A stretch of 64,000 nt of DNA, from NCBI GenBank assembly GCA_000004695.1, contig CM000150.2, positions 1,280,001 to 1,344,000 on the forward strand, in the 5' to 3' direction. The position numbers and the translations under genes were made by a program. Below are positions 1 through 64,000 of this stretch, piece after piece. Below the pieces are notes generated by a model. That model saw only the letters and a list, made by a program, of their open reading frames with translations. It did no database searches and was not told the origin of the DNA. Each line of letters begins with the position of its first letter. Positions within the stretch are counted from its first letter, which is position 1. This DNA comes from Dictyostelium discoideum (taxonomy: Eukaryota).

Positions 1-1
1 G

Positions 2-276
2 AACTCTGCTTTTACTTATCAAGGTTCAGAACTTTTTAATCTCCAAACTGACCATGAAGTTTGGTAAGTAATTATTAAAAAAAAAAATTAAAAAATTAAA
101 AAATTATTTATAAAAAATATTTTAATTAATATTAATAAAATTTTTTTTTTTTTTATTTTTGATTATTTTTGTTACTATTTATTTTACTATTTGTAATTTT
201 TTTTTTTTTTAAAAAAAAAAGGGTACTTATTAATGAAAAATTAGTTATTGATCTTGGTGGTATCCATGAAATTTGA
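2..276 (+). CDS. 3' end of an unidentified gene entering from upstream, join(2..63,222..276). Exon ...NSAFTYQGSELFNLQTDHEVW ends at a GTAAGT donor at 64-69. The AG acceptor at 220-221 gives the terminal peptide VLINEKLVIDLGGIHEI and a stop at 274-276.
   Basis: An open frame runs from the window edge into a consensus GTAAGT donor. The intron is AT-rich and ends in an A-run plus AG. No homology was recognised. Confidence 0.25.
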
Positions 277-989
277 TGATACACCAATCCAATGTACAAT
301 CAAATTTCATTTCACTTACCAAACTAATGGAGCTTGTGGTAGAGTTACTGGTTAATTAAATCAACTGGTGAATTTACATACAAGTAATCCATATATTTCG
401 ATCCAATGTCATTCTACCAATGGCCAATGTATTAATACTCAAATTCCAGGTGATATTTGTGATTGTGGTTGTATAACAGAAAATAAATGTAAAGTATCAT
501 GGTGTACACCAGAAGGAATTTTTGAACCAAAATTCATATCTGAAATTTCAATTTCCATAAAGAATAAATAATCATTTCAAATAGTGAAATAAAAGTATGA
601 AATTTTCAATTCATTGCATGTATTGGTTTTCCATTTTTGTTTAAAAACTAAATTTAATTAATTAACCAACATAAAATTATAAAAAAACACAACTAATGAA
701 CAGAATATTGGAGATTTTTAACCAAAATTGGTAGCAAAACGGCCAGTAATAATTTCGTCAATCGACAATTTTTTTAATGTAAAAAAAAAAGATTCAAGTA
801 TTTTTTATATATTTGAATGGTGGCGGAAAAAATATTGTCATGAAATTTTTACAGAAAAAAAAAAAAAAAAAAAAAAAAAAAGATATAAGTATTTTTTTAT
901 ATATTTGAAGATTTTTTTTAAAATTTATTTTATTATAATAATATAACAATATTCCAAAAAATTGATAGCAAAAGGGCTAGTAATTAAAT

Positions 990-3391
<2,402 letters not shown>

Positions 3392-4216
3392 TTTTTTATG
3401 TTCTACAAAAAAAAACAAATAAAATTAATTATGAATTAGAATATAGGACCTAAATGTGAAGTAAAAAAGAAAAAAAAAATGAAATATTTTTAAATATTTT
3501 TTTTGGGCAGTGGGTGAACTCAAAAAAAAAAATTAAAAAAAAAAAAAAAACTGAAAAAAAAAAAAATAAAAAATAAAAAAAAATAAAATTTTTAAAAATA
3601 AAAATAAAAATAAAAATTAAATAAAAATAAACATGAAGATCTAAGGGGAAAATTTCGTAGTTCTTGTCACGTAACTTAAATAAATGATCTTCCTTTTTTA
3701 TTTTTCCTTTTTTGTTCTTTTAATTTATTTTTAAATAAAATAAAAAATAATAATTTTGATTTTATAAAAAAATGAATTTTTTTTTATTTTATTTTTTTTT
3801 GAATGTTATAAAAAAAAAAAAAAATAAAAACTACTTACTTTATTATTTTTATATATATATATTAAAAAGAGAGCGCTTAAAAAAATTATATTTATTATTT
3901 ATTATTTATTATCTATTATTTAAAAAAAAACTTTTAAAAGTTAATAGTAAAAAAAAAAAAAATTCTAAAAAAATTATCCTTTAAATACAATCATTCTCAC
4001 CATTTTCAAAAAAAAAAATTTTTTACCAATCGAAATTTTTTAGAAAATTTATTTCAAATCACATGACTTTTCTTTTATTTTTTTTTTAAATTTCATTTTA
4101 TTTTTTTTTTAAATTTCATTTTTTTTTAGTGGTATAAGTAAGGTTTTTTGAGTTTAATTTTTTTTTTTTTTTCACTTTAATTTTTTATGTGCGGCACCCA
4201 AACTTAAATCGAAATC

Positions 4217-4250
<34 letters not shown>

Positions 4251-5202
4251 GGACCAATCAATCTATAAAAAAAAAAAATTTTAAAAGAGAGATATTTTAA
4301 AATTAAAGTGTGCTAAAAAAAACTTTTTTTTTTTTTTTTTTTCCGCGCTGTGTGCAAAAAAAAAAAAAAAAAAAAAAATATATAAACTAATTAATTCTAA
4401 AAGGAAAACAATAAAAAGACAATTGTTATATAATTTATAATTTTAATATATATTTCTAAATTGAAAAAACAATTTTTATTTTTTATTATTAAAGTTTATT
4501 ATATTAATTTTTAATTTTTTCAATTAATTTTTAAATTGGATCGATTAGCCAAAAAATATTAATCACCATCAGTATTATCCATTATTATCTGGTACAATTG
4601 TTGGGTATTCTTGAGTTTGAATAAAATGTATTTTTTGTAACCTGATTCAATCATGTGGTGGTGGTGTGAATATAAATACTAATAATATGGTTTGTCCATA
4701 TCGATTAATGTTTGGATCGTGCAAAAATAATTGACCAAAGTCTCATTCAAATGATTTGTTAGACATTCATTTTTATAAATATTGAAACTCAAAACATTGG
4801 TTAGCTATACCTCTATTGAAAACCAATGTTTTGGCTTGTAATATTTGAAAGATTCCAAAAAACATATCTTACAAATTATTTTAATAAAACATTAGTCAAA
4901 GATTCCTTCACGATTCAAACATTAATCCAATCATGATGGTAACAATAACCATTTGAACATTCACCACATTATTACAATTTTCATATTCACAAACTCTACT
5001 TTTATATCCAATAAAAGGAACTATATTATTTATATGATGAATACATTTTTCTTTGATCTTTAATTTGGATTAATGAAAATCATCACCACCACCACCACCA
5101 ATACAAATTCCAACAATTGAAAAAATACTATATTTTGATGGCCAACCTATTTGCATTAAAAACAACTATCATTGTCATATCTATAATTATAACTACCATA
5201 TT

Positions 5203-5236
<34 letters not shown>

Positions 5237-5591
5237 GACTATGTTATTTTTATATTAATATAAATGAATTGAAAAGATTTGTTTTAGGTTAACTTTAACC
5301 AATATTTTTCAAGTTTTTTTGGTTGAATATGTATAAACTTCTTTTTCACTATTAATCTTCACCCAAAGAATTGTAGATTAAAAAATAAAATAAAATATAA
5401 AAAAAAAAAAAAAAACAAAATCCTTTTTTATATTATTATTTTTTTTTCAACCAATTAAATAATGCTTACCTTATAAAACCCAAAAGACCCAAACTAAAAA
5501 TTACATAATTTATTATTTATTATTTTATAATTAATTAATTTCTTTATTCATTTGTTTATTTATCTTTTATTAAAAATATTTTTAAAGAATG

Positions 5592-5650
<59 letters not shown>

Positions 5651-5865
5651 CCCATTATTCACAAATTAAAACAAAACCTAAAAACAATAAATTAAAAAAG
5701 TTATCTTTTTTTTTTTTCTTTTAATTTTTATTTTTTTAATTTGGGTCAATTGTGGAAGTGATTGAATTTCAAAAGATCCTGTTTTTTTTTTAAAAACATA
5801 ACATGGACCACACATCAAACACTTGAAATTTTTAAAATCAAAAAAATAATAAAAAAAAAAAATTC

Positions 5866-5918
<53 letters not shown>

Positions 5919-6206
5919 AATAAAAAATTTATGAAAAAAAAAAAAAAAAATATTTTTTAAATTTTAACGATATCAAATTCAAAATTTTGTGTCTTTTTTT
6001 TTATTATTTGTTTTTATTTCTTTTTTTCCATCAAAAGAAAATAATTTATCCAATAAAATAAAATAAAATAAAATAAAAAAATAAAAATAAAAACCATAAT
6101 TTTAATAAAACTATAAATTTTAAAAAAAAAAAATAAATAAATAAAAAAAAAAAAAAAAGATAATAAAAAAAAAAAAAAAAGATAATAATAATAATAATAA
6201 TAAAAA

Positions 6207-6464
6207 ATGGCATTTTTACCACCCAATTTAAAGATTATGTTTAATCCAAGACATCCACCACCATTTTTACCACCACCACCACCATCAAATTTACCTCCAT
6301 ATACTGGATTAAGAGATTATTTATCAATATTTACTGATCCATCAAATGAAGAACCTTTCAAAAAAGAACATATTGAAAATTTAGAAGAAAAAAGAGAAAA
6401 AAAGAGAAAATTAAAAATTTCTGAAAATGATGAAAGAATTTCAAAATCATTAAAAGCTTGTAAT

Positions 6465-6518
<54 letters not shown>

Positions 6519-6909
6519 TAATAATTAAAATGTGTGTATAAAATTTTACTAATATGTATATTTTTTTAATTTAATAATAAATTTAGGGGATCCATATTCA
6601 AATTCAGAAACAACTGGTGATCCATATAAAACAATATTTGTGTCTAGAATTAGTTATAAAACTACTCAACAAAAGTTAGAATTTGAATTTGGTCAATTTG
6701 GGCCAATTAAAAGTTTATTTTTAGTAAAAGATTCAAATAATCCTGAAAAACATACTGGTTATGCTTTTATTGAATTTGAAAGAGAAAGAGATATGAAAGG
6801 TAAATTCTAAAAAAAAAAAAAAAAAAAATTTATTATTTATTATTTATTTATTTTTTTTATTAATAATTTAATATATACATAAATTTTTATTAATTTTATA
6901 ATTATTTAT

Positions 6910-6948
<39 letters not shown>

Positions 6949-7863
6949 GCTGCTTATAAACAAGCTGATGGTATGAAAATAGATGATAGACGTATTGTAG
7001 TTGATATTGAAAGAGGAAGAGTTATAAAAAATTGGAAACCAAGAAAATTTGGTGGTGGTCTTGGTAATACAAGAGCAGGTGGTGTTGATGTGAATCAAAC
7101 ATTCTCTGGTCGTGAAATGTCTGAATCTAGAGAAAAAGAAAAAGAAAGAGAAAAAGAAAAAGAAAAAGAAAAAGAAAGAATGGAAAAAATGAAAAAAAGA
7201 GATGGTGGTTTATCATCAAATGGTAATAGAAGTAATGGTATTAGTAGTGGTAGTGGTGGTAGTGGTGGTGATAGAGGAGATAGAGGTGATAGAGACAGAG
7301 GAGATAGAGGTGATAGAAGTGATAGAAGTGATAGAGATAGAGAAAGAGGAAGAGGTGATAGAGATCATCGTGGTAGTGGTGGTGAAAGAGAAAGAGAAAG
7401 AGATCAAAGAGATAGGGGTGGTGATAGAGGTGGTGATAGAGGTGATAGAAGTGATAGAGGAAGAAGTGATAGAGGTGATAGAGGTGATAGAAGTGATAGA
7501 GGCAGAGATGATAGAGAAAGAGGAAGAGATGATAGAGGTGATAGAGGTAGAGATGATAGAAGAGGTGGCAGCGATAGAGATAGAGATAGAGGAAGCAGAG
7601 ATGATAGAGGTGATAGAGATGACAGAAGTGATAGAGGTAGAGATGATAGAAGAGGTGGCAGCGATAGAGATCATCGTATTGATGAAAGAAGAAGAGATCA
7701 AAGAGATTATGGATCAATTAGTGATGCACATTTTGATCATTTCCAATATCAACCACAACAACATCATCATCATCAACAAAATCATCAATCACATCATAAT
7801 CAACCACATCCAGAACGTGTAAATAGAGACTATTCAATGATTTCAAATGAAAATGGTTTTTAA
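6207..7863 (+). CDS. snrnp70: U1 small nuclear ribonucleoprotein 70 kDa (U1-70K), 3 exons: join(6207..6459,6587..6799,6950..7863)
   Basis: The N-terminus [18 protein letters not shown]...LPPYTG matches the U1-70K start MTQFLPPNLLALFAPR. The exon 1/2 junction recreates the conserved KAWDPYS (human KMWDPHND). The RRM reads [35 protein letters not shown]...[14 protein letters not shown] | [24 protein letters not shown]. The C-terminus is long and RD/RS/RE-rich and ends in a poly-H/Q tail. Donors are GTAATG and GTAAAT. Acceptors follow T/A-rich tracts. Confidence 0.85.
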
Positions 7864-8110
7864 ATTATTTAAATTAAATTAAAAAAAAAAAAAAAAAAAT
7901 TAAAAAAAAAAATTAAAAAATTAAAAATATAATAATTATTAATATTTGATAAGGTATGTGTATTTTGGGTATTTTTTTTATTTATTTCCTTTCTTTCTTT
8001 TTTTAAAATAATTCTTAAAAATATTCTTTAAAATAAAAAAATAAAAAAATAAAATAATAAAAAAAAGGTAATTATAATACCATAATAATAATTTTAGTAA
8101 GTGTATTAAC

Positions 8111-8145
<35 letters not shown>

Positions 8146-8495
8146 ATTATTGTTATTATAATTTATTATTGGTAACCTTCTTTTTTTTTTTAATTAACTC
8201 TTTCTTTAACAGACTATTTAAATCAAATCAATTCCTGTAAACTCCGAACCAAAACAAAACAAAACAAAACAAACAAAAAAAAAAACAAAAAAAAAAAAAA
8301 AGGAAATCTCTCAAAATATCAATTATATGGACTACTTGATACAATTTGTGGGGGTATCACATTTTAATGTTGTCATTTTAAAATTTAAGTAATAAAATTA
8401 ATTATTTCATTTTTTTTTTTTTTTTTTTTTTATCTTAATCATTTTTTTTCTTTTTTTAATTTTTATTTTTTTTATTATTTCAACTCCGATTTTAA

Positions 8496-8531
<36 letters not shown>

Positions 8532-8688
8532 TTCTAAAAAAAAAAAAAAAAAGTTAAACTAGTTAAAATCAATTGATTTTAATTAGTTTAACCAAAAATT
8601 ATAGACTATAAAAGACTCTATTTTTACTTTTTAATTAATTTTTGAATTTTGGGTATTTTTTATTTTTTTTTTTTATTTTTTTATTTTT

Positions 8689-9290
8689 TTATTTAAAGAT
8701 AGTGATTGGAATATCAACATTTTTTAATAGATATTCACATACTGACCCTCTACCATCCAAAAGTCTTTCAATCCTTCCTTTATCTTCATGACCAAGTACT
8801 ACCATATCTATTTTATTTTTTTCAATTTCTTTAATTATAACATCTTTAACACTCTCTTTAGTATCTATCAATAATTTATGACTTATAACATTATTTACAG
8901 CTAAACTTTTTGTATATTCATCCAATGCTTTCTCGGCAAGTTCATGTCTTGTGCAATTTGGGTTTGTGTCTAATTCTAATTTCTAAAAATAAAAAAATAA
9001 TAATAAAGTTATTAATATTATTTTTATTTTATTGTTTTTATATTTATATATATATTTACTGTTACTGCTTTTCTATCTACAGCATGAAATAAAAAAATTT
9101 CAGTTTGGTGAGTTAAATCACACATTGCCAATGCTTCAAGCCAATGAAATGCTCTTTCTGAGACTTGACTTCCATCTAAACAAATCTAATTAATATTTAG
9201 TTGCATTAGTACTTTTTTTTTTTAATTAAAATAAAAAAAATATTAATAATAATAATAATAATATCTTTTATTTACCATATATCTATTCAT
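8689..9290 (-). CDS. Universal stress protein (UspA) family protein, 3 exons: join(9290..9276,9185..9060,8982..8689), about 139 aa
   Basis: Exon 1 is MNRYM with a GTAAAT donor. Exon 2 is ICLDGSQVSERAFHWLEALAMCDLTHQTEIFLFHAVDRKAVT, which looks like the Usp N-terminal beta-strand and ATP-binding region, also with a GTAAAT donor. Exon 3 runs KLELDTNPNCTRHELAEKALDEYTKSLAVNNVISHKLLIDTKESVKDVIIKEIEKNKIDMVVLGHEDKGRIERLLDGRGSVCEYLLKNVDIPITIFK. Its GSV C-terminus matches the Usp G-2x-G-9x-G(S/T) motif. Confidence 0.7.
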
Positions 9291-10307
9291 TTTTAAAAGC
9301 TTATATACAATTTCAATTAATTTTTAAAATATTAATATTCAAAATAGAATAAAAAAAAAAAAAAAAAAAAAAAAAAACCTATAGTGTAAACTCAAATCTA
9401 AAAAAAAAAAAAAATTAAAAATTAAAAATTAAAATTAAAAAAATTTTTTTATCAATCTATAAAAAAAAATAATAATAATTTAAATTAAAAATAAAAATGA
9501 AAAACTAAAATTAAAAAAAAATGTGTAAAAAAAAATTAATTTTTTTTTTATTTTATTTTTTTTTTTTAAATTTTAATATATTTTTTTTTTTTTTTTTGGT
9601 AAAAATTATTTTTAATGTCAATATTTTGAATTTTCTATTTAAATCTTTTCTGGAAAATAACAAGTTTAATTTTTATAAATTTGAATTTTATTATTTTAAA
9701 AAATATAAAGTCTAAACAATTGTTATGTTATTGAAAAAATTATTGATGTTTCTTTTTTTTATTGTTAAAAATAAAAAGAATTTTAATAATAAATTCTCGT
9801 AAACTAAAAAAAAATTTCTTTTCAAAAAAAAAAAAAAAAAAAAAAAAAATAACAAATACCTACTAAAAATCATTTTTTTATTTAAGTTATGTAATTATTA
9901 TTATTATTATAAAATATTAAAATTAATTCTTCTATTTATAATTAATTTTTTTTTTTTAAAATTAAAAAAAAAAAAAAAAAAAAATTATAGAAATAATTAA
10001 AGAAGACATTTTTTAATTTAGTTTTGAAATTTTGTAAAATGATGTTTTTTTTTTATTTTTGACAAATCAATAATTTTTGTAAATTAAAAATAAAATATTG
10101 GACTTTTGACTATAAAAGAATAAAAAATCACTACCAATAGATTAAATTTAAAATTTCTTTGATTTTAGTAATTTTTATTTTTAAAAAAAAAATTTAAAAT
10201 TAAAATCAGATAAAATCTCAATATTTTTTCAAACAAAGTAAAATACATATTAAAAAATAAAAAAATAAATAAAAAATTAAAGGAGATATATTTAACTATT
10301 AAAATTA

Positions 10308-10343
<36 letters not shown>

Positions 10344-10509
10344 TAATTTAAAAAAAGATTTAAAATTTTAAACACAAAAAAAAAAAAAAATTATTTTACT
10401 TTATCGATTTATTTATTGATTCAATTTTTTTACAAAATAATTATATTAAAATTTTAATATAGATATTAAAATATTATATATATATATTTTTATATATAGT
10501 AATTATATT

Positions 10510-10547
<38 letters not shown>

Positions 10548-10598
10548 TATATTACTTTTTTTTTTTTTTTTGATATAAATAGTAATAATAATTAAATT

Positions 10599-11894
10599 TT
10601 ATAATTTTGAAATTAAATTATTAATAGTATTATTATTATTATTTGAATTTAAATTATTTGAATTAATTAACATATTTGATAATAATTTACCAACTAAGGA
10701 ACCAATTGCAACACCCATACCACCCATACGCACACCTAAAACCACATTTTTTGAACCATTTAAAAATTCAATAATTGGTTTTTTATCTTTACCAAATGCC
10801 ATAATACCACACCAAACTGTATTTACAGTGAATTTTGTATTTGGAATGATATGTTCTTGTAATAGTTGATAAAGTTTATTTAAAATCATTGGATTTAATT
10901 TAAATTCTGTGGTAGCTTCAGTTTTAAAATCTAAATTTCTACCACCACCAAATAAGATACAACCATCTTTTTCACGAAAGTAATAAAAACCTTCATCAAA
11001 ATGATAAATACCTTTTAATTGTAAACCTGGAATTGGATCAGTTATCAAAACTTGTCCTCTACCAGGTGTAATATCAATATCATTTACCAAATCACCAGTG
11101 AATGCGTTTGTACAAATTGCCAATTTCTTACATTGAAATTCCATTGGTTTAGTTAATGTTGAATTTGATAATGCAAATGGATTCTCAACATGAACAATTA
11201 CCCCATCATCGTTATCAATAAATTTTAAAACTCTTGAACCATTTTTAATATGGACATTCCATGATAATGCCAATTCAGTGTATTGGAACATCATTTTACC
11301 AGTGTCAATCTCACCTTCAAAATTATTTTTAATTAAAAAACTACAAATTTTATCACTGAATCCAAATGATTTCATTTCCTCATTTGTGCATAATGTAAAT
11401 GCGTCACTTGGGAACACTTTTCTTAATATTTTATTAACAGATTCTATTTTCTCTTTTAAGAGTAACTCATTCGATAGTTGTGAACTTGAATCGATTAATT
11501 CAAAACTACCATTATTTTTATAACCAATGTTATCATCACCCAATCTTTTTCTTAAGAGTTCTAAACCACGGTAACGAGCATTCACTAAATTCAATACTTC
11601 TTCTTCTGACATTGTTTTCAAGTCATCTAAAATCTCTGTTAAACTACCAACACATGCGAATCCAGCATTCTTGGTTGATGCTCCATTTGGATGTGTATCT
11701 CTTTCCAATATCAATACTGATGATTGTGGTGATTTCTCTTTAATTGAAATTGCTGTTGATAATCCAACTATACCTGATCCAATTACAATATAATCATATT
11801 TTGATAATGATTTCTTTTCCCAATATGATTGATTTAAATTATTATTTATATTATTTATATCAATTAAATTTTTAATATTTTCATTATTTGACAT
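10599..11894 (-). CDS. FAD-dependent oxidoreductase, DAO/FOXRED-like family, single exon, 431 aa
   Basis: The N-terminal Rossmann dinucleotide-binding motif is YDYIVIGSGIVGLSTAISI, with the GxGxxG followed by ...LILER. Length and C-terminus (GMGVAIGSLVGKLL) are typical of DAO-superfamily flavoenzymes. Confidence 0.8.
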   Translation of the reverse strand: MSNNENIKNLIDINNINNNLNQSYWEKKSLSKYDYIVIGSGIVGLSTAISIKEKSPQSSVLILERDTHPNGASTKNAGFACVGSLTEILDDLKTMSEEEVLNLVNARYRGLELLRKRLGDDNIGYKNNGSFELIDSSSQLSNELLLKEKIESVNKILRKVFPSDAFTLCTNEEMKSFGFSDKICSFLIKNNFEGEIDTGKMMFQYTELALSWNVHIKNGSRVLKFIDNDDGVIVHVENPFALSNSTLTKPMEFQCKKLAICTNAFTGDLVNDIDITPGRGQVLITDPIPGLQLKGIYHFDEGFYYFREKDGCILFGGGRNLDFKTEATTEFKLNPMILNKLYQLLQEHIIPNTKFTVNTVWCGIMAFGKDKKPIIEFLNGSKNVVLGVRMGGMGVAIGSLVGKLLSNMLINSNNLNSNNNNNTINNLISKL

Positions 11895-12813
11895 TTTTTT
11901 TTTTTTTTTTTAGTATTATTATTTTTTTATTATTACTATATTTTTTTTTTTTTTTTTTTAATTGTTTTCAACAAAAAGAAAAAAAAAAAAAAAAAAAAGA
12001 TTTTTGGAAAATCGTCAAAACAAAAAAATTAAAAAAAAAAAAATATAAAAAAAAAAAAATAAAAAATCAATTACACGTATTTCAGTTTTTTTTCAATTTT
12101 TTTTTATTTTTTTAATTTTTTATTATAATTTAATATTTTTTATTTTAAATCTACTGGAAGATAATGAGTACAAAGAATTGGAACTTTTAATAAATAACTA
12201 AATCTATTATTTTATATTTTAACAAAATAATAGATTTAGTTATTTATTTTTTAATTTTTCTTTTTTATTTATATTTATTCCTCAGCATCCTATTAATTTA
12301 TTATTTATTTTTTATTTTTTTTTTTTTTATTTTTTTTTGTTTCATTTCAAATTTTATTTTTAGATTTTTTATTTTTTATTTTTTATTTTTTAACTGTGTT
12401 AAATTCCATTTTTTTTTTTTTTTTGTTTAAAATTAACCAAATTTTTATATAATCCCTTGTTTTAATTAATTTGAAATTGTTAAAAAAAATCTTTTTTTAT
12501 TTTTATTTTTTTTTTTTTTTTATATTTTTTTTTTAATTTTTTTTTTCATTTTTTTTTTTTAATTTTATTTTTTTTTTTTTTTTTTTTTTTTTTTGTTGAC
12601 TATTTTTAAACAAATTATCATTTTAAGTTTTTCTTTCGTTTTTTTTTTAATCTTTTTTTTTTTTTTTTTTTTTAATTGTATATATATATATTTTTTTTTT
12701 TAAAAAACTATTTTTTTTTACTTTACTTTTTTTATTTAAGAATATAAAAAAGAATTAAGTGAAAAAAAATAAAAAAATAAAAAAATAAAAAAAAAAATCT
12801 ATATAAATTCACT

Positions 12814-13035
12814 ATGAAAAGAATAGTTTTATTATTTTTAATATTATTATTTTTAAATTTTTTGACTATAAATTCAAAATCAATAAATGATGATGATGAT
12901 ATTGATAATAAATCATTAAATGAATTTAATAAATGGTTAATAAATAATAAAGTATATAAAAATCCCAAGATAGAAATAAAAGTTTTAGAAAAATATGGTA
13001 GATCAATAGTTGCGAAACAATCAATAAAGGTAAAA

Positions 13036-13121
<86 letters not shown>

Positions 13122-14391
13122 ATAATTTATAATTTATAATTAATTATTTATTTAATTTTTTATTTTATTTTTTTTATTGATTTTTTTTTTTTTTATTTTT
13201 TTATTATTTTATTTTTTATTATTTTAGAAAAATGAAAAATTAATTAGTGTACCAAAATTAATTATAATGTCAAATATGGGTGGATTTTCACATCATTTAC
13301 CAAATGAAATTTATGAACCATCAATTTCAATTGGTATATCACCAACAAATTTACAAGCTATATTTTTAATGTATTGTAAATTAAATGATAAATCATTTTG
13401 GTATCCATATGTATCAGTATTACCAAAAGAATTTACAACAAGTATTTATTTTTCAGAGGAGGAATTAGATGAATTACAATCATCAAAGTTAAAAGAATTT
13501 ACAATAATTAGAAAAGATGGTATTGAGCGTCATTATAATAGTACATTCACTAGGTTATCAAATCGTGGTATAGCTGAATTCTCACCAACATCAACTCAAA
13601 CACTTCAACAAAAAGGATACACATTGGAATTGTTTACATGGGCATTAAGTTGTGTTTGGTCACGTGCATTCAGTCTTAGTGATAGTGATGGTGGTATGGT
13701 GCCATTGGCAGACATGTTCAATGCTGAAGAGATATCAAAATCAAAAGTACAACCAAAAGTTACCGATAGTACATTGGATTATTATGCTTCAGATGACATT
13801 GAAATTGGTGAACAAATTTTCACACCCTATGGAGTTTATAAACCATTAAGTAGTAGTCAAATGTTAATGGATTATGGTTTTGTTTTCGATCATGGTACTC
13901 CTTCCGATAATGTTGCAATAAGTGTACCAATATTTCATCCAGATGAACCAAATATTCAAGTGAAACAATCAATTTTAGAAGAGAATGAAGTTGAAAATGA
14001 AGTTTTCTTATTAACTAAAAAAATTCCATTACCAAATGATTTACTATTATATGCTCGTGTTAAAAATTTAATTACAAAAGAAACAAAATATGCTAAAATT
14101 CATTTTTTAAGTTACCAAACTAAAGATCAACCTTTAAATATTAGAAATGAAAAAGTTTCTTTAAGATTTTTAGAAAATTTAATTCATCGTTATTTAGATT
14201 CTTATGAAACAACTTTAGAATTTGATAAAATTTTAATTCAACAACAAAATAATTTATCTTTTAATTCTTTAAATTCAATTAAAATTAGAATATCAGAAAA
14301 AGAAATTTTATTATTAACTTTAAATGAAATTGAAAAGAAAAGAGAAAAATTAAATAATATAAATAATAATGATTCTGAAAATATAAATTAA
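12814..14391 (+). CDS. SET domain-containing protein, RuBisCO-LSMT/SETD3-like lysine methyltransferase family, 2 exons: join(12814..13029,13228..14391)
   Basis: Exon 1 is MKRIVLLFLILLFLNFLTINS..., a hydrophobic signal-like N-terminus, followed by IEIKVLEKYGRSIVAKQSIK and a GTAAAA donor. The intron is an (AAT)n microsatellite. Exon 2 begins KNEKLISVPKLIIMSNMGG and carries the SET-like core (...ELDELQSSKLKEF..., ...GGMVPLADMFNAEE...) and an LSMT-type substrate-binding C-terminal region. Confidence 0.65.
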
Positions 14392-14522
14392 AATTAAAAT
14401 TAAAATAAATAAAATAAAATAAAATTATTTAATAAATAATTAAATAAGTGTTGTTGGAAAAAAAGAAATTAATAAATAAATCAATTTATTTTAATTATTA
14501 ATTTATTTATAATAAATAAATA

Positions 14523-14568
<46 letters not shown>

Positions 14569-15306
14569 TTGTGAAAATCATTCAGTTTGAAAATTTGATT
14601 CATATTATTTTTACAACAAATAAAAAAATCTTTAGTTTTTTTATTTATTTGTAATACTAAAAAATTAATTATTGAAGAAATATATTGCTGTTTTATTTAA
14701 TTTTAAATGTTCAATATGTTTTGAATTAAATTTCTTTTCTATAATAATTCTATCATTATTGTTTGATTTTCTATCAGCATCATTATTTCTACTAATTAAA
14801 CTTAGAAAATATTGATAACATAACCTGTAAATAACCAAAAAATGATAATTATTTATGGGATATCATTATTGCAAAACTATTTAATAAGGTTTAAATATTT
14901 GTACTTCATATTGAAATATTCTACCAATTAATAATACCTGAATCTATTTCAATACCTTAATAAAAGGTAAAATTTAACAAAATTAATCATTTTTATTTGA
15001 TTTTTGTTGCATTTGGATTTATCATTAAAGCTTTTCAAACATTCTCTATATTTATTCTTTACTCTTTCATTTGAACCAACAAACTAATAGAATTAATAAA
15101 GGGTCAGTTTCTGCATTTAGTGTATTCATTTCTCTTAATATTTAATTTTTATTAATTTTTTTTTATTTATTTAAATAAATAATAATTAAATAAAAAAATA
15201 AAATCAAATAAAAAAAAAAAAAAAAAAAAAAAAAACAATATCTTAATTAATTAGAAATTTAAAAGATAAATATTTTTAAAAAAAAATAAAACTATTTAAT
15301 TTATTT

Positions 15307-19499
<4,193 letters not shown>

Positions 19500-19853
19500 T
19501 TTTTTTTTATTAGGTGGTTTGATTATAAAAAAAGGATTTTATTTTTTTTTTTTTTTTTTTTTACAGCATATTATTTTTACACATCATCAAATGAAAAAAA
19601 AAATAAAAATAAAAAATAAATAAAAAAAAAATTTAAAAAAATCTTTTATCGAAAATAGGTTTTATTGTAATCTTTTAGTTTCGGTATGGATATTTTTGAA
19701 ATTATCTAGATTAAATATGATTTTCGAAAAAAAAATGAAAAAAATATCTTTTTTCAAAAAAATTATCTTATATTTTGAATAAAATATCATTTTTCATTTA
19801 AAGATATTTTTAATAAAACTCCCCAATATTTTTAAAAGACTTGAACAAAAAAT

Positions 19854-19891
<38 letters not shown>

Positions 19892-20057
19892 CATATTATC
19901 ATTTTGAAATGTTATAATAATGGGTATACCCATTATTATTTAATTTCTATTTTTTTTTTTTTTTTCACAATTAATTTCAAAATAGTATAATATCCTTTTG
20001 ATAATTAAATATCGTTCACAATGGTGGTTTATTTAATTTGGCTATATAAAATTTTTT

Positions 20058-20092
<35 letters not shown>

Positions 20093-20294
20093 GGAGCACG
20101 TTACTATTTATTTTTTTTATTTTTTTTTTTATTTTTATTTTGGTAAATTCCTTTAAAAGAAGATTTTTTTATTTTTTTGTATTAAAAACATAAGAAAATT
20201 CAAAAAAAAAAAAAAAATGAATGGTTTAACTAATCAAATCCCTTCATTTTTAAATATCAAATCTCTTGTTCTATTTTAGGAATTTATTTTTTAT

Positions 20295-20348
<54 letters not shown>

Positions 20349-20426
20349 ATTATTGTATAAAATTTAGTATAATAAATTTTAATTTTTTTTTTATATTTTT
20401 AATTATATTAATACAAACTAATACAT

Positions 20427-20459
<33 letters not shown>

Positions 20460-20892
20460 TTATTATTTAATAAAGAAATCAAGATATACCCACATATTTT
20501 TATCCTTTTTTTTTTATTTATTTTTTATTTTTTTTTTAATTTTAATATTATTTTTGGAAAACTTTTTTTTTTTTTGTCAATGTTCACAAAATAAACCAAT
20601 CCATTGTATCACAATAAAATATATCTCTCTCTCTCTCTCTCTTTTGTCTTAAAATGATATGACTTTCAATTTTTTTCTTGTTGTCGACATCATACATATA
20701 ACCAATATTTTTAAATATTTAAAAAATCCAGTGAATTTTTAAATTAAAGATAAAAAAAGAAATTGAAACTTTTTTTTTTTTACAGTATAAAAATTATCCA
20801 TTGGAAATCTGCATAAATTCAAAAATTATTATTATATAAATTTAATTATATCATATCTTTTTGTTTTAAAAATATTTTACATACAAAAAAAA

Positions 20893-20970
20893 AAAAAAAC
20901 AAACACATACTCACACTCACACACACACTCACACACACACACACATACTAACACACTTTCACCCTCAAAA
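20893..20970. promoter_or_regulatory. CA-rich element (ACACTCACACACACACTCACACACACACACACATAC...) with a (TC)9 run at 20624-20643 and CATTCA/CACTCA repeats at 21160-21200, in the 2.1-kb divergent intergenic region between the LRR-EGF gene and the cyclin-like gene
   Basis: It is unusually C-containing for Dictyostelium intergenic DNA. CA/GT-rich (CAE/G-box-type) elements are established GBF-type developmental cis-elements in this genus. Confidence 0.4.
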
Positions 20971-21419
20971 ACCACTTATTTATCCATAAGATCTATGGTG
21001 GTTTTTTTTTTCTCTTTTATTTAATAATTTTTTTTTTAATTTTTCACATTTGTTCAAATTCAAAATAATTTTCAAACAAATACACGCGCACACAAGCAGT
21101 AAATATCGTTGTCAAACACTTTTTAATATGTTTACCAATTCACTCCAATAAAAATCTGTATTACACTCATTCATTCACTCATTCAACTCATCTATTTGTA
21201 TAGTATTTTTTTTTTTTTTTATTTTTAATTTTTTTAAGTATACCATTTAATTTATTTTTTTAAACTACCCACATTTATTTATTGTTATTTTTTTTTTATT
21301 TCCTTTTTTTTTTTTTTCCTTTTTTTTTTTTTTTATTTTGTATAAATAGAATTATTTAATTGGTTTTATTTTAATAATAAAAAAAATAATAAAAATAATA
21401 ATAATAATAAAAAAAAAAA

Positions 21420-21451
<32 letters not shown>

Positions 21452-21595
21452 TAGTAAAATTAAAATTTAAAATAAATAATTATTTTTTTTAATCTTCAAA
21501 AATAATTAAATTAAAAAATTTTAAAAAAAAAAATTAAAAAATAAATTAAATCAAAAAAAAAAAAAAATAATATATTTATTTAATTATCTCTAAAA

Positions 21596-22484
21596 ATGAA
21601 CAATTCAATGACAACTACAATTAATAAATTAAATAACTTAAATATTAATAGTTATAAAGTTATCCTAAATAATAGTAATAATAATATTAATAATAATTAT
21701 TATAATAATTATAATAATAATAATAATAATAATAATATGATACCATCTGATCAAATGAAAAAAAAGTATCCATATCTTTCACAATATTTTCCATCAACAT
21801 GTGATGCTTTGGTTAAAAAAGTGTGTAGTTGGGTAATTGATCAAAAACAAAAAAATACATGTCGAGGTGTTTCCACTCCATCTTGTAAAATCTTATCAAA
21901 TAATAATATGGAAACTGGAGTTTCTGAAATTTTAGAAACTATATTAACTTATATAGTTGATGATTTAAAAGAAAATGAATACCTTTTATTGGTATCTTTA
22001 TATTTCGCTGATAAATATGTAAATAAAGCTGGTGTAAGACAATCTCAAATTTTATGGTTAATTTTAATAAGGTAAAATATATTTAAAAATAAAATAAAAT
22101 AAAATAAAATAAAATAATATAAAATAAAATAAAATATTATATTATATTATTATTATAATTATTCAAATGACTAATTATTTTATTTTTTTTTTTTTTTTTT
22201 ATAAATAGTTGTATAGTATCTTTTAAAATGTATTCCGATTCAAATAAAATTCAAACAAAAAAGATTGAAAAAAGATTTTCAATTGACATTAAAGATAATA
22301 TAATTGGTAAAATTGAAGTTCAATTTCTTTCAAATATAGATTATAACTTGTATATTGATGAAAAAACAATAACATCATTTATTACTTGTTTATTTATTGA
22401 CTATAAAATTAATTGTCAAACAAATTTAGATTTAATTCAATCAATTTTATCCCAAATTCAAAGTGTTATTAAAACTACCGATTG

Positions 22485-22485
<1 letters not shown>
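21596..22485 (+). CDS. Cyclin-like protein (PHO80/Pcl-type cyclin fold, tentative), 2 exons: join(21596..22071,22209..22485)
   Basis: An N/Y-rich N-terminus is followed by a conserved core (...EILETILTYIVDDLKENEYLLLVSLYFADKYVNKAGVRQSQILWLILI | SCIVSFKMYSDSNKIQTKKIEKRFSIDIKDNIIGKIEVQFLSNIDYNLYIDEKTITSF...) that resembles the Pho85-cyclin N-terminal cyclin box. The GTAAAA donor at 22072 and the AG acceptor at 22207-22208 keep the frame. Confidence 0.45.
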
Positions 22486-22526
<41 letters not shown>

Positions 22527-22573
22527 GTAAATATAAAAAAAAAATTTGTATAGATAACAAATATTTAAAAAAA

Positions 22574-22605
<32 letters not shown>

Positions 22606-22704
22606 TAAAAAAAAAATTGTATATTATAATATTAACTATTATATTAATATTATTTTTTATTAATTTTTATTAATATATATATTCATTTTTCTAAATAAAT
22701 TTAA

Positions 22705-22970
22705 TTAAAATGAATATTCTTTATTTGAATAAAAAGAAGGTTGAGAAGTTGATCTTGAAACAATCTTTCTTCTACCAATATTGAATTTACATTGATTATT
22801 ATTATTATTACTATTATTATTACTATTATTAATTTTTATCGAACTATTTACAATATTATTATTATAAAAACTATTACCATTACCAGTAAAGTCTTCATCA
22901 TCATATTTTTCTTCTATTATACAGCATTCATTGAAATTAACTACAAAATTAATTTCAGTTTCGGTTTTAA

Positions 22971-23067
<97 letters not shown>

Positions 23068-23853
23068 ATAATAATTATTATAAATATTATTATTATTATT
23101 GTTACAATTATTATTATTACATTGACTATTTACAGAATTAATATTATTATAATTATTATTTATATTATTATTATTATTATTATTATTAAAATTATTTTTA
23201 TATATATTAAAATAAATTGAAAGATCAGGTGAACTAATGTATCTTTCTCTTTGATTTATATATGATTCATGAAGATGTGGTTGAGAAGGTAATTCTTCTT
23301 TAATAGAAGGGAGATATGAATTATTATTATTACAATTTGTTTCAAATGTAATAAATGATTCTGGTTGATTAATTTCAATTGTTTGTTGAGCAATTTCATA
23401 AATTGGTTGTTTTGATAATTGTAATTCTTGTTCAAATTTAATTTGTTGTTGTTGTAATTCAATTTCTTGTTCTTTAATTAAATTTAAATATTGTTCAATT
23501 TTTGAATCAAGTTGTTGAAATTTACATGGTTTAAAGAGATGATCATCCATACCGGCTTCAATACATTCTTGTCTTTCAACAGTTGTTAAACCAATAATTG
23601 GTGTTTTAATTCTTAATGATTGTTGCATTTCTCTAATGATTTTAGTTGCTTCTTTACCGCCCATAATTGGCATATTGACATCCATTAAAATTATATCATA
23701 TTTATTATTTTCAACGGCATTTACAGCTTGTAATCCATTTTCTGCCAATGTAATTTTATGTCCCAATTTCTTTAAAAATTTTGATGCTATTATTCTATTT
23801 AATGGATCATCTTCAACTACTAATATATTTGCACATTTATTAATTGTATTCAT
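22705..23853 (-). CDS. Stand-alone two-component response regulator: N-terminal receiver (REC) domain followed by a Q/N-rich low-complexity C-terminal region. Single exon, 382 aa.
   Basis: The REC domain keeps every catalytic position. The acidic pocket is ILVVEDDPLNR, the phospho-acceptor Asp is in IILMDVNMPIMGG, Thr is in IGLTT, and Lys is in HLFKP. The C-terminal half is poly-N/Q with scattered Cys and no output domain I can recognise. Confidence 0.8.
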
Positions 23854-24175
23854 TTTATTATTATTTTATTTTTTGAAAAAAAAAAAAAAAAATATTTTAT
23901 TTATTATTTTTTTTTTTTTTTATTATTTTTTTTTTTTTTTTTATTATTTTTATTATTATTTGTATAAATAAATAAATTTATTATTGGGGAAAAAAATTAA
24001 ATAATTAAATAAATAAATAATTTTTTTTTTTTTTTTTTATATTGGGTTATTTTTTTTTTTTTTTTTTTTTTTTTTGTGAATGTAATTATTTTTATTATTA
24101 TTATTATTATTATTTTTATTATTTTTATTATTTTTATTTTTTATTTTTTTTATTTTTATTAATAAAATTAAATGA

Positions 24176-24290
24176 TTGAGTGCGTGTGTGATGTGTATAT
24201 GTGATATTTGGAAAAAATAGTGTGAAAAAAATGGGATTGTGTGTTATTTTTATTTATTTGGGTGTTGATGTTATGCGTGGGGTTTATTTT
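24176..24290. promoter_or_regulatory. Cluster of G-box/GT-rich motifs (GTGCGTGTGTGATGTGT, GGGATTGTGTGTT, TGGGTGTTG, GCGTGGGG) 320-440 bp upstream of the REC-domain gene start
   Basis: TGTGTG/GGGTG-type G-boxes resemble GBF-binding sites of post-aggregative Dictyostelium promoters. Their position relative to ATG 23853 fits a promoter. Confidence 0.35.
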
Positions 24291-26694
24291 TTTTATTTTT
24301 TTTTTATTTTTATTTATTTTTTATTATTATTTTTTTTTTTTTGATTTTATTATAAATTGGTGGTTGTACAATAATTTATTGGAAGTGATTGACGATGATG
24401 AAGATGATGATGTGATGTATGTTTTGTTTTTTATTATAATGCTATAAATAAAAAAAGGAATATTTTACTTTTTAAGAAATTTAAAAAATAATAAAATAAA
24501 ATAAAATAAAATAAAATAAAATAAAAATATTTTAATTAATTAATTTTTTAAATAAAAAAAATAATTAATTATTATAATAGTTATTTTTAGTGAGAGTGAG
24601 TGAGAGTAGAGGAGAGTAAATGATGATTATTAAAAAAAGTTTTCAAATTTGTCTTTTTTTTTTATTTGTTATTTTTATTATTTATTAAAATGAATTATTA
24701 ATTTCTAAATTTAAAAAAAAAAAAAAAAAAATTATTAAATAGTTAGTTTTTAATTTTTTTTATTTTATTTTATTTTTTTTTTTTTTTTTAAAAAAAAAAA
24801 AATGATGAAGAGAGAATTTTTTGGATTTGGTTTTTTGAATTAATTAACAAAAAAAAAAAAAAAAAAAAGAGATTAAATTATTTGATTTATAAACAAAACA
24901 AACACTCGATGTTAACATAAAAACAAAAATAAAAAATTAGAATGATCATTAATTTTAATTCCAAAAATTATTTTGAAAAAAAAAAAAAAAAAGGAAGGTG
25001 ATGATATTGAAAATGCTCGGTAGTGCCCCTAAAAAACTTGGAATTATTTAAATATCTAAAAAATGAGACACAAAAATAATTAGATTCTCTTTTTAGAGAA
25101 TCGTGTGTGTTGATTTTTACTAATAATGTGAATATAATTTCTTTTTTTTTTTTTTTATTATTATAAATCAATGGATTTTATTGGGTGTGTGGGTTATTTT
25201 TTTTTTTTTTTTTTTTTTTATTATTTTTTTCATGGAATTGAGATATTATTATAATTATTATTTTTTTTTTTTTTTTTTTTTAAAAGTTACTTCAAGTTTG
25301 AATAAGTAAATGAAAAAATATAAATTAAGGTGGTAATTGTGTGAGAGGTAGAGTATGATTTTGATTTAAAATAAAAAAATGATTTTATCATAATAAAAAA
25401 AAAATAATAATAAAGAAAAAAAAAAATCTAAAATGAATTGGATTTTGTGTGTGTTTTGATGTTAAAAAAAAAAAAAAAAAAAAATATTTTTCGTTGTATT
25501 TTTAAATCCTAAAAAAAATTTCTTTAAAAATAGGAAATATAAATCTCTTTTTATGGCTACAGTGATGTTGTTATTGAATTTACTTTTTTTTTTTTTTTTT
25601 TGATTTTAATTTTTTCTATTTTTTTTTTTTTTTTTTTTGTTTTCTTCAAAATTGGATCATTTATTTTTATATCGACATTAATGATCAACCCCTTTATGCT
25701 AAAAACTATATAGTTTTTGATAAAAAAGAAAAAAAAAAAAAAAAAAATTTAAAAATAAAAAAAAAAAAGATTTTTTTGATTTAAAAATAATTATTAAATA
25801 ATAAACGTTTAAAAAAAAAAAAAAAAAAAAAACAATTGTATAATTTAAATTTTTTTTTTTTTTTTTTAATGTTTTGTTTAAACCATTATTTTATTTTTTT
25901 TATTTAAAATTTATTTTTTCTATTTTTTTTTTTTAAACTACCCAAACATCTAAGACAGTGTGAGGTTTAAGATGTGGTGAAAAAGAGAGAGGGTTATACT
26001 AGTTTTTTACCACAATAAAACATGATTTTTTGTTTCATTTTCAAAAAACTCTTTAAATTTTAAAAGTTGAAATTGATTGAGATTAAAGTTTGTGATAATA
26101 AAAAAAAAAAAAATAAAAAAAATTAAAAAATCAAAACACTAAATCAAAAAAAAAAAAAATAAAAACACACACTACATCAAAAAAAAAAAAAAAAAAAAAA
26201 AAGATTTTTGTGTTGGCAACATTAACTAAAAACAATAAAAAAAAAAAACATGATTTTGATTTTTATAGTGCAAAAATTTATTTAATAAGACAGATATTGT
26301 CAATATCTATAAAAAGAACCGCCTAATTCATTTCATGTCACTATTTCTTAATATAGATATAAATAATTTTTTGAGGGAATTCAAAAAAAAATAAAAAAAC
26401 CATCAAAAAATAAAAATTTAACATTTTATTTTTTTTTTTATTTTTTTATTTTTTTTTTTTATTTTTTTTATTTTTTATTTTTTTTTTTTAATTTAATAGA
26501 TCATTCAAAGTTAATGTTTCAGTTTTATTTTAAATTTTTAAATATCTAATATTCAGTTTGGAGTGTTAAATATAATCTATAATTTTTATAATGGTTTATT
26601 TTATGCGACCCTTCTATTATTTCGTTTTTAAAAAATAGCTTTTTTTTTTTTTTTTATTATCACAAATACATATTTTAATACCCATATTATTTTA

Positions 26695-26732
<38 letters not shown>

Positions 26733-26793
26733 CTATTAAAAATAAGTTATATAAAACTTTATAAATGGTGCACGGCAAAACAATTCTGATTAT

Positions 26794-26824
<31 letters not shown>

Positions 26825-27842
26825 GGAACTATTAAAATAAATTATTATTATTTTTTTTTTTTTTTTTTTTTTATTTTTATTTTTAAAAAAAAATTGAACT
26901 TTTGGTAATGGAATTTAAAATTTGAGTTCTTTTAAATTTCAAAAAAAAACCTTCTGATACTATTGGAATTACTTTTTAATAAATTGAAAACTTTTATAAT
27001 ATTTCTTCAAAAACTGAAATTGTTTTCTCTTTTATTCCGAAATTTGAAATCAATAACAATAAATTTATTTTTTGATAATTTTTATTATAAATGACAATTT
27101 AATTTTAATTTTAATTTTATTTTTTTTTATTTTTTTTTTTTGGAAAATTAATCTTTTTATCAAAATTCGTATACTTGTGTGACACTTGATTTTCTATTCA
27201 TGGTGATGAAAAAAAAAAAAATAAAAAAATAAAAAAAATAATAATATAATATATTAAAAAAAAATATAAAAAAAATTATTAAAAGGAGATTGATAATTTT
27301 AATTTTAATTTAATTTTTTATTTTATTTTTTTTTTTTTTTTTTTTTAATAATAAAATGGAAAAAAAAAAAATAATTGATATGATTATAAAATAATTTTAA
27401 TTTTTTTTTTTTTTTAACCAATTAAATAATTTATTAAAATATTTTAGTAGTTTGAAAAAAGTCCAATGATATTTTTCAATTAAAATCATTCAAAGAATTA
27501 TAGGAACAACAATTAAAATATATTTTTTATTTTTATATTTTTATATTTTTAAAATGGGGTGTTTGATATGTTTAATATATGAAATTTTTAAAAAAAAAAA
27601 AAATTAATATATATGAAACTTCACAAAATTTGCTGGTTTTTTTTTTGATTTTAAATAATATTGTTTTTGAATTTTTTTGATTTTTTTGATTTAATTTTTT
27701 TTTTTCTGGAAATCAAAAAAAAAAATTTTTGGTGATCAGGAGTGTGAGATTTATAAATTAATTTTGTAAAATAACTAGTTTAATCAAATTTAATATTTTG
27801 ATCTATATTAAACTACAAAATTGGAAATGAAATTGATTGACG

Positions 27843-27895
<53 letters not shown>

Positions 27896-28295
27896 AATAA
27901 CAATTATGTTTAATTAAAATTATTTAATTTAAAGTTTAATTAAGATAAAATCGAATTTTAAAAATTATTCTTTATAAAAAAAAAAAAAATTATTTAATAA
28001 ATAAATAAATAATTAAAAATATATTAATATAACTTTTTTTTTTTTTTTTTTTACCAAAAAAAGTTATAATTTTTTTTTTTTTTTTTTTTTATTTAATTAT
28101 TATTTCTAAAATTTCTTTAAGTTTTTTTCCTAAAATGTAAATTCTTTTTTTTTTTTTTTTTTATATTTTTATTTTCTTTTTTTTTTGAATTAATTAAAAA
28201 TTTATTTTTTTTTATTTTTTTTTATTTTTACACAAATTTTTTTTTTTTTTTTTTATTTTTTTTAATTTTTAATTTTTTTTGAATTAATTTTAATA

Positions 28296-30389
28296 ATGAA
28301 TAAATTTAGTAGAGAAGCTGGAGAAGTTGTATTATTAAGAGCAATTACAAAATATTCATCACAACAAGGTACATTATTTTTTACAAGTTTAAGATTAGTA
28401 TGGGTACAAAGTGGATATAGTGAACCAAGTTTACATTTACATATTTCAGAGATTAAAAATCAATTCATTAGTACACCAAAGAGTGCTAAAGCGTTATTAC
28501 GTTTATCAGTACGTGATAGTATAAAGAATGCACTTCAAGAGTTTGTATTTGAATTTACACATCCAACCAATGCAAGATCAGATCTCAATAGTTTTAGAGA
28601 TAAAATAGCGGCAACTGCAAATTTAACAGCACCAACTCTACCAGTGTCAGCCTCCAATGGATCAAATACAACCTCACCAACAAATGGTACATCACCAATA
28701 AATGGTACATCACCAACTATGACTGGTTTAAAAGTGAATCCTGACGGTACAATTACCAATGACCCATTATCATCACAACCAGCACAAGTCGAAGAAAAAG
28801 CGGAAACTAAATATTTATCAAAATTAAAACAACCATCATTATCAGAACAACAAATTAAACAACGTGTTATACTATTACAATCTAATAAAGAGTTGAGAGA
28901 GCTCTATGAACAAATGGTAAATAAAGATAGAGTTATCAGTGAATCTGATTTTTGGGAATCACGTAAATCAATGTTAAAAAATGACTCTACAAGATCAGAG
29001 AAACAACATACTGGTATGCCAAGTAATCTATTAGCAGATGTCAGACCATCCTCTGAAACACCAAATGCAGTACACTATAGATTCACTCCAACTGTAATTC
29101 ATCAAATTTTCATTCAACATCCATCAGTTGAAAAAGCATACAAAGCAAATGTACCCTTAAAAATATCAGAACAAAACTTTTGGAAGAAATATGTTCAATC
29201 AAAATACTTCTATCGTGATCGTTCATCTGCAAATGCACCACCAGTTGATGATGATCTATTTTCAAAGTATGAAACTGATGAACAAAATAAAATTAGAATT
29301 TTAAAAAGAAAACTTATAGATATCAATCCATTGGTTGATTTATCTTCAACTGATGGTTTTGATACTGATGTTCATAGTGGCTATGGTGTATTATTAGATC
29401 AATCTCAAGATCCAAATAAATTAGAAAAAGCATTACCATTATTACGTAAATTTAATAGACATTCTGCTTTAGTTTTAGGTTCAAAAGATTTATTAACAAA
29501 TAATTCAATTAATATTGAAAAAGATCAAAAAAATTTAAAAAAAACTAAAAAAGATGAAAATTCAACATCAACACCAACAACAACAACAACAACAACAAAT
29601 ACTACTAATACTACCAATACTACTACTACTACTACTACAAATAATACTACAATAAAAGATCCAAATTTATATAATGGAGATGATGAAGAAAATATAAGTG
29701 TTGAACAAATGGAAAAAATTTTAGAAAATCATAAAAAATTAGTAAATCAACATATTATAATTGATGATTTACAAGAAGAGAATTCTCAAACTTTAACACT
29801 TTTAAAAATTTCAGATCAAAAACGTTATTTTGAAGGTCATTCAACAAATAATATTCTAAGTGATAAAGAGAAATCACAATTAATTGATATACTTGATTTT
29901 GATTATAAAAATTGGCAACCAAATTTACCTCAAGTATTTTATCAAACTCATTCATCATCATCAATATTACAAGAACCAAATATATCAGTTCATTCAGAAA
30001 TATTTGAACCATATAATAAAGCAGCTATAAATTCAAAAGAAGAATATAATTTACCAGAATCCTCATTTAAGAGAGATTTATTTCAATCATTTCATCATTG
30101 TAATGAATTATTAAGACATTTTTGGGCAACAACTTTTACTTTAGGTAGAGGTGCTCCACCAACTTCACAACAAATCGATAAAAATAATAAAATATCCTCT
30201 GCAATAGCTTTACAATATGATAAAATTGAAGAAAAAAAGAAAATGTTAATTAGTCAAAATAAAGTTAACCAATCTTCATTATTCACTCCAATTTTAGAAT
30301 CACTTCATAAAGCAATTGAAAAGAAAGAATCTCAAACTAATCAATATACTTTTAAAAATAATAATAATAATTTTCATACAATTTCTTAA
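28296..30389 (+). CDS. gtf2h1: General transcription factor IIH subunit 1 (TFIIH p62 / Tfb1), single exon, 697 aa
   Basis: The N-terminal PH-like domain reads GEVVLLRAITKYSSQQGTLFFTSLRLVW. Two BSD-domain signatures follow (…FIQHPSVEKAYKANVP..., ...SEQNFWKKYVQSKYFYRDR...). The order PH then BSD1/BSD2 then C-terminal helical region matches p62/Tfb1. Confidence 0.75.
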   Translation: MNKFSREAGEVVLLRAITKYSSQQGTLFFTSLRLVWVQSGYSEPSLHLHISEIKNQFISTPKSAKALLRLSVRDSIKNALQEFVFEFTHPTNARSDLNSFRDKIAATANLTAPTLPVSASNGSNTTSPTNGTSPINGTSPTMTGLKVNPDGTITNDPLSSQPAQVEEKAETKYLSKLKQPSLSEQQIKQRVILLQSNKELRELYEQMVNKDRVISESDFWESRKSMLKNDSTRSEKQHTGMPSNLLADVRPSSETPNAVHYRFTPTVIHQIFIQHPSVEKAYKANVPLKISEQNFWKKYVQSKYFYRDRSSANAPPVDDDLFSKYETDEQNKIRILKRKLIDINPLVDLSSTDGFDTDVHSGYGVLLDQSQDPNKLEKALPLLRKFNRHSALVLGSKDLLTNNSINIEKDQKNLKKTKKDENSTSTPTTTTTTTNTTNTTNTTTTTTTNNTTIKDPNLYNGDDEENISVEQMEKILENHKKLVNQHIIIDDLQEENSQTLTLLKISDQKRYFEGHSTNNILSDKEKSQLIDILDFDYKNWQPNLPQVFYQTHSSSSILQEPNISVHSEIFEPYNKAAINSKEEYNLPESSFKRDLFQSFHHCNELLRHFWATTFTLGRGAPPTSQQIDKNNKISSAIALQYDKIEEKKKMLISQNKVNQSSLFTPILESLHKAIEKKESQTNQYTFKNNNNNFHTIS

Positions 30390-30838
30390 TTAAATTCTAA
30401 AAATAAAATTTTTGGTTAGAAAAAAAAAAGAAAAAAAAAAACTAAGTCATTGAATTGCAACTTTCTTTCGTTAAACCTAAATTTTTGTTTTTTTCAAACG
30501 TCAGCCTATTCAAGTTTTTTTTTATTTTTTTTTATTTTTTTTTTTATTTTTTATTTTTTTTAATTTTTTTTTTTAAAATTTTTATTTTTAATTTTTTTTT
30601 TTTTTCATTTATATTTTTAATTTTCAAAAAAAAAAAAAAAAAAAAAAAAAAGGTTGTTGTTTGTGTGTATATAAATCGAATTGTGCAGCTATCACATTAG
30701 TTGTTAAAAAAAAAAAATAACAATAATAATAATAATAATAATAAATAATTAATAGTAAATAAATAAATAAATAAATAATCAACATTATAGAAAAATAAAA
30801 ATAAAACACGCCTTATTATAAAAAATAAAAAATAAAAA

Positions 30839-33112
30839 ATGAAAATAAATAAAAAACAAATTGTTTTTTTCATTTTATTTAGTATATTTTTAAATCATGT
30901 TAATGGTATTTTTTATTTACCGGGTATGATTCCACATGATTTTGCTCAAGGTGAAGAAGGAGCAATCAAAGTTAATAAAATTACATCTGTCCACACTCAA
31001 ATCCCTTACAAATATTATCAATTACCAGGTGTTTGTCAACCAAAAGAAGGTATCATTGATGACACTGAAAATTTAGGTGAAATTTTATTAGGTGATCGTA
31101 TTGAAAATTCAGATTATACTGTAAGTAATAAATTAATTTTTTATTTTTTTTATTTTTATTTTTTTTTTTTTTAATTAGGGGGTAAATAATAATTTAAGAA
31201 ATCAAAATTTTGTTCGTCATTGCATTTTTTTTTTTTTTTTTTTTTTTTTCTATGTGTTGACTTTTTTTTTTTTTTTTATTTTTTTTTTTTTTTTTTTCAA
31301 AATTTTTTTTTTCACCAAATAATTTTCTTTTACTTTTTCCTTTTCCTTCTTTTTATATCCATATTTTTTTTTTTTTTATTTCTTAATTCATTATTTTATT
31401 TTATTTATTTTTTATTTTTTTAAAAAAATTAATACTAAATAATTTTTTTTTTTTTAATTTTTTTTTTTTTTTAGTTTAACTTTTTAACTGATGGTGGTAA
31501 ATGTAAAGTTATAAATTCAGAATCATGTAGTCCAATTATTAAAAAAGAAGATTTAAAAGTTTTAGAAGATAGAATTCAAAATCAATATAGAGTTCATTGG
31601 TTATTAGATGGTTTACCAGTTCGTCAAACTGGAAGATTAGCATCAGATCCAGGTTTTGATTTAGGTTTTATGACACTTGCAGAAGGTCAAACAGTTGCAA
31701 CAGCAGAGAAATATTTAAATAATCATTTAGAGATTACCATTTTCTATCATAGTAATCCAACAGATAATACATCAAGAATAGTTGGATTTGAAATATTCCC
31801 AACATCAAGACAATATAAAAAAGTTGAAAATTGGAAAGGCGACACAGGCGATGATTGTCCTCAATATGGCGAAAACTTTGAACAATTGTCAGTATCAGTT
31901 AAAGAGGGTGAAGATCAAGAACGTTTTGTTCTATGGACTTATGAGGTCAAATACACACCTTCTCCAGTACTCTGGAACAAACGTTGGGATATCTACTTTG
32001 AGTCCAATGACAACAGTGTTCATTGGTTCTCCATTTTGAATTCATTGATGATTGTATTCATCTTGACCGTTATGGTTGCAATGATTATCATCAGAACTTT
32101 AAAGAAGGACATTCGTCGTTACACATCCATCGACACATCAGAGGATCGTGATTCACAAGAGGAGACCGGCTGGAAGATGATCCATGGCGATGTTTTCCGT
32201 CCACCATCACATCCAATGCTATTATCAGTTTGCATTGGTAGTGGTGTTCAAATCTTTTCAATGACTCTCATCACTATGATCTTTGCTGTATTGGGTTTCC
32301 TCTCACCAGCAAATATTGGTGGTTTGGCAACTGCCCTCATCGTTTTATTCGTACTTAGTGCAATGTTTGCTGGCTACTTTTCAACTCGTGTATTCACAAT
32401 TTTCAAGGGTAGAAATTGGAAAAAGAATACCATTTACACCGCTCTCTCAATGCCTGGTATTATCTTTGGCATTTTCTTCTTTGTAAACATGTTTTTACGT
32501 GGTGCCAAGTCCTCTGCCGCCGTGCCATTTGGAACTTTTGCTTCAATCATTGCAATGTGGTTTGGTATCTCCGTGCCATTGGTCTTCTTGGGCAGTTATT
32601 TCGCCTCAAAGAAACCAGTGCCAGAGGATCCAGTTAGAACCAACCAAATCCCACGTCAAGTTCCAGACCAAATTTGGTATATGAATCCTTATCTCTCCAT
32701 TTTAATGGGTGGTATTTTACCATTTGGTGCTGTCTTTATCGAACTTCATTTCATTCTCACCTCACTTTGGGATAATCAATTCTACTATATCTTTGGTTTC
32801 CTTTTCATCGTTTTAATGATCTTAATTGTAACTTCCGCTGAAATCTCAATCGTTATGTGTTATTTCCAATTATGCGCTGAAGATCATCATTGGTGGTGGA
32901 GATCCTTCTTAACCGCTGGTAGCTCTTCTCTTTACATGTTTATCTACTCTGTTAGTTTCTTCCGTTATTTAGGTATCACAAAATTCATCTCATCTTTATT
33001 GGATTTCTCTTATTCTTTCATTATGTCTTTAGCTTTTGCTGCTTTAACTGGTACAATTGGTTTTTATTCTTGTTACTTTTTAGTTAGAAAAATTTATAGT
33101 TCCATTCATATT

Positions 33113-33118
<6 letters not shown>
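30839..33118 (+). CDS. phg1A: Transmembrane 9 superfamily protein (nonaspanin / Phg1 family, TM9SF4-like), 2 exons: join(30839..31120,31475..33118), 641 codons
   Basis: A signal peptide is followed by FYLPGMIPHDF...HTQIPYKYYQLPGVCQP...ENLGEILLGDRIENSDYT, a GTAAGT donor and the acceptor at 31473-31474, then FNFLTDGGKCKV.... The large lumenal domain is followed by nine TM helices and the C-terminus ...GTIGFYSCYFLVRKIYSSIHIN, which matches the TM9SF consensus. The symbol comes from a 641-aa length match and TM9SF4-like motifs and is not certain. Confidence 0.85.
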
Positions 33119-33146
<28 letters not shown>

Positions 33147-33475
33147 CAAATTAATCCAAAATTGGAACTAAAACTAAAAAAAAAAAAAAAACTATTTAAA
33201 AAAATAAAAAATAAAATAGTAATATTAAATTAAAAAAAAATAATAATAATAATTTTTAAAAAAATTTATTTATCTCTTTTTTTTAAAACTTTTTTTTATT
33301 TAAGAAAAAAAAAAAATATATTTCGGCAAAAAAAAAGAAATCGAATTCGAAACTATTTTTAGAATTTTTTTATTTTTTTTATATAAATACCCTCTAAAAT
33401 ATAATAAAGGGGTTGTCTCTTTTTTTTTTTTTTTTATTTTGTTTTATAAATTTTTTTTATTTTTTATATTTTTTT

Positions 33476-33789
33476 TTAAAGAGCAGTTGCTTTAAATTGA
33501 TTTTTATTTCTAGTATAACCATGTAATAAACCTAAAAACATTGATATGAAAACTGCCCATAAAAGTAAAATTACTCCAAGCATTCTTGCTATAAATATAA
33601 AATTAAATTAGTATAAAAGTAATAAAAATAGATTATAAAATTATTTTTTTAAAAAAAAAACTTACCAAAATGAGGAAAAGAAGTTCCAAAAATTAAATAT
33701 CTTTCTCTTTTTTCATCCTTTTTAATTGGACTAATATCTTTGATATGGAAATTTTTAATTGAAGTTTTTATTTTATTTAAAACTGTCAT
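33476..33789 (-). CDS. Small single-pass, tail-anchored-like membrane protein, 2 exons: join(33789..33666,33588..33476), 78 aa: MTVLNKIKTSIKNFHIKDISPIKKDEKRERYLIFGTSFPHF|ARMLGVILLLWAVFISMFLGLLHGYTRNKNQFKATAL
   Basis: The ATG is followed by an open frame into a GTAAGT donor. The TATAG|CA acceptor restores the frame across a C-terminal hydrophobic helix and a short basic tail. No family was recognised. Confidence 0.45.
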
Positions 33790-34103
33790 TGTGTTATTTT
33801 TTTTATAAAAAATAAAATAAAATAATTATTATATAACTAATGATACAAAAATTTGGAGGACTGATTTAAAATAAAATAAAAAAAAAAAAGATTTTTTTAT
33901 TTTTTTTTTAAAAAGAAAAAAAAAAAAAAAAATTACAAATGACAACTATACAAAAAATATTTGTATAGGAGAAATTATGTCTATGTAAAAATATAAATAT
34001 ATTTTAAAAATATATATATAAATTGGGTTTATGTATTGTATATATAAAAAAATACCGGATTATAAATTTTGAAAAAAAAAAAAAAAAAAAACCAAAAATT
34101 TAT

Positions 34104-34194
34104 TTTTAATTTTTTTTAATTTTTTTTAATTTTTTTTAATTTTTTTTAATTTTTTTTAATTTTTTTTAATTTTTTTTATTTTTTTTTTATTTTA
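34104..34194. repeat. (TTTTTTTAAT)n 10-bp minisatellite, about 7-9 units, in the divergent promoter region
   Basis: The 10-nt period is seen directly in the sequence. Confidence 0.9.
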
Positions 34195-34388
34195 AAATAA
34201 ATTAAATTTTGTACGAATTGGTCCAAGTTAGTTAAAGTTAAATTTTTGTTTTTTTTTATTTTTTTTTCTCGTTTTTTGCAGTTGTTTAGGGGTTTGTTTT
34301 AAAATCGAATTTCAAATATATAACCAACCTTTTTTTTTTTTTTTTTTTTTTTTCGCAGATTTTTCCTGTTTTGATTTTGGGTTAATTT

Positions 34389-34424
<36 letters not shown>

Positions 34425-34807
34425 CCATATGAATGTATTTATGTATTTCATTTGAAATATTGATTCACTATTTAATTATACATTTAAAATAAAATTAATT
34501 TTTGATAAAATGAAAATAAAAAAATAATAAAAATAAAAAATAAAAAAAAAAATATCCATATGAATGTATTAATGTATTTTATTTGAAATATTGGTTTACT
34601 ATTTAATTATACATTTAAAATAAAATTTTTTTTTTTTTTTTTTTTTTAACCAAATAAATCAAAAAAAAGGGCTTGTATGTTCACTTTTTTTTTAAAAATA
34701 ATTTTTTCAATTTTTTTTTTTTTTTTTTTTTATCATTTTCATTTTATTTTTTTATTTTTTATTTTTTTTTTTTTTTGTTTTAAATACAATATTAAATAAA
34801 TAAAAAA

Positions 34808-36272
34808 ATGGTTGAAGAAACAAAATCAACCTTAAAAAAGAGAGATATAAAAAAAGATAAAGAAGAAGTCGAGAGTGAAGTTATTGAGGATAAGAAAAAG
34901 AATGATAATAATAATAGTATAAATAAAAAAGAAGAAAAACAAGAAAAACAAGAAACTAAAAAAGAAGATAATAAAAAAAAACAACAACAACAACAACAAG
35001 TTCAACCAAAGAATGCATTTTGTATTAGATTTTTTGGAATTATTTTAATAACAATTGTAACATTTTCAATTTGGTCAGTTTTTAATCATAATAATAATAG
35101 AAATGTAGATTCATCATTCTTTATAAAAGAGATGCCAGAACCATTGTTAAGACATTTTCAATCAGGTCAAATGATACCAGTATTTGATAAAACAAATGGT
35201 GGAACATTCAATTTATTCATAGTTCAACAAAGTGTCGATTGGACAAGACCAGATCCACAATATAATGGCGAAGTCAATAAAAATGGTCAACCAATTATAA
35301 TTAGAGAAGATGTTTTCTCCAATGAAGATTCCAATGAAATAATACCACAAACTAATAGTATTGATAACGAAGTTGCATTATTAATTCATGGTCAAACTAC
35401 AACTAGTTTTGCATTTAGAAAAACTTTAAAATATATTCAAAAAGAAAGAATTCATCCAATTGCAATTGATTTACCATGTTTTGGTTTCTCTGATGCGTTG
35501 TCAAATTGTTCATACTCTGAAATCACTGATCGTTTAGATGACATTTTAGATAGTCTTCAAATTCGTAAACCAATTCATTTAGTACTTTATGATACTTCCG
35601 CTACAATTGGTACTTCCTTTGCTATGAAACATTCAAATAGAGTTAAATCAATCGTTTATATAGATCCTCATATCGATTTATCAAATACTCCATTATATTA
35701 TAATATCATTAAAACTCCTTTCTTTGGTCAATTATATCTTCAATTTTTAACTTCACCATATCTTTCAACAATTAGATATAAATTATTAGCTGATCGTTGT
35801 ATGTATTTATTTAATTAATATTAATATTAATATTAATATTAATATTTATTTTATTATTTTATACTAATTAAATAATTGTTATTGTTATTGTTATAGTTAA
35901 TTTATATAATAGTTTTACAAGACAATCAGATGTTGATAGTTATTTTTATTGTTTAAGATATAGAAATAATATTCAAAATTTTATAGATACAGTTAAATCA
36001 ATGGATACAACATTTAGAGAAACATATAGATTAACAACATCATCAATTGCATTAAATCGTTTAAAACCAATTCATTTAATTTTAACAACAAGATATGTTA
36101 GTAGTTATCAATCACAATTATTCCAAAATAAATTCACTTCTTCAATTTTACATACAGATTCAACTGAAACTTTCTCTTTATTCTTTGAAGATAATCCATC
36201 CTCAATTTCACATCAATTGGCTGATATTATTGATGCAATCGATAAAAATTTAAGAATTGAAAAACCAAAACC

Positions 36273-36309
<37 letters not shown>

Positions 36310-36513
36310 AGGCAACAAGATTATGATCATGGTCATGGTCATTCACATGGTGGTGGCAATTCACATGGTCACTCACATGGTAGTGGTAATTCACATGGTC
36401 ACTCTCATGGTGGTGGTAATTCACATGGCCACTCTCATGGTGGTGGTAATTCACATGGTCACTCTCATGGTGGTGGTGATCAATATGGTCTTGGCCATAA
36501 TTATGGAATGTAA
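34808..36513 (+). CDS. Membrane-anchored alpha/beta-hydrolase-fold protein with a C-terminal His/Gly-rich tandem repeat, 2 exons: join(34808..35798,35897..36513)
   Basis: A K/E-rich N-terminus is followed by a TM segment (FCIRFFGIILITIVTFSIWSVF) and an ab-hydrolase core (...VALLIHGQTTTSFAFRKTL..., ...LVLYDTSATIGTSFAMKHSNRVKSIVYIDPH...). The GTATGT donor is at 35799. Frame arithmetic favours the acceptor at 35895-35896, with 35930 or 35987 as alternatives. The C-terminus ends in five copies of HGHSHGGGNS, encoded by a 30-bp tandem DNA repeat at 36340-36480. Confidence 0.55.
36340..36480 (+). repeat. 30-bp tandem coding repeat x5 (GGTCACTCTCATGGTGGTGGTAATTCACAT) encoding (HGHSHGGGNS)5
   Basis: Five near-identical 30-nt units with silent and near-silent variation, in frame with the hydrolase C-terminus. 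Confidence 0.9.
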
Positions 36514-37001
36514 AAATAAATTTAAAATAATTTTACTTTTTTTTTTTTTTATTTAATTTTTTAAATTTTTTTTTAACCATATTCTCTATTTTGTTTATTT
36601 ATTATTTTAAAATTGAATCTCAAATCGGAAGGAAAAAAAAAAGGTGGAAAAAGAAAAAAAATTTAATTAAAAAATATGGGGTTATTATTTTTTTTTTTAT
36701 AAGCAATTTATTAATTTAAAAAAAAAAAAAAAAAAAAAATAAAAATAAAAATAAAAATTTAAAAAATATCTGTAAATTGTTTAAGTATGACATGTGAATC
36801 AATGTATTTTTTTTATTTTTTATTATTATTATTTTTTTATTTTTTATTTTTTTTTTTTTTTTATTTTTTTTTTTTTTTGTTTTTTTTTTTTAATTCTTTT
36901 TCAAAATTTCTTTTTTTTATTTTTTTATTTTTTTATTTTTTTTTTTCACTCCCATTATTTTTTTTTAATATAAGAAAGGGATTATTGCTATATTAATAAT
37001 A

Positions 37002-37164
37002 ATGTTAAGAGGAAATAATATTAAAAAAGTCAACTCTTTATTAGTAAGTATTCTTTTTTTTTTTATTATTAATTTTCTGGGTTATGAAATAAAAAATAAA
37101 TTAAAAAAAAAAAAAAAAATTAAAATCACATATGATCATAAAAACGAACGAATCACATACACAC

Positions 37165-37197
<33 letters not shown>

Positions 37198-37788
37198 CTT
37201 TCTTTCTCATTTGGAGTTAAAACTCTTTAATTATTATTATTATTATTATTATTATTATTTTTATTTTTATTATTATTTTTCATTCTTTTATGATTCACTA
37301 TTTATAATTTAAACCTTTTAACAAAAAAAAAAAAAACCAAAATATTAATAATAATAATAATAATAATAATAATTATAATAATGATAATAATAAATAGGTT
37401 AGATCATTTCATTCAACAGTTGGAAATAGATCAGGTGGACCATCAACACCAATTAATTATCCATCATTAGAGATTGAAAATGCAGGTGAAAAACAAAAAA
37501 TGAATCTTTTTCAAGCAATTAACAATGGTATGGATATTGCAATGCAAAAAGATTCAAAAGCAGTTGTATTTGGTGAAGATGTAGGTTTTGGTGGTGTATT
37601 TCGTTGTACAGTTGGTTTAAGAGATAAATATGGTGCATCAAGAGTTTTCAATACACCATTATGTGAACAAGGTATTGCTGGTTTCGCAATTGGTTTAGCT
37701 GCTCAAGGTGCTACTCCAATCGCTGAAATTCAATTTGCTGATTATATTTTCCCAGCTTTTGATCAAGTATGTTATTATTTTCCCCTCA

Positions 37789-37820
<32 letters not shown>

Positions 37821-38564
37821 AGAAAGAAATAATATATTAATTAATATATATAAATTTATTAGATTGTAAATGAAGCAGCAAAATATAGATATAGATCAGG
37901 TGGTCAATTTGATTGTGGATCATTAACAATTAGATCACCATATGGTGCAGTTGGACATGGTGGACATTATCATTCACAATCACCAGAATCATATTTTGGA
38001 CATACACCAGGTTTAAAGGTTGTAATTCCATCAACACCAATTGAAGCCAAAGGTTTATTATTAGCATCAATTCGTGAAAAAGATCCAGTTATATTTTTTG
38101 AACCAAAATTAATGTATAGATCAGCTGTTGAAGAAGTACCAATTGGTGATTATGAAATTCCATTAGGTAAAGCACGTATTGTTAAAGAGGGTAAGGATAT
38201 TACAATCATTGGTTGGGGTGCTCAAATGAGAGTTTTACTTCAAGCTGTTAATATGGCCGAAGAGAAATTAGGTATCAGTTGTGAGTTGATCGATTTACGT
38301 ACTATTCAACCATGGGATGTTGAAACAGTAGTTGAAAGTGTAAAAAAAACTGGTAGAGTTGTCATTAGTCATGAAGCTCCAAAAACTGGTGGTTGGGCTG
38401 CTGAAATCTCTGCTACCATTCAAGAACGTTGTTTCCTTCATTTAGAAGCTCCAATTCAAAGAGTTTGTGGTTATGATACACCTTTCCCATTAATCTTTGA
38501 AAAATTCTATGTACCTGATCACTTAAAGAATTTCGAATCAATTAAAAAAACTATGGTTTATTAA
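37002..38564 (+). CDS. bkdB: Branched-chain alpha-keto acid dehydrogenase E1 component, beta subunit (mitochondrial), 3 exons: join(37002..37043,37398..37766,37863..38564)
   Basis: Exon 1 is [14 protein letters not shown], a presequence, with a GTAAGT donor. Exon 2 is [123 protein letters not shown] with a GTATGT donor. Exon 3 is [42 protein letters not shown]...[52 protein letters not shown]. It is near-identical in motif order to human BCKDHB. Confidence 0.92.
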
Positions 38565-38569
38565 ATTTA

Positions 38570-38603
<34 letters not shown>

Positions 38604-38735
38604 AATAAATAATAGTAATAATAAAAAAAAATTTAAAAAATAAAAACAAAGGAAAAAAAAAAAAAAAAAAAAAACTATAATCATATATTATTAAATTTTA
38701 CAAAGTTTATTAATAATTTACAAAAAGTTTATTTG

Positions 38736-38762
<27 letters not shown>

Positions 38763-38766
<4 letters not shown>

Positions 38767-39387
38767 TCTTTTTTCTTTAATTTATCAGATTTTTGATTTG
38801 TTTCAATTTTATCTTGATCTGCATTCATTAAAAATAAACCAAACATAATAAAAAATGCACCTATCCACCATTTAAATGATAATTGTTCTTTGAAAAACAA
38901 CCAACCAAAAAATGCCTAATTTAATTAAAATAATAATTAATAATTAGTAATTTTTAATTTTTATTCAATATTATTGATTATTGATTTTTTTTTAAAAAAT
39001 AATTTATTTATACTTTACAGTAAAGAAAAAGTTACTTGAAGTTGTTATAACAGTTGATGTAAGTGTTGAATTTGCTAAATCCATTCCTTTTGCAGCATAT
39101 CTCCATTGCATAGTTGTACATATAAAAATACTACCAATACTAATAGCTCTTGTTATTAATTCAATATTATCACTTGAAATAAATTGTGAAAGAAATTGTG
39201 AATCTAATGCAACTTTACCACAAACTGACGATAATGATGCAAATACACCACCAATTAAACTATATATAAATGATAATTTTAAATTTATTGTATTTACTAA
39301 TGGTTTTTTTTCTTCATTTTTAATTTTATTATCTTTATTTATTGATTTCTTTATTTCATTATTTGATTTTTTAGTTTCTCTTTTCAT
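38763..39387 (-). CDS. TMEM42-like small multi-pass membrane protein, 2 exons: join(39387..39019,38915..38763), 173 aa
   Basis: The sequence is MKRETKKSNNEIKK...NLKLSFIYSLIGGVFASLSSVCGKVALDSQ...ICTTMQWRYAAKGMDLANSTLTSTVITTSSNFFFT, then a GTAAAG donor, then AFFGWLFFKEQLSFKWWIGAFFIMFGLFLMNADQD.... The pattern matches human TMEM42 (CAGAFGALAAASAKLAFGS... [20 protein letters not shown]...LWWGGVFLILCGL). The poly-F stretch upstream in the ORF track is read-through of a poly-T tract, not coding. Confidence 0.6.
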
Positions 39388-39412
39388 TTTTAAAATGATT
39401 TGATAAAAAATG

Positions 39413-39465
<53 letters not shown>

Positions 39466-39982
39466 AAAAAGGGATTTTTTTGATAGTTTTTTTATAAAAT
39501 TCCAAAATTGACACCAAAATAATAAAAAATATACCAAACCAACCAAATGAATCTTTTTGTTTTTTTTTTTTTTTTTTTAAAAAAAAATCTATTTTAATAC
39601 AAAACATATTCACTCTCGTTGTTCTTCTAAAAAAAAAAATTAAAAAAATGAATGATAAATAATTAAATTCTAAAAATAAAAAAAGAAAAAAAAAATAAAA
39701 AAAAAACAGGTTTTTCATTTTTTTGATATCTTTATCATTTTGTATTTTATAAGATAGTGCTCTATCTTATAAAATAAGTTAATATTGAAAATAAATACAA
39801 AAGTGATATAAAAAAAAATTGATAAATTTTTTTTATTTTAAAAAAATTGATTTGATTTAATTGGCTTATTTTTTTATGCCCAAAAAAAAAAAAAAAAAAA
39901 AAAAAAAATCCTGGATAAACTTTATTGTTTAGTTTTTATTAAATTTACATAAATTTTGTTTTTTGTTTATTTATACCTTTAC

Positions 39983-40014
<32 letters not shown>

Positions 40015-40083
40015 CTTTGTGTTCTCCCTGCCCTTTTTTTTTTTTTTTTTATTTAAAAAAAATTTTATTTTTGGATTTTTTTT

Positions 40084-42172
<2,089 letters not shown>

Positions 42173-42588
42173 ATCTATATATATATATATATATATGTAA
42201 TATGTATATTTACAAAATAAATTAAAAAAAAAAAAGATTTCAAAATTTTTTTTTTTTTTTTAAATTTTTTTTTTTTTTTTTTTAAAAATTTTTTTTATTT
42301 TTTTTTTTTTTTTTATTTTTATTTTATTTTTTTTATTTACTGAACATTTTGTGAAGTTGGGGAGGTGGAATCAAAAATACATTATTATTTTTCTTTTTTT
42401 CTTATTTTAATATTTATAATTACTTAAAAAAAAAAAATATAATTAAAAAATCTTTTTTGCATAGGAAAAAAAAAAATTGAGAAAAATTAATGAAGAAAAG
42501 GATTTGGTTGTAAAAAGAATTTTAATATTAAAAAAAAAAAAGAAATAAAAGTTTTTTTTCTATACAAAAAAATTTTTATTTTTTTTTA

Positions 42589-42633
<45 letters not shown>

Positions 42634-42687
42634 TTTTTTTTATTGTATATATATATATGTATTTTGGTTCGAACCAATTTTTTTTAT

Positions 42688-43277
42688 TTAATGATTTGAG
42701 GTTTTGAATAACGGAATAAAAACAAATAATGAAAAGAAGACAGCACCAATTACTAGCCAAAAACCAACATATGGGGAAAAAGATAATTTGATGAGTTCAT
42801 CTTCATTGCTACCCATGAATTTATGACAATAGGTATCATCGGCATCACCAACAAACAATGAACTAATCCAAGATGCAACTGGATTACCATTACATAATGG
42901 ATCATCTTCACGGAATGCTCCATTGATTCTAAAGAATTGGAAAAATGAAACTAATAACAAAATCATTACAATGATCATGAAAACACCGGCAACTTTAGCG
43001 CAAATTCTATTCTTTGCCAAGAATGCAATTAAAATCACTACGGCACTAATTAAAGCTAATAATGTTGCTAGACATAAAAATGCAAGTGAAACTATGAAAA
43101 CGTTCTTTATATGATCATATCCCAAATCATCATATTTCTCTGAATCAGAATTACTACTTGTATTTATAATATTTGTCTATTTTTATTTATTAAAAAAAAA
43201 AATAATAAAAAATAATAAATAATAAAAAATAATAAAATATAAAAAAATTGGTTAGGAAAAAAATGTTTAGAAGAAAG

Positions 43278-43318
<41 letters not shown>

Positions 43319-43508
43319 TTTTACATACAGCATTTAATTTTTCATCAGTATTTCTTATTTCATCCCAATAGTATAAATACTTGACTCTATCTTCTGAGCC
43401 AATTTTTTTAAATGAAACGATATACCATGGATAAACAATCGAAACAATACAACATGCTATAACAACTAAGCACATGAATAAACTTAAAAATGCAACGCCT
43501 CTCTTCAT
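42688..43508 (-). CDS. Four-transmembrane membrane protein of unknown family, 2 exons: join(43508..43329,43176..42688), 222 aa
   Basis: Exon 1 is MKRGVAFLSLFMCLVVIACCIVSIVYPWYIVSFKKIGSEDRVKYLYYWDEIRNTDEKLNA with a GTATGT donor. The acceptor at 43177-43178 leads into TNIINTSSNSDSEKYDDLGYDHIKNVFIVSLAFLCLATLLALISAVVILIAFLAKNRICAKVAGVFMIIVMILLLVSFF...GNPVASW...YVGFWLVIGAVFFSLFVFIPLFKTSNH. There are four hydrophobic helices. Confidence 0.6.
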
Positions 43509-43670
43509 TTTATTTGAAAATTATGTATATATAGGAAATGAGGATAAATTATGTATATAATAAATAAAAAAATATTATTTGAAAAAATTACTAAAAGCGC
43601 GTGTGTGTGTGTGTATATAAAAATATATATTAATAAATATTATTATATATATGTGAATTAATAAATAAAT

Positions 43671-43706
<36 letters not shown>

Positions 43707-44471
43707 TTGTTTTGTGAATATTATTATTAAAAATGAATAAAAAAAAAAAAAAATTATTATTATATAAATATTTATTTATCCAATAAGATGAGTAAAAAAA
43801 AAAAAAAAAAAAAATAAAAATAAAAAAAAAATTAATATTATAAATTAATTTTATTTGAAAAAAAAGTGATAAGAAAAAAAAAAAAAAAATGTTTTATATG
43901 AAATTAAAAATATAAAAAAAAATAAAAAAAAAATAAAATAAAAATAAACTATTAATTAAAATAATATAAGTGCTATTAATAATAACATTTTGAACGGCTT
44001 AGATTACATCTACCACAAAATTTCACCACTTTTTGTCAGTTTAATATATTTTTAATTTTATTTTTATTTTTTTTTTAATTTTTTTTTTTTTTTTTATTTT
44101 TTTGGGTTTTTTTATTTTAGACCAATATGAGGTCTTAATAATATAATTACAACGTTATAATAAACTTATTAAAAGAGAATCTAATAATTCATCATAAAAA
44201 AGTGTGTAAAATAAAGGAAATTGATTTTTCCAAGATTACAATACACACTTTCAGACATTTTCTAATAAAAAAAAAAAAAAAAATTTATTTTTAAAATAAA
44301 AAAAAATAATTTTAAATGAAAATCTATTAAAAAACAATGACATTATATTTTTATTTTTTTTTTTTTTTGAAAATTCAAAAAAATTTTTTTTTTGATCTTT
44401 TATTCATAATGTTGTAAACCATCATTTTTCCAAATCCCACTCACTTATTGGGGAAAAATAATAATAACGAA

Positions 44472-44511
<40 letters not shown>

Positions 44512-44875
44512 ATTTAACGAGCTAAAAAAAAATTAAAAAAAAAAAAAAAAAAAACAAATAAAATTTGAAAAGAAAGATAATAATATTTATTATTTTTCTT
44601 TTTTATTATTATTATTATTTTTTCAAACCCAATGAAATAAAAAAAAAAAAAAATCTAGTTTGTTAAATCACAAAATAAATGTTAATATTATCTTAAATCT
44701 GAATGGTCCATTTAGATAAAAAAGGATTATTTCAAGGATAGGAAATCAAAAATTAAAAAAAACAAAAAAAAAGAAAAAATTAAAAATAAATAAAATTCAA
44801 TCAATATATAACAAAAATATTCATTGTTTCAAAACAAAATAATTAACTCTTATAAAATAAATAAATGTAAAAATC

Positions 44876-44920
<45 letters not shown>

Positions 44921-45201
44921 TGAAAGTATTTCAATAAAATTATTATAATAAAATGTATATTATTATTTTTATTATTATTTTTTCTTTTTTTTATTGTCAT
45001 TAAACTTTTAATCCAAGCAACAAATATGAGTGGGAGTTTTTTTTTTTTTTTAAAATTTAGATATTAAAAACTATTATATTGTTATTATAACATGAAAATT
45101 AAAAAATTATATCATATTTAATAAAAAAAAAAATTATTTTTAAACAAAAAGGGATTATGAAAAAGAATAATTTTATTTATTATTATTTATTAAAAAGGTG
45201 A

Positions 45202-45239
<38 letters not shown>

Positions 45240-45278
45240 ATTTTTTTTTTTTTTTTTTTTTTTCAAATTATTATTATT

Positions 45279-47597
45279 TTAATTAGTTGATGGACCAACA
45301 TAAGTAGTTTGCTCTTGAGTTTCAAATACTTTTTTATCGTTATCAAAGACTTTTTCAGTTGTATTTGTAGTTGTTGTTTCAGAAACATATTGAGTTGCAG
45401 TTTGTGGTTGATTTAAAGTTTGTGGAATAACCATAGATTCAGTTCTAGTTGTAGTGACTTGAGTTGGAATAGTTGAGGTAGAAGCGACATTACCAGTATT
45501 TGAATTATTTGCTCTATTACCAAGAACTGCTTTAGCAAATGATTCAACACTCTTTTTAGCACTTTCTTTTTTTATATTCTTTTTATTTTGAGCCATCTTT
45601 TGTTTGATTTCAGAGACACGTGAATTGAGTTTAGCCTTCATACGTAGACGATTTTGTTTAGCAACATGATATTTACCGACCATTTTGTAATCTGTTTCAG
45701 CAACCATCTTTGCGACTTGTTGAGCGATTGCTTTTTCAACCTCGAATTTTAATTTCTTTTTAAGGAGATTTGTAAAGATTTTATAGAGGAAAGTATGTTT
45801 ACAATCATAGAGATGAATTGAAAGATTATCCAAAATACAATAGGAATCCAAGATTTGAGTTTTTCTTTGAAGTCCATCTTTCAAGATTCTAACCTCAACA
45901 CCAACACGAGCACCTCTACCATCGACTAAAATATTTGCTAAACCTCTATCACGAATTTTTGGGAAATTGAATTTTTCAAACTCCCATGGTAAAGCATTGA
46001 TACGAGCACGAATTGAAGTGAGTTCAATCCAAACGATAGTATCTGGATCAATGATGGAGAGGGTGTATGGATCAGCATTGGTTTTATGCGAGATTTCAAA
46101 ATGAATATTCTCTGGAAGCAATTCAATCGATGAGAGATTGACAGCACCAATACGGTAACCTAAATTTCTATCAGGAGTTAAACCAGATTGTGGTGGAATG
46201 GTGATGGTTCTAAATTCTTCCAAAAGGAATGGAACTAATAACATCTTCAATTGACCAGCCATACGAAGGTTACCTTTGGCAGTATGAGTATTCAAATCAC
46301 TGAGTAAACTATTGAAATGAGTCCAAAGACGTGAATTTAATTCATCAGTTGCAATACCATCCTTGAGACGTGACGATTCTGCAGTGAATTTTTGAAGTGG
46401 TGGACTTTCTTTAGTTTCAACAATTAATGTCTCAGCCTTTGCATAAAGATCACGCATTGCTTTTCTATAGGCTGGATCTTCAATTAAATCTGGATTCTCC
46501 ATGAGTTCAATTGTAAGATTTCTAAAGTCTTGCATAAACACATTGTAACCTTGATTCTTTTTAATCTCTTCAAATGATTCACCACCATACTCGAATACCT
46601 TATCGACATCGGCCACTGATTTATCTTTGATAAATGATTGAATTAAAATCTTGAAATTTGAAAACATTGAATTGAAATTATCATTGGATTTGATGGTATT
46701 TAATTTACTAGCGGCATGTTTTGATTCAACTTCTCCAGTTGCTTTAACTTCACGTGACAATGATTTACTATTCAATACGAAATCATTCCATGCTGGACTT
46801 GATGATAATACTCTAAATACTTTATAGAAATTATCAAATACAATCTCTCTTTGCTCATCAACAAATTGAGAGTTTTTATCCAAAACTATCATTTGAAGGA
46901 ATTTACTTGCCTCTGAAAGGAATCTGAATATAGATTCACTACCTTTAAGATCAGTCACAACTTGGGTGGTGGAACGAACGATACCACGTCCCTCTGTACC
47001 CGTTGCCATCTTGACAATGGTGGTCTTCCAGTCTTCCAAGAGGACCTTAAGCTCATTATCATTGGAGAGATCGCCAGAGAATAGCTTGGCATCTTTGAAA
47101 AATCTGAGGAATTGTTCATCGGTTTTACGAGTTTCAACCATGAGGATTAGATCTGCCAAAATGTTCTTGACATCATAGATAACCTTTTTGGTTTGGTCAT
47201 CGGCTTTCTCTCTAAAGATACGAGTTTCCATCATTCTTTCCAAACTATTGTAATGACGTTTAAGTAACTCTAAATTGGTGACATTTGATGTAGCAGCTGT
47301 AATTGGAATACCATCTGGTCCTATTATTGGTGCTTGGACTACATTACGATCAAAGTTTCTTGCATAATCTTTACGATATTCATATCCACTAACTTTGTTA
47401 TTATTAAGTTTTGATTTAGATTCAACACGTGCTTCTGACATACTTCCACCTAACTTTGGTGAATTTGCATATACTGACTCCTTACCATGTTTACTATGTT
47501 TAACATGAGCTGGTTGATTAATTGAACTTGTATTATTTTCAACTGGATATCCTGAACTTGTATCAGTTTCAAAATATTCTCTACCTTTTGATTTTGT

Positions 47598-47600
<3 letters not shown>
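45279..47600 (-). CDS. Conserved hypothetical protein, 773 aa, single exon. The N-terminal region is disordered and S/T-rich. The central and C-terminal regions look globular. The C-terminal tail is T/Q-rich.
   Basis: One long ORF runs from the ATG at 47600 to the stop at 45279 with normal amino-acid composition. No family was confidently recognised from the sequence alone. Confidence 0.7.
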
Positions 47601-47630
<30 letters not shown>

Positions 47631-48111
47631 CTAAATTTTATAAAATTAAAAAAAAAAAAAAAAATTAGTAATAAATTCGTTTATTAAATAATAATAAAAA
47701 ATAAATAATATAATATAAATATATAAAACTATTATTACTTACTTTTTTTTTTTTTTTTTTTTATTTTTTTTTTTTTATTGTTTTTTTTTTTTTTTAAAAT
47801 TGGATAAATAAAAAAAAATTATAAAAAGATTAATTAAAATATATTTTTTTTTTAAAAAAAAATACTAAATAAATATTATTGAGATTGATTATTTATTCGT
47901 GTGTTGTGTGACTATAGTTGGAGATAAAAAATATAATCAAATAAATAAAATAAATAAATAAATAAATAATTGGTATTTTTTTTATTTTTTTTATTTTTTT
48001 TTTTAGAGGTGGGTTATGTAGTACTAAAAAAAAAAAATATATAAAATGAGATAAATTATTATTTAATAAAATTGAATTTCAAATTATTCTTGAAAAAATA
48101 AAAAGATGCTC

Positions 48112-48153
<42 letters not shown>

Positions 48154-48229
48154 TTTTTTTTTTTTTTTTAAACAAAATTTTTTTTTATTAATTTATAAGT
48201 TTAAATATTGACTTTTTTGTTAAATCGTC

Positions 48230-48237
48230 TCCCACAA
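48230..48237 (+). promoter_or_regulatory. DUSE-like upstream element TCCCACAA (the Dictyostelium upstream sequence element found about 60 nt upstream of snRNA and other small ncRNA genes), followed by TATAAT at 48262-48267
   Basis: It matches the published [A/T]CCCA[C/T]AA DUSE consensus exactly. A TATA-like box sits about 25 nt downstream, which is the spacing described for Dictyostelium ncRNA promoters. Confidence 0.35.
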
Positions 48238-48291
48238 GATTGGTTTTTGTTTATAAGTTAATATAATAGGGTGCGATGAGGAAAAAGTAGT

Positions 48292-48416
48292 AGAAACCAC
48301 ACAGTCTAAAAAAAAACGATTTGGAATAATTTGGAAATTTTCATTTCTATATCTGGTTAGTTTCTTATGAGATATTTACTAATTAATGCATTATTTATTA
48401 AACACACTCTTTTTTT
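48292..48416 (+). ncRNA. Candidate small non-coding RNA gene (class unknown). The predicted TSS is about 55-65 nt past the DUSE and about 25-30 nt past the TATA box. The transcript would end at the T-run CTCTTTTTTT at 48408-48418.
   Basis: This is a promoter-architecture inference only. The segment GTAGTAGAAACCACACAGTC...AATAATTTGGAAATTTTCATTTC...TTATGAGATATTTACT is non-coding and a little less AT-biased than its flanks. It contains an Sm-site-like AAUUUGG. No exact match to U1/U2/U4/U5/U6 or the class I 11-mer was seen. Confidence 0.25.
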
Positions 48417-48718
48417 AATTTTACCACACCGTATGAATTTTTTTTTTTTTACACCATATTAAATAAATTAAAAAATAATAAAAAAATAATAAAAAAAATT
48501 AAACCCAATGGTGTGTGTTTTCTTTTAATTATTTATATTTTTATTTTATTTTTTTTTTTTTTTTTTTTTTTATTTATTATTAATTTTATTTATTATTAAT
48601 TTTATTTATTTTTATTTATTTTTTTATTTAGTTATTTTTTATATTTATATAAATTGTTTTTATTTATTTTATTTTTCCAACACAGGAAATAATTTTTCGT
48701 ATAAAAAAAAATAATAGA

Positions 48719-48749
<31 letters not shown>

Positions 48750-49297
48750 AATAATAAAAAAAAAAAAATAAAAAGGAATTAAGTTATTTACAAGCCAATT
48801 TTATTTTGTTTTTTTTTTTTTTGTTTTGTTTTGCTTTGTTTTTTTTTTTTTTTTTTTTTTTGATCTTCTAGATTATTATAATAAAAATGTTGGAGAACTT
48901 GTAATTCATCACTTTATTTTTAATTTTTTCATTTTTTCATTTTTTAATATTAATTTCGAGAATAAAGTAAGCGGTGACTGTTTATTTTTAAAAAAAAAAA
49001 AAAAATGAATATTCATTTTATATAAAACGAGATATATTTATTTATTTTTTTTTTTATTTTTTTTTTTTTCGACCTGTTTATTTTTTAAATTTTATTCAAA
49101 ATTGAGATATTTTTCTTCTTTTTTTTTTTAATAAAAAAAAAATAATTAAAAATAAAAAAAAAAAAATAAAAAATTATTTTTAATTTTCGTTTCAAATTTA
49201 AAAAAAAAAAAAAAAATTTGGATAAAAAAAAAGTTAAAAAAATAATTTCATTTTTTTTTTTTTTTAAACCTCTCTAAAACAAACAAATAATCTAAAA

Positions 49298-51157
49298 ATG
49301 TCAGCACCAGAAGGACCATCAAAATGCACTTGGACTCCAAATACCACTGAAAACACTCCACATACCACCAGAAGGTAATAATTTAAAAATAATAATAGTT
49401 TTCTTTTTTTTTTTTTTAAATATTTTAAAGGAAAAAAAAAAAAAAGATCATTTTTTAAAAAAAAAAAAAAAAAAAAACGAAATAAACCTTTTTTTTTTTT
49501 TTTTTTATAATGATAATAATAATATAATAATATTAAAAAATAAAATAGAATTTATTGGAAAAAAAAAAAAAAAAAAAAAAAAAGATTAAAAATCTGATCT
49601 TTTTTTTTTCTTTTTTAAATTAATTGTTAGAAATTTCAAATACTAATATTTTGTTTTTTTTTTTCAATCAATAAAATTTTTTTTTTTTTTTTTTTAATAT
49701 TATATCAAATTAAAATTAAAATGATTTAAAATTTCAGAACTCCAAAGAAATTAATTATGGATAATATTCTTGATAATATTGGTGGAACACCATTAGTTAG
49801 AGTTAATAAAGTTTCATCAGATTTAGAATGTGAATTAGTTGCAAAATGTGAATTTTTCAATGCAGGTGGTTCAGTTAAGGATCGTATTGGTCATCGTATG
49901 ATTGTTGATGCAGAAGAGAGTGGTAGAATTAAGAAAGGAGATACATTAATTGAACCAACCTCTGGTAACACTGGTATTGGTTTAGCATTGACAGCAGCCA
50001 TCAAAGGTTACAAAATGATCATTACACTCCCAGAGAAAATGTCACAAGAGAAAGTTGATGTCTTGAAAGCATTGGGAGCAGAGATCATTCGTACACCAAC
50101 TGAAGCAGCATTTGATGCACCAGAGTCACATATTGGTGTTGCAAAGAAATTAAATTCAGAGATTCCAAATTCCCACATTTTAGATCAATACGGTAACCCA
50201 TCCAATCCATTGGCCCATTACGATGGTACCGCCGAAGAACTCCTCGAACAATGTGAGGGTAAGATTGATATGATCGTTTGCACAGCCGGTACCGGTGGTA
50301 CAATCACTGGTATTGCCAGAAAGATCAAAGAAAGACTTCCAAACTGTATCGTCGTTGGTGTCGATCCACATGGTTCAATTCTCGCTCAACCAGAATCACT
50401 CAACAATACCAACAAGAGTTACAAAATCGAAGGTATCGGTTACGATTTCATTCCAAACGTTCTCGAACGTAAATTAGTCGATCAATGGATCAAAACCGAC
50501 GATAAGGAATCTTTCATCATGGCTCGTCGTCTCATTAAAGAAGAAGGTCTCCTTTGCGGTGGTAGTTCAGGTTCCGCTATGGTTGGTGCACTCCTAGCCG
50601 CCAAACAATTGAAAAAAGGTCAACGTTGTGTTGTCTTATTAGCCGATTCCATTAGAAACTATATGACCAAACATTTAAATGATGATTGGTTAGTCGACAA
50701 TGGTTTCGTTGATCCAGAATACAAAACTAAAGATCAACAAGAAGAAGAGAAATATCATGGTGCCACCGTCAAAGATTTAACACTCCCAAAACCAATCACC
50801 ATCTCTGCCACCACCACTTGTGCTGCCGCAGTTCAACTCCTCCAACAATATGGTTTCGATCAATTACCAGTCGTTAGTGAATCAAAAAAAGTTTTAGGTC
50901 AACTCACTCTTGGTAACTTACTCTCACATATTGCCTCTAAAAAAGCTGTCCCAACTGATGCTGTCAGTAAAGTTATGTTCCGTTTCACTAAAAATGAAAA
51001 ATATATTCCAATCACTCAATCAACTTCTTTAGCTACTCTTAGCAAATTTTTCGAAAATCATAGCAGTGCTATCGTAACTGAAAATGATGAAATCATTTCA
51101 ATTGTAACTAAAATTGATTTATTAACTTATTTAATGAAATCTCAACAAAAAAATTAA
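49298..51157 (+). CDS. cysB: Cystathionine beta-synthase, 2 exons: join(49298..49374,49738..51157), 498 codons
   Basis: Exon 1 is MSAPEGPSKCTWTPNTTENTPHTTR(R) with a GTAATA donor (compare human ...PSRCTWQLGRP...). Exon 2 is TPKKLIMDNILDNIGGTPLVRVNKV...CEFFNAGGSVKDRIGHRMIVDAEESGRIKKGDTLIEPTSGNTGIGLALTAA..., the PLP fold-II core with the PLP lysine in GGSVKDR. Two CBS (Bateman) domains lie at the C-terminus. Confidence 0.92.
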
Positions 51158-51238
51158 AAATAAAATAAAATAAAAAAAAAAAAAAGTAATATTAATAATA
51201 ATTATAAAAAAAAACTTGTTTAATGTTTTTTAATTTAT

Positions 51239-53035
51239 TTAATTTGGGTATGGACCCATTTCTTGCCAATCAAAATTAAAAGTTTCAGGTACACCAATAT
51301 GAGTTATATTTTGAAATAATGGTGATTGTGACCAAGTGAAAGGTGGTAAAGTACCACCATTTGTTGATGGACCAGATATTGCAGTGCAAGATAATGTTAA
51401 AACTTGATTAAAAGAAGTAATTTTTGAATCAACACCACCAAATGCAACAGCACTTCTATTACCATTTTCAATTGTTAATAGATCACCTCTTGATGAAATT
51501 GAATTCAATGGTGATGAATATGATAATGGATCAGTTTTATAGTTATTAAATTGCATTAATGATTTCATATCTTCAAAATTTAATACATCAGATGCATTAC
51601 GTGAAAATATTAAACTTCTTGGACATTTTTCATAAGAATATTGATATGATGGTGGTAAATCAGTTTTTTCAGAGTATCCTGAAATATTATAAATTGATTC
51701 AAAGTATGGAATATTATAAGATTTCCAATAACCTTGTTCATTTAAAATATTGGTTAAATCTGCTGTTTTAACTTGACCTGGAATTTGTTCAGCAATCCAA
51801 AATGTATTTGGAGGTAATGATGATGATGATTGTTGTTTATTTGGTATAAATAATTTATAATCAAATACCATCCATTGATTTTGATAAGTACCACTATTAA
51901 ATTCAGAGAATATTTTTACCCAATCACTTGAATTGGTTGCAATCATATTAGCAATCATTGCTCTTTGCCAAACTAATACTGATTGTGGAATTGTATATTG
52001 ATATAGTGATTCATTGTAAATGTTATTTGTAGTTTCCATAATTGCTAATTTATTACCAGTGATATAGAAATCATCTTTTGAAGAAATAAATCCTGGTGAT
52101 GAACTAAATGAAACTTTATATTCCATTGGTGTATCTTGAAAGTTGAATTGTAAATTTATAAATTTATAAATTCTTAATAATGCATAATAATATCTCCATG
52201 TTGTATGTCCAAAATAAACATCTGAATAATCTGGTAAAATTCTAATAAATCCTGAACAATCTGTTAATTCATCTTTAAAATTTGGTTTTATTGATGATAT
52301 TTTAATATTTTTATTTTTATTTTCATTTGTTGTTGAAGATGACGATGATGACGATGATGGGAATAATGTAACTAAAGTTTCTAAATCACCAGCAGATGTT
52401 AAAATATATAATTGAATTTCAGATAATTGTGGGAATGGTGATTGTTGATAACCATTTACTAAACCATCAAATTGAGACATAATTAAACCAGTTGAATACC
52501 AATATTGTGATGATCCATTATTTTCAAATACTTGATCTCTAACGAATTCCATTTGAGTATTTAAGAAATCAATTAATTTTGGTGATGGCGTATGATCTGA
52601 ATTTGTAAATTCTGAAGCTGCAAAATTATTATACATTTGATTAATTCTTTCACCAGTTAAAACCGATTCAATAAATCCTGTAAAATAAGCTTGTTCATTA
52701 TCACTAATTTGTATTGTTGCTGAATTTGAATTAAATGTTATATTCAATTCTCCCCAACCTGTGGTTTCAATCTTATCAAAATATTCTCCAATCATAACAA
52801 TATCATCAAATTCTTCATTATATGATGATTGTAATATTAAATTAAATTGTTCATTACTCCATACTAAATAAATTGAATTTGAACTATTGGTATAAATAAT
52901 TTTATCCACATTTATGAAAGGATAATTATTATTATTATTATATTTATTATTATTATTATTTTCACATAATATAAAATTATTTATAAATATTAAAAAAATT
53001 AATATTATAAAAAATAAATAATATGATTTAATCAT
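51239..53035 (-). CDS. Phospholipase B-like protein (PLBD/LAMA-like family), secreted, single exon, 598 aa
   Basis: The signal peptide is MIKSYYLFFIILIFLIFINNFILC. The architecture matches the PLB-like family, with a conserved central CSGFIRILPDYSDVYFGHTTW (the Ntn-hydrolase-like Cys region) and many N-glycosylation sequons. It is similar to the Dictyostelium plbA-G paralog family. Confidence 0.8.
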   Translation of the reverse strand: MIKSYYLFFIILIFLIFINNFILCENNNNNKYNNNNNYPFINVDKIIYTNSSNSIYLVWSNEQFNLILQSSYNEEFDDIVMIGEYFDKIETTGWGELNITFNSNSATIQISDNEQAYFTGFIESVLTGERINQMYNNFAASEFTNSDHTPSPKLIDFLNTQMEFVRDQVFENNGSSQYWYSTGLIMSQFDGLVNGYQQSPFPQLSEIQLYILTSAGDLETLVTLFPSSSSSSSSTTNENKNKNIKISSIKPNFKDELTDCSGFIRILPDYSDVYFGHTTWRYYYALLRIYKFINLQFNFQDTPMEYKVSFSSSPGFISSKDDFYITGNKLAIMETTNNIYNESLYQYTIPQSVLVWQRAMIANMIATNSSDWVKIFSEFNSGTYQNQWMVFDYKLFIPNKQQSSSSLPPNTFWIAEQIPGQVKTADLTNILNEQGYWKSYNIPYFESIYNISGYSEKTDLPPSYQYSYEKCPRSLIFSRNASDVLNFEDMKSLMQFNNYKTDPLSYSSPLNSISSRGDLLTIENGNRSAVAFGGVDSKITSFNQVLTLSCTAISGPSTNGGTLPPFTWSQSPLFQNITHIGVPETFNFDWQEMGPYPN

Positions 53036-54448
53036 TCTTTGGGTAAAAAAAAAAAAAGTGATTGAAAAAAAAAAAAAAAAAAAAAAAACTAATTTTATAA
53101 AATTTTATATTTTTTGATTGTGCAAAACAGTTTGCAATTGTTTTTATTATAAAAATTTTTAATCTTAATCTTTAAGATAAAAAAAATTATTTTTATTAAT
53201 TTTTTTTTTTTTTTTGTGATTTATTGGTGAAAATTAAATTTATTAAAAAATAATTAACTATTGCTTAGCACCTGAATTGATTTATTTTTTTTTAAAAAAA
53301 AAAAAAAAAAAACTAAAAAAATAATTAAAAATAAAGAAATGCTTTGCTAAAAAGAAAGTTGTATAAAATGATGGATAAAATCTTAACAAAAAGGTAATAA
53401 AAAAATATTTTATTGGCAATAGTGATACACTAATATTCAATTCCTTATTTTATTTTATTTTATTTTATTTTATTTTATTTTATTTTATTTTGATGTTTTA
53501 ATTTTTTAATGTATTAATAATTTCTTTTTTTAATTTTATATTATTTTTGTTAGTATTTTTTTTTTTTTTATTTAAAAATATTAAACAAATATCAATTAAT
53601 GTATAATAAAAATTATAGTTACCCAGAATTTATCTTCTATAATTAAAAATTAAATCTATAGTTGGTGTGTTGTGTATATTTGTGTGCTAGTATTTGATAC
53701 TTACCATTTGAAAGACCTTTCTAGAATAAATATATATAACTATATAATTGTATTATTTATTTATGAATATTTTTTAATTTAAATAAAAAGGAATCATTTA
53801 GTGGTATAATATTTATCAGTAATCAAATATCTGTTCCATAATATCAACTTTAAGTTTGATATTAAATCATTTTCCTTTTTTTTTTAAAAAAAAAACATAG
53901 TACATAAAATGCACAATTATCTCTTTTTTTTTTTTTTTAATCTCTTATAAATGATTGGATTTATCTATATAAATGAAATATATATCGTTTTATAGAAAAA
54001 GTATTGGTTATTTTGAATAAACGAAAGAAAAAGATTAATCAATGATAAATTAATTAAATAAATAAGTGTTTTCTAATAAAGATATTTATAACTTATTAAC
54101 ATTGAAAAATCTAGCTATAGAATTAGCATATTCTTTATACTATTTTCATAAATTCATATACACACAAAAATACGAATAAATCTCAATTAAAGCTTGAAAA
54201 AAAAAAAAGAAAAGAAAAAAGTTGAAAAAAAAGTTTAAAAAAAAAAAAAAAATTGAAAAAAAAGTGAAAAAAAAGAATTTGGATTTAAATTACTTTGACC
54301 AAATTAATTTCAACCTTAAAAATCTCATACCTTTTAAATTAAAAATTAAACCCAAATAAAATAAAAATCTATTTTTTGAATTAAAAAAAAAAAGTTTGAT
54401 TTTGGATTATTTACAATATTTTTTTTATTTTTGTTGACTATTTTTTAA

Positions 54449-58114
<3,666 letters not shown>

Positions 58115-58148
58115 TGTTATCTATTTTTTTCATATACTATTATTAAAA

Positions 58149-58192
<44 letters not shown>

Positions 58193-58327
58193 ATATTAAT
58201 GTTAAAATTCATTCTCCCATCTTTTCCTGTAAACTTTTATTCTTGGTTTTTTTTTTTTTTTTCCAAACACTTTTTTTTTTTTCCAAACACTTTTTTTTTT
58301 TAAAAAACCAAAGTGAAAAACAAAAAC

Positions 58328-58358
<31 letters not shown>

Positions 58359-58858
58359 ATTTTAAAAATAAAAAAAATAAAAAATCCTCGTTGGTGATTC
58401 AACTTTGCTAAACCAAATAATTTATTATATTATGTAAAAAATAGAGATAATTACCTTTTTTTTTTTTTTTAAAATTATTATTTTTTGAAGTTTTTAAAAT
58501 TGATGGCCAATGTAAAAATTTTTACATAGTTATGTAAAAAAAAAAAATTGAAAAATTGAAAAAAAAAGTAAAAAAAAATAAAAAATAAAAAAAAAATAAA
58601 ATAAAAAATATCAAAGTAGTTCGGTTTTTTTTTTTTTTTTTTTACGTTATCAATTTTGACATTTTTATTTTTAAATCTTTTTTTAATTGTATTATTTGTC
58701 ACATTTTTAAAATCTGCCAACAAAAAAAATAAAATATAATTGTTTATTTTATGATCATTTATCAAAATATCTGAGGTTTAAATTTTTTTAAGAAAAAATT
58801 GATTTTAAAAGTTGATTAAATATTTATTTTGATTAGTTCCCTTTGATTTTATTTTATT

Positions 58859-58890
<32 letters not shown>

Positions 58891-59033
58891 CCAAATTGTA
58901 ATTTATTTTATTTATTTATTTTATTAATTTTTTTTTTATATTTTATATTTTTTTTTTTTTTGTTAATTTTTTTTTTTAATTTTTTTTTTTTTTTTTCAAA
59001 ATATTTTTTAATTTTAATTCCCACAAATTAACA

Positions 59034-59901
59034 ATGAGCGATTATAATAATAATAGTAATAATAATAATGAAAACGAACAAGATGAAAATAAAAATAATA
59101 CAATTCAAGAGATAACTGAACAATTTCTCACATTAAGATCTCTAAATGAAGGTTTAAAAGAAAAAAATCTTCAATTAATACATCAACAAGAGGTATCTGA
59201 AAATAAAATTGATACATTTAAAAAAGAGTTAGAAAATAAAACTGAACAGTAAGTTAACTAAAATAAAAAAAATACTAAAAAAAATACTAAAAAAAAAAAA
59301 AAATATACTAAAAAATATACAATACTTTAGAATAAATTCATTAGAAAATAAATTAGCGAATAAAGAAGAAGAATTAAGAGAAATAAAATATATAAATGAA
59401 GAATTATACAAGTGGAAAGAAACCCATAGATTAACAGATGATGATTATATAAAATTAAAAGATACAATTAGATTAAAGGATGATAATATTAGTTCACTAT
59501 CAATTCAACTAGAGCATACAATAAATAAAAATGCGTATGTATCACTTTATATTATTATTATTATTATTATTATTATTTTTAATATAAAATTAGATTATTA
59601 ATATTATTTATTTATTTCGTTATACCTATACACACACAGTATGTTAACAGAGAGTTTAAAAGAAGTTGGTGATAGAGGTAGTATATTTGAAAGAGATGAA
59701 AGCTTTAATATAAGCAGTGCAAGTAAACAATTATTAGATTATCAAAAAATGTTATCATATCATAAAATTAAATCAATAGAAGAGAAATATACAACAATTA
59801 AAAATATTAATTTGGGTTTACAAAAAGCAATTCAAGAACTTGCTTTGGAAAATGAAAAATTACGTTATGCATTAGTCAATATAGAAAAAAATGCTCTATA
59901 A
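59034..59901 (+). CDS. Small coiled-coil protein, 3 exons: join(59034..59248,59330..59533,59640..59901), 226 codons
   Basis: Exon 1 is [71 protein letters not shown] with a GTAAGT donor. Exon 2 begins QINSLENKLANKEEELREIKYINEELYKWKETHRLTDDDYIKLKDTIRLKDDNISSLSIQLEHTINKN and has a GTATGT donor. Exon 3 is AMLTESLKEVGDRGSIF...LQKAIQELALENEKLRYALVNIEKNAL. Heptad-rich sequence runs throughout, and junction phases are consistent. Confidence 0.55.
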
Positions 59902-59948
59902 CTATTACTCTCAACTTAATTTATTCATTGTACATTTTCTATTCCTCC

Positions 59949-59984
<36 letters not shown>

Positions 59985-60012
59985 CAATTTTTTTCCTTAT
60001 TTGGATATCCAC

Positions 60013-60054
<42 letters not shown>

Positions 60055-60353
60055 CTCCAAATCAATCAATTAATAAACTTCAGTTTAAACTAAATAAATA
60101 AATCAAAAAAAACTAATAAACAGCAGTTTAAACTAAACTAAACTAAACTAAACTAAATAAAATAAAATAAAATAATTTGATTAATCCAATTTTGGAAAAA
60201 AAAAAAGAACAAAAATAAAATTAATTAAAAATAAATATTTATTTTTATTATAAAACTTAAAGCCCATTTTTTTTTTTTTTTATTTTTTTTTTTGGGATTT
60301 GCTTTAATTTTTTTTTTTTAATTTTTTTTTTAATTTTTTTTTTTTAATTTTTT

Positions 60354-60388
<35 letters not shown>

Positions 60389-60556
60389 AAATTTTTTTTT
60401 TATATTGTATTTTTAACACACCAAATATATATTTATATTTATATATTTATATATTTTTTTTTATTTTATTTTCACACCCTATTCTATATAAATTAATTTT
60501 TTTTTTTTTTAACAACAAATTAAAAAAAAAAAAAAAAAAAAAAAAATCAAGACAAG

Positions 60557-61435
60557 ATGGATGAACATTATGATGTTATTGTTTTAGGTACTGGTCTCAA
60601 GGAATGTATTATTAGTGGTTTATTATCAGTTGATGGTAAGAAAGTCCTCCATATGGATAGAAATGGATATTATGGTGGTGAATCAGCATCATTGAATATG
60701 AATCAATTATGGGAGAAATCACATGGCAAAGAAAAGAAAGCACCAGAGACATTAGGATCATCAAGAGACTACAATGTTGATTTAATTCCAAAATTCATTC
60801 TCAGCAGTGGTCTTTTAGTTAAGATGTTGTTACACACAGATGTTACACGTTATTTGGACTTCAAAGTTGTAGATGGCTCATATGTCTACTCATCAGGTAA
60901 GATCAACAAGGTTCCATCAACAGATACAGAAGCCCTCACATCATCATTGGTTGGTCTCTTGGACAAACTTCCATTAAGAAAATTCTTTATCTTTGTTCAA
61001 AACTATGAAGAAAACAATCCAGCTACCCACGATGGTTTGAACTTAAAAATCACCACTATGGATGCCCTCTTCAAAAAGTATGGTTTAAGAGAAAACATCG
61101 TAGATTTCATTGGTCATGCACTCGCTCTCTATCTCGATGATAGCTACCTCCAACAACCAGCTCATGATACCATCATGAGAATGAAACTCTATGCTGACTC
61201 TTTAGCTCGTTACAGTAAATCACCATACATTTATCCATTATATGGTTTAGGTGAATTACCACAAGCATTTGCCCGTTTATCTGCTATCTATGGTGGTACA
61301 TATATGCTTAATAAACCAATTGAAAATATTGTTTTCGATGAAGAAAAGAAAATTATTAAAGTTACATCTGAAGGTGAAGTAAGTATTTAATTTAATTAAT
61401 TAATTTATAATTTATTATTATTATTATTTTATTCT

Positions 61436-61526
<91 letters not shown>

Positions 61527-62081
61527 ACTATTTTTTAGACTGTAACATGTGATAAAATTGTTTGTGATCCATCATATTTCCCAAATAAAGTTCAAAAGAA
61601 AGGTAAAATTATTCGTTCAATTTGTATTTTGAATGGTCCAATTCCATCTGCTGATAAGAAATTTGAATCACTCCAAATCATTATCCCACAAAAACAAGTT
61701 AAACGTCAATCAGATATGTACGTTGGTGTTATGTCATCCGCTCATTGTGTCTGTCCAAAGGGTAAATACATTGCCATCGTTTCAGCCACTGTTGAAACCA
61801 ATGAACCAGAGAAAGAATTAGCACCAGCTTACGCTTTATTAGGTCCAATTCAAGAGAAATTTGTCTATATTTCTGATTTCATTGAACCAATTGCTGATGG
61901 TACTGCCGACAATGTTTTCATCTCAAAATCATATGATGCTACCTCTCACTTTGAAACCACTTGTGAAGATGTCATGGATATGTACAAGAGAATCACTGGT
62001 AAAGATTTAGTTCTCACTGTTCATCCAAATATTCTTAAACAACAAGAAGAAGCTGGTAACCAAGAACAAGAAGAACAATAA
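60557..62081 (+). CDS. gdi1: Rab GDP-dissociation inhibitor, 2 exons: join(60557..61378,61539..62081), 454 aa
   Basis: The FAD/GDI fold N-terminus is [49 protein letters not shown] motifs are present. The exon junction reads SEGEV | [35 protein letters not shown]..., matching human GDI ([35 protein letters not shown]). Confidence 0.92.
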
Positions 62082-62397
62082 AAAAAAAAATAAAAAAATA
62101 AAAATAAAAAAATAAAAATAAAAAAAATAAATAAATAATAATTAAATTATAATAATAATAATAATAAAAAAAAAAAAAAAAAAAAATTCAAATCATTTTT
62201 TATAAAAAAAAAAAAAAAAAAAAAAAAAGATATATATAAAAAAATAATAATAATAATTATGATAAAAATAGAATTTCTTAAAAAAAAAATAAATAATTAA
62301 TTTGTAATTTTCATCTTCAACACTTTTTAATTACTTTCACCCCTTTTTTTTTTTTTTTTTTATTTTTATTTTTATTTTTTTTATTTTTTTTCGTCCA

Positions 62398-62429
<32 letters not shown>

Positions 62430-62457
62430 ACTAAAACTATTCCACAAAATAAAAAAA

Positions 62458-63261
62458 ATGACACCAAATATTCATACAGTTATATTAGATATTGAAGGTA
62501 CAACAACACCAATTTCATTTGTACATGATGTATTATTTCCATATATTAGAGATAATTTAGTTAGACATATCAATCAGAAATGGGGTAGTGAAGAATTAAA
62601 ACAAGATATTAAAGAATTATATAAATTATATTTAGAGGATAACAAAGCATCGGAATTAGTTGTAAACAATCAATTCAATACACCAGAGATTTTAAATCCA
62701 GATGATGAATCAACAGATAAAGAAAAGTTAATTGAATCTGTCATTAGAAATGTTATCTATCAAATGGATAATGACAGAAAATCGACACCATTAAAGCAAT
62801 TACAAGGTCATATGTGGTTGGAGGGTTACGAAAATGAGTTGGTCAAGGGTGTGGTTTTCCCTGAGGTTCCAAAAGCTTTTGAAAATTGGAATTTGAATCA
62901 TATCGATATTTACATCTATAGCAGTGGTAGTATCGCTGCCCAAAAGTTGTTATTCAATTATTCAAATTTCGGCTCACTTTTACCTTATATTAAAGGTCAT
63001 TTCGATACAACAATCGGTGGTAAATTACATCCTTCATCTTATGAAAAGATTTTATCTACAATTAATAATGGTTCTCCAAATAGTTATCTCTTTGTAACTG
63101 ATTCAATCTTGGAAGCTAAAGCTGCTAGAGAATCTGGTCTCAATGTTTGTTTATCAATTAGAGATGGTAATCCTCCAATCGTTGATAGAGAATTATTAAA
63201 TACTTTTGATCAAGTTTCTTCTTTTGATCAATTATTTAATAAATTTAATTTTAAAAATTAA
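62458..63261 (+). CDS. enoph1: Enolase-phosphatase E1 (methionine salvage; HAD superfamily), single exon, 267 aa
   Basis: HAD motif I is ILDIEGTTTPISFVHDVLFPY. It is followed by ...LKQLQGHMWLEGYENELVKGVVFPEV..., IYIYSSGSIAAQKLLF and ...GHFDTTIGGK.... It is collinear with human ENOPH1. Confidence 0.88.
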   Translation: MTPNIHTVILDIEGTTTPISFVHDVLFPYIRDNLVRHINQKWGSEELKQDIKELYKLYLEDNKASELVVNNQFNTPEILNPDDESTDKEKLIESVIRNVIYQMDNDRKSTPLKQLQGHMWLEGYENELVKGVVFPEVPKAFENWNLNHIDIYIYSSGSIAAQKLLFNYSNFGSLLPYIKGHFDTTIGGKLHPSSYEKILSTINNGSPNSYLFVTDSILEAKAARESGLNVCLSIRDGNPPIVDRELLNTFDQVSSFDQLFNKFNFKN

Positions 63262-63364
63262 TTTGTTTAGAAAATGAAAATAAAAAAAAAAAAAATAAAA
63301 AATTAAAAATAAAAAAAAAAAAATTAAAATATTTATTTATTATTATCATTAATATTGTATTATT

Positions 63365-63520
<156 letters not shown>

Positions 63521-63818
63521 TATTAATTTGTTTAGAAAAAAAAAAATATAAAATAAAAAAAAAATAAAAAAATGATAACACCAAAATTTAAAATATTTTA
63601 GTAATAAATAATACAATTTAAAAACACTGCCGAGAAGATATAAGGAAATTCCTTTGAAGTCCGATCACAGGTTAAAAAAAAAAAAAAAAAAATATTATTA
63701 AAATATTTATTTTTATCTTTTTTATTTAATTCATTTTTATGACTATTATTTTATTTTTATTTTTTTAATAAAGATATAAATAAATTTTAAAAATTAATTT
63801 GTTAAGAGGAAAAAATAA

Positions 63819-63867
<49 letters not shown>

Positions 63868-63906
63868 TTAATAATAATAATAATAATAATATTAATAATA
63901 ATAATA

Positions 63907-63945
<39 letters not shown>

Positions 63946-64000
63946 TTTAAATTAATAGAGATAAGAGTTTATTGTAAATTTTGATTAGCTATGGCTTATT

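Follow-up and report, generated by a model that had tools for sequence, protein, structure and literature searches.

A stand-alone receiver-domain gene of Dictyostelium discoideum with conserved tail motifs: a candidate further target of RdeA

RegA is usually seen as the single regulator acting below about 15 histidine kinases in Dictyostelium, and was described by Singleton and Xiong 2013 as the single (functional) response regulator (PMC3783435). It is the only characterised target of RdeA, and reviews suspect that there are more (PMC11988041). A gene encoding a receiver domain followed by an Asn-rich tail, located in the 64,000-nucleotide stretch of D. discoideum DNA analysed here (the window), raises the question of whether the phosphorelay has a further end point, and of what such a protein would do with the phosphoryl group.

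Proteins of this kind have been counted before. Five extra receiver proteins, likely histidine-kinase targets, were noted in the kinome paper of Goldberg et al. 2006, and the number of response regulators in D. discoideum was given as 5 by Schaap et al. 2015 (PMC4758236). Because of these counts, and because the gene itself is publicly annotated, what we present is a sharper hypothesis and not a discovery; the "orphan" and "rare" status accorded to the gene in the original prediction has to be given up in that sense. Literature searches found no publications on this particular receiver gene, which is annotated but uncharacterised and of an ordinary, known kind. The tail motifs and a conserved promoter module are the additions made here.

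Gene structure, orthologues and neighbours

The receiver gene lies on the minus strand at 22705..23853, exactly where the original prediction had placed it, and is complete in a single exon, with an ATG start and 382 codons plus a stop in the list of open reading frames (ORFs). A missing AX4 model for the 382-aa product was considered and rejected, since an identical gene is called in another D. discoideum assembly (GCA_054883475.1), where a 382-aa gene at the syntenic position has a product 100% identical to the receiver protein. The identical gene (locus L004, 19381-20529) has no Pfam match on record. Exact look-ups that miss the 382-aa product reflect a property of the tables, because gtf2h1 is equally inconsistent there; the latter gene (28296-30389) is present in the cluster table and absent from the contig index. 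Six other proteins encoded in the extremely AT-rich window (DDB_G0268008, DDB_G0268558, gtf2h1, DDB_G0268028, plbG and the enolase-phosphatase) correspond residue-for-residue to AX4 chromosome 1 entries.

Orthologues with a single receiver are present in D. citrinum (381 aa), D. purpureum (325 aa) and Tieghemostelium lacteum (278 aa), and an N-terminally truncated one of 247 aa in Synstelium polycarpum. The D. purpureum and T. lacteum proteins carry public names as response-regulatory or receiver-domain proteins. In four species the ORF is intact, with an ATG and a short leader immediately ahead of strand beta1, and independent annotations give a gene of 278-382 aa. The D. purpureum model (L002, 8001-9038) takes 1038 nt to encode 325 aa, implying an intron of about 60 nt that is absent from D. 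discoideum, D. citrinum and T. lacteum and may be an annotation artefact. A profile search with four orthologues was dominated by bacterial receivers and missed P0001 and P0002; it did recover the S. polycarpum orthologue. A search of 1.84 billion representatives returned, after the orthologues, multi-receiver hybrid kinases only, and is uninformative about paralogues within Dictyostelium. The best matches outside the Dictyostelia (P0003, P0213 and relatives) are metagenomic proteins of about 310 aa with tandem receivers (PF23198 and PF00072), at 43-46% identity.

The order EMP70, TFIIH-p62, a spacer of 4.0-4.5 kb, receiver gene and small convergent gene is kept in D. citrinum and D. purpureum, so that the neighbours are conserved within group 4; the T. 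lacteum gene has different neighbours. Upstream, the next gene is gtf2h1, which is divergently transcribed. On the 3′ side, a convergent two-exon gene (21596-22485, plus strand) ends 220 bp from the receiver gene; it has no Pfam match, and its counterparts in D. citrinum (298 aa) and D. purpureum (224 aa) likewise adjoin the receiver gene.

This arrangement bears on whether the ORF is an independent gene at all, or instead supplies the receiver exon to a longer hybrid histidine kinase, or is what remains of one in decay. The closest relatives in both sequence and structure are indeed hybrid-kinase receivers (see below). However, no credible ORF that could supply kinase exons was found in the 4.4 kb (23854-28295, 12-17% G+C) separating the gene from gtf2h1, and no HisKA or HATPase_c domain accompanies PF00072 in the same gene, the orthologues being equally short. 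The intact ORFs, their independent annotation as genes of modest length and the strong purifying selection described below also argue against a fragment. We reject the hybrid-kinase reading because of the empty upstream region, the convergent neighbour, the short single-receiver orthologues and the kept gene order, and consider it extremely improbable. The original prediction of a stand-alone protein thus holds, and holds in five dictyostelids.

The receiver domain and its tail

The Pfam profile PF00072 (Response_reg) matches aa 10-119 (23497..23826, minus strand) with E=4.7e-24 and 85.1 bits, for a curated cut-off of 30.2 bits, and over positions 1-110 of the 111 in the profile, a full-length match that bears out the proposed receiver identity. 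The AlphaFold2 (AF2) model has pLDDT>95 over aa 9-125, with the five strands and five helices of a (beta-alpha)5 fold. Foldseek comparison of this model with the PDB returned receivers only (TM 0.8-0.93), with hybrid-kinase receivers at TM 0.8-0.9 and rmsd 1.3-2 Å, the top match being 8phn, HK3 of C. thermophilum (TM 0.90, rmsd 1.3 Å, 44% identity), followed by GacS D1, AHK5 and Sln1. A sequence search of the PDB likewise gave hybrid histidine kinase receivers as its best matches: 8phn (3.5e-24), PA1611, AHK5, GacS and RcsC.

The catalytic residues could be aligned to their counterparts in solved receivers. The acidic pair is E14/D15, followed by D16; the predicted phospho-acceptor, D58 in ILMDVNMP (codon at 23680..23682, minus strand), aligns with the acceptor Asp of hybrid-kinase receivers; T90 lies in GLTT and K108 in FKP (K108-P109). 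In an alignment of 39 sequences (the query and 38 homologues), D15 never varies and E14, D58 and K108 each reach at least 90% conservation, while the acidic pair, D58, T90 and K108 are kept in every orthologue. Since Pfam, the alignment of catalytic residues, AF2 and Foldseek agree, the receiver is real and, from its sequence and model, looks catalytically competent.

The domain has some peculiarities of its own. Compared to other receivers, the beta4-alpha4 loop carries a 4-residue deletion after the conserved Thr (LTT----VERQEC) that is common to all five orthologues, and helix alpha4 is short in consequence, as seen in the orthologue alignment and in the AF2 models of D. discoideum and T. 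lacteum. The coupling of switching to phosphorylation could be altered by this shortening. In group 4, His occupies the aromatic switch position (K-3), and the residue two positions after the acceptor Asp (D+2) is Asn (MDVNMP) in three group-4 species, His in T. lacteum and Gln in S. polycarpum. Helix alpha5 is prolonged in the model as a Q/E-rich helix (aa 112-147, 23413..23520, minus strand; pLDDT>90). A conserved coiled coil was considered for this helix and rejected: past about aa 127, the extension is confined to the lineage of D. discoideum and D. citrinum, is missing or could not be aligned in D. purpureum, T. lacteum and S. polycarpum, and falls in a linker with a dN/dS of 0.73.

The rest of the protein had been described in the original prediction as lacking an output domain and consisting only of poly-N/Q. 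The first part of this description stands. PF00072 is the sole Pfam family matching the 382-aa protein at E<=1, no second family is found in three orthologues either, and the tail, 35% Asn in composition, is disordered in AF2 (pLDDT<50), with no confident structure or docking. There is thus no recognisable output domain; nor is the protein essentially a receiver alone, given a tail of 130-260 aa with motifs and a constrained block. It is the second part, "only poly-N/Q", that fails, as two short motifs are kept in 5/5 orthologues and much of the tail is under selection.

To define the constraint along the protein, codons were compared with those of D. citrinum, at a dS of about 0.24. The receiver (aa 1-128) has a dN/dS of 0.08, the linker (aa 129-150) 0.73 and aa 151-222 0.20. 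This is followed by an Asn-rich low-complexity stretch (aa 223-290, 22984..23187, minus strand; pLDDT<50) with a dN/dS of 0.87 and large indels, which is evolving neutrally in both length and sequence. The C-terminal block (aa 291-382, 22708..22983, minus strand) has a dN/dS of 0.095 (dS 0.23), with 86/89 aligned residues identical, so that the last 92 residues are constrained to the same degree as the receiver. By the same measure, purifying selection acts on both aa 151-222 and aa 291-382, whose sequence is ordinary. Among the other repeat-rich ORFs of the window, one of 1221 aa (54449-58114, minus strand) is made up for the most part of N/S dipeptide repeats, poly-N and poly-Q and has a short C-terminal region of ordinary sequence; its exact product was not found in the protein collection. 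Another (6973-7863, plus strand) has long Arg-Asp/Arg-Glu/Gly repeats, a G+C content of 33% and a GC skew of +0.61, and resembles the C-terminal part of a U1-70K-type RNA-binding protein.

Two short motifs, both defined post hoc, stand out in the tail. Motif 1, S-S-P-D-L (aa 207-211, 23221..23235, minus strand), lies within RERYISSPDLSIYF; each orthologue (5/5) has a single match to its pattern, S[SA]P[DN]L, with the order along the protein kept. Motif 2, R-S-T-S-Q-P-S-F-Y (aa 367-375, 22729..22755, minus strand), ends 7 residues from the C-terminus, and its pattern, R[ST]xSxP[SC]F[YF], is found 5-8 residues from the C-terminus in 5/5 orthologues. The core of motif 2 reads RSTSQP in D. discoideum, D. 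citrinum and D. purpureum and RSKSEP in T. lacteum; in S. polycarpum it is RTHSDP, with T replacing S at -2, which departs from a strict R-S-x-S-x-P. As a pattern match only, motif 2 conforms to the 14-3-3 mode-1 pattern R-S-x-pS-x-P, and it also fits a basophilic-kinase consensus of hydrophobic (-5), Arg (-3) and hydrophobic (+4). These matches suggest that motif 2 is likely a site of Ser phosphorylation and 14-3-3-type docking. Docking of motif 2 on the receiver itself was considered and set aside: AF2 places a weak beta-bridge between residues 373/374 and 110/111 (S373-F374/C110-K111) at a pLDDT of about 50, and it is not reproduced in T. lacteum.

The upstream region

The spacer between the receiver gene and gtf2h1 (23854-28295) is, at 4.4 kb, unusually long for Dictyostelium, with counterparts of 4.05 kb in D. 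citrinum (L001, 5951-10000) and 4.5 kb in D. purpureum (L002, 3526-8000). It contains no ORF of 70 aa or more, and scans of the window for tRNAs and Rfam families were empty. The spacer could be a complex regulatory region or hold an unannotated non-coding transcript. An oligo(dT) run on the sense strand, 23-39 nt 5′ of the ATG (23876..23892, minus strand), is likely the core-promoter or transcription-start region, such runs near the ATG being the usual look of Dictyostelium core promoters.

The original prediction had drawn attention to a G-box-rich promoter 300-450 bp upstream and had taken it as developmental in type. The response element of GBF is (T/G)G(T/G)G(T/G)G(T/G), which as a rule occurs in close pairs (PMC2257962). 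A proximal CA-rich module, with the G-box on the opposite strand, is present at about -315 to -437 (24167..24290, minus strand). It holds two strict heptamers, at 24238-24244 and 24259-24265 (about -390/-410), 21 bp apart, and comprises the blocks CCCCACGCA..ACATCAAC and CACACACGCACTCAATCATT. These are the only strict heptamers in the -300 to -450 stretch; the best heptamer cluster of the spacer lies further upstream, at about -1250 to -1600 (25103..25458, minus strand), with 7/54 of the KGKGKGK matches of the window, and includes TTGGGTGTGTGGGTT at 25181-25195. CA-rich runs are found at distances like those of this distal cluster in D. citrinum and D. purpureum; the cluster may just as well belong to gtf2h1 as to the receiver gene.

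It should be noted that GBF heptamers are enriched across the whole window, with 54 observed for 20.2 +/- 4.5 expected (a 2.7-fold excess). Eleven of them fall in the spacer, the G-rich strand being opposite the receiver sense strand in 10/11. Runs of G and T only, scored in 200-bp windows, are about 2.4 SD over the noncoding mean at 24100-24400, but score higher in other spacers of the window (4500-5250, 8100-8450, 20750-21100 and 48650-49000). The third of these, upstream of the small gene at 21596, is the strongest CA-rich stretch of the window and contains a (CA)n microsatellite at 20918-20945. As the heptamers are enriched throughout, their presence alone is weak evidence for GBF-dependent post-aggregative induction and no proof of it, and the developmental label cannot be upheld on this basis.

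Conservation gives a better argument for the module. The CA-rich blocks between -300 and -560 form near-identical, indel-free islands in the comparison with D. citrinum, against about 75% identity and many indels in the rest of the spacer. D. purpureum, although far more distant, shares CCCCACGCA..ACATCAAC and CACACAC(G/C)CACTCAATCATT at a similar distance from the gene. This comparison was made by G+C-containing k-mers, lax blastn having given AT-rich noise only, and 14 G+C-containing 8-mers were common to D. discoideum and D. purpureum for 1.5 +/- 1.7 expected. CA-rich runs at -300 to -520 occur in 4/4 species examined. Because it is conserved as far as D. purpureum, which outweighs the heptamer count, the module is probably a genuine cis-element of the G-box/CAE type. 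The predicted promoter thus survives as a conserved CA-rich/G-box module, if not as an exceptional concentration of heptamers.

Possible roles in the phosphorelay

How might a receiver with no recognisable output domain act? The protein is best explained as the D. discoideum representative of a family of small response regulators found across the Dictyostelia, in which a single receiver of the hybrid-kinase/HPt-partner type precedes an intrinsically disordered tail. The reading that we favour, with about an even chance of being right in our estimation, is that of a phosphorylatable single-receiver protein fed by a histidine phosphotransfer (HPt) protein, whose output would be protein binding through motifs in its disordered tail. 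D58 would take the phosphoryl group from RdeA, the donor that also feeds RegA, and the protein receiving it would have no enzymatic or DNA-binding output. Phosphorylation would instead change its binding partners, with S-S-P-D-L and the C-terminal R-S-x-S-x-P-S-F-Y serving as output or regulatory handles, and the phosphate drawn from RdeA would, as a side effect, damp activation of RegA. In this scheme we infer the phosphotransfer from RdeA, the phospho-dependent binding of partners and the reading of the C-terminal motif by a kinase and 14-3-3. The nearest solved relatives of the receiver do exchange phosphate with HPt proteins (C. thermophilum HK3 and HK6-HPt, Sln1-Ypd1, AHK5 and GacS D1). 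AcrA is reportedly fed independently of RdeA, so the donor of the receiver protein need not be RdeA.

Comparison with known systems helps to place the protein. It has the same catalytic residues as the hybrid-kinase receivers that feed HPt proteins (HK3 8phn, Sln1-R1, AHK5 4euk, GacS D1 and PA1611; E-values of 1e-24 to 1e-18, at most 44% identity), but it lacks a kinase core, four residues are missing from its beta4-alpha4 loop and it has a 260-aa disordered tail of its own, with motifs. Like RegA, it is a non-kinase receiver protein of D. discoideum, presumably with the same phosphodonor; unlike RegA, it has no phosphodiesterase or other catalytic domain (Pfam, E<=1). CheY, Spo0F, DivK and the "featureless" receiver proteins of Physarum polycephalum share with it a receiver as the sole recognisable domain, but are tailless and about 120 aa long, whereas the Dictyostelia family has a long tail with linear motifs. 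Functional parallels may be found in plants and yeasts. Type-A response regulators of plants (ARR3-9 and 15-17) are HPt-fed and act, as modulators or in negative feedback, through phospho-dependent interactions. They likewise combine a receiver with a short, non-catalytic C-terminal extension, although their tail motifs are unrelated and no orthology is shown. Ssk1 of yeast and Mcs4 of S. pombe join a Ypd1-fed receiver to a region without enzymatic activity through which a downstream kinase is bound, and the Ssk1 receiver (5kbx) is among the matches. Ssk1, however, has its receiver at the C-terminus and binds its partner through an N-terminal region, and there is no sequence similarity outside the receiver. 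The protein thus resembles plant type-A regulators or yeast Ssk1 in its presumed function, by analogy, and is unrelated to them outside the receiver.

Two other accounts of an intact receiver on a disordered tail have to be weighed. The protein could be a pure phosphate sink, an option already raised in the original prediction, competing with RegA for RdeA~P or draining RdeA~P by fast autodephosphorylation, with a tail that matters for stability only. An intact receiver with no detectable output domain is what such a sink would look like, and Asn at D+2, present in the three group-4 species as in CheY, goes with fast dephosphorylation in the latter. However, the D+2 residue is not fixed (H in T. 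lacteum, Q in S. polycarpum), and a tail needed for stability only would not be expected to have 92 C-terminal residues constrained like the receiver and two motifs kept in five species. Selection on the tail lowers the likelihood of a pure sink, which we regard as possible but rather unlikely.

In the other account, the receiver would be atypical and independent of phosphorylation, its fold serving as a binding scaffold under the control of Ser/Thr phosphorylation of the tail. The conserved Ser-rich tail motifs and the shortened beta4-alpha4 loop and alpha4 of all orthologues are compatible with this. Atypical receivers are usually missing some of the catalytic residues, though, and here the acidic pair, D58, T90 and K108 persist in every orthologue of a receiver whose dN/dS is 0.08. 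With none of the catalytic residues lost, this account is less likely than the one we favour; we consider it improbable, more so than the sink.

A bolder version of the HPt-fed adaptor that we favour can also be formulated, and is best taken as a speculation with a small chance of being correct. The protein would be a second RdeA target and a cAMP-independent output of the histidine kinases; Asp-phosphorylation of the receiver would control the exposure of motif 2, which would be phosphorylated by a basophilic kinase of the AMPK/CaMK type and bound by the single 14-3-3 protein. The receiver gene is a concrete and easily knocked-out candidate for a further RdeA target, and D58 and the tail motifs provide defined sites for mutation (D58N, S370A and a C-terminal deletion). 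If the bolder version is true, a single small adaptor, conserved throughout the Dictyostelia, would bring together the His-Asp relay and Ser/Thr signalling.

Follow-up and report, generated by a model that had tools for sequence, protein, structure and literature searches.

The DNA analysed here (the window) is a 64,000-nucleotide stretch of chromosome 1 of Dictyostelium discoideum AX4, chr1:1,280,001-1,344,000. The chr1 coordinates of the flanking genes DDB_G0268028 and cysB establish that window coordinate x corresponds to chr1 1,280,000 + x, and the candidate site at 48225-48420 is therefore chr1:1,328,225-1,328,420. Its left neighbour is a 773-aa ORF on the minus strand (45279-47600), the HAM1-like gene DDB_G0268028 (Pfam PF14613/PF19343), which is placed at chr1:1325279-1327600 in the supplementary tables of Rosengarten et al. 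2017 (PMC5295588). To the right, on the plus strand, is cysB (DDB_G0267386; chr1:1329298-1331157), with exon 1 starting at 49298/49299. An earlier note on this DNA, which proposed a DUSE-driven small noncoding RNA gene, had placed the site in a 1.7-kb divergent intergenic region with no ORF. Both statements hold, with 1,698 bp separating the two genes and no ORF of at least 40 aa across 48225-48420.

The same intergenic region contains a published lncRNA, DDB_G3971843 (47763-48102, plus strand), which is divergent from DDB_G0268028 and appears as CUFF_162_1 in most files of the Rosengarten et al. paper and as CUFF_345_1 in its File S4. Its expression follows that of DDB_G0268028 (r = 0.80) more closely than that of cysB (r = 0.44). 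The lncRNA model ends at an AATAAA (48097-48102), at the edge of a near-pure T tract of about 58 nt (48113-48170) that lies between the model and the candidate site and differs in length among genomes. Because the model stops at the AATAAA and the edge of a tract in which reads cannot be placed, the true 3' end of the lncRNA is uncertain, and for the same reason transcript models may break artificially at the tract. Two patches of the lncRNA are conserved in D. firmibasis, 47911-47966 and 48048-48108, the second with a TTGAATTTCAA palindrome.

Syntenic CBS/HAM1 intergenic regions were compared from a second D. discoideum strain, two D. cf. discoideum, D. citrinum, D. dimigraforme, D. firmibasis and P. 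violaceum, together with both possible loci in D. purpureum, one beside the HAM1 orthologue and one beside the CBS orthologue. Across 7 genomes of the D. discoideum/citrinum/dimigraforme/firmibasis clade, a block at 48187-48440 shows almost no variation and forms an island of near-identity in intergenic DNA that is otherwise barely alignable. In D. firmibasis the orthologous site is CM069769.1:3,045,320-3,045,555, on the minus strand of that record. The parts of the block are as follows, with invariant columns counted over 5 genomes.

48187-48229, unstranded: conserved segment upstream of the DUSE, TTATTAATTTAT.AGTTTAAATATTGACTTTTTTGTTAAATCGTC; 37/43 columns invariant, and the same in the 7-genome alignment
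48230-48237, plus strand: DUSE-consensus octamer TCCCACAA; 8/8 columns invariant, and invariant in 7/7 genomes; FIMO score 12.47
48238-48292, plus strand: interval from the DUSE to the predicted start, with an inverted CCAAT-like GATTGG, TTTATAAG (48250-57), TATAAT (48262-67) and a GC-richer segment AGGGTGCGATGAGGAAAAAGTAGTA; 50/56 columns invariant
48293-48308, plus strand: the sole variable patch, C/A-rich, AAACCACACAGTCT; 4/19 columns invariant, with indels of -1 and +3
48308-48316, unstranded: A9 run, read as T9 on the minus strand, at the left edge of the core; length 7-10 among genomes
48317-48409, plus strand: AT-rich 93-nt core, CGATTTGGAATAATTTGGAAATTTTCATTTCTATATCTGG...AAACACACTC, the putative RNA body if the block is a small RNA gene; 87/94 columns invariant
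48410-48416, plus strand: T-run, T7 in AX4 and T4 to T7 among genomes, with at least T4 always retained; possible Pol III terminator
48417-48440, unstranded: partly conserved 3' flank with a C/A-rich box ACCACACC

The fourfold-degenerate sites of the HAM1 gene provide a neutral yardstick for this island, differing from AX4 by 24% in D. citrinum, 29% in D. dimigraforme, 31% in D. firmibasis and 46% in D. purpureum. Over the 93 nt of the core, AX4 and D. firmibasis are separated by 3 substitutions and one 1-nt insertion, where about 28 changes would be expected at 31%. Because the block is near-identical while fourfold sites diverge and the surrounding intergenic DNA barely aligns, neutral drift is excluded, and the block is under purifying selection. 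This conservation of the whole block in related genomes exceeds chance, unlike the bare motifs within it, and is a finding beyond those of the earlier note. The indels among species (two separate -1 changes in D. dimigraforme, +3 and +1 in D. firmibasis) shift the reading frame, so the block is non-coding; a micro-exon or small ORF was rejected on this ground and by the absence of any ATG-initiated ORF of at least 30 aa.

Conservation does not extend visibly beyond the clade. The earlier note had suggested synteny in related species as a check, and the outcome was divided: the DUSE and the block are kept in the D. firmibasis clade, and no homologous block was found in D. purpureum. Neither nhmmer nor composition-weighted Smith-Waterman alignment returned a significant homolog in the syntenic regions of D. 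purpureum and P. violaceum (19/200 shuffles reached the observed alignment score). At a similar distance upstream of the D. purpureum HAM1 orthologue (4760-4965, minus strand of that locus) are TTGACTTTTTTGT, TTTTCATTCCCTATCT and a long CCACAC-rich run, collinear with similar motifs in the AX4 block, but the DUSE position is occupied by a degenerate TCCGAATAA; the match is the non-significant one just given. No paralogs were found in the window or the compared loci (about 200 kb of sequence), and scans of metagenomes with two invariant 24-26-mers and of the full text of papers with the block sequence gave no matches.

Conserved stretches of this kind also occur next door. In the neighbouring intergenic region (43923-44281, between DDB_G0268026 and DDB_G0268028), runs of up to 66 columns show 87-92% identity to D. 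firmibasis, and two adjoining runs span about 95 nt; they lack a DUSE and carry similar ACCACAA and ACTTTTTGT motifs. One conserved block of that region reads GAACGGCTTAGATTACATCTACCACAAAATTTCACCACTTTTTGTCAGT, with motifs resembling those near the DUSE-like site.

The features by which the site was originally recognised are largely where the earlier note put them. The exact DUSE match is TCCCACAA on the plus strand at 48230-48237, and the first base of TATAAT (48262-48267) falls 25 nt past the DUSE end, as reported; a further TATA-like site, TTTATAAG, is present at 48250-48257, and TATAAT is replaced by TATATT in D. dimigraforme. The T-run given as 48408-48418 is a T7 at 48410-48416, the remaining positions being flanking bases. 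TCCCACAA satisfies the consensus [AT]CCCA[CT]AA, and its FIMO score in the published DUSE matrix (113 sites, with T at 0.74 and C at 0.23 in position 6) compares with a listed 13.88 for TCCCATAA. The same variant of the DUSE is used by DdR-59, and TCCCACAA is a genuine high-scoring DUSE variant.

Published DUSE genes without an intervening TGTG box have a gap of 56-57 nt from DUSE end to RNA start, which predicts a start site here at 48294-48299; no AAATGTG box is present between the DUSE and the core. The predicted start coincides with the variable patch. In DUSE-dependent genes the DUSE is expected about 56-63 nt upstream of the start or of a TGTG box, and here the conserved core begins only at 48309-48317. 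The conserved segment upstream of the DUSE (48187-48229) is not predicted by a simple DUSE-promoter model.

The original observation is confirmed in part. Taken singly, each motif occurs at chance frequency. Occurrence of the octamer at chance level was a result that the earlier note had itself named as telling against an RNA gene, and the window contains 4 copies against 1.5 expected, a number reached by 5/100 shuffles. The consensus WCCCAYAA has 6 copies in the window against 8.75 expected, and 2 against 2.4 in noncoding-like DNA (first-order Markov model; about 2.4 per 29 kb). At this expected rate hardly anything can be concluded from a DUSE match by itself. At 13% GC, TATA-like sequences and T-runs are found everywhere, and the word "TATA" does not occur in the Class I RNA paper PMC7919456. 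Other DUSE-consensus octamers in the window lie at 59019-59026 (plus), 52427-52434 (minus), 61684-61691 (plus) and 14853-14860 (minus). One of them is in a 5' leader, 8 nt ahead of an ATG (59035), two are within coding sequence (one copy in a phospholipase B-like gene, the other in a further coding gene) and one is beside an apparent intron 3' splice site; all illustrate the chance background.

Searches for a known RNA family were uniformly negative. At the gathering score, Rfam models returned no matches in the 64 kb, including those for snRNAs, SRP, RNase P/MRP, U3, DdR snoRNAs, vault, Y, 7SK and tRNA. At E<=10 on the AX4, D. firmibasis and D. dimigraforme sequences, only unrelated bacterial or sub-threshold matches appeared (10-21 bits against thresholds of 45-110). 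The lack of an Rfam match in the window and in two orthologous copies was the other outcome that the earlier note had listed as unfavourable to its proposal. ARAGORN likewise found nothing, and a known RNA family is rejected. Short apparent resemblances to U5 (CUGGUU..UUUCU..UUUACUAA), U3 (UCAUUUCUAUA) and U7 (CUCUUUU-AAUUUU) were dropped because the covariance models of those families did not score. Matches to possible antisense targets within the window were of low complexity only.

Membership in the Dictyostelium small RNA classes was considered individually. The 11-nt Class I motif CCUUACAGCAA is not present at the site (CTTACAG has a single copy in the window, on the minus strand at 31119), the GTTGA stem of Class I RNAs is absent there, and the part of the published loci table that was searched holds no entry at chr1:13281xx-13284xx; a Class I RNA is rejected on the missing motif and, as far as that part of the table goes, the missing entry. 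For a C/D snoRNA, no CTGA box D occurs within 48268-48440, and the searched part of the supplement of a paper on 47 C/D snoRNAs has no entry at the site coordinates; a box-C-like GCGATGA is present at 48272-78 and is a perfect ATGATGA in D. firmibasis only. Immediately ahead of the T-run an ACA-CTC is conserved, and no H/ACA hairpins are predicted in the single sequence or the alignment. There is no miRNA hairpin, and the site coordinates are absent from the supplementary files of two D. discoideum miRNA papers. C/D snoRNA, H/ACA snoRNA and miRNA are accordingly rejected, the defining boxes or hairpins being absent and the supplementary material covered containing no entries.

Folding gave no sign of a structured product on either strand. 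Single-sequence folds and RNAalifold predictions were compared with column shuffles, yielding z-scores of -1.4 to +1.1, and a structured RNA is rejected since the folds did not surpass those of the shuffles. The D. firmibasis version of the variable patch has at its end CATACTCT, which over all 8 bp is complementary to AGGGTATG located 25-30 nt upstream. This pairing may be fortuitous, or it may form a small hairpin in which one change is compensatory; a real hairpin would mean that a transcript begins farther upstream than the DUSE predicts. By hand count on the alignment, 48268-75 pairs with 48300-07 at 8/8 positions in D. firmibasis, 6/8 in AX4 and 4-6/8 in the others, and the hairpin was rejected as not robust.

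Transcription of the site was assessed in File S2 of the Rosengarten et al. data set, described as the raw Cufflinks/Cuffmerge output for ribo-depleted, strand-specific total RNA over development, of which the plus-strand part was read. This raw assembly has no plus-strand transfrag in 48103-49297, that is, from the lncRNA to cysB, and none of its own for the unique 270 nt at 48171-48440. The library protocol under-represents RNAs shorter than 150 nt, although tRNAs were nonetheless quantified from the same libraries, and the missing model is for this reason weak evidence, speaking only faintly against an abundant RNA at the site.

In the published time course DDB_G0268028 rises from an abundance of about 1-3 to 1,000-4,650 late in development, an induction of more than 1000-fold, and the block is 590-840 bp upstream of it. 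Nine C/A- or G/T-rich boxes lie in 47899-48684, at about 2.8 times the density of noncoding-like DNA, and the DUSE-like octamer is one of this cluster, so that the locus has the clustered C/A-rich boxes upstream of a post-aggregative gene that are looked for in a GBF/CAE-type developmental promoter module. CCACAC and CACCC clusters are also found in the non-homologous syntenic regions of D. purpureum and P. violaceum.

From these observations we infer that the block acts as DNA and that DDB_G0268028 is its target. Our best reading, offered tentatively and at somewhat less than even confidence, is a conserved cis-regulatory module at 48187-48440. It would serve as an enhancer or a distal piece of promoter in the upstream DNA that DDB_G0268028 shares with the divergent, co-expressed lncRNA DDB_G3971843; within it, the DUSE-like octamer would be one of several C/A-rich boxes and not a small-RNA promoter. 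Sequence-specific factors binding the C/A-rich boxes and the AT-rich core would cause the neighbouring gene to be strongly induced late in development. From established Dictyostelium promoter biology, the obvious, though here putative, candidate is the G-box/CAE-binding factor GBF.

The principal competitor, a doubtful one in our judgement, is the gene proposed by the earlier note, an unannotated DUSE-driven small noncoding RNA. A SNAPc-like factor would bind TCCCACAA, a TATA-like box would sit at -31 to -26, and transcription would start at about 48294-48299 and terminate within the T-run (48410-16); the polymerase would be Pol III-like, if PSE+TATA genes are taken as the model. The product would be unstructured and about 115-120 nt long, or a core RNA of 95-100 nt after removal of the variable leader, a step that has been proposed for TGTG-box Class I RNAs. 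Stated as a product, the block might conceivably encode an unclassified AU-rich, essentially unstructured RNA of about 95-120 nt with a DUSE plus TATA-like external promoter, probably transcribed by Pol III and outside the known Dictyostelium RNA classes, a proposal we consider rather unlikely. Equally tentative is the corollary that such an RNA would be lineage-restricted, detectable in the D. discoideum-D. firmibasis clade only, and situated within the control region of a gene that is induced late and by more than 1000-fold. The layout does fit a DUSE-type gene: the top-scoring DUSE is invariant in 7 genomes, the spacing rule puts the start exactly in the sole variable patch, and the core, near-uniform despite a neutral divergence of 24-31%, ends at a T-run retained in all genomes. 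These same features sit awkwardly with a cis-regulatory module, for which a near-uniform stretch of 93 nt is long for a cluster of factor sites. The block is also non-coding, and among small RNAs of this lineage both rapid turnover and a largely unstructured form occur.

The distribution of the constraint and the base rates favour regulatory DNA. The segment upstream of the DUSE and the interval from DUSE to start are as conserved as the putative RNA body; a promoter half constrained like the gene half is expected of an enhancer-like element and is not expected of a DUSE promoter with free spacers, and conservation itself therefore does not single out a gene. A T4 inside the core (48339-42), invariant among the genomes, would terminate Pol III early, provided that T4 suffices in this organism. 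Every RNA-directed line of evidence is negative (Rfam, the Class I motif, structure and covariation on either strand, the plus-strand transfrags, paralogs in about 200 kb, orthologues at the D. purpureum and P. violaceum syntenic loci, and the Class I, miRNA and C/D snoRNA supplementary files as far as these were covered), and the lack of a homologous block upstream of the orthologues in those two species weighs against the cis-regulatory module as well, as does its rather distal position beyond the lncRNA body. In favour of the module are its position upstream of a strongly late-induced gene with a co-expressed lncRNA, the octamer's place within the nine-box cluster, the chance-level frequency of the bare DUSE and the similar conserved stretch, DUSE-free, in the adjacent intergenic region. 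Chance DUSEs are frequent and conserved blocks common, and few DUSE genes can remain to be discovered; set against these base rates, the good fit of the layout counts for less. An improbable third reading makes the block part of a Pol II noncoding transcript, either a 3' continuation of the lncRNA across the T tract or a separate, low-abundance enhancer-type transcript on either strand; the uncertain lncRNA 3' end and the conserved patches in the lncRNA body are compatible with it, and the plus-strand assembly over 48171-48440 and the flat structure signal on both strands speak against it. That the motifs merely co-occur by chance in functionless spacer DNA fits the chance level of each motif on its own and is effectively refuted by the few changes in the core beside barely alignable surroundings, leaving it hardly credible.

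A comparison with characterised systems shows where the block conforms and where it departs. Like the DUSE-dependent small RNA genes of Dictyostelia (spliceosomal snRNAs and Class I/II RNAs, with SRP RNA presumably among them, following the earlier note's description), it has an exact, conserved DUSE followed by a conserved segment and a T-run. Unlike them, it matches no known family, has no known expressed RNA and shows DUSE flanks conserved like the putative gene body, and its conserved core starts 71-79 nt past the DUSE, as opposed to 56-57 nt, with no TGTG box between. Pol III type-3 genes (U6, 7SK and the vertebrate and plant PSE/USE + TATA genes) combine a proximal element located about 60 nt upstream with a TATA-like box near -30 and a T-run terminator. 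The layout of the block is similar, whereas its putative RNA holds an internal T4 and its TATA and T-run features are of a kind found everywhere at this base composition.

In Dictyostelium, CAE/G-box developmental promoters such as those of cotC and cprB are bound by GBF. The block resembles them in its CCACAC/ACACAC/GGTGTG cluster upstream of a strongly induced post-aggregative gene, with GBF binding putative here, and differs in that its best-conserved part is the AT-rich 93-nt core and not the C/A boxes, some of which vary among species. With the Class I RNAs (DdR-21 family; Kjellin et al. 2021) it shares an upstream DUSE, a downstream T-run, a largely unstructured putative product and fast lineage turnover; it differs in lacking the 11-nt CCUUACAGCAA, the GUUGA 5' stem and the CUGU 3' end, and its putative RNA would be about twice the usual 42-65 nt.

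Whichever of the two leading readings is right, the block belongs to a known kind of element and is unannotated. As a regulatory module it would offer a clean footprint of about 260 bp, amenable to experiment, for a gene whose expression rises more than 1000-fold at culmination, and would indicate that aligning D. discoideum with D. firmibasis can mark the limits of control elements in intergenic DNA that does not otherwise align. If it is instead a DUSE-driven RNA, the short list of small RNAs would gain a new, unstructured type, and this would mean that DUSE matches combined with conservation can find genes missed by covariance models. Elsewhere in the window, another intergenic region contains a (CA)n microsatellite at 20918-20945 and a dense cluster of C/A-rich boxes at 20900-21270.
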